This document shows, one piece after another, positions 1-64,000 of a DNA stretch of 64,000 bases (position 1 is the first letter of the stretch; each line of letters starts with the position of its first letter). The position numbers and the translations under genes are program-made. Origin of the DNA: Octopus vulgaris (taxonomy: Eukaryota); contig OX597823.1 in assembly GCA_951406725.2 (NCBI GenBank), positions 29,574,001 through 29,638,000 on the forward strand, given 5' to 3'. Under the pieces are notes generated by a model. That model worked only from the letters and a program-made list of their open reading frames with translations. It searched no databases and was not told where the DNA came from.

Positions 1-94
1 CTCTCTCTCTCTCTCTCGCTCTCTCTCTCTTTCTCACATACACTACACCCATATGCCTCACATACAATCTCAATCAATCTCTCTCACATTCTGT

Positions 95-132
<38 letters not shown>

Positions 133-1189
133 TCTCTTCAGTGTCTGTATATCGCTGTCATGCAATGCACGGATGTTTTGCTTTCCTTCGTTTATTTATC
201 TTAGCTCTCTGGTTCAGTTTATCACCATGCTCAAGGCCACGCTGGAGCAACGCCGGCGCGCGCGTCTGTACTGTCTATGTATATACTGTATAACATATAT
301 TTATATATGATGATTGGTTGTGCGTTCGCTCGTATACACACAGCCGTCCATTCGCACACTTTCACAGTCAATATTTACACCTCCGAACTAGAAAGACAGA
401 CAGACAGAAAGAAAGATAGAAAGAAAGAGAGTAGAAGAGAGAGAGAGAGACAGACTTTTTTTTAATGACCAGGTTACTTACAAAACTTGTGTGTGCATGT
501 ATATGCGCTTGTGTGTGTGTGTGCGTGTATTTGCATATGCATGTATGTATGTATGTTAAATAGGAAAGATTCTTGAAATACTCGTACAGTTCCAGGGGTC
601 GAGAAAAATCCAGAAAGGATTCTATACGATTTTAAAGATGGAAGTAGCGAGCAGATATATGGAACAGATATAATGTTTTAGCATACATACAAATACCAAC
701 AAAGGAGGGTATACACACACACCCATTTTACACAGACACATGAATGCGTAAGCGCACCAAACATACACAAATATATACACTCAAAGACCAGAGCCTATTT
801 GTCTAGAATCGTATACAAGTACCTCCTGTTTATCTACCTATTACCTCAATCCACTTGAGTAATAAAAGTAGAATGAGGTATTTTTATCTATTGGCTGAAA
901 CAGCTGTAAGTTACTTTACCAATTTATATTCATGTTTTTTATAACAATTACTGGTATCCTTACTATATCTTATATCTTATAGGTAAAGAATAATATGCTA
1001 TATGTATGTATGTATGTTATTATAATTATCAGTTTAATAAATAAATAAGTTAACATTTTAATGTCCAAAAGTTGATGAACCACCAATTGTTCTCCTCCAT
1101 TTTCTTATTTGCGATATATATACATATATACCTCTGTTGTATATATATTTTATGTATACAAGCATCTATTTATAGATATAGTCTTATAT

Positions 1190-1356
1190 TTGTTTCAGTC
1201 ATTTTACTGCAGCCACGCTGGAGCACCCTAACCCTAACCCACCGCCTTTAGTCGAAGAAATCGAGCTCAGGAGATATTCTTTGTAAGCATAATATTTATT
1301 CTATCAGGCTACTTTTGCCGAACCGCTAAATTACGGGGGACGTAAACACATCAACG

Positions 1357-1435
<79 letters not shown>

Positions 1436-1569
1436 GATGGGCTTCTTTCAGTTTCCGCCTAGCAAATCCACTCAAGGTCTTGGTCGGCCCGAGGCTATAG
1501 CGTAAGACACTTTGCTGAAGGTGGGACTGAACCCGGAACCATATGGTTGGGAATTAAGTTTCTTACCCA

Positions 1570-1570
<1 letters not shown>
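1190..1570 (-). mobile_element. SINE family A copy
   Basis: Reverse-complement match to 31117-31527; contains a short CCCTAA insert. Confidence 0.75.
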
Positions 1571-1608
<38 letters not shown>

Positions 1609-1708
1609 TGCATACATACGTGTGTATATATATATACACACACACAAGTGTAAACACACTTATATAGCTAGATACATAGACAGACAGGCAGACAGACAGA
1701 CAGACAGG

Positions 1709-1789
<81 letters not shown>

Positions 1790-1909
1790 CGCTGTATTTA
1801 TATAAACTTGTGTATGCTCGTGCACACGTGCAAACATATTTTGTCTAGTTTGGCTGTTACATAAACACATACACTCATAAATATAGATATGTACACACAC
1901 AATTTATAC

Positions 1910-1940
<31 letters not shown>

Positions 1941-2626
1941 TACACGTACATTTATATAGAAGTTTACATTTATAAACGCATACACACATATACATACATA
2001 CAGAGAGAGACAGACAGACAGAGAGACAGAGATAGAAGGAGACAGAGAGAGAGAGAGAGAGAGAGATACACATGTATACACATACATGTATGTTCGTATA
2101 TAATATGCCTATATATATATATGTACACATTTCGGTGAGACCCAGGTCATGTCAACTATTCGAAAGCACTCTGGGCAGTCACCCATATGGGAAGATGGAG
2201 CAATTATCATAACTAATAATATTGAAGTGCTTTTAAATATTTTGAAATTGTCCCACGCAACGGCAACGAAAGCAGACTTTAACGGATGCAAACTCTTCTA
2301 ATTAATTAAGAGAAGAGGAACGGAAAATATTTTACTGAAAAATTAATTACGGAGGGGAAAAGTTGGTATTTGTTGATTTTATGAATTACTTACGCTTTTT
2401 TTTTTTTTTTTCGAAATCAGTCACGCTATTATTATGGGCCACAATAGCCTACATTGAGAAAAGAGTGGTTCTGAGTTTAAAATATCCGGGTATATATATA
2501 TATGTGTGTGTGCGTGTGTGTTTTGTTTCTTTCTTTCTGTCACATATATATATATATATAATATATATATATATATAATATATATATTCTAAACACACAC
2601 ACACATATATATATGTATTGCACACA

Positions 2627-2689
<63 letters not shown>

Positions 2690-2708
2690 TCACACAACAC
2701 ACACACAC

Positions 2709-2761
<53 letters not shown>

Positions 2762-2787
2762 CACAACACACACACAGTTCACACATA

Positions 2788-2842
<55 letters not shown>

Positions 2843-4479
2843 CACAACACACACACACATATATATATGTATGTATGTATGGGTAAGTGGGCGGGTATAT
2901 TCTCACTGGGGGCTTCGTGTCAATTTTAATTCCGCCGAGGTCGACTTTGCCTTTCATCCTTTCGGGGTCGATAAATTAAGTACCAGTTACGCATTGGGGT
3001 CGATGTAATCGACTTAATACCTATGTCTGTCCTTGTTTGTCCCCTCTGTGTTTAGCCCCTTGTGGGTAATAAAGAAATGGGTATATGTTTCTATACAGAT
3101 TCATAAACGGGTGTACGTATTTGTTATTTGTGAGTTCATTTTTGATGTCAGAAGGCATTCCTGTCGTGACCATCTCGTCGTTTTCAGCCCTTTTGATAAA
3201 GAGTATATCTAGGAATATACCAAATCTGGTACCATTTTCGCTTTTTTTGTTTGTTTTTTGTTTTTGTTTTTTTGAGAAGGCAGAATGTTATATCATTGAA
3301 GGTTCGGATGTTATTTCTAGCCCATGCAGCGACCACACAGGGGTGCCGTCGCCACCGCAGCCGCCGATGTGCTTCCAAGATATGTAAGGTGAGAATGGTG
3401 GGTGGGTGTTGTAAGTCTGAAGAATGTATGGAGGAGTTAGTTCTAAGTGTGTGTGGGGTGGGGTGTGGATGGGGGACGGGGGTGGGGGTATGGCGTGTTT
3501 GCCGAGTGTTTATGTGTAAGTAGAGCGTGTTTGATGAAAGGAGTATGCCGTAGGAGTTACAATCGCAATTCGGGAGTGTGTAGACTTTTTAAGGGTGTGA
3601 AACGGGTGGGGGAAATGAGTGTTCACATGATACATGGTGGGGTGCGTATGGGGGTAGAACACTTATAAATATATTGTGTGTGTGTGTGTGTAGTGATTTG
3701 TATTTAGCGCTTAGTGTGTCTAGGTTTTGTTATTTTTAGCGGCACAGACTGACGTGGCTGCTCACCCACCGAGAGAAATCATCATAACAGGCCACGGCAC
3801 ACCGCAGTACCCGGATCTCGCCGTAATCTAACAGTCACCCTCTCGCTCCTATCATTTCTATATGATCGGTATCCTGAATCCAGTGCACTGCAGAGATCGA
3901 ACTCGGTGGGGCTCTAATCCCCACACTAATCCAATCTCCTTAGCGAACAAGCCTAAGATGATGAGGAAATGTAAACATACGTAGGCCACGGTGAATTGAC
4001 TGAGTCGTTAGTTAATCGGAGAGCGGGACAAAAATGCCTGGTTGTTACAGCTCTTCATGTCCCGAGTTCAAACCGCGCTAAAGTCAGCTTAGGTTTTCTT
4101 CCTCTCCAGAGATAACAAAATACAGGACAGAGTTTCCGTATTCGTATTAGTATTACTATTCTCAATGAGCAGAAAAAGGGCAAGGAATTGAGATGGCTTT
4201 GTGTGTCTCAGATTATCAGAAACCATCCTCTAAAAAACCAATTGTTGTTTACACCAAGGTCTATCTGAAATGAACAGACCTAAGATCAAAGGTCTTCTGG
4301 ACGTAACCATCCCATCTCCTTGGGGCATCATGTATCTGATACTTCATTATTCAATGTAGTCTCAACATAATCTTTGAAGATGGCCTACCACACTAGTGTG
4401 ATTTGAGGGTAAGTTAGCTGTTATGTCTAACCAAGTAGGTGGCTCACGCTGACATGTTGGCAATTTGAACTGAAGACTC

Positions 4480-4992
4480 CTCGAGCTGAGCTAGATTCAG
4501 CTGAGATGGGGATAAGGTGGGCTGAAGTGAGCTGAGCTCAGAGATGAGCTTTGAACTGAGCTGAAAGATGAGTTCAGAGATGAACTGTGGACTGGACTAA
4601 ATTGAGCCGAGTTGATAGATGAGCCAGACAGAGCTGAGGTAAGACATGAACTGAACTGAGACGAGTTGTAGACCTAAGCTGAGAAATGAGCTGTGGAATG
4701 AGCTGAGAGTTGATCTGGACTGCAGTGATCTGGGAGATGAGCCACAAACTGAACTAAAAGATAATCTGGACTGAGCTAAGCTGAGATGAGATGAGATGAG
4801 ATGGGCTGAAGTGAGGGATGAACTGTGAACTGCACAAAGAGATGATGTGGATTGCGCTAAGCAGACAGAAAAGCAGGACTGAAGTGAGAGATGCTCTGGA
4901 CTGCATTGAGGACAGCTGTGAAATGAGCTGAGCTGATAAATGAGCAGGGTTGAGCTGAGAGATAAGTTCAGAAATGACCTGGACTAAGCTGT
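4480..4992 (+). repeat. Degenerate pentamer repeat (GAGCT/GAACT/GGACT/GAGAT)
   Basis: About 500 bp of decayed 5-bp periodicity. Confidence 0.8.
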
Positions 4993-5603
4993 AATATAAT
5001 ATATTATCTAGATATTATTTTTTATATACTTCAATATAAAGCTGCCTACACACTGCAGCAGTATTTCTCTTCTCACACACTCACTCAGACATGCATGCAT
5101 ACATACACACCCACATAAATATATCTATGTACACACACAGCAGACCAAAACTTGTCTTCCTTGTTGCATAAAAAATGTAAACAAAACACAACAACGGCTC
5201 ACCTCGCAGCTAATAACCACCCCGCTCTTCTCTCCATTAAACTCACACCCACACACAGACATTCTAACCTAGTTACTACAGCTATGTCCATTACTAATGT
5301 GGTGGCAAGAGAAGTCTTTACCTAGTCGCTCTGTCTGCTAGAAATAGCAAGTAAATTTCCCTCAACCATAACAGTCTTTGAAAAGGATATGTCGGACAAT
5401 GTAGTTCTGGGTTCCCGGTACACAGGAAAACACGGGATGGCCAGAGATGAAGTGTCTTTGATTATAGGTCTACTTCTTCAGTTCCAACCTTGGGCTAAAC
5501 CACAACTAATGTGGCTTACACATGGATACAGTGCTTATACATAGGTACAGTACAATGAATATATACATATACATAGATACATGGCCACACACACATACAT
5601 GTT

Positions 5604-5695
<92 letters not shown>

Positions 5696-7093
5696 TGAGC
5701 GCGTGTGTTACACATGTAAATACAATGCGGCCTGGCATGACCAAATAGGAAGGTACCAATGATCAGTCCTTTTATTCTTATCCACTATGCAACCTGTTTC
5801 CCTATATGTATAAAATCTGTTTTCCATTCCCAACCAGAAGATAGCAACAAGGAGTCAGCCGACAGCTGAATGTGTCCTATATGAAACGACAGATGTTCGA
5901 CAAGTCAGCAAATGCTCAGACACTGAACGAATACATACGAGATGAATTTGTCGCTCAATGCACCTCTCAGCGAAGCATTGATAAAGGTATTTTCGTGTGT
6001 GTCAAGTTTAACCACAAGAAGCAGTCTCCTTCATTGCGCTGGGAGTCAAAGGTTTTCTGGAAACTGTTTACAGTCCCCGGGCTCAAAATTTCTCCTGACG
6101 AAAGAGCTCAGTACATTCTTTTTAACGTCAAGAATTTTCCCAAGAACATTCATTAACCGGTCATTTCTAATACTCATTCATTCTATATTGAATGCAAACG
6201 GTGGAGTTTAGCACAAGCAGTAAAAGACATGATCGCATAACATTCCAGACGCTGAGTGCCCAAACTTAGTCGTCGCTCAACCCAAAGTTATGTTCTGTCA
6301 AAGAGATAAGCTGTAGGGAAAACCTGCCCGACTCTGTCTGTTCACAGTCGAAGAAAGCCTGCAGAAACCTGGCATAGCACTGAACACTTAAACGTTCTGA
6401 GCTACAGTATCTGCTGAGCCCCGCTAAGTGGACGATGATGGCCGTAGATTAACCGCCTAACAGGGGAACGCGTCCTTTACACACACACACAAACAAACAA
6501 ACAAAAAAGGGAAGGGCATGAGCTCTAGTTTGTTAGACGCGAACTATAACAAAACAGAAGGGAAATACAACTTCAGCGAGATTTGAACACCCAACACAGA
6601 GACCATAAACTAATCCTACAAGCCAGTCTGTCTGCCTTAAACACTTCGGATTGTTTGGTGTCATTGTTATTTAACCCCAGGTCAGCTTTGATCACGCAAG
6701 TCCTAAGATCGATGACGTTACAACTACGTGTTTTGCCTTGAGAATACAATTATTCTGTCCTTAGTCTCAACAACAAACACATCAATATGGTGTGATGAAG
6801 ACTTTTTTACAAATACTTTTAGCCGGTACAGTCACTACGTAAATGTTTCCTCGTCAGCTTGTGTATGTGTGTGTGTGTGTGTGTATGTGTGTGTGCGCAC
6901 AAGTGGCGATGGGGTGATTCGGAGGTGGGTGTGTGTGTGTGACAGAAACTGATTTCTAAGTATTGTTATGCGCTTTTGAATATCAACAGCATGTATATAA
7001 AACTAGCATGAGAAAACTAGGATGGTAAATCGGTGAATGTGTGTGTATATAGACGTATGTATGTATGTCTGAGTATATGTACGTCTCGGTGTG

Positions 7094-7128
<35 letters not shown>

Positions 7129-7795
7129 CGACAACACAATAAATCCAGAGACGAACAAAATTAGTTGATAGCAAAGTTAACCAGCTTGATATGACGAAAA
7201 CCTATTATAACAAAAAGAATATGAGTGGGTTAATATGATTAATATACATACATATACATACACACGCACATCATTTGATAAACGGATACACAACTATAGC
7301 TACGACTGTTGGTATTAACCGCCGCTATCACCAACCACCGCCACCACCATGATCATCATCATCATCGTCGTCGTCAACGTCGTCGTCATCGTCATCAGCA
7401 TCATCACCATCATCATCAGACACATGAATGTTGTCGGGGAAGATAAAAAGAAGGTGGGAGCCAGTAAAAACTTGAGCGAAGTATGTTTTGACTTGAAGGA
7501 AGTATGTCAGAGTGACGTCATCAGAAATGTTCGATGACATCATAGCAGGTCGGCAGCCGATTGGTCGGTTGTTCTGTATATTGGAGAAGGTACTTGCTTG
7601 GTTTATTTTTACATGGAATATGGAGCAGTCACACACAGATGAACTCACACGCACATACTGTCAGGCGTTGTAGAGACATATAGGTAGATATAGACACACA
7701 CTGACGCATCAAATATACATAAGCATATACAGATGTTCGTATACGCTTGCAAGTTATGTTGTGTGTACATACAAATGTGTGCGCACGCGCGAGTG

Positions 7796-7842
<47 letters not shown>

Positions 7843-8736
7843 ATAGAAAGATAAATAATTAGAGATTTGTGTTTATGTAAACATGTAAAACATCACACAG
7901 CCCGGTACAGGTATACTAAGGATTGCTACGAACGCCACTTAGTAAAACGACTCAACCAACACCCACCACGCTCTACGCCCCCACCATCACCACCACACCC
8001 TCCATCCTACCCTGCTTCCACAGAAAATATGTATTTTAGCACCCAATCCTAACTTTATTGAAGATGGTCAGATTAATAATATCTGATTTCATCATCTTCA
8101 TCATCACCATCATGATGAGATGTTGATGATGATGATGTTGACGACGATGACGATGAAGAAGAGGAAGGGCGGGGGAAGAGGAAGAAATTATAGAAGTTTA
8201 AATCAGACCAGAGTAGATTTCTTTCTCCTCGTCCATCTGGAGTTGATAACAACACACTGTCCACATTTCAAAACAAACAAAATTACCGATAACAACCCAT
8301 TGATCACTTAATACTCAGTGTGTGGATGGATAAATAAATAAATAATGGCAATAATTACGGCTTCTGGTTTAGGCCCAAGTACAGTGGTTTTGAGCAGAAC
8401 GTGATTAGTCGATACCATTGACCGCGGTACTTGACACAGCTAACTGATTTTATTGACTCTCAGATGGATGAGAGGTGAAGTTCACCGTGGTGTGATTTGA
8501 ACACAGAAAGTAAGAGAGCCAAAATCAATAAAGCAAACGATGAAAGGGACAAAACAAAGACAGACTATATTGATTAGTGATATATATATAATAAACGTGG
8601 ATGAAGAGGCAGAAAAGAGAGGGAAAAAACAGGATGCAATACAAAGTATACATGATACTCAAAATCATGAACACTTTGGACACTACAGCCTGCCTTGTTG
8701 AAGAAGAGCTCCAGCTAGGGCCAATCAGGTAACTGC

Positions 8737-8800
<64 letters not shown>

Positions 8801-9998
8801 CTAAAGGCAAGTGGTCTTTCTCAAGTGTTATTCTCCAGTCTACAAATACATTTTATGTGGATGGATGGAGTGAGGACAGCTTTGGTGGTTATAGGTTTTG
8901 GACTAAGAAAGGCAAGAGAGATTAAAAATGATAAGAAAGCTCAGAGAGTGTTTGTGGATGGATGAGTGAATCTGACTTTGTTCAAAGGGGTACGGAACCA
9001 GCATATGCTGTTGGGCCTCGCTGCTGATATTGGGGGGTTGTGTTCTATGCTTTGAGCCGAGCATAGAATGGGGCTCACCTTTTTTGAGCTGAGACCTCAA
9101 TACTCGACTGACATTTGTTTAATCAACCCTGAAAGAGCAAAAGCTGAAGTCGACCTCGGAAGGATTTGAACTCATAGATGTAAAGACGGGTGAAATACCG
9201 GCAAGCATTTTGATTCCAGCATGCCAACGACCTTAGAAATAATACTAATAATGATGATAGTGATGATGATGATGATAACAATGGTGGTGGTGGTGGTGTG
9301 ATCATGATGATGATGGTGGTGGTGGTGGTGTGATAATGATGATGATGATGACGATGATGGTGTGGTGATGATTTCTAATTTAGGTGCATGGCTGGCAATT
9401 TTGAGGGGAGGATGTTAGTCAATTACACATCAACTTCATTCTATCAACCCTGCAAGGAACTGAACTCAGAGCCCAAAGACCAAGGACAAATACCACAAGG
9501 CATTTTGTCCAAAGCCCAAACAATTCTGTCAATCCATCACCCAATAGCTGTTGTTGTTGTTCGTTCCAACCATGACTATCTCGTACATTTGTGCAGTCAG
9601 GGCTACACTGACCAACGTGTTCTTGGTTGGTGTTGTTGTTGTTGTTGCTGGTAATGTTTAGAACTTCTCAGTCCAGATCAAACTGACCCATGGCCAAAGG
9701 TGTTTCAGCCATGACTGTCCAGTCTTTCTCTTGATCCAAGAGTATGTTAATACAAGTTTCCCTCCTTTTTTTACTGAAGAAGATGGGCTGTGATTTGAGA
9801 GAGCTTTAACAATATTGTTGTTTTTAATGGGTCCAAGGGGCCATGTGGAAGATCCCTCACTGTTTTGTTAAACCAAAAGGAGTTTATTTAAGGGTGATTT
9901 ATGCAAAATTTGTTAAACCAGCAGGGTTTGAATTACAGCATGTTTAAGATTTGTCAGACCGTGTGTGTGTGTGTGTGTATGTGTGTGTACAGATAGAT

Positions 9999-10033
<35 letters not shown>

Positions 10034-10037
10034 TAGG

Positions 10038-10156
<119 letters not shown>

Positions 10157-10202
10157 TTAGATAGGTAGATAGATAGATAGTTTGGTCTTAAGTTTAATTC
10201 TC

Positions 10203-10746
10203 TTAGGTTGTTCAGAAAGTTATGGGTGTTTTTAAAATGTTAAAAGAGATATACTTCATGAACCATAATTTTAGAAACTTCCAACTCTTCTGCAAGTTCT
10301 CTAGTTGTGATATTTGAATTTTCTTTGATTTTTGCCTTCAAAATATCTTTATCCAATTTAGAAGGTCTTCTGCTGCGACTGTCATCTTCCAAGCTAAACT
10401 CTCCACCGTTAAATTTCGCAAACCACCAACAAACAATTGATTCATCTAGTGCATCATCATCACCAGAATCTTCATAAATGTTTTTGCAAGTCATTGCAGC
10501 ATTTTTTTCCTTTTTAGAAACAGAAAAGCATTACAATGCTAATATGAAATTTTTGGTTTTCCATTTCAAATGTCAATAAAGAGTAACCAGAATGAAAGAT
10601 AAATCTATTTTTAGTCAGAAACAATGAAGAGATGCACTTTCACTTCAAGCAACACCAAAGTTTCAACTGTGCTACGTTTCAGGTGTGTTCAATGAAGCAT
10701 TACATGATTTAGCGTAAAAATGCTCAGAATTTTCCAGATAATCTAA
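10203..10746 (-). mobile_element. Internally deleted mariner DNA transposon with transposase pseudogene (N-terminal HTH only)
   Basis: Translation ..WWFAKFNGGEFSLEDDSRSRRPS..ENSNITTRELAEELEVS is typical of mariner transposase. Upstream ATG at 10564 is followed by a stop and a frameshift. Degenerate ~32-bp TIRs at 10203-10234 and 10715-10746, TA after the right end. Confidence 0.85.
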
Positions 10747-11989
10747 TAATAAAAACAATTTACATGTAACTGAACGGTTTCTTAATAGAATACAAATTTA
10801 TTGTTCTTCAACAAGAATGGCATTCACAGTGGCTGCGAACATTCAGCCATTATTGACTGACACATTAAGCTAATCTTGGTTTTATGCAGTTACAATAAAA
10901 TTTTCGGGAGTTTGTGAAGTTTAGCTGGATATTAATTAGGTTGATAGGTGGGCTACAATGGAGAGGTGTTCAGGTTAAGTTTTTTAGTGATTAAATTTGA
11001 GGTTATGTTTTTGTATAGAATTTATCCAGATAAACACACACACATCCTGCACAAATAATGGGTATATTACCCTTACAAAGTGGAAAAATTTTCTGATTGT
11101 TGACAAATTTTATCTCTTTGTTTGGGTAATTTACCCAATGTTTCTGCTGATCTAATGGTGTTTCTGCATTCGAAAATAAATTATCGTTTAATGTTGTATC
11201 ATACAATACATATTTTGAAGCTTATAAAACAATGTTAGTTTGTTTATATTTCTATACATGTATTCCAACAATATTAATAAGACCAGTAGCCTTCTTGGGA
11301 TTGTGATAGATATAACCAGATCCCACTAAGAATGATATATCTGATCAACAGAGGAGACATGGAGATCTCTAAACACCTACCAGATGTGATAGAAAATGTC
11401 CATTGTGCCAAACTAGAGTGGAAGATATCACCTACATGAGAAGAAGCTACCTACTCAATACTAAATAAATGCAAAAGTAACCCACGCTCATGAGACATGG
11501 CATTGTTGCAAAGATGGTCTACAATGCTAGGCCTGGCCATTCAAAAATATGGTATTCTGTAGACATAGTTCAACAAAAGCAGCATATTCAATGCAAACAC
11601 AATAGAACTAATATTGTATAGGAAGAAGGAACAAAAGCCATGCACAGCTGTAGAGGTCAGTTGCTCAGCAGATGGGAACATCATATCTTAAGCTGAGGAA
11701 AAAGAACTGAGGTGAACTAATGGTAAACTTACAGCGCTTGTGTCTTTGTAATAGATTCTCATTTGTAGCTATTACCATAGGTGAACAGGGGCTATGAAAC
11801 AACAGTTTTATTAAAAAAAGGCTTGGAAATGCTGGCATTATCCAACAAAGAACTACATAAACTGGGTTGTATTCTCCAAATCCAATTGATTAATGGTACA
11901 GAGAGGACGTGTAAAATACTCCAAAGATTCTTCAAGAGTTTCCTGAAAAAAAACATATACATACAATCACATATGTGCATATGGCATAT

Positions 11990-12028
<39 letters not shown>

Positions 12029-12464
12029 TACACATTATCTCACACTCAATCCTATATTTAAAGACATGTACACTCATTCCAAGGGTGCAAGTATATTCAC
12101 ACATGTACCAACACATTTGCTTATCCACAAATCCATAAAAGCCATACAACCTTCTAAACTCAAAAACAAAAAAAAAACAGCTTCGTTGCTTTGTCACTGA
12201 CCTAGAAAGATTCTGTGGAGAACCTTAAAGGACAGCAAACATTGGCACATGGAACAGGTTTCCAAACACTCATCATTGTTTTAAATGTCGCTTTTCTCTG
12301 CTTGCATGAATTGACCAGATTTGTAAAGACAGATTTTCTTTGGTCAGTTGTCCTTCCTGCCACCAAATGTCATTTGTTCCAAATAAGGTTAATATTTCCT
12401 CATAGACAGACATGGAAGTGAGATACACCATGTGTATGATGGTGACACTCATTAACAACTAAAA

Positions 12465-12825
12465 CTTGACTGCAGCCATGCTGGAGCACCACTTTTAGTC
12501 GAACAAATCGACCCCAGGAATTATTCTTTGTAAGCCTAGTACTTATTATATTGGTCTCTTATTCTATCGGTCTTTTGCCAAACCGCTAAGTTACAGGAAT
12601 GTAAACACACCACCATCGGTTGTCAAGCGATGTTGGAGTAGGACAAACACAGACACACAAACATACATATATATATGACAGGCTTCTTTCAGTTTCCGTC
12701 TACCAAATCCACTCACAAGGCTTTGGTTGGCCTGAGGCTATAGTAGAAGGTGCCACGCAGTGGGAATGAACCCGGAACCATGTAGTTGATAAGCAAGCTG
12801 CTTACCACACAGCCACTCCTGCACC
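12465..12825 (-). mobile_element. SINE family A copy
   Basis: Reverse-complement match to family A. Confidence 0.8.
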
Positions 12826-13569
12826 TATCTATATATGTTCCCAAACAACACTTAATTTAGTGTTGCTGACACTGCCGGATTGAATGGTACTGCCCAGGTG
12901 TCAAAACCATAATGATATTCATGGGGCAGCTGATGATGGATATATGTTGGATTGTTGGTATGGCTGTTTTTGTATATGTGGAATAATACTATAACACACC
13001 ACATCCTTTTGATATATATTTATATATGTATATATACATAGATACAGAGAGAGAGAGAAAGAGAGAAATAGACACATGCGTACCACAAAAGGATTATTTC
13101 AGTTTCTGTCAACCAAATCCACTCAAAAAGCTTTGCTCAACCCAGGACTATAGCAGAAGGCACTCACCCAATCAGCCATATAGTGGGACTGAACCCAAAA
13201 CTCCATAGTTTGGAAGCAAACTTCTCAACCACACAGCCACACTAATCAATGCAAATAATACATGAAATCAACCCCCTTCCCCCCACCAAAAAAAAAACAG
13301 AAATGCATCAACTGCATTGTTTGTTGCTGGTGCTTTTGTTTAGTCTAAGGCAGATATGACAGAGTGGATCATCACCACCACCATCATCATCATCATTATC
13401 ACCATCATTATCATTTAATCAATAGTGATCCAACTTTCATAATGTCAAACATGACTTTTATATCTGCAAAGGGCAGGCATTTGCCCTTTTATTGTTTTAG
13501 CCTGAGGGATGTGCTCATATTGCAGCATCCCCTATAAATTAATGAGCTTCCCTGATCTTTAGCATGAAA

Positions 13570-14190
13570 GGCAGTGATGCTGGGTGAAATGCTTAGCGGT
13601 ATTTCGTCTGCCACTACATTCTAAGTTCAAATTCAGCCGATGTTGTCTTTGCCTTCTATCCTTTTGGGGTCAATTAAATAAGTACCAGTTACGCACTGGG
13701 GTCGATATAATCGACTTAATCCGTTTGTCTGTCCTTGTTTGTCCCTTCTGTGTGTAGCCCCTTGTGGGCAGTAAAGAAATAAGAAACATTAGCATGCCAG
13801 GCAAAATGCTTAGTGGTATTTCGTCTGTCTTTAAGTTCTGAGTTCAAATTCTGCCACGGTCGACTTGCCATTCATCCTTCCAGGGTCGATAAATTAAGTA
13901 CCAGTTGCGTACTGGGGTCGATCTAACTGACTGGCCCCCTCCCCACAAATTTCAGGCTATGTGCCTAGAGTAGAAAAAGCTGGCAGAAACGTTAGCACAC
14001 CGTGCAAAATGCTTAGCAGTATTTCATCTGTCTTTATGTTCTGAGTTCAAATTCCGCCGAGGTCGACTTTACCTTTCATCCTTTCGGGGTCGATAAATTA
14101 AGTACTAGTTGTGTACTGGGGTCAATCTAATCGACTGGTCCCCCATGAAAAAAAATTTCAGGCCTTGTGCCTAGAGTAGAGAAGAATATA
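13570..14190 (+). mobile_element. SINE family B, three consecutive copies
   Basis: Three successive head/core/tail units. Confidence 0.8.
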
Positions 14191-14639
14191 GCATCATACC
14201 AGTGCCATTGCAGGTGAAAGCAGATTGCAAAGGGTAAGAACAAAGAGCAGGTATCACTTTGTACAAAAGCCCCGAGTCAAACCTACTTCAGCAGACTAAT
14301 AATCAAAGACAATCCAGCTGGGACCACCTCCACTGGTTACTTATATGCAGCAGAGAAACCTACAATCACTTCATTGTCTAACTTGTCTCTTTAAGACAAT
14401 TTGAGATAAATCTCCCATGTAAGGGTGTTAGTCTGTTATTTCTAAAGGCTCAAGTGACCACATAAAGGTTCCCTTGATAGCCATTGTCACGGTGTTATTT
14501 TTGGTGGTGGTGGTGGTGGTGATGTTGTAGTGATGGTGGTGGGGGTGGGGTTGTGATGATGTGTTCTGGTGTGCAATTGTGCTAGTAGCAATGATGATGG
14601 TGATGATGACAAAGGATAAAGGTCAATACCACTGCTGTT

Positions 14640-14845
14640 GTTTAACCCCAGGACAACCACTGAACTAAGCAGGCCTGTCTCTGTGATCAAAAGTATTCCA
14701 GCCATGTCGATATCATTCTTGTTTTGGACATTGTAGATCTAGGACTACGTTGTCCAATGTGTCCCTGACCCCTTTTACTAACTGTAGGGTACAATGTGGA
14801 GGAGATTTGGCTGCAGGTCAAGCGACCATGTAGAGGTTCCTTCAC
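14640..14845 (+). repeat. Old diverged interspersed repeat (other copies ~4245-4450, 5320-5505, 9670-9860, 14270-14480, 63430-63640)
   Basis: Shared landmarks TTTAACCCCAGG, TGATCAAA..CCAGCCATG, GATTTG..GCTG, GTCAAG.GACCA. Confidence 0.5.
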
Positions 14846-16221
14846 AATGGTGGCGAAAATGGTTGGCCGGTGTTGGTCACTTTCATCATTGTGACAGCAG
14901 TGACGTTGCCGGTGGTGGTGGTGGTGGTGTTAGTTCTGGGGAAGAAAGGGGTTGCAAAGTGAACGAACAAAAGGAACAAACGAATGAAGAAATGGAAGGA
15001 TGAAGGTATGAAGGAATGACAGGGGAAAAATAAATAAATAAATAATAAACCAGGAATGAGAGAAGAGATAAGAAATGACAAAAGAATCGGGGAGTCACAC
15101 CAGTGGTGACAGGAAAGAAGAGACAAGTGTAGTGGGAGGAGGAGGAGGAGGAGGAAGTGCAAAGAATGTATGAGGAGAAAGGGGGGAGGGGAATAAAACA
15201 ATGGAAGTGTAGATGTTTTATTAGTAAGAGAGAGAGAGGGGGGGATAGATGATAGATTAGCAGTGAAGGAAGAGTTAGTGTGAGTAAAAAAAAGAGGGGT
15301 GGGGGATGTAAATGCCAGAGACTGAGAAATAAGGGGATTGGGACAACATCCACATACAATAATATATGTGCATATGTATGTGTGTGTTCATACACACATA
15401 GCTTTATATATCATATATAATATACACAAGTATACACACACACACACGCATGTATGTATGTATGTATGTATGTATATGGGGGTGAAATCCCAGAGGGAGC
15501 CGCTTCTCATGGAAATTCGAGAATAATGTTATCAGCCGGAGGAGGCTCTGAATATTTTTAATGTTATCAGCTAGTTTATTGTAATTGAAATGACTTCATC
15601 CCAAAGTGGTGATTACAATAAACGATTTTCCAGTACACACATTGAGATCTTAATTAGTTTTAGACATTGGGCTCCGGCCATACTAGAACACCGATTTCAA
15701 GGGTTTGTACTCGGTTTTTATTGATCCCAGTTCTATGGTCTGGACCTTATATTATTGATCTCTATACGGGTGAATAATATAAATCCCCTTGAGTTATTAT
15801 TTGACGCACCAATATATTGCTATTCCCCTAATCGATAACCGCCCCCTCCCCCGCATGCGAAATGGAAACGAACGGTATTGATTGTGCTAGGATGGGGGCA
15901 GATAAAAAGAATGTGTGGAAAATTAAAATTTTCGGGGGGAAAAAAAAAAAGAAAATTCGATCTGAATTGAAATTCTTCATTGTTTGAAAGACAGGAGTAT
16001 TAAAAAGGAATCAAGATTCCATTTTGTTGCTCCCCCACCCCACCGACACACGTTTTATATCAAGTTATATATCTGCACAAACAATTTAGCATTGAACTGA
16101 AGGATCACTCGATATATATATTTTTTTTTTTTTCGTAGAGTACGTATTTATTAAACATTAGCACGGAACAAGCTGACAGTAGCTTCTAAGTTTTGGCTTG
16201 TTCGCCTTCGTCAAATATACA

Positions 16222-16624
16222 TCTTTATATATAAATGTGAAGTTGTGTGAGTGTCTGTCTCCTACGATTTAGATTCCTAACTACTCCCACATTTTGCGGT
16301 GCAGTTTAACCAAAACCGGGTATCTTATAGTCGTGATTCATATCGAGCCCTTCTGGGTATTAGCGCGCGTCTACGATGAGTCTAGGATTAAAAAAAAAAA
16401 TTACCATAATTTTTTTCCATTTTAATGCATTTTTTTCGCTATTATATAAGGGAAGTAACTCTCTAAAAATGTCTACGATGAGTCAACGATTTTTAAAAAA
16501 CTTTACCATCATTTTTTTCCCATTTTTAATGCATTTTTTTGCTATTTTTGGGCTATAACTCTCTAAAAATGCTTATATAGTTATTTCCCTTACAAACCCG
16601 AGCAACGCCGGGCGATACTGCTAG
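16222..16624 (+). mobile_element. Non-autonomous Helitron
   Basis: Begins A|TC(TTTATATATAAA) and ends CTAG|T. GC hairpin CCCGAGCAACGCCGGG at 16597-16612 lies just before the 3' end. No TSD. Internal duplicated block. Confidence 0.85.
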
Positions 16625-16923
16625 TATATATATAAATACATACGTGTGTGTAAATACATGTATGTATGTACGTAGAAACACTGATGGTCTTTCGTAGTTT
16701 CTCAAACGAATTCCACTCTCAAAAGCTTCCAAGACAAACTCAATGCCTCGGTTACAGACTTGTCCAAGTTTCCGTGTAGTGAGTTGGAACTCCGGATCAA
16801 TATGGTTGAAACGCAAACTTCTTCTTTCCACGTCTATGCTTCAGAGAGAGGTGGAGGATAGGGTGAAGTTCACAAAAACATATATAAAAATGAAACATCA
16901 GTCAACTAGAATAGAGGAGAATA

Positions 16924-16962
<39 letters not shown>

Positions 16963-17043
16963 GTGTCTAAGATGATGGCTTAGATAGCCGACTTCGAAGT
17001 CAGAGTCAATAAGATTCTTGTTTAAGAATGTGCACACACACGC

Positions 17044-17078
<35 letters not shown>

Positions 17079-18005
17079 TATAATTTTTTTGCTAGTTTAT
17101 TTTGTCTCTTTGTCTTCTCTCCTGGTGCTGTATGAACATTTGATGTGGTTTTAGAGTCAAGTTTTGACTGCTATTTCCAGTCTGGTGGTATCTCTTAAGA
17201 TACCCTAAAATTATAATTTTAAATAATTATTACCTTTGAAGGTTTCTATTCCCATGCTGGTCCAGCTGATAAGATCGGTATTTGAATATCGATCTCATCC
17301 TCATTCATACAGGCGTGAACACAATTCAATTGAGCCCCATCAGGACGACCTGGGGATGCATAGGCACACGAACAAACATATGTAATACATACACACATAC
17401 ATACGTTACAAAAAAAGTGCTTTGTCATACATTGTTAGTAACCGGCTTGAAAAAAAGCGAAAAAAAACAAACAAACATATCTGAAAATAAAACAAATACC
17501 AGCAGAAATATATGTAAATATGTATGTATGTTACGTATGTATGTTATGTATGTTATGTACGTATGTGTATGCATGAATACATCCACGCATGCATAGAAAA
17601 AAAAAACTACTACTCTGATGTCTAAATTCCTGTGTAAAGTCTTGTTTCTAGGCTAGAAGCCGGCTCTCTTTCTATTGGTGAGAAATTCGATAAAAAATAA
17701 AAGCTAGAACGTACACAAGATGCATGCATACATAATATAACACACATTGAATGCTGATTATGCGCACGCAGTTTTTTTCTCGACAACATACGCAAAACAC
17801 ACATAGTTGTACATTAACACACGTAAGTTTTCTCTCTCTCTCTCTCTTTCTTTCTCTCTCGCTTTCACACACACACACACACAAACTCTGTGTGCGCACG
17901 CGCGCGCGCGCGTGTGTGTGTGTGTGTGTGTAAAGTGAATGAAACAAGCATTTCTAAACAAGCCGGCAAGAACTAGGCAAAACTCGACGAATTGTTTCTC
18001 TGTTC

Positions 18006-18037
<32 letters not shown>

Positions 18038-18176
18038 AACAGACGGACAGAGGGAGGAGCGGGAGGAATAAAGAAAGGCAGAGAAAGAGATAAACCGGTG
18101 GGTAGAGGAGGAGGAGGAGGAGAAGAAGAAGATGAAGAAAGAAGAAGGAAGAAAGAAAAAGAATTTCACAAATTCC

Positions 18177-18231
<55 letters not shown>

Positions 18232-19106
18232 CATTATTCGCCAGGCAAAACTGCTCGACGGCATTTCGTCCGTCTTTACGCCCAGATTTCTAATTCCGCT
18301 GGGATCGACTTGGCTTTTTTTTCACATTTTCGAGGTCGATAAAATAAGTAAGTACCAGCTGGAAACAGGGGGGGTGTCGATGCAATCGATTTGCAACCTT
18401 CCTCGATAAACTGCTGGTCCTGTGCCAAAATTAGTTAATAATTCTATTATCATCGTCGTGGTGGCGGTGGTGGTGGTGGTGGTCGTCATTATTATTGAAT
18501 ATTAATGTATAAAAAAACAATTAGCATTGATATGTAAAAATATAAAACTTCATCGTTACATTATTCAAATAATTTATGCTTTAATGTAGGAAGGTGGAAC
18601 TCCGTTCTTTGTTACTTCAATGTATGGATTTTCATGTAGCTTGACTATAAACCCCCTCCTCTGTGTGTGCGTGTGTATGTGTGTGTTCAATTACACGAAA
18701 TGTGATTGTATAAAGTTTTTTTAAAAAAACCTATATTCCTACATATCATTATCATAATGAGATAGGCCCGCGCGCGCACACACACACAATCTTTTACTTG
18801 TTTCAGTCATGGGACTGCGGTCATGTTGGAGCATAGCCCTCACATAAACCCACCATATATATATATATATATATATTGTATGTATGCGTATATATATATA
18901 TATATATTGTATGTATGCGTATATATATATATATTATTGTATGTGTGTGTATGCACGTACGTATATGTATATATATATATTTGTGTGTGTGTTTATGTAT
19001 ATTTATATATATATATATTAATGCATATACATATATATATATACATACATACACACACATCACATATACAAAGACGTACACAAACTCATACACACACGTC
19101 TATATA

Positions 19107-19157
<51 letters not shown>

Positions 19158-19932
19158 AGAATATATGTATGTGTGTGGGTGCGTATTTATGTGTATACAT
19201 ATATACACATATGACATACATATACATATATACACGCATGCATATTTTGCCGAACGTTCACACAGGCCCAAGTTCACACACCTCAAGCACCCACACATAT
19301 ATATACATACAATAAACACATCAACACACAAGCACCCACACGTTCACACCCACAAACATATACACACACACACACACACATACCATAAAGCTAATACATA
19401 CGTATTAGCGTTTACACATACCAACATATAAGCCAATACATAATACATATACACAAAATTATGCAAGCCCACACATACATCCATATAAGCCCATAGACAC
19501 ACACAAGCTTACATGTATGTGTGAACGTGTGTGTGTATGCATCGACATTAATATGGACATGTGTAAATATGTGTGCGTGTGTGTGAGTGCGGAGACTTAA
19601 TGCGTGTATGAGAACATATTAGCTTGTATGAATACGTGCGTATGTATATACGCATGTGTATGTATAGGTGAATGGATGGATGGATTTATATGTGTGTGAG
19701 TGTGTGTGTATATAAACTTTATCGAAGTTTATATATACATACATATTCATACAAGCTAATGTATTCAGAAACACACATACACACATATTCATATTAACAT
19801 TTTATGCCTATATGCATATATACATGTTACACACTAATATGTTATCCACATACATAATTATACATATGTTCATATAAGTTTGTACACGCATACACATTTT
19901 AGTGTACATGTACGCAGATTGCGAACATTTTC

Positions 19933-19970
<38 letters not shown>

Positions 19971-20034
19971 AAGCATACATACACTTATTTAATTATTACT
20001 ATGCGTATGCATACATCAATATACACATATTAAT

Positions 20035-20065
<31 letters not shown>

Positions 20066-20231
20066 TATATATATATACGTACGGATACAAGCACACACAC
20101 ATACATTTATATATGTATACATACAGGCATATATATATATATATATGCATGTATATATTGTGTGAAAAAGGGACATAGATAATAGAGAGAGGTATACATA
20201 TAAACATATTTGCGCATGTATATATACACAC

Positions 20232-20263
<32 letters not shown>

Positions 20264-20267
20264 AGGC

Positions 20268-20335
<68 letters not shown>

Positions 20336-20626
20336 GCATCCACACCCATACGCGTACATACTCAGATATATGATACGGATAGCGAGAAAGTTAAGTTAGA
20401 TATGTAAAATCTGTTTGGTTTAAATTTGTTAATTAGCATCATTCATTAAACACAAGTCACACACACACACACACACACACACATCCATAGACACACTGAC
20501 TCATGCACAGCAACAGTCTCAGACGGATATTCAGTAGGGTATCCAAAAAACAAGTAAAATTACTCCGAGTTTAGGGTCACTGGACTTCGGACGATCACAC
20601 ACACACATATCTATCTATCTATTTAG

Positions 20627-20696
<70 letters not shown>

Positions 20697-20710
20697 GTCT
20701 ATCTATCTAT

Positions 20711-20747
<37 letters not shown>

Positions 20748-21865
20748 CGTATTTCTACATGTGCAAACAAATAATGAACAAAAAACATATTACAGATGAT
20801 GTGTGTGTGTGTGTGTGAATATATGTGCATGTGTTTGTGAGGTGATGTGCATATGAGTGCGAGCATGTGTGTCTATGCATCTGAATGCGTACGGAAAAGT
20901 GGTTAAATGACAGAAAATGTTGGATCTGACCCATACAAGCTTGAAAAGAGGGCATTAAATGATCTCTCTCCTTCTTATTCTCTCTCTTACACACACACTA
21001 ACACACGCACACACACACACCAACGCACACACATTCACATACGCACACGCAAACACAGCTGTGTGCGCGCATGCGTGTAACTTCTCTGTGGAGTTAGTCC
21101 CGCGATGGTCTTTTTGGTAGGATAACATGAGAATTGAAACCGGCCGGTTTCACAGTTTTCACACACTCACACACACATACACATAAAATAAGCAGAGAGA
21201 GAGGGGAGAAGACGGAAAAGACAGTACAAAACTAATAATTATCGATTTGCAAAAAATCATAACAAAATACATAAAACAGATATGAGAAGAAAGAAAAAGG
21301 TTGAACTTATTTGTCCATTTTTTGAATTGCTTTGTTCATGTTTTACAATTGTTATTGGATTTCTCGTGTCTAAATACCTCATCAGCATACACACATACAC
21401 ACACAAGCATACACGTACACACGCTCACATACATACATAAGCACATACATACAGACACGCTCACATACATACATACATAAACACACTAAACATCGTGCGG
21501 GGTAGATTGAATAAATTATGATAATACATAGTAATAACATCGTGTAACATCCTTCCTCCTTTCTCACAGAGCGACACACACACACACACATACACACACA
21601 TATATATATATGTGTGTGTGTAAGCTTAAACGCATATATATATGTGCCAGTGCATATGTGTGCGTATGTATGTATTGTATTATATGTGTGTGCATGAATA
21701 TATATATAACAAGCACATACACACGTACATTATGTATCAATATATATAACTATACATTCGCTTTCCCTGTGTACATACATACAACCGTTAGAGTATGCAC
21801 CGTTATTGTGTGTAGTAAAGTCTATAATCGTAGCCATTTCACAACTAGCGAAGAAACACACACAT

Positions 21866-21962
<97 letters not shown>

Positions 21963-22561
21963 CACGCACACCTCGTATGCTTTAACTACAACACTTTCTT
22001 CTTACAAGTTTGTATTGAGCTCGCTTACGTTTCTATATACTACGACACAATATATACGGTCTCCTTCTTTCTCCCTTTCTCTCTCTCTCTCTCTCTCTAG
22101 CTATCTACGCACATACATACATACACAAACATACATGTACGCACACACACACACTGAGTGTGTACGTATATATATATATATATATATATATAGTTCGTGA
22201 CCCCATCCATCCACACTCTGTTACTGACACTCGGCAAAGATTTTGTTTGTTATTGACGTTGTTCTTTTTCCTGCTTCCAAATGCAATAATAGTGTTTCCA
22301 TTCAAAAAAATAAAAAACAAAAATAACAAAAACCAAAACATCATCATCATCATCGTCATCACTATCAACATCAGCGTCACCATCATCATCATCATCATAT
22401 CTGATGCATTCAGATGTTTCGTTGAATATTCAAATAATTAGTCTGTTTGTTTGTTGGGTTTTTTTAATGCTAAATTAACAGCAAATTACATTTCATATAA
22501 AATTTCATTGTGCATTTTCATAGAATATGGAAGTTTTAATTAAAAATTATTTATTTATTGC

Positions 22562-22619
<58 letters not shown>

Positions 22620-22815
22620 GTATGCCTGTACATTAGCATAAATGCGTTTGTGCGTATTCGCAACAATGAATGAATAGTGTTCGTTACCTGCATGTTTGTA
22701 TGTGTGTATGTAATGTATGTGCGCGCACACACACACACATACACATATATATATACATATATATATACAGAGAAAGATGCACACCACACACACATACATA
22801 AACATTTGAATGTAG

Positions 22816-22857
<42 letters not shown>

Positions 22858-23010
22858 GTGTGTTAGTGCGTGCGTATGTATGTTTTGCGTATGTGCACAT
22901 GCATACAAAACTTAAATTTCTGCATTTCATGTTCCTCTGTTTTTTGGATTTTTTTTTTGCACTTTGATGCAATTTTAGGGTAACCATTCTGTTTCAAAAT
23001 AATTCATCTT

Positions 23011-23054
<44 letters not shown>

Positions 23055-23218
23055 CTTTTGTCAAGATTTCCCCATCTATCAACCTCCCCTCTGCATCGTT
23101 CCACCCTTGTAACAAGGAAGAAGCAACAACAACAAGAACAACCAAAAGCAATTATAAAATAAAAGAAACGGTGATCATTAATTAATAAATAATAGTAATT
23201 TTTTTAGTTTGCACTTAC

Positions 23219-23447
23219 CGGTCTTTGAAAAGTAGAGTCATTTTTTCTGTAGAAATTCTGAATTTCCTCGACAAATTCCATTTAAGTCCTGCTACGGTTT
23301 CCTTTTCTGGTACATTTACCTCAATTTGACCTCCTGTAGCTGGACAAATATTTAATTTCATATATCCATTGCGTTTACCATTAATGCCATTTCGGTTGCT
23401 CTGGACGCCACCATTATTATTATTATTACTACTATTATTACGATTAC

Positions 23448-23481
<34 letters not shown>

Positions 23482-23718
23482 GTTGTTATTAATATCTTCA
23501 CTGTTGTTATTACAACTATTATCGTTGTTGTTGCTGTTGTTGTTGTTGTTGTTGTTGTTACTACTACTGCTACTACTACTACTATTTGGGCTCAGGGCCG
23601 TCGTGGAAGAAGTAGTAGTAGTTGTAGTAGTAGTATTATTATTTGCATTATTATTATTATTATTATTATTATTTGTAATATTGGTTGTACCGGGCGATGC
23701 AGCGCCGCTACTTTTCAT
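23219..23718 (-). CDS. MIDN: First coding exon of a midnolin/Stuxnet-like ubiquitin-like-domain protein (partial gene)
   Basis: ATG at 23718 in context gcaaccATG. A low-complexity N/T/S tract is followed by MKLNICPATGGQIEVNVPEKETVAGLKWNLSRKFRISTEKMTLLFKDR, matching the pattern of the midnolin UBL N-half as I recall it (TG..l.VP..ETVeGL+..LS.+l+v..E+l.LL.KD). The frame ends at a canonical donor CG|GTAAGT (GT at 23218-23217), so the ORF-track stop is intronic. Downstream exons not found in window. Confidence 0.75.
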
Positions 23719-24294
23719 GGTTGCTGTGAAATTTCCTCTGCTTGGAACCGACTCAGCGGCAAAACTAGAATCGTTGGTAGCCAGCTTGGCTTCCTTTTTT
23801 TTGTGTGTTTTTTTCTTTCTTCTGTTTATTATTATTATTGTTATTACTTGTAGTTGTGTTTAGTTGTTCTTCGTTTTGTGGCTTTCTTATTCCTCCTCCT
23901 ACTACTACCACTCCTCGTCTTACTACTACTCCTCTAATATCTGTCTCTTTCTCTCTCTCTCTCTCTCTCTGTCCGTGGTTTTTTTTTTTCCTCTCACATT
24001 TCCTCTTTCTCGCTTCTCCTCTTCTGTCGTCGTCGTCTCCTTATTCTTTCTTCTACTTCTGCTGCTGCTGCTGCTACTACTACTATTGCTGCTGCTGCTG
24101 ATTATTATTATCACACTTAACCCCTCCTCCTTCCTTCTACCTCCTTCCTCCACTTCTTGCTTCTCTCTCCCTACTTCTACTACACTTTCCTCCTACTTCC
24201 TCTATCTCTACATATTCGTCCGTCTTATTTCTTCTCTCTTTTGTCTCTTCTTCGCCTTTTCTTCAACTGCAAACACTTCTTGTTTTCATTGTTC

Positions 24295-24860
24295 TTAGTG
24301 CCCTCATTGCTGTCTTAAGGCACGAACACTCTGGACAAACTGTCCAAGGGAAATTCATGGGTCCGGGGCTTAATTTGGATCTACGGCTTGCTGTCGATAA
24401 CTGTTACATTAGGGCCCAATTCATTGATTTACCCGGTTACTATATAATTCTGTAAAGACGGCCCTAAGTGTCTGTCCTCTTAAGATTTGGTGGACACTTT
24501 GGGCAGTGTTCCCCAGGGAGTCCCTACGTGTCTAAGGATCAAAAAACTTTGATATGCTTTTAACAAATAAGTACTGAAAATTACTCTAACGCAATTACTC
24601 TTTTACTCGGAGGCCTGACCGTGGTGGCTTTTGAAAACTGACGTGGATGTTGTAACGTTTTGTTTAGTCATGTTGTACTTCATATAAAAATAAAGCAATC
24701 GTTGTTATTATGATCCAAAATGATCCAAATAAATAAGTTCCTGACTTAATGTCACTGCTGCTCTCTTAACTCTTCCACCCCCTTTTTTTTGTTTTTATTT
24801 TAAAGAAAACGTTCCCTCTGTCAAAAATTTCATGGGAACCGTCTTTCGCTTTTCACTTCT
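24295..24860 (-). promoter_or_regulatory. Candidate promoter / 5' regulatory island of the midnolin-like gene
   Basis: Repeat-free island 0.6-1.1 kb upstream of the ATG, with TCCCCAGGGA (EBF/COE-type) at 24510-24519, repeated TCY-NN-RGR palindromes and TGACGT at 24639. TSS not determined. Confidence 0.45.
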
Positions 24861-24901
24861 CCAGGGGCCGATTAATAACTCCACCACCGATGTATATATA
24901 C

Positions 24902-24955
<54 letters not shown>

Positions 24956-26152
24956 GTATATTTATTGAGGAGGATGGATGGATGTTTTTATGGATATATG
25001 TGCGTACAGGAAGTTAATTCCGACGACTATACGCCCGTTTCCCCCTTTACAATACAATTATCGTGTTATTCCGATGTAAAAAAAAAGATGGACATGATTT
25101 TTGCATTCTCATCATTTATAAACGTACCGCACACACACACACAAACATACACACACACACACACACACACGCACGCACGCATGCATGCATACACGCACAA
25201 ACATGTATGTATATTATATACATAATACCTTGTATATATATATTCGTTTTGTTCATACTCGTGTAATGTAACGTTTTCGTGTATTTTTGCCTTTTGCCCT
25301 CCTGGCAAAAATGCACAACCGTTGATGGCAATCATTGATATTTCTGTCGTATAAATAACTTTTATGCTGTCGTTATATATTCATAAATCGTGAATTATCC
25401 TTGTTTAACACAGACACACACACACACGTCTGTTTGTACATGCTCACACATACACGTCTGTTTGTAATACATACACACGCATAAAATACTACACACACAC
25501 AATATGTTTGTGTGTGTGTGTGTGTGTGTGTGCTTGGCCATTATGATGTACAAATTAAAAGAAAAAATACATTCTTTATTTATGGGTCGATGGAGTGGCA
25601 AAAACTGTAAGAGGTGTCGGGAAAGATATTGTGTGCGATGTTTCTTCTGACTCTGCGATGCATTATGATAAAGAGTTCAAATCCCACCGGCTTGTTTTGC
25701 CTTTCATCCCTCCGTGGCCGATAAAATGAATCGATATTATTGGAGGTTCTTTTGGGGTTTTTTCAGTAAGTTTTCCTTGTTATATTAAGTTATGTTTTTA
25801 GCGGCTTGCTTGCTGTGTGACTGTGTATAATACGATTGTCTGTAAATATGCGTGTGTGGAAATGTGTAGGACTACCTGTATATGTAATTACGTTTGCGTG
25901 TTTATGTGTGTTTCAGTGTGTATATATAGTTGTGTGTATATGTGTATGTGAAGGAGAGACGGACAGAGACAGTGTGTTCTTATGTTTATAGCAGCGATTG
26001 AGTGAGAGAGCAAGACAGAGAGAGTCGGATATGGCTCTGACTACATGTGTGACTGTAAGAGACACAGACAAACAGACGGTGCTTATGTGTGTATATGTTT
26101 GCATCTATATGTATATATGTGCTATAAAGCCACACATATATACATGATACTA

Positions 26153-26385
26153 AAGGCGGCGAGCTGGCAGAATCGTTAGCGCGCCGGGCAAAATGCTTAC
26201 TGGTATTTCGTCTGTCGTTACGTTCTGAGTTCAAATTCCGCCGAGGTCGACTTTGCCTTTCATCCTTTCGGGGTCGATAAATAAAGTACCAGTTTCGTAC
26301 TGGGGTCGATGTACTCGACTTAATCCCTTCGTCTGTCCTTGTTTGTCTCCTCTATGTTTAGCCCCTTGTGGGCAGTAAAGAAATA
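26153..26385 (+). mobile_element. SINE family B monomer (tRNA-like head GGCGGCGAGCTGGCAGAA, B-box GAGTTCAAATTCC, Meta-domain-like GCCTTTCATCCTTTCGGGGTCGATAAA..AGTACCAG)
   Basis: More than 20 related copies or units in the window (also 2890-3085, 9105-9230, 18240-18435, 41588-41800, 49798-50010, 52790-52992). Confidence 0.85.
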
Positions 26386-27452
26386 TATATACAGTAAGAG
26401 AGAGAGAGAGAGACTGTCGTATTTATGTATATATGATAGAGAGATGTGTGTGTGTATGTGTAGTGTATATGTGTGCAGAGCCATCTTAAGAGCATCAGGC
26501 AATCCACTGAACTGGGCCCTATTAGCATGCATTTATTAACAGCATCCCACTGCATAGTGGATCAGATTTGGGCTCCTAGACCTGTGATAACCCCGGGAAA
26601 ACTGCCCAGTGTACCCATCTTAAGACGACACAGTGTACGTGTGGCTTTTATATACGTGTGTAACTCTAAGAGAAAGAGAGAGGAAAATAGTGTAATTCTG
26701 GTTGGCGATTGTGTAAGTGTATGTGTGTGTGTGTTAGCACTATTATAACGAGTGAAGAAATTACAACACAAGGTTTGTATAGTAGTAACTTCACTGTGAG
26801 TTATAATACGGTTTAATAGTACTCTAACTAAATACTACATGATACTAACTTTCCGTATTGGTAATGGTGGTGGTAGTGACGGTGGACAATGTTGTTTACC
26901 TTACACAATCTCATATCGAGCAGAGAGACTATCCTGAAAGGCGAACCCCACCGTGACCATCCCATCTTTTCTTTAGAACACGATGCACCAACAACAAACA
27001 TTATGGCGAAAGTGTAAAGAATGCGTACACACGGCGTTTATGGTTAGAGTTAGAGTTAGGGGTAAGGGTTTTGGGTTAGGGATTTTGTTACGCCGAATAC
27101 GGGTGGTGTACGTATTCTTTACCTCCGCCGGCATTATTATAGAATGTTTGCTTTCTGAAGATTCGAATACTGTTTATGGCAGGTCAAGTAAATGACCACG
27201 TCCAGAGGTGATGATGGCGATGCTGGTGGTGCCGTTGCTGATGATGTTGGCGGTGATGGTGATGCCAATGCTGATAGTGCTGCTGGTGGTCGTGATGCCG
27301 GGCGATTGGTAGTTCTGTTGATGATGTTCATCACTGTGGTCCTTGCGGTGGTGCCGACGGTGATGGTGCCGAGTAATTAGAGGTTTAGCTGATAATGTTA
27401 ATGGTTGCGGTTGTGATGATGATAATGATGATGATGAGCGTTGTTGTTGTTG

Positions 27453-27484
<32 letters not shown>

Positions 27485-27666
27485 GGTGGTGGTGGTTAGG
27501 GAGGCGGGTTATTCTTGGTTCTGCCGGTTGCCAAGCCGGGTAATTAGTGGTTTTGTGATGATGTTAATAATTGTGGTGCTGGTGCTGCTGCTGATGATGA
27601 TGGTGATAATGGCGATGGCGGTCGTAGCGGTGATGGTAAGTACTCAATATCTGCAGGTGTGCAATC

Positions 27667-27755
<89 letters not shown>

Positions 27756-27836
27756 GGCTACTGCTGCTATTGCTGCTGTTATTGCTGCAATAGTGGTTGT
27801 TGTGATACTAGTAGTGGAGGCATTGTTTGTGATAGC

Positions 27837-27880
<44 letters not shown>

Positions 27881-27982
27881 CAGTAGTAGTAGTAGTAGTA
27901 AGTGCTAGCCAACCAATTAACTGTCAAGCCTTTATCCTCCGTCTCAATTCTCTCTACATACATCATACATACAAACATTATA

Positions 27983-28036
<54 letters not shown>

Positions 28037-28305
28037 TATATTTATATGTGTGTATGCTTGTAATTATTTATTTTATTTGCCGCAGGGGCATCCAGTGAGA
28101 GGAACATTAACATTACGAGGATAGTTTACAACGTTCCAGCCGATCCATGTGTGACTGTATCGACGGTTGTCCCTCTCTAGCAGCAGTAGTAGTAGTAGTA
28201 GTAGTAGTGTTTGTGTATGCATATGTGTTCTGGTGTGTGTGTGTGCGCGCGCTCGTTAACAAGCACTTGTTAATGTTCTATGCAGTTTCAAACTACTTCA
28301 GTGTT

Positions 28306-28369
28306 ATTACTACTACTACGACTACTACCACTTCTACAATTACCACCACCACCACCACCACTACTACTG

Positions 28370-28406
<37 letters not shown>

Positions 28407-28500
28407 TACTACTTCTACAATTACCACTACCACCACCACCACTACTACTACTACTACTACCACCACTACTACTACTACTTCTACAATTACCACTACCACC

Positions 28501-28553
<53 letters not shown>

Positions 28554-28593
28554 TACTACTACTACTTCTACAATTACCACTACCACCACCACC

Positions 28594-28646
<53 letters not shown>

Positions 28647-28890
28647 CACTACTATTACTACCAGTTCTACAATTACTACTACCACAACCACTACTACTAC
28701 TACTTCTAGAATTACTACTACCACCACCACTCCACTAATACTACTACTACTACGACTACCACCACCACCACTTCTACAATTATTACTACCACCACTACAA
28801 CTACTATTACTACTACTGCTACTTCTACACTTTACTACTACTACTACTACTACTAGCACTTCTACACTTACTACTACTACCACTACTACT
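28306..28890. repeat. Compound (ACT/ACC)n microsatellite with higher-order ACTTCTACAATT marker
   Basis: Direct inspection. Confidence 0.9.
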
Positions 28891-29779
28891 AGATGTTATT
28901 GAGTGCAATCTTTCCGCTAGGTCCTAAGTGTTGGCAATTTTTTGGTCATGCGCTCCACGGGTTTTGTTTTTTCTTTATTTTACTTTAGTTTTTTTTTTTT
29001 TTTCCTTATTTTGTTTTGTATTTAAAAGAAAATTATTTTGGTGGGCGAAAAATGTGACGAGGTCGTTTAATTGGTGTTGGTGTATCTGTATGTTATTCGA
29101 GGTTGTTATTGCGATCAAATGGCAATGAAGTGGAGGAAGGGCTTTGTAGGCGTTGTTGTTGTTGTTATTGCTGCTGCTGCTGATGTTGATGATGATGATG
29201 ATGATGATGGTTACTGGTTTGTTTTTGTTGTTGTTGTTCTTTTTATTTCTAGTCCATGTTGGGTCCCACTTTACGCTACGTTGGGTAAATGTCGTTTAAC
29301 CAGTTGTTCTAGGGTTGACCAAAAATTATGGGCGAAATATGGCCGAAGGAAACAGTAGCTTTTTTTTTCTTTTCTTTTGGAGTTATTTTAACAGTATGGT
29401 CATGCAAAGAAGGCGTTAAGATCATTATAGAACCCCGTGGAAAGCAATGCACGCAGGGACCCCTCCCGCCTACATAATTAGGCCCTGCACCCATGGGTTC
29501 CTCGATTCAACCAGACGTCACTAGTCACTATGCTTAAAGACGTCACTAGTCACAGCAAGAAAGGTGCCACTCAAAAATGATCCTTTTCGGGGCGTCTTAG
29601 ATACGTGAGCGAAAGGTAGCCTCACAAAAAAAGGTCATGACCTCTGATGAGTGCATGCAGAGTAGTATTAGCTGAAGTTAAAGGCATCTCAGGTGGAGTC
29701 GTCTTAAGAACGGGCATACTGAGAAATCGCCCGAGGGCTTCAAGGGGCCTTGGGAAACCATTTCTAATATATGTAATTC

Positions 29780-30092
29780 ATGTTTGCGTCACATCGCAAC
29801 ACTAAAACATAACTATTTTATCTCAACTGGCCCTGATCCCTTTAACATCATACCAAGAAACATAAGAGAAGAAAAAGGTCCCATAACGTTCAAACGGTTC
29901 CTGGACGAATATCTCCAACAATTTCCAGATAATCCACCCACACTCGGATATATATCTGCAAGCAATAACTCTTTACTCGAATGAGCTATGGCGCCCAAAG
30001 AATGACGCATATGAAACACTTTTAAATGTCTTTTCCGGGTGTGCTATTGAGTTAGATATGGTTTGGGCCAATACTGGCCGAAACTTGTCTTA
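29780..30092 (+). mobile_element. CR1-group LINE 3' end fragment
   Basis: HNYFISTGPDPFNIIPRNIREE..FKRFLDEYLQQFPDNP..NNSLLE; homologous to the 62.5-62.9 kb copy including the 3' UTR. Confidence 0.65.
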
Positions 30093-30129
30093 GTATGTAT
30101 GCTCGCTGGCTTGTTGTCAATAAATAATA

Positions 30130-30570
<441 letters not shown>

Positions 30571-31116
30571 TTTATTGGTTAGCCAGGGTCAATGATGCAG
30601 CAAAGACAGCTTTGATCTTAGGCCTGTGCTGAGCCTCAGGGTTCATAAGGCCGGAGCTTAACTCAGTTATCATGATATTTATGTGACTGAGATTACACTA
30701 TACACCCCGCTGGATGGGACACCAGTCCATCACAGAATGAACTTCCCAGCGTTTGCTGAAACTTGCACCTGAGTGAACTGGAACAACATGAAATGAAGTG
30801 TGTTACTGAAGGCACTGTCTAGTCCCGGGATTAAACCTACGATTGATATCGCAACACTCTAACCGCCACGTTACAATTTCCTATCTGAGCTTAAAGAAAA
30901 GAGGTGGGCGATCCGCAACGGGCGACGCTTCTATGGAAGCCATAGTTTTAGGCTTGCTGTATAAGCCTGTACGGACTTTAGGGGCCCCTGGATATAGAGC
31001 CTTCGCTTAGAGGTGGGTGAAATTAATCACCCAAAGGAGTTCATTAACGTTCTTGGGTAGAAAACTTGGCCGAGTTTCGGTTGAAATATTCCATGCAAGC
31101 AAAAAGGGTTACAGAA

Positions 31117-31527
31117 GCGCAGGAGTGGCTGTGTGGTAAGTAGCTTGCTAACCAACCACATGGTTCCGGGTTCAGTCCCACTGCGTGGCATCTTGGGCAA
31201 GTGTCTTCTGCTATAGCCCCGGGCCGACCAATGTCTTGTGAGTGGATTTGGTAGACGAAAACTGAAAGAAGCCTGTCGTATATATGTATATATATATATG
31301 TATGTGTGTGTGTGTGTTTGTGTGTCTGTGTTTGTCCCCCTAGCATTGCCTGACAACCGATGCTGGTGTGTTTACGTCCCCGTCACTTAGCGGTTCGGCA
31401 AAAGAGACCGATATAATAAGTACTGGACTTACAAAGAATAAGTTCCGGGGTCGATTTGCTCGACTAAAGGCGGTGCTCCAGCATGGCCGCAGTCAAATGA
31501 CTGAAACAAGTAAAAGAGTAAAAGAGT
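31117..31527 (+). mobile_element. SINE family A (tRNA-like head, CORE-like CCTTGGGCAAG segment, internal microsatellite, (GTAAAAGA) tail), full copy
   Basis: A-box-like GTGGCTGTGTGGT and B-box-like GGTTCAGTCCC; more than 12 related copies in the window. Confidence 0.85.
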
Positions 31528-32495
31528 ATATGCAAATGAAATTTTTGAAAAGGAACAACTTTACGTACTCAAATTTTCCATTGTATAAAAGATATAAATT
31601 CTAAAAGAAATGGTGAGGTGGGTGAAAGGGGATATGATAAAAGAAACGTTACCCATTTTTTTCCCCCATGTGGCATATGACTTCTAATTCAAAACCCCAC
31701 ACTGAAAATTTAATCCGTTGCATAATTTAACAATATCATCTCATCCTTAGATGTTTCTGTCGTGGCGGCTATCTGTTACTGGTCAAATTCGAACCAGATT
31801 TCCGATCCTAGGCAAACATTTTCCTATCTAACCCGGATGCCCCAGCAGTGTATCTGAAAAAAGAGGGGCGATCCGCAACGGGCGTCGCTTTTATGGAAGA
31901 CATATTTTGGAGTCTGCTGTATAAAGCCGTACGGACTTTAGGGGACCCGGATATGGCGCAGTGAATCCAGGTAAAAAACGTAACAGGAAATAAGACACAG
32001 TAATAAAATCACAAGAAAAAAAGTCACAGGGGTTTTGTCCTAAGGGGGGGTTTGTCTGGATCCCATAAATTAATTGCGACTTTTGCTTCCAAGCCAAAAT
32101 TGTGACTTCGTTACTGTGACTTTATTACCTGTCACCAGCGCAGCAAATCCAAGGGTTGCTCTGGGCCGTAAACACACGAGCCCCTCCACTAGGATGTTCT
32201 GATAGGGTACATGCGTGCTGCGCTATTTTCTCTGGTTTAAACCATTAAGAAAATAGTATTTAGAAATATTTGCCAGTTTTCTGTGTTTTCTGGTTTATTT
32301 TTATTTAGTTGGTGTTTGATATTCACTTTTCTTCCATTTGTCTGTGATGTTGGTGTATCCTGTTTGAAGTTGTTTTTGTTTGTTATGGGATTGGCTGGTT
32401 TGGGGCCTTTTTTTCATGTGTTACTGGGTTTTTAACTGAGTGTGAAAGTGTGAGAGAGAGAGAAGGGGAGCGGAGGGAGGGAGAGAGAGAGAGAG

Positions 32496-32529
<34 letters not shown>

Positions 32530-33289
32530 CGTATGTGTATGTGAACGAGAGAGAGAGAAAGAGAAGGGTAGGTGGAGGGAGGGAGAAAGAGTGACTGTGT
32601 GTGAGAGAGTGTGTGTGTGTGTGTGCGCTTGCTTGCTTGCATGCATTTGCTGGCAAAATATGTTGATTCTTTTCTCTGAAAAAAAAAAGGTGCTTTAATT
32701 TTGTTTAATCATTTTGATTTAATTATCAGTTGTTCAATGTTTTAGAATTCATTCAGCAAACTTTGATTTTGTTTCCTGGTAGAACCTGTTCCAATGTTGT
32801 CTTTTCCATTCTTTTCTTTTTCTTTTTGATAGAAACCATTAAAGCGTTCATATTTTCTTCTTCGATACGTGTATGCTGATAGGATAATTGCTAAGCGGTT
32901 AGAGAGGTGCAGGGATAAAATATTGGCCGGTTACTGGTTATCGTGGCTAAGTTTGCGGAACGGAAGGTCTAGCATGGGGGAAAGCTATTGTAGTTGACTT
33001 GGTTGAAGTATGTGAATGGGTTGGTGTAGAATATTTAGGATATATTCTCTTGCATTATCAGTTTTTCTGGAAACCAAGATCTGTTATAAGTATGAAATCT
33101 CCTTCAATGGTACACCACACACTGATACACTAGACACAGTCATCTCACACTCCATCAAACAGATGACCATGTGTCAACAGCCATGTCTTGAAAAGAACAC
33201 GTGATGGAGGCTCACGAGAAGCTTGCCAGGTACCAGAAACTGGAAGAGCAGAATAGTAGAAGCCAAGAATAGTGGGAACGGTACGAACA

Positions 33290-33500
33290 AGAATGTATAT
33301 TTTCCACAAGATTCTGTATGATGACCATCTCCAGCTAATCTCGTCTCAGATAAAGCAACGATGTCAAGATCATAGCATCGAAGCTACTTCGCAGCAAGCG
33401 CACTCCTTCGTTCAGGACATTCAGAGGACTCGCGGTCAAGCAGCGTCCGTACATTCCAACAGCCAATATTCAATATTTTATATGGTTCTATCACAGTAGC
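33290..33500 (-). mobile_element. RTE AP-endonuclease N-terminal fragment, inverted relative to the adjacent RT
   Basis: Minus strand reads KILNIGCWNVRTLLDRESSECPERRSALAAK*LRCYDLDIVALSETRLAGDG (WNVRTL and SETR motifs). Confidence 0.85.
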
Positions 33501-33534
33501 ATGATGACGGCCGAATTCAGACTGTGATGCTCTG

Positions 33535-35158
33535 GATTTATGTCAGGTTTTTGTCGATCTGACAAAAGCCTTTGATACTGTCAATAGAAATGCACTATGG
33601 AAAGTCCTCCAGAAACATGGGTGTCCTGAAAAGTTCCTTGCTTTGGTTAGGTCTTTTCATGAAGACATGAGGGGTAGGGTTAATGTTAGAGGGAAAATGT
33701 CGGAGCCTATCTCAATAAAAAAATGGAGTGAAACAGGGGGACATTCTGGCACCGACCCTATTTGCCATATATTTTGCGATGGTTTTCTGTATTGCATTCA
33801 GAAACTGCAGATATGGTGTTTACATCCATTATCGAAGCTCTGGCAGCATATTTAATATCAGGCACTTTGCTGCAAAAACAAAGGTATTTACCTCTATCAT
33901 AAGAGACCTTTTGTATGCAGATGATTGTGATCTATTAGCGCACACAGAGATATGCAACACATTTTGAATGCATTCTCTGATGCTTGCACTGCCTTAGGAT
34001 TGACAGTCAGTCTCAAGAAAGCTGTTGTCATGTACCAACCTGCCCCTGGCAAGCAGTATAATGAACCAAATATCTATGTGTATGGTAAACGACTTGATGT
34101 AGTTGATCAATTTGTCTACCTGGGAAGCATTGTTAATAGATATAGCAATTTGGATAATGAAATTCTATACAGAATTAGGAAAGCAAGTGATGCTTTCGGA
34201 AGGCTAGAAAGGCGCCCCTGGAGTCGGCGAGACATGCAGGAAGACAAAGATAAAGGTGTACAAGGCATGTCTGCTCTCTTCTCTTCTTTATACCTGCGAG
34301 ACGTGGGTCACATATCGATCCCACCTTAAACAACTGGAACATTTCCATCAGATGTGTCTCAGACGGATCTATGGCATTAAGTGGGAGGACCGCATCAGTG
34401 ATCTTGAAATATTGGAATGCTCTCCGTGTGAAAGTATAGAAGCTCTTGTGTTAAAGCAAAGGCTCAGATGGAGTGGTCATCTATCTGGTCAGGATGAAGG
34501 ATTCAAGGATGCCAAAACAACTCTTTTATGGAGAATTAGCTAAAGGAGACCGACCTCCACATAAACCAAAAAAGGGGTATGAGAACTTGCTGAAGGCTTC
34601 CTTAAGAGATGCTTGCATCTCTCCTGACACATGGGAGGTCATAGCTATTGACCGTAGCAGGTGGAGAAGGATTGTGCACGAGGGGACAGCTACTTTTGAG
34701 AGATCTCGAGTTGCGCATGAGAAAGTAAGGAGGGATGTCAGGAAAGGCATCGCTGTTGCACTTCCAGATGTTAAGGGTCTTCCTATGATGCTGACATGCA
34801 GTGTCTGTGCAAGACCCCTGCCTCAGTAAAGCTGGACTCAAGAGTTATCTTCATAGTCATAAAGCGAGACAGTTGATTGACAACCAGGCCACTGGTGGTG
34901 GTGTTACATACCATACTAATCATATCTGTCAGGCATGTGGAAGGGAGTGTAATTTGGCGAGAGGACTTAAACGACATGCAAAGGTATATGAAGCCCAGTT
35001 ACAACTACAGCCGGCTATTGCAGATAAAGGTTTTAGCTGCCAATTCTGTACAAGATATTGTAGATCTTTAGCTGGGCTAAAAGTCACATTCGATCACAGT
35101 ACCGATAACAGTTAAGTCTCGTGCAATGGCCATACTCGATAACGAGGGGGCAGCCATC
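33535..35158 (+). mobile_element. RTE-clade LINE, 5'-truncated, frameshifted RT plus C-terminal C2H2-like fingers and 3' UTR
   Basis: [63 protein letters not shown] motifs across frames, then three CxxC...H fingers. Ends at a (CATA)n tract. Confidence 0.92.
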
Positions 35159-35175
35159 ATACATACATACATACA

Positions 35176-35247
<72 letters not shown>

Positions 35248-35251
35248 TGTG

Positions 35252-35298
<47 letters not shown>

Positions 35299-35309
35299 GT
35301 GTGTGTCTG

Positions 35310-35535
35310 TGTATGTTTGTGTGTCTGTGTTTGTCCCCCTCCCCCAACATCGCTTGACAACCGATGCTGATGTGTTTACGTCCCCGTAACTTAGCGGTTC
35401 GGCAAAAGAGACCGATAGAATAAATACTAGGCTTACAAAATAGTAAGTCCTGGGGTCGATTTGGTCGACTAAAGGCGGTGCACCAAACATGGCCACAATC
35501 AAATGACTGAAACAAGTAAAAGAGTAAAAGAGAAT
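35310..35535 (+). mobile_element. SINE family A, 3' half
   Basis: Matches the 3' half of family A after the microsatellite. Confidence 0.75.
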
Positions 35536-35774
35536 GGTTGAGGGAAAATGTTTGGGGTAGATTTTGTGCCCCACTAAGAGACAATTGGTTCCTGGTTTGG
35601 ATCAAAATAAAGGAATCAATAATGGTAAGGTGGAGAACGGACAAAGTCATTACAGTGTCTCATAGAGTATCTCACGTCATTTATTCTAAGTCTCTGTACT
35701 GTGAGATCAAATCTCACGGAGATCAGCTTCGTCTTTCATTCTTTAGGGGGGTGGATAAAAATAGATGTCAAATA

Positions 35775-36000
35775 GTATTATTTACTACCCACAAGGGGCT
35801 AAACACAGAGGGGACAAACAAGGACAGACAAAGGGATTAAGTCGATTATATTGACCCCCAGTGTTTCACTGGTACTTAATTTATCGACCCCGAAAGGATG
35901 AAAGGCAAAGTCGACCTCGGCGGAATTTGAACTCAGAACGTAGCGGAAGACGAAATACTGCTAAGCATTTCGCCCGGCGTGCTAACGTTTCAGCCAGCTC
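35775..36000 (-). mobile_element. SINE family B copy
   Basis: Reverse-complement match to 26153-26385. Confidence 0.85.
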
Positions 36001-36054
36001 ACTGGGAGGAGTTGAGAGTAGGAGAGAGAGAGACAGACAGAGAAAGACAGAGAA

Positions 36055-36109
<55 letters not shown>

Positions 36110-36599
36110 GACAGTGAAACACAGAGACAGGCGGAGAGAGAAGAAAGAAGAGAGAGAAGAAGATGAAGAGAGACAAAGAGAAGATCCTCTAGCTGGAGAG
36201 ATGTATACCTTGGTGAATGAAAGAATGGTTGGCTGGTTGGCTGGCTAGCTTGCTGGCTAGTTTGCTGGCTGGCTGGCTGAATAGATGAATGGATGGATGA
36301 ATAAATTAATGGAGGGATTAATGAATGAATAAATAACGGAAGCCTGGAACTAAAACAAAAGATGTTATAGTAGTTCTTGCATAAATTTTTTCCATATTGC
36401 TTTGCTTTGTTTCCGCTTTATGTTCAACATATTGAATAATTAAATAAAACCTGTATTTAAAAAAAAAAAAAATCATGTTTTAGTTTTGAATGCAAAATAG
36501 ATTTACACAGCCAAGTGAAAAGTCATTGTGACCCAGAAGTGGCGCTCAAAAATTTTGGTGGCTCACAGCGATATTGGTATATTTAGAAAAACGTGTTGT

Positions 36600-37226
36600 A
36601 CATACATACATATGTACTTACATGCATAAATACATACATACATACATACATACATACATACAAAAATACATACATACATACGTACATACATACAGGCATA
36701 CAGGCATACGTATATACATACATACATACATACATACATACATACATACATACATACATACATACATACATACATACATACATGCATACATACATGCATA
36801 TATGGTGGCTGCCCCTTCGTTATCGAGTATGGCCATTGCACGAAGCTTAATCAATGTTGTTATCGTGCAATGCCTGTGCAAGAAGATATTTTTTTAAGTG
36901 CATATATACATACATACATACATACATACATACATACATACATGTATACATACATACGTATATACATACATACATACATACATGCATACATGCATGCATA
37001 TATACGTACATACATACATACATATATGCATGCATACATGCATGCATACATGCATACATGCATGCATACATACATACATACATACATACATACATGCATA
37101 TATACATACATACATACATACATACATACATGCATACATGCATGCATGCATACATACATACATACATGCATACATACATACATACATGCATGCATGCATA
37201 CATGCATGCATACATACATACATACA

Positions 37227-37258
<32 letters not shown>

Positions 37259-37353
37259 CATACATACATACATGCATACATGCATGCATATATACGTACA
37301 TACGTACATACATACATACATACATACATACATACATACATACATACATACAT
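36600..37353. repeat. (CATA/CATG)n microsatellite array
   Basis: Direct inspection. Confidence 0.95.
36802..36895 (-). mobile_element. Short 3' end of an RTE related to the 33.5-35.2 kb element
   Basis: Shares TCGTGCAATGGCCATACTCGATAACGA.GGGGCAGCCA with 35119-35156. Embedded in a (CATA)n array. Confidence 0.75.
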
Positions 37354-37659
37354 TTCTACGACTTCACCAACTCTTCTGACCCTCTAATTCCCTCTATTGT
37401 AATCCCATGGATTACCATATGTGGGGTGCGGTTGAGAAGGACACCAACCGCTCTACCCGCAATATCAAGGCCGAATTGGAGGTGTTTGAAGGAAAAGATG
37501 CTCCAGATTCCGAAGTCTGAAATACCCATTTAGCAATGCCACCATCACAGTTTGGTAATTTTTGTCCGCTACATTTATATTTCTGTATTTTTTAGCACTA
37601 CACGTTTATAAGAGATGTTTCCTTGGTAGAGTCTGAATGCGACGATGACCTGGGGGCGA

Positions 37660-37865
37660 CTCTAGGTCTCGAGTTTGATAGGGTTGACCATCGATACTAG
37701 CGGCTGTGCTTGCGCGGTTTGGCCTAGGCCTTGGCTTCCTCAGGTGATTTATCGGTTTGTACTACAACATTGACTCGATAGTTCGGGTGAACGGTTTCCT
37801 TTCAAAACCGTTCTGCATCACACGGTCGGTTTGTCAAGGATGTCCGCTCTCTCCACTTATGTATG
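37660..37865 (+). mobile_element. L1/Tx1-type reverse transcriptase fragment
   Basis: FDRVDH..LYYNIDSIVRVNGFLSKPFCITRSVCQGCPLSPLMY (QGCPLSP motif). Confidence 0.7.
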
Positions 37866-37899
37866 TATATATTCCACCAGCATTTTTTAGTTTTGAAGT

Positions 37900-38262
37900 T
37901 GAGCTGGCAGAAACGTTAGCATGCCGGGCGAAATGTTTAGCGGTATTTCGCCTGCCGTTACGTTGTGAGTTCAAATTCCGCCGAGATCGACTTTGCCTTT
38001 CATCCTTTCGGGGTCGATTAAATAAGTACCAGTTACGCACTGGGGTCGATGTAACCGACTTAATCCGTTTGTCTGTCCTTGTTTGTCCTCTCTGTATTTA
38101 GCCCCTTGTGAGTAGTAAAGAAATAGGTATTTCATCTGCCGTTACGTTCTGAGTTCAAATTCCGCCGATGTCGACTTTGCCTTTCATCCTTCTGGGGCCG
38201 AGGTAATCCACATAATCTCTTTGTCTGCCCTTGTTTAGCCCTCTGTGAGCAATAAAGAAATA
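37900..38262 (+). mobile_element. SINE family B dimer
   Basis: Full copy plus head-truncated second unit. Confidence 0.8.
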
Positions 38263-38332
38263 ACTATAAGCGTATGTGCGAGCGGATTAATTTGTGCTCT
38301 TGTAGTGGGTGTTTTTAAATACACAAGTGCGC

Positions 38333-38373
<41 letters not shown>

Positions 38374-38613
38374 CTTGCGTGCGAGTATTCTTTAATTTGG
38401 ATATAAAAGCTGTAAGTTTTCTCACCAGTTCTCCATAGATGTTCTCTTTTTCCTCGATTGTTGACGAAACATTCACATCCGCCTCGCAGCTGCTCCCTTC
38501 AGCTGCACGACTTTTGCTTCCCGTGCCGTAGAATAATATCTGGCCAGCTGTGTTTACACCGGGTCGATGTTTTTATTGGAATATTCCACCAACATTCTTT
38601 ACTTTTGAAGATA

Positions 38614-39015
38614 AGGCGGCGAGCTGGCAGAAACGTTAGCACGCTGGGCGAAGTGCTTAGCGGCATTTCATATGTCTTTACGTTCTGAGTTCAAATTCCG
38701 CCGAGATCGACTTTACATTTCATCCATTCGGGGTCGATAAATTAAGTCCCAGTTCCGAACTGGGGTCGATAAATTAAGTACCAGTTTCGTACTGGGACCG
38801 ATAAATTAAGTACCAGTTGCGTACTGGGGTTGATAAATTAAGTACCAGTTGCGTACAAGGTTTGATATATTAAATACCAGTTGAGTACTGGGGTCGATAA
38901 ACTAAGTACCAGTTGCGTACTGGGGTCGATAAATTAAGTACCAGTTGCGTCCTGTGGTCGATCTAATCGACTGGCTCCCTCCCAAAAAAGTTCATGCCTT
39001 GTGGTCAGATAGAAT
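38614..39015 (+). mobile_element. SINE family B copy with internal 32-bp minisatellite
   Basis: Head and tail of family B around seven tandem 32-mers. Confidence 0.85.
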
Positions 39016-39940
39016 AAAGCTCTTTACTTCTGAAGGTGTCGGTACATCCTGACCCTTGTAGGCCTTTGGCATGGCCATCATGACAAACCTTCCTGCGGAT
39101 TGTACCATTGTCAGATAGTTTTAGGGAATATGTTGTGCCTCATCAGAAGTAATATCTTGTTAATATTTTGGGGTTGCTGCTAAATATTTGGGTGATATCT
39201 TCCTCATTACTGTGGCACTATCGACATTTCTCTATCACATTGTAGGTACATTCTTATTTCCCCCGTTGGTCATTCATTTGACGTGTACGTACATGTATAA
39301 GAATATACGTACGTGTATAAGAATATACGTACGTGTATAAGAATGTGCGTACGTGTATAAGAATGTACGTACGTACATGTGAAGGCAAATGGCCTTGATG
39401 TTGAGGTGTTCGCTCATTCATGATCGCGAGATCACGGTTTCGATCCCTGGGCGTTGTTCTGCGATCACTTCGGCATTTGATACGTGGCAAGCCGTGCACC
39501 TTGTACAAGCAATGTCGATTTGACGGAAGGAACGAACGAATGTACAGCGCAAATACTAGACTACTATAAACAAATCATCTGAGCACCTTCTTCAGCAAGA
39601 AGTTGCGAAATCCTCATCCTTCATTTAAGTCAGGGTACTTCATCACGTACGTGCGCGCGTGCATGCGCGTGCGTTTGCGAGTGTGTGTATCCTTACAGAC
39701 GTCGCAAGGACCCGTATATTTAAAGATACAGTTTGACCTGTTGCCTCCGCTAAATATGATATACATACATACATAGATACATAATACATATATACATATA
39801 TATAATATATATATATGACTTCGTGACTTCGTGACCGACCAGACCATCAGCTGTTGTTACACATCGCTGGTCACAATGCGTTCGCATTGTTTTAGCCTTC
39901 GAATGACGCCACCCCGCTGGCTAAGCGAGCAGGCCATATA

Positions 39941-40018
<78 letters not shown>

Positions 40019-41122
40019 ATTTATTTATACACACACACATATATATATGATATATATATATAAATATATATGTAGTGAAGGTGTGTGAACTGGTGGTTAT
40101 GGTATAGCTCTCGTGAAAGCGGACCAAATCGTTGGATCTCGATGTCTGAGATTAACCAGACTCGATAATTTCATAAGCTGCAAATGTGTGCTTTTATTCC
40201 CTTTCGTTGTCCACTGCAATCCAATCATCAACAATCTTTAGTCCCGAGAGTAACTGATCGATTTTCGTTCTATAAACGTTGTTCTGTCTGTATTAACAGT
40301 CCTTTTATGCTCTATTTAACATTAAAACCATCAAAGTTCCCTTCATCGTCAGAAGTTAAATAATCGAACATTAAAACAGGCCAACATTTACGCCAGACTC
40401 TCAAAATATTACCAAATTTTTACAGAAATTCATGCAGTTATAGATTTTAAGAACACGTCTTTAAGGGGTTGAATGTCAGGGATAGAAATAACACCGTTTT
40501 AATTAACAGCTTCATGAAATTATTTCTATATTAATGATTCTCTTGACCGTTGGTTACATGTGAGAAGTGACGCTGAGGGAAAAATCTCAGGACAAATAAT
40601 TTCACAAACTATAACTAACTTAGATTCTTGCAGGAATTTTTCTTACGGCTGTCAAGGATTAAGGAACATTTAGTGTCCAAAGTCTGACCTATATCATGTT
40701 ATCTAATCCCTTAGCTTTCAGATTATTCCGTCGAATGTAATGCTTATGTATCTATCTTTGTTTTGTATTCGTCATGCATTATCACGTGGCTTCGTGATTT
40801 CGATGGCGTGACTTTATTTTTAGAATGACATTATAGGCTAGGTGTGATAGGACAGGTCTGGACAGTTTGAACATAAAACATGTGTTTTTTGCCGAACCAC
40901 TAAGTTATGGGAATGTAAACAAACCAACACCAAAATTTACGTAAATATACGACAGGCTTCCACATAGTTTCCGTCTACCAAATTAAATCGCAAAGCATTG
41001 GTCGGCTCGATGCTGTATTAGAAGACACTTAGCCAGGGTGCCATGCAACAGGATTGAACTCGAAACCACTTATTTACATTACTTACATTTGACGGATATT
41101 TGTCCTCATCTTGTTTGTTGTT

Positions 41123-41168
41123 AACACAACGTTTCGGCTGATATACTCTCCAGCCTTCATCAGGTGTC
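41123..41168 (-). ncRNA. Minimal hammerhead ribozyme motif (mirror copy)
   Basis: Reverse-complement copy, with better stem I pairing (ACAC/GTGT). Confidence 0.65.
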
Positions 41169-41236
41169 TTGGGGAAATTTCGAACCTGGATTCTCATTGC
41201 TAAAGTATTTCGAACTCAAGTTCGAAATTTCCCCAA

Positions 41237-41282
41237 GACGCCTGATGAAGGCTGGAGGGTATATCAGCCGAAACGTTGTGTT
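41237..41282 (+). ncRNA. Minimal hammerhead ribozyme motif (Penelope-type)
   Basis: GACGC-CTGATGA-A-GGCTG[gagggtatat]CAGCC-GAAA-CG-TT-GTGTT: core boxes, stem II, palindromic AACGTT in place of stem III, short stem I. One extra A after the core and a GUU triplet. Confidence 0.65.
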
Positions 41283-43139
41283 AACAACAAACAAGATGAG
41301 GACAAATATCCGTTAAGTGTAAATAATGTACATAATTCCTCATCTCTTAAATATAGAACTGCCGAAACAACTTGGTTACAAAGCGAACCAGCTAACTTCA
41401 CAGACATCTTATTCTGTCGTGGATCTTTAATCTGGTCGACTTACCGCCCAGGAAAACAACTGAGGTCTCGCAGTTCATTCTGTTTTCAAAATCTTTAACT
41501 CGAGTTAAAATTCCTAGGAACAGCTATAGTTTCTGGTCACAGAAGAAGAAAAGAAAAGAATCCTTGTCTAATATTTTTTCTAAATTATGGCGGCGAGCTG
41601 GCAGAAACGTTAGCACGCCGGGCAAAATGCTTATAAGGTATTTCGTCAGTCTTTATGCTCTGAGTTCAAATTCCGCCGAGATCGACTTTGCCTTTCATCT
41701 TTTCGGGGTTGATAAATTAAGTACCAGTTGCATACTGGAGTCGATTTAATCGACTGGCCCCCTCCCAAAAATGTCAGTCCATGTGCCTAGAGTAGAAAAG
41801 AATAAATTAGATCTGACATGCCGGGCGAAATGCTTTGCGGTATTTCGTCTGTGTGAGTTGGAATTGTATTGTTGCCGAAGTGCATCTGTATAGTAAGTGT
41901 AGATTCTGTTAACTGTTTCGGTTTTGTTGCCTGTTTTATTTGCTGTTAAAATTTGTATAATAGATTTTGTTCGAAAACTATTGTGTGTTTTCCCCTGTAG
42001 GGGAAACACTTATTGCTGGCAGGATGCCAAAAAGTGTGTATTCATCTGACGAGGATTCGACAGATTTAGAGGCCAGAAAAGTGGAAAGAGTATTGTTGGA
42101 AGATGTGTCGGATTCGTCTGAGAGCGAATTCCCACCACTGTCGAGGACTGACGTTGCAAGGTAGAGTGTCGAAGTGAAGACTTCAATCGGGGGGGGGTCG
42201 ATTAAATAAGTACCAGTTACGAACTGGGGTCGATGTAATCGACTTAATCCCGTTATCTGTCCTTGTTTGTCCCCTCTATGTTTAGTCCCTGTGGGCAATA
42301 AAGAAGTAAATATTTTCTTTAAATTTCTACATTTTAATTCATGCTATAAATTTTCTTTCTCCCGTTTTGTTGCTGTCGTTGTTGTTGTTGTTGTTGTCGT
42401 CGTCGTCAGAACTGCAGTGAAATCTAAAAGCTTTTGTTTTGAGTTCGTTATGTAGAAAGAAGCCGACGTCCTTTTGTTATATTCTGTCATTTACAGACGT
42501 CTACTTACGCCTCGTGCCATTTTTCTTAGTGGTGACTGGATCATCACTAAATGTTAAAAATTGTTTTTCTTTGTTCATCCCAACAAACTTTAGTCATCCA
42601 AATGGACTATAGGACAAAGAATAGAATGTTTCTAATACAGCGTTAGGTGATTTACATGTTGTCTGCGTTTTGTTCACATTATAAATGACAGACGTGGATG
42701 AGCACAAAGCAATACGTTATAGGCAGTTTTCTTTACAACAGTTACCAAACGTGTCGCTGGCAAAAGATTTTTAGAAATACATGCATTTACAAGATTGATG
42801 TAAGACAGAAAAACCGAACAGAACTGCCAACGGAAATCGAATTCATATAACAATAACATTAATATAATTCCTTCTCCGACTTGTAACTTCACTATTCCCA
42901 CTATCCACCCTTAACTGTGTTGTCTTTCGCTAGTTCTAATCTCTTGCGTTAAAGCTCAGTCTATCAATGACAGCAACCCCAGGACGTATATTCCCTTCAT
43001 CAAGAATTGCTTTATAAATCAATTTATAAACATATTCGAACATTTTAGAAACATGAAAATTTGCCACAAGCCACTTTGAATACATCTGGGTTTTGGAAAA
43101 AACAAGATCTACGACGTTAATAGTTCAATGATTGGTCTT

Positions 43140-43722
43140 TATCATCCACCCTGAAAGGATGAAAGGCAAAGTCAACCTCGGAGGAATTTGAACTCATAAC
43201 GTAAAGACAGACGAAATACCTATTTCTTTACTACCTACAAGGGGCTAAACACAGAGGGAACAAACAAGGATATACAAACGGATTAAGTCGATTATATCGA
43301 CCTCAGTGCGTAAATGGTACTTATTTAATCGACCCCGAAAGGATGAAAGGCAAAGTCAACCTCGGCGGGATTTGAACTCAGAACGTAATGGCAGACAAAA
43401 TACCTATTTCTTTACTACCCACAAGGGGCTAAACACAGAGGGAACAAACAAGGACAGACAAACGGATTAAGTCGATTATATCGACCCCAGTGCGTAACTG
43501 GTACTTATTTAATCGACCCCGAAAGGATGAAAGGCAAAGTCGACCTCGGCGGAATTTGAACTCAGAACGTAATGGTAGACGAAATACCTATTTCTTTACT
43601 ACCCACAAGGGGCCAAACACAGAGAGGACAAACAAGGACCGACAAACGGATTAAGTCGTTTACATCGACCCCAGTGCGTAACTGGTACTTATTTAATCGA
43701 CCCCGAAAGGATAAAAGGCAAA
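43140..43722 (-). repeat. Tandem array of ~184-bp SINE B units (about 3)
   Basis: Recurring CAGACGAAATACCTATTTCTTTACTACC junction. Confidence 0.85.
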
Positions 43723-43754
43723 GCTGCTGTACTAATCGAAAACTTCCGATTAAA

Positions 43755-44160
43755 TGTGCGTGTAAGTAAGAAGTTTTCGGGTCCAGTTCCACTGCGCGGC
43801 ACCTTGGGCAGGTGTTTTTTTTTTACTATAGTCCGGTCTGATCAATGTCCAGTATGTGAATTGGGTTGACGAAAACTGTGTGGAAACCCGTCGCATATCT
43901 GTGTGTGTGTGTGTGTGTGCGCGCTCGCATGCGTGCGTGCGTGAATGTGTGTGTGTGTGTCTGTGTGTGTGTGACTTTATCACTTGACAACTGGTGCTGG
44001 TTTCTTTACGTCTCCGTAAAAGTCGCAGTTCAGCAAAAGAGACTGATAGAGTAAGTACCAGACGTTAAGAAACAATAATTACTGAGACCTTGTTCGACTG
44101 GACCCTTCCCGGCAGTGCCCCATCATGGCCGCAGTACAATGACTGAAAGAAGTAAAATGA
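43755..44160 (+). mobile_element. SINE family A, diverged copy
   Basis: CACCTTGGGCAGGTGT and CATGGCCGCAGT..ATGACTGAAA landmarks. Confidence 0.65.
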
Positions 44161-44839
44161 TATTTGAAGATGACAACCTTCTGACATTTGACCCATAACT
44201 GAAGCCCTTAAGTACTACAACACCGGCTAGAGCAGACCTAGGAGAGGTGACTAAAGGGTAAACACTTCCATACTTCCCCAAACATCTGGGCTCCCGAACT
44301 GGACCCTCCCTACCGAATACTGTGTAATATCTTGGCCAGGACATACCTTTAAATATTCTTTTCGGTGCATAAAAAACCCGCCTTATTTTTTAGCGATGCA
44401 GGGACATGAAGCTTTCTTAGCCTCCCACTAAAGACAAACCGGATCCCTATTTATCTTTTATCTTTAACTTGTTCCCGTCATTTGACTGCGGCCATTCTGG
44501 GGCATCGGATAACCGGCCTTACGAGTACTAGGGTTCAAGAACAAAAGATTTAAAACAGATTGTAATGCCAAGAGTACAAAGCAATAGACATTAGTACAGC
44601 AGCTCTTCAACTAATGAGTTATAATTAAAATTTCAGCAAAAATTTAAGTCAAGAGGCACAACTTGACAGGAAAAGAGAAAAGAAAAAAATTCTTAAATGG
44701 TTGTATTTAGAAAAAGCCACTCTTAAAAACCAACTTAGAAGTATTATATTTATCTCGAATACAAGGAGGTATTTTGACTTTGCAATAAGAAAACTAAAAA
44801 TATATCATCTAGAAATGCAAAAATATTTAATAAAAAATC

Positions 44840-45225
44840 GTGGCACTTCGTCGGTTGCGACGACGAGGGTTCCAGTTGATCCGATCAACGGAACAGCCTG
44901 CTCGTGAAATTAACGTATAAGTGGCTGAGCATTCCACAGACACGTGTACCCTTAACGTAGTTCTCGGAGAGATTCAGCGTGATGCAGAGTGGGACAAGGC
45001 TGGTCCTTTGAAATACAGGTACAACAGAAACAGAAAGAAAGAGTGAGAGAAAGTTGTGGTGAAAGAGTACAGTAGGCTTCGCCCCCCCCCCCGCCCCCCT
45101 GACGGAGCCTCGTTGAGCCTTAAGTGTTTTCTCTCAATAAATACTAACAACACCTGGTCTTGGAATCGAAACTGCGATCCTATGACCGCAAGTCCGCTGC
45201 CCTAACCATTGGGTCATTGCGCCTT
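44840..45225 (-). mobile_element. Third tRNA-derived SINE family
   Basis: Minus-strand tRNA-like head (GGCGCAATGACCCAATGGTTAGGGCAGCGGAC..TTCGATTCC). Tail shared with 51490-51770 (-) and 52370-52640 (+). Confidence 0.7.
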
Positions 45226-45745
45226 CGCAATAAAAAAAAATTAGACGGAAACCAATACAAAGAACCAGCAAACATGAACAAAACTATAAAAAAAAAATAA
45301 TAATAATAAAACGATTTTCTGTCTTGAAGGAAGCCAGAAAAATATGAAACTCAAGTTCAATTGACAGACTGTTATGAATACATGAAAAATAAGAGAAAAT
45401 GTGAGAAAGATAAAAATAAAAATTAAAAACAGGAATACGAAATGTCTTGGAACGATGACAGGAGGAACCCTTACAGCAGAGGGAAAAAGCAAATCATTGG
45501 TAATAACCCTTTCTGCTGTATGCACAAGGTCTGAAATTTTGCGGGGAGGCGAGGAAGGCTTTGCGATTACTACGAACCCAGTACACAGCTGGTTCTTATT
45601 TTATCAACTTCGAAAGGTAAAGTCGATCTCGGCAGTATTTGAACTCAGAACGTAAAAACCAGCAAAAATACTTCTTTGTATTTCGTCCCATCTACTAACG
45701 ATTCTGCCATTTCGCTGCTTCGGTGATAATAAGCTAAAAGATTGT

Positions 45746-46550
45746 GTAGCGGCAGACGAAATACCTATTTCTTTACTACCCACAAGGGGCTAAACACAGA
45801 GAGGACAAACAAGGACATACAAACGGATTAAGTCGATTATATCGACCCCAGTGCGCAACTGGTACTTAATTTATCGACCCTGAAAGGATGAAAGGCAAAG
45901 TCGACCTCGGCGGAATTTGAACTCTGAACGTAGCGGCAGACGAAATACCTATTTCTTTACTACCCACAAGGGGCTAAACATAGAGAGGACAAACAAGGAC
46001 AGACAAATGGATTAAGCCGATTATATCAACCCCAGTGCGCAACTGGTACTTAATTTATCGACCCTGAAAGGATGAAAGGCAAAGTCGACCTCGGCGGAAT
46101 TTGAACTCTGAACGTAACGGCAGACGAAATATTTATTTCTTTACTACCCAGAAGGGGCTAAACATAGAGACGACAAACAAGGACATACAAATAGATTAAG
46201 TCGATTATATCGACCCCAGTGCGTAACTGGTACTTATTTAATTGACCCCGAAATGATGAAAGGCAAAGTCGACCTCGGCGGAATTTGAACTCGGAACGTA
46301 ACGGCAGACGAAATATCTATTTCTTTACTACCCAGAAGGGGCTAAACATAGAGACGACAAACAAGGACATACAAATAGATTAAGTCGATTATATCGACCC
46401 TAGTGCGTAACTGGTACTTATTTAATTGACCCCGAAATGATGAAAGGCAAAGTCGACCTCGGCGGAATTTGAACTCAGAACGTAACGGCAGACGACATAC
46501 CGCTAAGCATCTCGCTTGACGTGCCAACGATTCTGCCAGCTCGCCGCCTT
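45746..46550 (-). repeat. Tandem array of 184-bp SINE B units (4 units plus one head)
   Basis: Same landmark at 45746, 45930, 46114, 46298, 46482. Confidence 0.9.
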
Positions 46551-46907
46551 AGTATAATGTAATATAGCGCTTATGCAATTGACTCAAGATACTACAGTAC
46601 GCCCTAAACAACAACGTGATCAGCGGCGGCAGCAACAGCAGCAGCAACAACACCACCAGCAGCAGTAGCAGCAACTCATACAATTCCTGTTGTACAGAAT
46701 TGATACTCAATAACATAGCACAACCCACACAATCCATTCACTACCGAACTAAATTTATTGGCTTTAAATTCTGGCACAAAGCCAACAGTTTCGGGTGCGG
46801 TGAGTAAGCAAGTCGATTAAGCCGATCCCAGTGCTCAACTGCTACTTATTTTATCGACCCCGAATTGATGAAAGGCAAAGTCAACCCCGGCGACATTTGA
46901 GCTCAGG

Positions 46908-47330
46908 ACGAAATGTTTAGCGGTATTTCGTCTGCCGCTACGTTCTGAGTTCAAATTCAGCCGAGGTCGACTTTGCCTTTCATCCTTTCGGGGTCGATTA
47001 AATAAGTACCATTTACGCACTGGGGTCGATATAATCGACTTAATCCGTTTGTCTGTCCTTGTTTGTCCTCTCTGTGTCTAGCTCCTTGTGGGTAGTAAAG
47101 AAATAGGTATTTCGTCTGCCGCTACGTTCTGATTTTAAATTCCGCCGAGGTCGACTTTGCCTGTCATCCTTTGGGGGTCGATTAAATAAGTACCAGTTAC
47201 GCACTGGGGTCGATATAATCGACTTAATCCGTTTGTCTGTCCTTGTTTGCCCTCTCTGTGTTTAGCCTCTTGTGGGTAGTAAAGAAATAGAAATAGGTAT
47301 TTCGTCTGCCGCTACGTTCTGAGTTCAAAT
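46908..47330 (+). repeat. Tandem array of SINE B units (about 2.3), inverted to the 45.7-46.5 kb array
   Basis: Same unit and junction on the + strand. Confidence 0.85.
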
Positions 47331-47639
47331 ACACAGCCACGCAGTCCGGTCAAGTAAACACAAGCGATAAACAATTCATCCTGGGTAGCTGAGCCTTGAT
47401 AGTGGTTGCTGGAGCGTGCTTTTACAGTACAATGCAGAACCTCTGACTGATGGGCAACACGTGTTATTACAGATCAATCCGCGATAAGCTTAACATGATC
47501 CACAATTGTGCGGAGAATCTTATTCCGGACCAGTGATAAACGAGGCTACATCTTTAGGAAAATATGGATTATAAACCACGATAGACAATTAGTTTGTTTC
47601 ATTTAAATATTATAATGTTTTTCTTTTTTTTAAACATGC

Positions 47640-47793
47640 GTAGAGTGGCTGTGTGGTAAGTAGCTTGTCTACCAACCACATGGTTCCGGGTTCAGTCCCA
47701 CGGCGTGGCACCTTGGGCAAGTGTCTTCTACTATAGCCGACCAAAACCTTGTGAGTGGATTTGGTAGACGGAAACTGAAAGAAGCCCGTCGTA

Positions 47794-47831
<38 letters not shown>

Positions 47832-48037
47832 TATGTGTGTTTGTGTGTCTGTGTTTGTCCCCCTAGCATTGCTTGACAACCGATGCTGGTGTGTTTACGT
47901 CCCTGTCACTTAGCGGTTCGGCAAAAGAGACCGATAGAATAAGTACTAGGCTTACAAAGAATAAGTCCCGGAGTCGATTTTGCTCGACTAAAGGCGGTGC
48001 TCCAGCATGGCCGCAGTCAAATGACTGAAACAAGTAA

Positions 48038-48045
<8 letters not shown>
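47640..48045 (+). mobile_element. SINE family A copy
   Basis: Near-identical to 31117-31527; (GAAA)n tail. Confidence 0.85.
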
Positions 48046-48073
<28 letters not shown>

Positions 48074-48704
48074 AATGCGTAGTTGAGTGTTTATAAAACA
48101 CCGTTTGGTAAAAGGCAGCGCTGAGCTAGAAAACTCTGAGAACCTCCAGCATAGAATATATAGTGTGTGAGTTGTATTATTTTATTTGGAGTAATTGTAT
48201 TAATTGTAAGTTGTGTACTGTGTGACTTGGCTTTTGAATCAAGAGTTGCGTAGGATGTGGACTTCACTAAACAAAGCTATCTTTTTTTAAATGTCTGTTA
48301 AGTTGAATGTGTGTTTTTGAATATATATATATATATATTCATGTTTCTGTTGTATTTCTCTATCATATCTACTTTCCCAATTGTTATGGGTGCAATTTTC
48401 AATTCCATATCACACATCCGGTTTCTTTCAATTTTCAAGATCTTTGTTCTTGGATAGATTTTCGACTTATTTCCGGGTTCTGTTTTTTGGCCAGAACTAA
48501 TTGTTATGTCTATCAGAGCAGAGAGATTAAGCACAGCGGAAAAAAAAATGCTTAGCGGCATTTCTTCCGGCATTACATTCTGACTTCACATTCCGCTGGG
48601 GTTAACTTTGCCTTTCGTTCCAGGGGCGATGGTAGGGTTAAGGAAGTAAAGTACCAATCAAATATTTGAGTTGCTAAATTGCTGGCCTTGTGCCAAAATC
48701 ATCA

Positions 48705-48768
<64 letters not shown>

Positions 48769-49635
48769 CATCATCATTATTATCATCCCACATACGCACA
48801 AAATATTAAACTGTTGGAAAGGAAAAATTCCTAACATCGGGTTACAATATGTAAACTTAGATAAAAAGAACCTTCCTAAGTATCCTAAATGCCCCTAATA
48901 ACACTATTTTCTGGAGCGGCACAAAATTAGATTTTATGCCTATTTCCTCTGTCGATCTGTTCAAATCTTTAGAGATAGTTCCTAATGTACCGATAACTAC
49001 GGGGATACATGTTAATTATTTCTTCTCCCCTCTCTTCTCTGTCTCTATCTTCAATCTTCCCCTCCTTCTTCTTCTTCTTATTATTATTATTGAGTGAGAG
49101 AGCAGTGCATATCATCAAATTCCCACTGGGGTACAAATATACGAAGCCCAGTATACCCAACATGACTCGTCTGATAAGGGTACACCAGGAACATGCATCA
49201 CAACCATATGTGTGCAACATGGTGATTTTATATCAAGATAAACAGCACATGATCTTGCAGATGGGGCCCAGTTAGAATTTTCTTCTGGTCGAGTAGCCCA
49301 TACGGCTCAAAAGGTCCCTGAATAAGGTTTGTTTAAGGATGTTGAACGAACCACTCATGTTTCCAAAGCTGAATTATCCAAACCCCAAAGAATCCCTCTC
49401 AACACATGGATATGATGCTCCCCAACTACTTCTGCTCATGATCAGAGATGCACATATCGTCAGCCACTAAGGGACATGGTCAACTGCTTAAGATCAAACA
49501 ACTGACAGGCAAATCTGTGGTATTGAGCAGAATATTTGCTGTAGCCCATCTTTTATTCGAAGAAAAAACAATGTACATGATAACACTTCCAATCAGTTAA
49601 GATGAGAAGCCGTGAGAGCCATTGCTTGGTACTGC

Positions 49636-49678
<43 letters not shown>

Positions 49679-49730
49679 GTCATCGTCGTCGTCGTCGTCG
49701 TCATCATCATCATCATCATTATTATTATCA

Positions 49731-49795
<65 letters not shown>

Positions 49796-50012
49796 TAAGG
49801 TGTCGAGCTGGCAGAAACTTTAGCACGCCGGACGAAATTCTTAGCGGTATTTCGTCTGCCGTTATGGTCTGAGTTCAAATTCCGCCGAGGTCGACTTTGC
49901 CTTTTATTCTTTCGGGGTCGATTAAATAAGTATTAGTTACGCACTGGGGCTGATGTAATCGACTTAATACTCACCCCAAGTGTCTTTGTGTGAAAAAAAT
50001 TGAAATCATCAA

Positions 50013-50061
<49 letters not shown>

Positions 50062-50790
50062 TAGTAGTCATATTTTTATAATGTGCTTTCACTGCACTAC
50101 CACGCGCAGCTCTGTGTGCCTTGGGTATGTGCGGTGGTTTGTTGTAATGCTCTTATTGTTACTGTATTGAGAGTGTTTTGTGTAGGATGTGTGCGGTGCG
50201 TAGTAGTGTTATTTTATGTATGTTATATACACTTGTTAGTCATGGTGTTTTTGTTATGTATTTGTCTGAATATTTTTTATCATGCCTAATGCGCCTACTA
50301 TGATAGGAACTGTTTCTGTTTTTAGACTCCACATTCGAGTTAACTCTGTTTCCAAGTCTTTGTATTTTGAAAGTTTTTCCATTTCTTTGAGAGAAACGTT
50401 GTCATCTGTTAGTATTGATACACCAATTAGAAAGCATTTTTTTCTTGATGATCTCTGACAACTATATCTGGCCTATTGGCCTTAATTTCTCTCTCTCTGT
50501 GTATTGGTATATCCTATAGTATGGTTACTATCCCATTTTCTATGACCTTTTCTGGCGTGTACTTATACCATATTTTTCTGTTGTTATTCCACAGTGTTGA
50601 CATAGCTTCCAGTGTATATAGGTCCCAACTCTGTCGTGTCTATGAATATATTCCCTGTTAGCCAGGACTGTGCAGCCAGAGACAATACGATTTATTGTTT
50701 CTTGTCAATCTCCACATATTCTGCAGTACTTGTTATGTTTCTTTTCATTATTTTTGGCAATTTCTGGTGGGGTGGCTTTTGTCTTGTGCT
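50062..50790 (-). mobile_element. R4/Dong-clade LINE 3' fragment (CCHC finger plus restriction-like endonuclease)
   Basis: CRIC..ETINRIVSGC..YIHRHDRVG..IKANRPDIVVRD..KEMEKLSKYKDL..VPIIVGALG; flanked by (TAA)n arrays. Confidence 0.85.
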
Positions 50791-50798
50791 GCAATTAT

Positions 50799-50916
<118 letters not shown>

Positions 50917-50919
50917 TCC

Positions 50920-51315
50920 TTTGCACAGCTTCTAAAGCTGGAGGTGTACTATGGTGTCAGCTGTTCACTATCAGTGAACTGAGGCAACACCCCTTATTTT
51001 TCGAGCACCTTCCGGAGTATTCGAGCTGTTCCAAGCAGTGCTGTTTTCTGTAAGTGCTTCACCCTAATTGCAGTCCCTATTTGTTCCATGTACTTCTCAC
51101 TGTTCCCAGGGCTCCAACAATTATTGGTACTACTACCATCTTTTTTATCGACCACAACTACTTAATCTCCCAAACTAACCTGTTATATCTCTAGACTTTT
51201 CTTTGTTCCTTATCGCATGCCTTGTTATCAGCTAGGTATGCTATATCTATGATCCTGCTTAGTTTGCTTTCTTTCTCAATTAAGACTATGTCTGGCTTCC
51301 TATTCTCCGTCTCGT
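50920..51315 (-). mobile_element. Second R4/Dong-clade LINE 3' fragment (different family)
   Basis: NRKPDIVLIEKE..IIDIA..VVPIIVGALGTV..LQKTALLGTARILRKVLE; (TAA)n tail at 50851-50915. Confidence 0.8.
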
Positions 51316-51489
51316 ATTATTACTTAAGTAATCTTATTTTCATTACCAATTTTCACTGCACAACGGAGTAAAGACTTATATGCTGTAAGAATAGGAAATC
51401 TAGAGCAGTGTTAGAAGGAATGAGTACAAATGAATTAATTCTGTTAAATGAGTACAAATGACTTAATTCTGTAATACATCTCAAAAACA

Positions 51490-51770
51490 ATTGGCACCCC
51501 GTCGGTTACGTGAAATTAACGTCCAAGTGAATGAACACTCCACAGACACGTGTGCCCCTAACGTAGTTCTCAGGGAGACTCAGCGTGATTCAGAGTGTGA
51601 CAAGGCTGGTCCCTTTGAAATTACACGTACTGCTCATTTTTGGCAGCTGAGTGGACGGAAGTAACGTGAAATAAAGTGTTTTGCTCATGAACGCGTTGTT
51701 AAGAATCGAACTCACAACCTCACGCTCGTGAGTCGAATATCTCAAAACACTAAGCCACGCACCATCACTA
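51490..51770 (-). mobile_element. SINE related to 44840-45225
   Basis: Shared CGTGAAATTAACGT..CCACAGACACGTGT..AACGTAGTTCTC..ACAAGGCTGGTCC block. Confidence 0.65.
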
Positions 51771-51775
51771 ACATA

Positions 51776-51863
51776 CAGTAACCCCTCGACTATCGCGGGT
51801 GTTACGCTCCAAAATCCCCCCGCGATAAGTGAAAATCTGCGAAGTAGAAACAGTTCTGTACTG
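51776..51863 (+). mobile_element. Tc1/pogo-type MITE end
   Basis: TA|CAGTAACCCCTCG start and internal hairpin TATCGCGGG...CCCGCGATA. Confidence 0.5.
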
Positions 51864-51898
51864 TACAGTTCTTCTGTTATTTTCGTAATTTGTATATA

Positions 51899-52296
51899 GG
51901 CGTAGGAGTGGCTGTGTGGTAAGTAGCTTGTTTACCAACCACATGGTTCCGGGTTCAGTCCCACTGCGTGGCACCTTGGGCAAGTGTCTTCTACTATAGC
52001 CTCGGGCCGACCAAAGCCTTGTGAGTGGATTTGGTAGACGGAAACTGAAAGAAGCCCGTCGTATATATGTATATATATATATATGCATATGTGTGTTTGT
52101 GTCCGTGTTTGTCCCCCTAGCATTGCTTGACAACCGATGCTGGTGTGTTTATGTCCCCGTCACTTAGCGGTTCGGCAAAACGGACCGATAGAACAAGTAC
52201 TGGGCTTACAAAGAATAAGTGCCGGGGTCGAGTTGCTCGATTAAAGGCGGTGCTCCAGCATGGCCGCAGTGAAATGACTGAAACAAGTAAAAGAGT
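51899..52296 (+). mobile_element. SINE family A copy
   Basis: Full-length match to family A. Confidence 0.85.
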
Positions 52297-52731
52297 ATTG
52301 GTTTGGCCGAATAATCATAAAAAGTTCACTCTGCAATCACATAATTGATCCCACCCCATGGCATTTTGGGGAAACGTCATTTTCCTTGGCCTCGGGTCGA
52401 TCCATGCCTTACCAGTGAAACTGAGTCAACAGAAACTATACAGAGGGTTGTCAGTTGGATTGTCCCTGGAATTTCAAGTACCAGTTTTGTTACATGTTAA
52501 GTCACACTGAATCTGCCCGAGAATTGCATTAAGGCTAGGGTACATATGTGTGCGGAATACTCAGCTACTTATACGCTACACTAAGAGCAGATAATTCAGT
52601 TGATCGAACTAGTGAACCCTCATCGTCGAAAGTGACGAAGATCAATTCAAATATACTTGCATATATTTCAGGCCTCTGCAAGTCTCGTAAGATCAATGAT
52701 CTGCTCCTGGGATGTTCTTCATCAAGTTGTA

Positions 52732-52785
<54 letters not shown>

Positions 52786-52991
52786 GAAGCCGGTGAGTGA
52801 GCTGGCAAAATTGTTGGCACACCGGGCGTAATGCTTCTGTCGCTACATTCTGAGTTCAAATTCCGCCGAGATCGTCTTTGCCTTTCATCCTTTCGGGTTT
52901 GATAAATTAAGTACCGGTTGCGTACCAGGGACGATCTAATCGACTGGCTTCCTCCCCCAAAATTTCGGATATTGTGCCTAGAGTAGAAAAG

Positions 52992-53045
<54 letters not shown>

Positions 53046-53132
53046 GTTATTATTATTATTATTATTTTTGTTATTATTATTATTATGTTCAACAGATTTT
53101 AAGGTGGCGAGCTGGCAGAACCGTCAGTGCTA

Positions 53133-53537
53133 AGAAAAGGTCACAGAAAATGGGATAGCAACCATACTATGGGATATGCCAATACACACAGAGAGAGAAA
53201 TTAAGGCCAATAGGCCAGATATAGTTGTCAGAGATCATCAAGAAAAAAATGCTTTCTAATTGGTGTATCAATACCAACAGATGACAACGTTTCTCTAAAA
53301 GAAATGGAGAAACTTTCAAAATACAAAGACTTGGAAACAGAGTTAACTCGAATGGGGAATCTAAAAACAGAAACAGTTCCTATCATAGTAGGCGCATTAG
53401 GTATGATAAAATAATATTCAGACAAATACATAACAAAAACACCAGGACTAACAAGTGTATATAACATACATAAAACAGCAGTACTACGCACCGCACACAT
53501 CCTACGCAAAACACTCTCAATACAGTAACAATAAGTA
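53133..53537 (+). mobile_element. R4/Dong fragment, inverted near-copy of 50152-50553
   Basis: Same RPDIVVRDHQEKKCFLIGVSI..KYKDL..VPIIVGALG sequence; lacks 3' UTR and tail. Confidence 0.85.
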
Positions 53538-54704
53538 ACAATGCTTAGCGGTATTTCGCCCGTCGGTACGTTCTGAGTTCAAATTTCGCCGAGGTCAACT
53601 TTGCCTTTCATCCTTCGGAGTTTTGATAAAATAAGTACCAGTTGAACACTGGGTCGATGTAGTCGACTCATACCCCTCTCCTAAAATTGCTACCCTTGTG
53701 GAAAAATTTGACACCATTATTTTCAACAGTTTTTTTTTTTTTTCGTCTGTCTATGTTACGGATATTGTTCAAAGAAAAAGTAAGACTCGATAAATCTTGC
53801 TAAGTTGTAAAAGTCTCGGTGAATGCAATCGAAATAGTATTAAACTAAAATCGCCATCTGCGTATCATAACAGCATTGATGAGCTCCAAGTAAGGCTAAA
53901 CACATCTGACGCTCTCACGAGTCCCTGCTTGGACGATGTACTTCTCCCTCCGATATGTATATTGTGTTTGAATACAACATGCCTTCGAAGAGATTTTTTT
54001 TCTCTGACAAAATCCACGGCATCACGCCTTTTAACTATATGTATATATTTTCGTATGATATACAGATGACAATTTTAATTTGCTGCTGTTTCACTTGCGA
54101 TTACCGAGTTTTTCACAGCTTGGCAAATCTTTCTGCAATATCAGTGAATGTATTATTTTCTGTTTCCTATAAATCTAAGTACGACATATGGCAAATGAAA
54201 GACAGAAGATGGAATATATGAGAATTTATCATTAGTCACAAGAATTGTTTTGACACATCTAGCATCGATCCTTCATGGGTGGAACACTCAACAACTGGTT
54301 CAGGAGCATCCGGTGGTGCAGATATATCTCGTCGGGGGATAAATAAATACAACTCGTTAAAATAACAGTTCCGCTATCTAACTTCTCATTTTGTAGAAAG
54401 AGCAGCAGCCAGACGGAGGAAACATCTTCATTTATATAGATCAAAAATAAAATCACAGATGGCAAAAAGAGAAACAGGTGTAAAAGCAATGACATTATGG
54501 ATAAACACTAAAACTGAAATTCTTAATGCACCTTACCTGTTTGATTTGTTTTTAAAATTTTCAGGATGAAGTATATTAATTTGAATTAATTAAAATACAG
54601 GTATAATCGATACAAGATTTTATTCTTTCTCTATATTTCATTCAAACATTTTCATTGAAAATAAAGTACCATTACAAAACTTTTACCATTACAAAATTCC
54701 TTTA

Positions 54705-54856
54705 CGCAGGAGTGGCTGTGTGGTAAGTAGCTTGCTTAGCAACCAAATGGTTCCGGGTTCAGTCCCACTGCATGGCACCTTGGGTAAGTGTTTTCTACTA
54801 TAGCCTTGTGAGTGGATTTGTTAGACGAAAAACTGAAAGAAGCCCTTGGTATATAT

Positions 54857-54914
<58 letters not shown>

Positions 54915-54988
54915 ATTGTGTTTGAATTCAACATGCCTTCGAAGAGATTTTATCTCTGACAAAATCCACGGCATCACACCTTTTAACA

Positions 54989-55019
<31 letters not shown>

Positions 55020-55282
55020 TGTATGTATGTATGTATGCACGTATGTATGTATGTATGTATGTATGTATATGTTTGTGTGTCTGTGTTTGTCCCCCCAACA
55101 TCACTTAGCAACCGATGCTGGTGTGTTTACGTCCCCCGTAACTTAGTGCTCCGGTAAGAGAGACCGATAGAAAAAGTACTAGGTTTATAAAGAATAAGTC
55201 CTGGGGTTGATTTGCGCGACTAAAGGAGGTGCTCCAGCATGGCCGCAGTCAAATGACTGAAACAAATAAAAGAATAAAAGAA
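54705..55282 (+). mobile_element. SINE family A copy with internal foreign insert
   Basis: Full-length match; 54914-54987 is non-SINE sequence. Confidence 0.8.
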
Positions 55283-55736
55283 TTACAAAACTCTTTTACC
55301 ATTGGCTATGTACTCTTATAAAATTCAGTGAATGCATTTACATAACAGAAAGTATCTGTGCGACATCTATGGTGTCTTCAGTACAACATGTCTATGAAGA
55401 GGTTTTCTATCCGACAAAAGTCGCAGCATCATGTCTTTCAACATTGTATGTATATGAGGTATGATACAGACATATATATATATATATATATGGAAAAAAG
55501 TCAAGATAGAAAATGCTAAAATAATTTTATAAAAAAACATTTCAGTACCGGTTTCAGTCATTGAGACTTTTTCAACTTTAAGTATGGAAAACAATTAAAT
55601 TTGGAAAAATTTTAAATGTTCTTTTGAAAAGAATATTTGTATAGTGTTCAAATATAAATGGCATTTTCTTTGTTTCTGCCTGTCTCTGCCTCTCTTGTTT
55701 ACTCTTGTGATTCGAGGTCGTTGTGAATTTTTGGTA

Positions 55737-55963
55737 GAGAAGAAGAAGAAGAAGAAGAAGAAGAAGAAGAAGAAGAAGAAGAAGAAGAAGGAGGAGGAGG
55801 AGGAGGAGGAGAAGAAGAAGAAGAAGAAGAAGAAGAAGAAGAAGAAGAAAAAGGAGGAGGAGGAGGAGAAGAAGAAGAAGAAGAAAAAGGAGGAGGAGGA
55901 GGAGAAGAAGAAGAAGAAGAAGAAGAAGAAGAAGAAGAAGAAGAAAAAGAAGAAGAAGCAGAA
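55737..55963. repeat. (GAA/GAG)n polypurine tract
   Basis: About 220 bp of nearly pure purine on the + strand. Confidence 0.95.
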
Positions 55964-56599
55964 GATTTCATACGTTTCAGCCCTAAGGCTGAGAGAGAGA
56001 GAGAAAGAGACAGACAGACAGTTAGATAAATCAATAGATATGTGTGTGTGTGTGCGTATATATTGTATGAATATATATTAGTGTGTCTGTAAACATATAT
56101 TAACACATAAAGACGAGAGTGAGAGAGAGGGAAAGAGAGAGAGAGAGAGAAAGTGGAAAAGAGAGAGAGAGAGAGGAAAAGTGATGAGGAAAGAGAGTTT
56201 GTGTAATGCTGGGAATGTTATTATAAAGCTGGAGGAGGTGTATGTTAAGCGCAATTTCTTTGATGTCATCACGCTGTTCTGAGCAGCCAGGTGTAAACTA
56301 CATTTAGCGCTTCTCTTAATGCAGCCGAGTAGAACGTTGCGCTGTGTTGAGATTTATGCTTTCTGCAGTTACTCTAAAGAAGCGGTGCTCAAACATTTCC
56401 ATGGCACTTATTCTCCGGCGGTATTGATGAACTCATTCTGAAGAATATATTGTCAAATGGGTTGGATGTGTTAAAACAGACAATAACAGATATAATTTTA
56501 TGAATGTCATAAACTAAGGTATAATCTGTTATTAAATGTATTTGGATGACAAGACTTCTAAACAACATATTTTTGGTTAATAATTTCTATCGACTAAAT

Positions 56600-57235
56600 T
56601 TGATGGAGCACCATTGAAAAGTAAAGTAGTTGGTTGTGATTGGCTCAAAATTCGAACGATTTTTTTTCTTACCTGTCTCGCATACCCTTGAACGAAACAT
56701 TTACTTCTGTGAGAGAATCCCAGCTCTAAACAAATTTAAACATATTTGACGTTCTTTTTGTATAAATTTTGTTTACTAAATATAAGGGAACACTATTTTA
56801 CAAATCGCGCGTACCCCCGTAACTTCTCTAGCATACCCCTGGGTATGCGTATACTTCGCTATGAGAATTACTGCTCTAAAGAATTCCAGACATATCTGAT
56901 GTTTTTTAGACACATAAACTTTATTTACTGAATATGAGGGAGCACCACTGAAAAATATTTGGCTGTGATTACTTCGAAATTCCAATGTCCTGCGTACCCT
57001 TGGAATTTTTCTGTCGTACACTTGGGAGTACGCCTACTTATGTTTCGAAACTCTCGCTCTAAAGAGCTTTTTATAATATAAACTCTATATATTAAATATG
57101 AAGGAGCACGGTAGAAAAATATTTGAATTCTTAGAAATTCCATTCAAGTGTTTTCACAAAATTTGCGTACCCTTGGAATTTTTATAGCGTACCCCAGGGG
57201 TATGCGTACTTATATTTCAGAACTTCTGTGCTAAA
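56600..57235 (+). mobile_element. Degenerate tandem copies of a hAT-like subterminal segment
   Basis: Three repeats of GCGTACCC...GGGTATGCGTA...CTCTAAAGA and GAGCAC..GAAAA landmarks. Confidence 0.4.
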
Positions 57236-57745
57236 GAATGCAACTTCAAACATTTTTTGAAGATACCATTTCCACTTGTCCATTTTTCCATGTACAATTT
57301 GAAGACATAGCAGATCCAGGTTCCATATACTTTATAGAGTTTAGCTATTTGCTTATTGTTGTTACGATTCCAATTAATTTAACTCTGGAATTCACCAGAC
57401 ACTTCTGGAGAAGTCAAGATGAATGAATCCACCACGAAAAATTAAGACCTGCCAAGATGCGCATTGAGATGTTGGAACGTGACACTCTTAACAGGGTGAA
57501 ATTCCATTCGCTGCAAAGGAAGGCGAGGATCTGATTCCAATGGAAATACAGATCAATCAAACGGTATATATACGTGCTTACTCAACCACACACACATACA
57601 CACTCGCGTGCGTATGCATGCACATATACATATATACATATAAACATCCATCCACACAAATATACGAACATGCATACATACATACATACATACATATATA
57701 TATATACATATATATATATACATATATATATACATATATATATAT

Positions 57746-57793
<48 letters not shown>

Positions 57794-57799
57794 ATACAT

Positions 57800-57843
<44 letters not shown>

Positions 57844-57885
57844 CTAGAGGTATATAGAGGTACATATATATATATACATGTATAC

Positions 57886-57933
<48 letters not shown>

Positions 57934-58227
57934 TTATATAATTAATTAGTATATGTAAGTGTGTGTGTATTCATGGATATGCGTACAATGCAACTCTATC
58001 AGGTTAATGTCCTCTGCAGATGTGCAGCATTTATTGGCTGTTTGTTGTTGGTGATATATATGTAAGTGTGCCTCTGTGTGGTGTGTCTGTGTGTGTGTGA
58101 CAGAGAGAGAGAGAGCGTATCTGTACGGCTGCGGTGTTTACGTGCGTGGGTGATCGAGCATGATTCTCAACTGCACTGATTCCAGTACGCGTGTGAGCGT
58201 TGCTAGGTCAATGACATCAGCAAGTGC

Positions 58228-58270
<43 letters not shown>

Positions 58271-58414
58271 TTTTCCCGAATCGTTAATGTGCACCTGTTT
58301 GCTCAGGTAAGCTAATGATCGCTCCATCGATATTTGGAGTACATTTGACAATTCTCTCTCTCCCCCTCTTTCTGTATATATATAAATATATATAAATATA
58401 TATATAAATATATA

Positions 58415-59027
58415 CTCTTTTACTCTTTTATTTTGTTTCAGTCATTTGACTGCGGCCATGCTGGAGCACCGCCTTTAGTCGAGCAAATCGACCCCGGGAC
58501 TTATTCTTTGTAAGCCCAGTATTTATTCTATCGGTCTCTTTTGCCGAACCGCTAAGTGACGGGGACGTAAACACACCAGCATCGGTTGTCAAGCAATGCT
58601 AGGGGGACAAACACAGACACACGAACACACACACATACATATACATATATATACATATATACGACAGGCTTCTTTCAGTTTCCGTCTACCAAATCCACTC
58701 ACAAGGCATTGGTCGGCCCGGGGCTATAGTAGAAGACACTTGTCCAAGGTGCCACGCAGTGGGACTGAACCCGCAACCATGTGGTTGGTTAGCAAGCTAC
58801 TTACCACACAGCCACTCCTGTTTCAGTCATTTGACTGCTGCCAGGCTGGAGCACCGCTTTTAGTCGAGCAAATCGCCCCCAGGACTTATTCTTTGTAAGC
58901 CTAGTACTTATTCTATCGGGCTCTTTTGCCGAACCGCTAAGTTACGGGGACGTAAACACACCAGCATCGGTTGTCAAGCGATGTTGGGGGGGGGACAAAT
59001 TCAGACACACAAACATATACATGTATT

Positions 59028-59103
<76 letters not shown>

Positions 59104-59262
59104 CGACCGGCTTCTTTCAGTTTCCGTCTACCAAATCACGAGGCTTTGGTCGGCCCGAGGCTACAGTAGAAGACACTTGCCCAAGGTGCCGTGCAGTGGG
59201 ACTGAACCCGGAACCATGTGGTTGCTAAGCAAGCTACTTACCACACAGCCACTCCTGCGCCT
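58415..59262 (-). mobile_element. Head-to-tail dimer of SINE family A
   Basis: Two consecutive reverse copies joined at about 58820. Confidence 0.85.
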
Positions 59263-59280
59263 ATATATATATATATATAT

Positions 59281-59707
59281 ACATCACAATCAAGGAACGG
59301 CCATAATAGGCCATTCACCCACTAGAAATAACAGCCAAAGCTTCAACCGCAAAATAACATTAATTCCGCAAACCAGGAGAAAATTAAAAAAACATTTACC
59401 CTGTAATTTCTTATACGGTGCACCGTTTCATCTATTGTTTAATGGTAAACTAACCTGATTAAATTAAATCAAGTCAATCTTCCATAGGCCCTTAGATTCG
59501 TCAGTAAGAAATAGCCAGATCGGAACAGATATTTTCACGAGGCACTTCTGTCCCTGCCTCGGCAATATCTGACCTAAAATTTTCAAATCAACGCACTCGC
59601 GCCAAATTTATCGGTAGCAAATAAATATAAGCCGCCGATTCCATTACGGAATCAATTTATTTCTAGTGGGTGAATGGCCTATTATGGCCGTTCCTTGATT
59701 GTGATGT
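59281..59707. repeat. Perfect 51-bp inverted repeat with 325-bp spacer (MITE/foldback-like)
   Basis: 59281-59331 is the reverse complement of 59657-59707. Confidence 0.8.
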
Positions 59708-59808
59708 TGAACTTATAAATGGTCTATGACTATTTAATTTTTTCCCACTAGGCCGCTGGTGGCAAAAAAATTCTACAAAATTTTTTTTGCCACCCTATAT
59801 TGATTAAT

Positions 59809-59844
<36 letters not shown>

Positions 59845-60196
59845 CATATATATATTCTTTTATTTGTTTCAGTTATTTGACAGCGGCCATCCTGGAGCAC
59901 CGCCTTTAGTCGAGCAACTCGACCCCAGTACTTATTCTTTGTACATATCCTTTTTACTATAGGTGCAAGACTCGAAATTTTGGTGCGTTGTTTGGTCAAT
60001 GACAACGACCTCAATTCTCACCTCGTACAAAATTTACTGGCCCCGAAAGGATAAAAGTTAAAGGCAATCTCAGCGCGGAATTTGAACTCACAACATGAAG
60101 CCAGATGGAATGTATACACACACGCTCGCGCGCGCACACTCTCCTTGGTTATAGTCGTGTATACACACATATAGATATATACATACACACACACTC

Positions 60197-60262
<66 letters not shown>

Positions 60263-60472
60263 GATACAGGATAAAAAATTTTTCGGGAAAAAAAATTTAT
60301 CAATGGCCAGCATATCAAAAAATGCCTTTAAAGGTAAAATTTATACATAATTTACAAGATAAGGGCAGAAGAAAAATTCTAATGCCAGATATGCCGAAAC
60401 AAAAAATTGTCGATAACCATTAAATTTATGCGTCTCGAAACAAACCGATAGAAATCTCTAAAAATTCGTTAT

Positions 60473-60531
60473 TACCGTATTGGTCCAATTTCGGGGTTAA
60501 TTCACAAGAAATTTTCCCCTCTTCAGCGGCA
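60473..60531 (-). ncRNA. Type I hammerhead ribozyme motif (mirror copy, left arm)
   Basis: Reverse complement of 60619-60677. Confidence 0.8.
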
Positions 60532-60618
60532 CATACGCGAGATATATATGAAATACTTATTCATACCCATTCATATTCCATGGGTATGAATAAGTATTTC
60601 ATTTATATCTCGCGTATG

Positions 60619-60677
60619 TGCCGCTGAAGAGGGGAAAATTTCTTGTGAATTAACCCCGAAATTGGACCAATACGGTA
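60619..60677 (+). ncRNA. Type I hammerhead ribozyme motif (Penelope-like, right arm of foldback)
   Basis: Stem I TGCCG/CGGTA, core CTGAAGA (60624-60630), stem II GGGG...CCCC, GAAA (60658-60661), stem III ATTG-GAC-CAAT, cleavage triplet AUA ending at 60672. Confidence 0.8.
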
Positions 60678-60829
60678 ATAACGAATTTTTTAGAGATTTC
60701 TATCGGTTTGTTTCGAGACGCATAAATTTAATGGTTATCGACAAATTTTTGTTTCGGCGTATCTGGCATTAGAATTTTTCTTCTGCCCTTATCTTGTATA
60801 TATATACATATATATATATATATGTATAG

Positions 60830-60977
60830 CCGTGGACGTGGCTGTGTGGTAAGAAGCTAGCTTCCCAACCACATGGTTCCGAGTTCGGTCCCCTTGGATA
60901 AATGTCACTACTATAGCGTCGGGCCGACCAAAGCCCTGTGCGTCGATTTGGTAGACGGAAGCTGAAAGAAACCCGTC

Positions 60978-61075
<98 letters not shown>

Positions 61076-61257
61076 ATATATATTTGTGTGCATGTGTGTG
61101 TGTTTACGTCCCCCGTAATCCAGCGCTTTGGCAAAAAGTGTCCGATAGAATAAGTACTAGGCTTACAAAGAATAAGACCCGGGTTCGATTTGTTCGACTA
61201 AAAGCGGTGCTCCAGCATGACCGCAGTCAAATAACTGAAACAAGTAAAGAAATAAAA

Positions 61258-61262
<5 letters not shown>
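60830..61262 (+). mobile_element. SINE family A copy
   Basis: Match to family A. Confidence 0.8.
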
Positions 61263-61317
<55 letters not shown>

Positions 61318-61769
61318 AAATACATATTATTTACACTGAATCATACGTTCAATTCTTTTCAATTTGTCTGAATTCTGTAAAGTTATTTTCCAAGAAATTC
61401 TTGCAAACATACTCACGTGACTGTAGACACACCACACGCACAAGTTCACACGCGCTCATACAAACAGACACACAACTTATGATTACACGTATATATGTAA
61501 AAAAATGTGTGTGTGTGTGTGTGTGTGTGCGTGTGTATGTGTGTGTGTACCGTTTTTGTTTAATTTGATCTATGCTAACGTCCTGCGCCATTTTTTCTGT
61601 TTATATATGTTAACGTCTATAAAATAGATGTGCGCATTTGTTGGCCAGTCACTGACCGCATGCATGTCTGTCTGTCTGTCTCTCTGTCTTCCTGTTTGCC
61701 CGCGTATCTATTTTTGTCCGTATACATTGCACGCGCATGCGCGCACACATATATATATATATATATTCA

Positions 61770-62360
61770 TAGGAGTGGCTGTGTGGTAAGTAGCTTGCTA
61801 ACCAACCACACGGTTGTGGGTTCAGTCCCACTGCGTGGCATCTTGGGCAAGTGTCTTCTGCTATAGCCCCGGGCCGACCAATGCCTTGTGAGTGGATTTG
61901 GTAGACGGAAACTGAAAGAAGCCTGTCGTATATATGTATATATATAAGTGTGTGTGTATATGTTTGTGTGTCTGTGTTTGTCTCCCTAGCATTGCTTGAT
62001 AACCGATGCTGGTGTGTTTACGTCCCCGTCACTTAGCGGTTCGGCAAAAAGAGACCGATAGAATAAGTACTAAAGGTGGTGCTCCAGCATGGCCGCAGTC
62101 AAATGACTGAAACAAGTAAAAGAGTAAAAGAGTAAAGAGTATATATATTCAAGCGCGTGGGTTTGTTTACACACATATATTTTTTTCGTTTATTCCTTTA
62201 CTTGTTTCAGTCATTTGGCTGCGACCATGCTGGAGCACCGCCTTTAGTTGAACAAATCGACCCCAAGACATATTCTTTGTAAGCTTTAGTACTTATTCTA
62301 TCGGTGTCTTTTGCCGAACCGTTTGTCAATGTATTTTGGGGGACAAACACAGACACATAA
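61770..62360. mobile_element. SINE family A copy (+, 61770-62140) and inverted partial copy (-, 62195-62360)
   Basis: Tail-to-tail matches to family A. Confidence 0.8.
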
Positions 62361-62509
62361 GCATATGCAGGCAAGCATACATACATACATACATACATAC
62401 ATACATACATACATACATACATACATACATACATACATAATATAAATAATATATAAATATATGTATATATACATACATATATGTAGATACCTACATATAT
62501 ATGAATATA

Positions 62510-62915
62510 TACCGCCAACTTTGCCCAAACGACCTGAACATTAGCTTCAAGGTTCATCCAAGACTGGGACCACGGGCCATACGTCCCCTGCCCAATTCGA
62601 GATCACAGCATACATGTACTCTGCAACATAATTTCTTTTCCTCAACAGGCCCTGCTCTATTTAACATTGTCCCGAAAGAGATCAAAGAGGAAAAGGATCC
62701 CATCAACTTTAAACGGAGTCCGGATAGATTCCTTCAAGGAATACCAGATAAGCCACCCATAATTGGATACAACTCACCCAACAAAAACTCACTACTTGAA
62801 TGGACCATAAACAAAACTTGACTTAAACAGGATTTAGATAATCCTATCAGGTGGTGCTATTACGTTAGACATGGCCTGGACCAATCTTTGGTCGAAACAT
62901 ATCTAAGGTTTAAGT
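62510..62915 (+). mobile_element. CR1-group LINE 3' end fragment
   Basis: HNFFSSTGPALFNIVPKEIKEE..FKRSPDRFLQGIPDKP..NSLLEW plus a 3' UTR related to 30040-30090. Confidence 0.7.
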
Positions 62916-63029
62916 TTTTATGGCTGTATCTATGTCAATATATGTACGAATGTATGTATATGTGTGTGTAAGTGCGCGCGCGCATCCGTGTGTTTTGCGC
63001 ATGAGCTTCATGTGTACGTGGGTGTATGC

Positions 63030-63068
<39 letters not shown>

Positions 63069-64000
63069 TGTGTGTGCGCGCGTTTGAATGCGAACAGCTA
63101 GGTCAATGCAACTTTAGTGTGTGGGTGTGTGTATATATATATATCGGTGTATGAAAGACAGTGCTGAATCTTTCAATGTTTGGCAGAGTGACTTGCCTTT
63201 AGTTATCACAAATATGATTTATCACCTGACTGCGTGTGTGGGTGGATGTATTATGTGTGAGTGCGCCTCTGTGTGTGTGTGTGTGCGTGCGTGTGTTTAT
63301 GTGTATTAATACCGGGTCACTCAGTGCACATACAAACGTCGTTATGATGATGATGATGATCAGTAGCAGCAGGAGCAGCAGGAGCAGCAGGAGCAGCAGG
63401 AGCAGCAGCTACAAAGTAGCTTCCTTGCCAGGAGACATATCATTGTTGTAGCCAAGTAAATAGCAAATATGTGGACACTTGACATGCAAAAGGTAGCAGC
63501 AAAATCTCCCCCAATTCACATCCTAAAGTCTTAAAAAAAAAGTAACGTCAAATATCGTGTGCTTGGGTTCCGTATATATAAAAAAAAATCTGGATGATCA
63601 TGGCTGGAATGTCTGTTCGTTAAGGGCTAACGTGTGGACAAACAACAACAGTAAACTTCTAGTAGTAATCATTTCCCTCTCAAGCAATACCCGACCTTTT
63701 TTTAAAGGAAGGACATAGTTTAAATATTCGTATTGGATATACACTGAGTAACAATAAGGTAAGATGGCCAAAGGTGGAATGCTTTGACCATAGTTGTAGT
63801 GGCTGAAGGTCATCTTGAGGTTAAACAAGAGCTCGAGATTGTTAAAACTCAAGTTACCTTCTCGAGTCATGCTGACTTATGGTGTATGATTCCCCCACCT
63901 GGATGGGGCGCTACACCCTCGCAGGATAACTCATTTTTGCCAGGTGAGTGAACTGGAACAAAGTGAAATGAAGTGTTTTGCTCAAGAACACAGCGCGTCG

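What the first reader, a model, noticed from the sequence alone, without database searches (positions are those of the whole stretch)
60353..60798. ~218-bp-arm foldback carrying two outward-facing hammerhead ribozymes
Seen: near-perfect palindrome with a 9-nt loop. Each arm holds a complete type I hammerhead (CTGAAGA, GGGG/CCCC stem II, GAAA, ATTG-GAC-CAAT stem III, AUA site, TGCCG/CGGTA stem I). Known: Penelope-like elements carry small hammerheads in their pseudo-LTRs and often have inverted termini. Inference: this is a protein-less PLE derivative inserted in (TA)n. On either strand the antisense arm is transcribed first, so hairpin formation should compete with ribozyme folding and give a long dsRNA (ADAR/Dicer substrate). 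Stem III is quasi-palindromic, so monomer or dimer cleavage is possible.
Basis: partly seen in the sequence, partly recalled or inferred. Interest (0 to 1): 0.8.

Follow-up and report, generated by a model that had tools for sequence, protein, structure and literature searches.

The report
Head-to-head pair of hammerhead retroelement copies
Two nearly identical copies of a short, very abundant animal repeat sit head to head between TA microsatellites, each carrying a predicted self-cutting (hammerhead) RNA motif; this is likely the ordinary insertion footprint of a Penelope-like retrotransposon, a pattern already described in other animals and seen twice more in the same 64 kb.

Summary
Observation confirmed. 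Arms 60353-60570 and 60580-60798 differ at 4 places around a 9-nt loop, and each holds a full type I hammerhead motif facing outward. Contigs of four public runs show a multi-copy family: 74 to 2696 contigs laid per run, other copies ending in (TA)n, and three inversion junctions at other positions. Two unrelated elements in this window (59281-~59809 and ~41072-41361) have the same build of inverted copy, hammerhead and one-sided tail. Head-to-head inverted copies with a one-sided tail, and twin opposite-strand hammerheads, are described for Penelope-like elements. Best reading: a non-coding Penelope-type repeat whose foldback is a by-product of integration, likely two cDNAs primed from both ends of one cut. 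Not shown: cleavage, transcription, a link to an RT/GIY-YIG ORF, or selection on the core (0 of 20 variant sites fall in it, P=0.41). Rfam's hammerhead models do not score it. Read-through RNA is predicted to bury the ribozyme (96 kcal/mol penalty). Single-arm transcripts would be free of the hairpin and are predicted to fold as a double hammerhead. New member of a known kind; interest 0.35.

The parts
60200..60259 (.). (TA)n microsatellite, left flank; likely target site
   Evidence: sequence
60261..60352 (-). 92-nt 3' extension (tail) present on the left copy only; part of the repeat family
   Evidence: covered by family contigs in all 4 runs, with loose ends beyond it running into (TA)n
60353..60570 (-). 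left arm: copy of the repeat unit reading outward (leftward)
60473..60531 (-). type I hammerhead motif, left copy; C3 = 60526, predicted cleavage after A60478
60571..60575 (+). 5-nt junction filler, identical to 60561-60565 (likely templated during end joining)
   Evidence: inference
60576..60798 (+). right arm: second copy reading outward (rightward), no tail; its first 4 nt match the upstream letters seen in other family copies
   Evidence: (X10 loose end behind 60570)
60582..60610 (+). predicted 10-bp hairpin at the 5' end of the unit (-5.6 kcal/mol)
60619..60677 (+). type I hammerhead motif, right copy; C3 = 60624, predicted cleavage after A60672; palindromic stem III 60661-60671
60799..60826 (.). 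(TA)n-rich right flank, directly joined to the right arm
59281..59809 (-). second, unrelated element of the same build: one hammerhead (C3 59504, H17 59414, GUA site), 51-bp perfect inverted copy of its 3' end (59281-59331 / 59657-59707), ~100-nt one-sided tail, (TA)n on both sides
41072..41361 (.). third, unrelated element: foldback with two outward minimal hammerheads (C3 41163 on -, 41242 on +), 26-nt one-sided tail, inside a SINE-like repeat, probable ~11-bp target duplication

Best explanation
This is a head-to-head pair of copies of a short (~315-nt), non-coding, multi-copy repeat that carries a hammerhead motif, and the pair was likely laid down in one insertion event by the reverse transcriptase and endonuclease of a Penelope-like retrotransposon acting in trans. 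Proposed steps: (1) the enzyme cuts both strands of a (TA)n tract (inferred from in vitro work on an anole PLE). (2) Each DNA end primes a cDNA on uncut RNA of the repeat, one from the far 3' end, which gives the tail-bearing left copy, and one from an AU-rich point 92 nt further in, which gives the tail-less right copy (inferred). (3) Both cDNAs run to the RNA's 5' end, 93-97 nt upstream of the hammerhead cleavage site, and are joined there with a 5-nt templated filler (geometry shown, process inferred). The foldback would thus be a by-product of integration, not a selected RNA switch. The hammerhead is an inherited part of the family and is predicted to work best as a dimer through its palindromic stem III. 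In read-through RNA of this locus it is predicted to be locked in a ~220-bp duplex and silent.
For: Anatomy: both copies face outward, only one has a tail, and both end in (TA)n. Published PLE insertions have an adjacent inverted copy, a tail on one end, head-to-head polarity and a palindrome at the junction (PMC8557442 passages; PMC3846280 passages and Discussion). Twin minimal hammerheads ~100-700 bp apart on opposite strands were reported in Schistosoma and ascribed to truncated PLEs (PMC4209133). An anole PLE protein cleaves and extends both strands, prefers AT-rich DNA, starts reverse transcription at two internal sites that bound the tail, and uses uncleaved RNA (PMC11167929 parts 1-2 of 4). 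Family data (4 of the 24 listed runs laid on 60261-60600): 2696, 1553, 2037 and 74 contigs laid; loose ends at 60268-60289 run into (TA)n in all 4 runs; three single contigs show other inversion junctions (60433/60568, 60371/60528, 60486 to 60576); 6 of the 32 listed pieces have their contig end exactly at 60569-60570, suggesting a recurrent 5' boundary. Both arms share the same minority letters at 60388, 60505 and 60532, as expected from one source lineage. Common variants spare the fold: loop II, loop III (+1 nt), a double change in stem I that keeps both pairs, and a majority letter at 60532 that lengthens helix I to 6 bp. The unconstrained homodimer MFE is the double hammerhead. Two unrelated elements in the window repeat the same build.
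Against: No RT/GIY-YIG ORF is linked. None of 295 frames scanned (the 294 low-repeat frames of 496 of 55 aa or more, plus 1) hit GIY-YIG, and the one RT hit (33508-33852) lies 27 kb away; no host genome is held. Rfam hammerhead models do not score this motif. Core conservation is not significant: 0 of 20 variant sites in 13 core positions, P=0.41; one variant (60517, 4-9% of depth) breaks a stem II pair with no partner change listed, and no two-sided compensatory change was seen. The dimer energy gain (-10.5 kcal/mol) is matched by 40 of 200 shuffles. The monomer adopts the hammerhead fold in only ~5% of the ensemble, and 0.01% in the full right arm. The tail (92 nt) is about three times the 30-40 bp described. 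60353 is not among the listed loose-end positions (302 rows not shown), so a recurrent inner priming site is not shown. Two of the 4 arm differences coincide with family-variable sites (60392, the T run at 60459), which could mean two template molecules or mutation hot spots. One of the three other junctions has only 20 letters on its short side. Arkhipova et al. explain head-to-head repeats by self-priming instead.
Confidence: 0.72

Rival explanations
1. Same kind of element, but the inversion was made by self-priming: one cDNA (or an antisense RNA) folds back at its 5' hairpin and copies itself, stopping 92 nt short.
For: Proposed for head-to-head PLE repeats with junction palindromes (PMC3846280 Discussion). 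All three elements in this window have a hairpin at or next to the junction (-5.6, -7.9, -8.6 kcal/mol). The arms share minority alleles.
Against: The tail-less arm begins with 4 nt of family upstream sequence (60576-60579) that the tail-bearing arm lacks, and the 5-nt filler is not self-complementary. A copy of the left arm could not supply those 4 nt unless they were trimmed afterwards. A 4-nt match is thin evidence.
Confidence: 0.3
2. The unit is a non-LTR retrozyme monomer: active loci are tandem arrays whose hammerheads cut out linear and circular RNAs, and this pair is an inverted offspring made by PLE proteins. This overlaps with the best explanation and differs in the RNA template.
For: Size (~315 nt), GC 33% and a near-canonical helix I 5-6 bp / helix II 4 bp motif without the extra base after A9 fit retrozymes (PMC7229834 passages; PMC4209133). 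A 2026 preprint derives retrozymes from PLE pLTRs (part 1 of 5; passages). Three X10 contigs continue upstream of 60570 into a further sequence, so the full unit may be longer.
Against: No tandem copy at this locus. Copies start 93-97 nt upstream of the cleavage site at what looks like a recurrent point, which fits an uncut linear RNA better than a cut monomer.
Confidence: 0.2
3. A MITE or foldback DNA transposon with long terminal inverted repeats that happens to carry a captured hammerhead and targets TA.
For: Long near-perfect inverted repeats, TA flanks, no ORF, high copy number.
Against: The ends are not symmetric (92-nt tail on one side). Family contigs join across different inversion points. 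Unrelated hammerhead families in the window share the asymmetric build.
Confidence: 0.05
4. An assembly or library artefact (fold-back chimera), or a later local inverted duplication of a single copy.
For: Palindromes are a known failure mode of assembly (general knowledge); arms are 98% identical.
Against: The arms differ at 4 places, two of them real family variants. The flanks are not mirrored. The right arm has 5' family letters absent from the left, and it stops cleanly at (TA)n.
Confidence: 0.05
5. A host-exapted hairpin RNA gene (miRNA or endo-siRNA source, ADAR substrate) or a ribozyme on/off switch.
For: Predicted -373 kcal/mol hairpin. PLE copies yield small RNAs in a rotifer.
Against: The Rfam miRNA hits are all below their gathering scores and reflect hairpin shape only. 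The young (1.8% arm divergence), multi-copy, structurally variable family argues for a by-product.
Confidence: 0.04

Closest known systems
Insertions of endonuclease-bearing Penelope-like elements with an adjacent inverted pLTR and one-sided tail (Penelope/Poseidon, Neptune, Nematis, Hydra; PMC3846280, PMC8557442)
   Same: Head-to-head inverted copy, tail on one end only, hairpin at the 5' end, type I hammerhead in the repeat, AT-rich or microsatellite target, arm length of ~200 bp.
   Different: No ORF between or beside the arms; both arms are nearly full length at the 5' end; the tail is 92 nt rather than 30-40; no coding partner identified.
Dual opposite-strand minimal hammerheads of truncated Schistosoma PLEs (PMC4209133)
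   Same: Two hammerheads 100-700 bp apart on opposite strands (here the two C3 positions are 98 nt apart); palindromic stem III; likely dimer-dependent.
   Different: The motif here is not minimal: stem III has 4-5 bp, helix II has 4 bp with a 19-nt loop, and there is no extra base after A9. The 41.1-kb element in the window is the true minimal type.
Non-LTR retrozymes of animals (PMC7229834; bioRxiv 10.64898/2026.07.22.740005)
   Same: Short, non-coding, low-GC, multi-copy unit with a near-canonical type I hammerhead, thought to be moved by PLE proteins.
   Different: Defined by head-to-tail tandems and circular RNAs; here the copies are inverted, not tandem, and no RNA was examined.

Membership tests
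Type I hammerhead ribozyme | Conserved core (C3-A9, G12-A15.1, U16.1, H17) at a three-stem junction with open helix I | tested here: met
   5 motifs in the window against 0.02 in shuffles
Type I hammerhead ribozyme | Scores against Rfam Hammerhead_1 (RF00163) | tested here: not met
   no match at gathering or at E up to 10; the 59.4-kb motif gets 18.5 bits, below the 34-bit cut-off
Type I hammerhead ribozyme | Selection on core and covariation in stems among copies | tested here: inconclusive
   0 of 20 variant sites in 13 core positions, P=0.41; pair-keeping one-sided changes in stem I; one pair-breaking variant in stem II
Type I hammerhead ribozyme | Self-cleavage 3' of H17 | not testable with these tools
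   needs an in vitro assay
Penelope-like element (autonomous, EN+) | ORF with telomerase-like RT and GIY-YIG endonuclease | tested here: not met
   no ORF in the element; no GIY-YIG hit in 295 frames of the window. The locus is therefore not an autonomous PLE
PLE-mobilised non-autonomous insertion | Adjacent inverted copy in head-to-head polarity | tested here: met
   other junctions in family contigs
PLE-mobilised non-autonomous insertion | Tail on one end only | tested here: met
   60261-60352, longer (92 nt) than the 30-40 bp described
PLE-mobilised non-autonomous insertion | Sequence shared with the pLTR or 3' end of an autonomous PLE in the same genome | not testable with these tools
   no host genome held; collection scans empty
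PLE-mobilised non-autonomous insertion | AT-rich or microsatellite target; target duplication when visible | tested here: inconclusive
   (TA)n on both sides and in other copies; a duplication cannot be read inside (TA)n
Non-LTR retrozyme | Two or more head-to-tail units each with a hammerhead | tested here: not met
   at this locus the two units are inverted; arrays elsewhere in the genome could not be examined
Non-LTR retrozyme | Abundant linear and circular RNA monomers | not testable with these tools
   only contigs were available
MITE | Symmetric terminal inverted repeats and uniform structure among copies | tested here: not met
   one-sided tail; different inversion junctions among family contigs

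The most novel reading that the evidence does not exclude
A SINE-like class of hammerhead-bearing Penelope parasites dominates this (likely cephalopod) genome: several unrelated families with a fixed 5' start upstream of the ribozyme and unusually long 90-100-nt tails, inserted by priming from both ends of one cut. The head-to-head pair then works as a two-state unit. Divergent transcripts from the centre pair through the palindromic stem III and cleave as a trans dimer without any tandem copy, while read-through transcripts silence both ribozymes and feed long dsRNA to ADAR or Dicer. Thousands of such pairs would give a genome-wide record of the PLE insertion mechanism.
Probability: 0.2. Interest if true: 0.62.

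Novelty: new member of a known kind. Interest (0 to 1): 0.35.

Why it matters
The structure itself is ordinary for Penelope-type elements. Its use is as test material. How PLEs make inverted copies and one-sided tails is unsettled (self-priming versus priming from both target ends), and what the hammerhead does is called unclear in PMC8557442. A multi-copy family with short, young, fully readable junctions lets these models be compared by counting junction types in one assembly. The copies keep 93-97 nt upstream of the cleavage site, which agrees with the in vitro finding that uncut RNA is the template. If the host is an octopus (recalled impression, no call), three such elements in 64 kb suggest many long hairpins in an animal known for heavy RNA editing (recalled). 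My searches of the held library listed no paper devoted to hammerheads of cephalopod repeats. Repbase, Dfam and the supplements of PMC4209133 and PMC8557442 were not consulted and may already hold these families.

Tried and rejected
No whole genome is held, so copy number, tandem arrays and an autonomous partner could not be looked up. Exact-pattern scans for this hammerhead found 0 loci in metagenome contigs and 0 in viral contigs; a scan for the 41.1-kb motif found 0 in metagenome contigs. No second copy of the unit, and none of the 59.3-kb element, in the window; the two share no significant similarity. No RNA holder was listed among 24 runs; this says nothing about expression. No contig bridged this locus's own junction: the low cover beyond 60572 in X1 and X4 is best explained by contigs starting at 60576 (arithmetic), and X3 and X10 have none. 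A hole proves nothing, so the junction is neither confirmed nor contradicted by reads. Summed depths are not copy numbers and were not used as such. The few extra A>G / T>C places in X10 (kind RNA only guessed) come largely from single contigs and have no matched DNA, so they were rejected as evidence of editing. Rfam miRNA hits were rejected as hairpin-shape matches below gathering. The dimer energy gain alone was rejected as evidence for this element (40 of 200 shuffles as good; 0 of 200 for the 59.4-kb motif). No ORF start running into the tail was found. The RT fragment at 33.5 kb was not pursued; by recall it looks like a LINE. A search for 'Penelope' + 'twin priming' + 'inverted' listed 2 papers, neither on PLE insertion by title or abstract start (not read). 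Earlier-findings look-ups by sequence, place and several word sets were empty.

Full report
Observation. The palindrome is real in the sequence: arms 60353-60570 and 60580-60798, 9-nt loop, 3 substitutions and one 1-base indel. My descriptor finds 5 such motifs in the 64 kb against a mean of 0.02 in 100 block-wise dinucleotide shuffles (loosened once after seeing a third element, the stricter version found 3). Rfam does not recognise the motif, and the monomer's lowest-energy fold is a different one, with the hammerhead 1 kcal/mol above it and about 5% of the ensemble. Ribozyme activity is therefore predicted from the motif, not shown.

True extent. Left of the left arm lies a 92-nt stretch (about 60261-60352) before the (TA)n begins; the right arm runs straight into (TA)n. 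Contigs of public runs show that this stretch belongs to the same repeat and that other copies also end in (TA)n beyond it. The insertion is thus about 60261-60798: two copies head to head, with a tail on one. At the centre, three contigs of run X10 continue upstream of the unit with letters whose first four match 60576-60579, so the right copy likely starts at 60576. The remaining five bases (60571-60575) repeat 60561-60565 and look like templated filler.

Family. No genome is held. A run search listed 24 runs, 20 holding the stretch or part of it, from 9 studies and 4 organism labels. I laid 4 of them on 60261-60600: 2696, 1553, 2037 and 74 contigs, mostly 90-99% alike, which shows a multi-copy family; depths are not copy numbers. 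Three single contigs show inversion junctions at other positions (60433/60568, 60371/60528, 60486 to 60576; the last has only 20 letters on its short side). Six of 32 listed pieces have their contig end exactly at 60569-60570 (6364 pieces not shown). I read this as a recurrent 5' boundary 93-97 nt upstream of the cleavage site, an inference from how such contigs break. Among 20 substitution sites at 3% or more in a DNA-like run, none falls in the 13 core positions, but chance gives that with P=0.41. Variants sit in loops II and III, a double change in stem I keeps both pairs, the majority letter at 60532 extends helix I to 6 bp, and one minor variant breaks a stem II pair. Both arms carry the same minority letters at 60388, 60505 and 60532.

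Neighbours. Two unrelated elements in the window share the build. At 59281-~59809 one hammerhead on the - strand (8-bp stem I, perfect palindromic stem III, GUA site; weak Rfam Hammerhead_1 match, 18.5 bits, E 0.036) has a 51-bp perfect inverted copy of its 3' end, a ~100-nt one-sided tail and (TA)n on both sides. At about 41072-41361 a foldback with two outward minimal hammerheads and a 26-nt one-sided tail sits in a SINE-like repeat with a probable ~11-bp target duplication, read by eye. All 5 motifs found lie in such inverted structures. No GIY-YIG domain was found in 295 reading frames scanned. The host looks like an octopus from its microsatellites and SINEs; this is recalled and rests on no call. 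Penelope elements are listed as expanded in coleoids (PMC8967140 passages).

Mechanism. Published PLE insertions often carry an adjacent inverted 5'-truncated copy and a 30-40-bp tail at one end (PMC8557442 passages). They are head to head with junction palindromes (PMC3846280 passages and Discussion), and twin opposite-strand hammerheads 100-700 bp apart were noted in Schistosoma (PMC4209133 parts 1-2 of 4). A purified anole PLE protein cuts and extends both strands of AT-rich DNA, starts at two internal RNA sites that bound the tail, and uses uncut RNA; its hammerhead cleaves only with protein present (PMC11167929 parts 1-2 of 4). I therefore think it most likely that both ends of one cut in (TA)n primed cDNA on uncut RNA of this repeat, one at the far end and one at an AU-rich point 92 nt further in (the family sequence there continues AT-rich), and that the two cDNAs were joined at their 5' ends. 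The geometry is shown; the steps are inferred. Self-priming is the published alternative and is not excluded. The 4 extra 5' bases on the tail-less arm favour two cDNAs, weakly.

RNA consequences (predictions). That applies only to read-through RNA: transcripts starting at each copy's own 5' end would lack the antisense arm. For two such RNAs the unconstrained co-fold is the double hammerhead joined through stem III, although the energy gain alone is unremarkable (40 of 200 shuffles). Nothing here shows that the locus is transcribed.

Comparison and verdict. It works like a PLE-made insertion and meets the structural tests (inverted head-to-head copy, one-sided tail, hammerhead motif). It is not an autonomous PLE (no ORF), its link to one is untested, and at this locus it fails the tandem test for a retrozyme and the symmetry test for a MITE. 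Differences from the described cases are the long tail, the near-canonical motif with a 4-5-bp palindromic stem III, and two nearly full-length arms. Searches of the held library listed no paper devoted to these cephalopod-like families, but repeat databases and supplements were not consulted. An earlier agent report of a similar hammerhead foldback in a shark is an unchecked lead that points to the pattern being common. New member of a known kind; interest 0.35.

Noticed in passing
window 59281-~59809: Unrelated element with a strong type I hammerhead motif on the - strand (8-bp stem I, a long insert in loop II that folds into its own hairpin, perfect palindromic stem III, GUA site), a 51-bp perfect inverted copy of its 3' end and a ~100-nt one-sided tail, between (TA)n tracts. 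Its homodimer folds as a double hammerhead with a gain no shuffle reached (0 of 200). A better candidate for a cleavage assay than the finding itself.
   Followed up: partly
window ~41072-41361: Foldback with two outward minimal hammerheads (extra base after A9, ACGU stem III), 26-nt one-sided tail, junction hairpin, inserted in a SINE-like repeat with a probable ~11-bp target duplication (41061-41071 / 41363-41373, 10 of 11 alike, by eye).
   Followed up: partly
window 43140-43700 and 45746-47330: Tandem arrays of a ~170-185-bp SINE-like unit; at 45746-47330 a direct array faces an inverted array. No hammerhead motif by my scan.
   Followed up: no
window 23218-23430 (-): Exon-like frame with a ubiquitin-like domain; weak matches to ubiquitin and midnolin (Pfam E 2e-4; PDB E 1.5e-3 for midnolin). 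If this is the gene's 5' part, the foldback lies ~37 kb upstream on the same strand.
   Followed up: partly
window 33508-34829 (+): Broken reverse transcriptase fragment (RVT_1 E 1e-4), by recall LINE-like rather than Penelope-like.
   Followed up: no
window 10243-10530 (-): Helix-turn-helix fragment with weak matches including the Mos1 transposase HTH; likely a mariner remnant.
   Followed up: no
run X10, loose ends behind window 60570 and 60332: Three contigs continue upstream of the unit into a sequence not in the stretch laid, and one leaves the tail into 255 other letters; a possible route to longer or autonomous family members.
   Followed up: no
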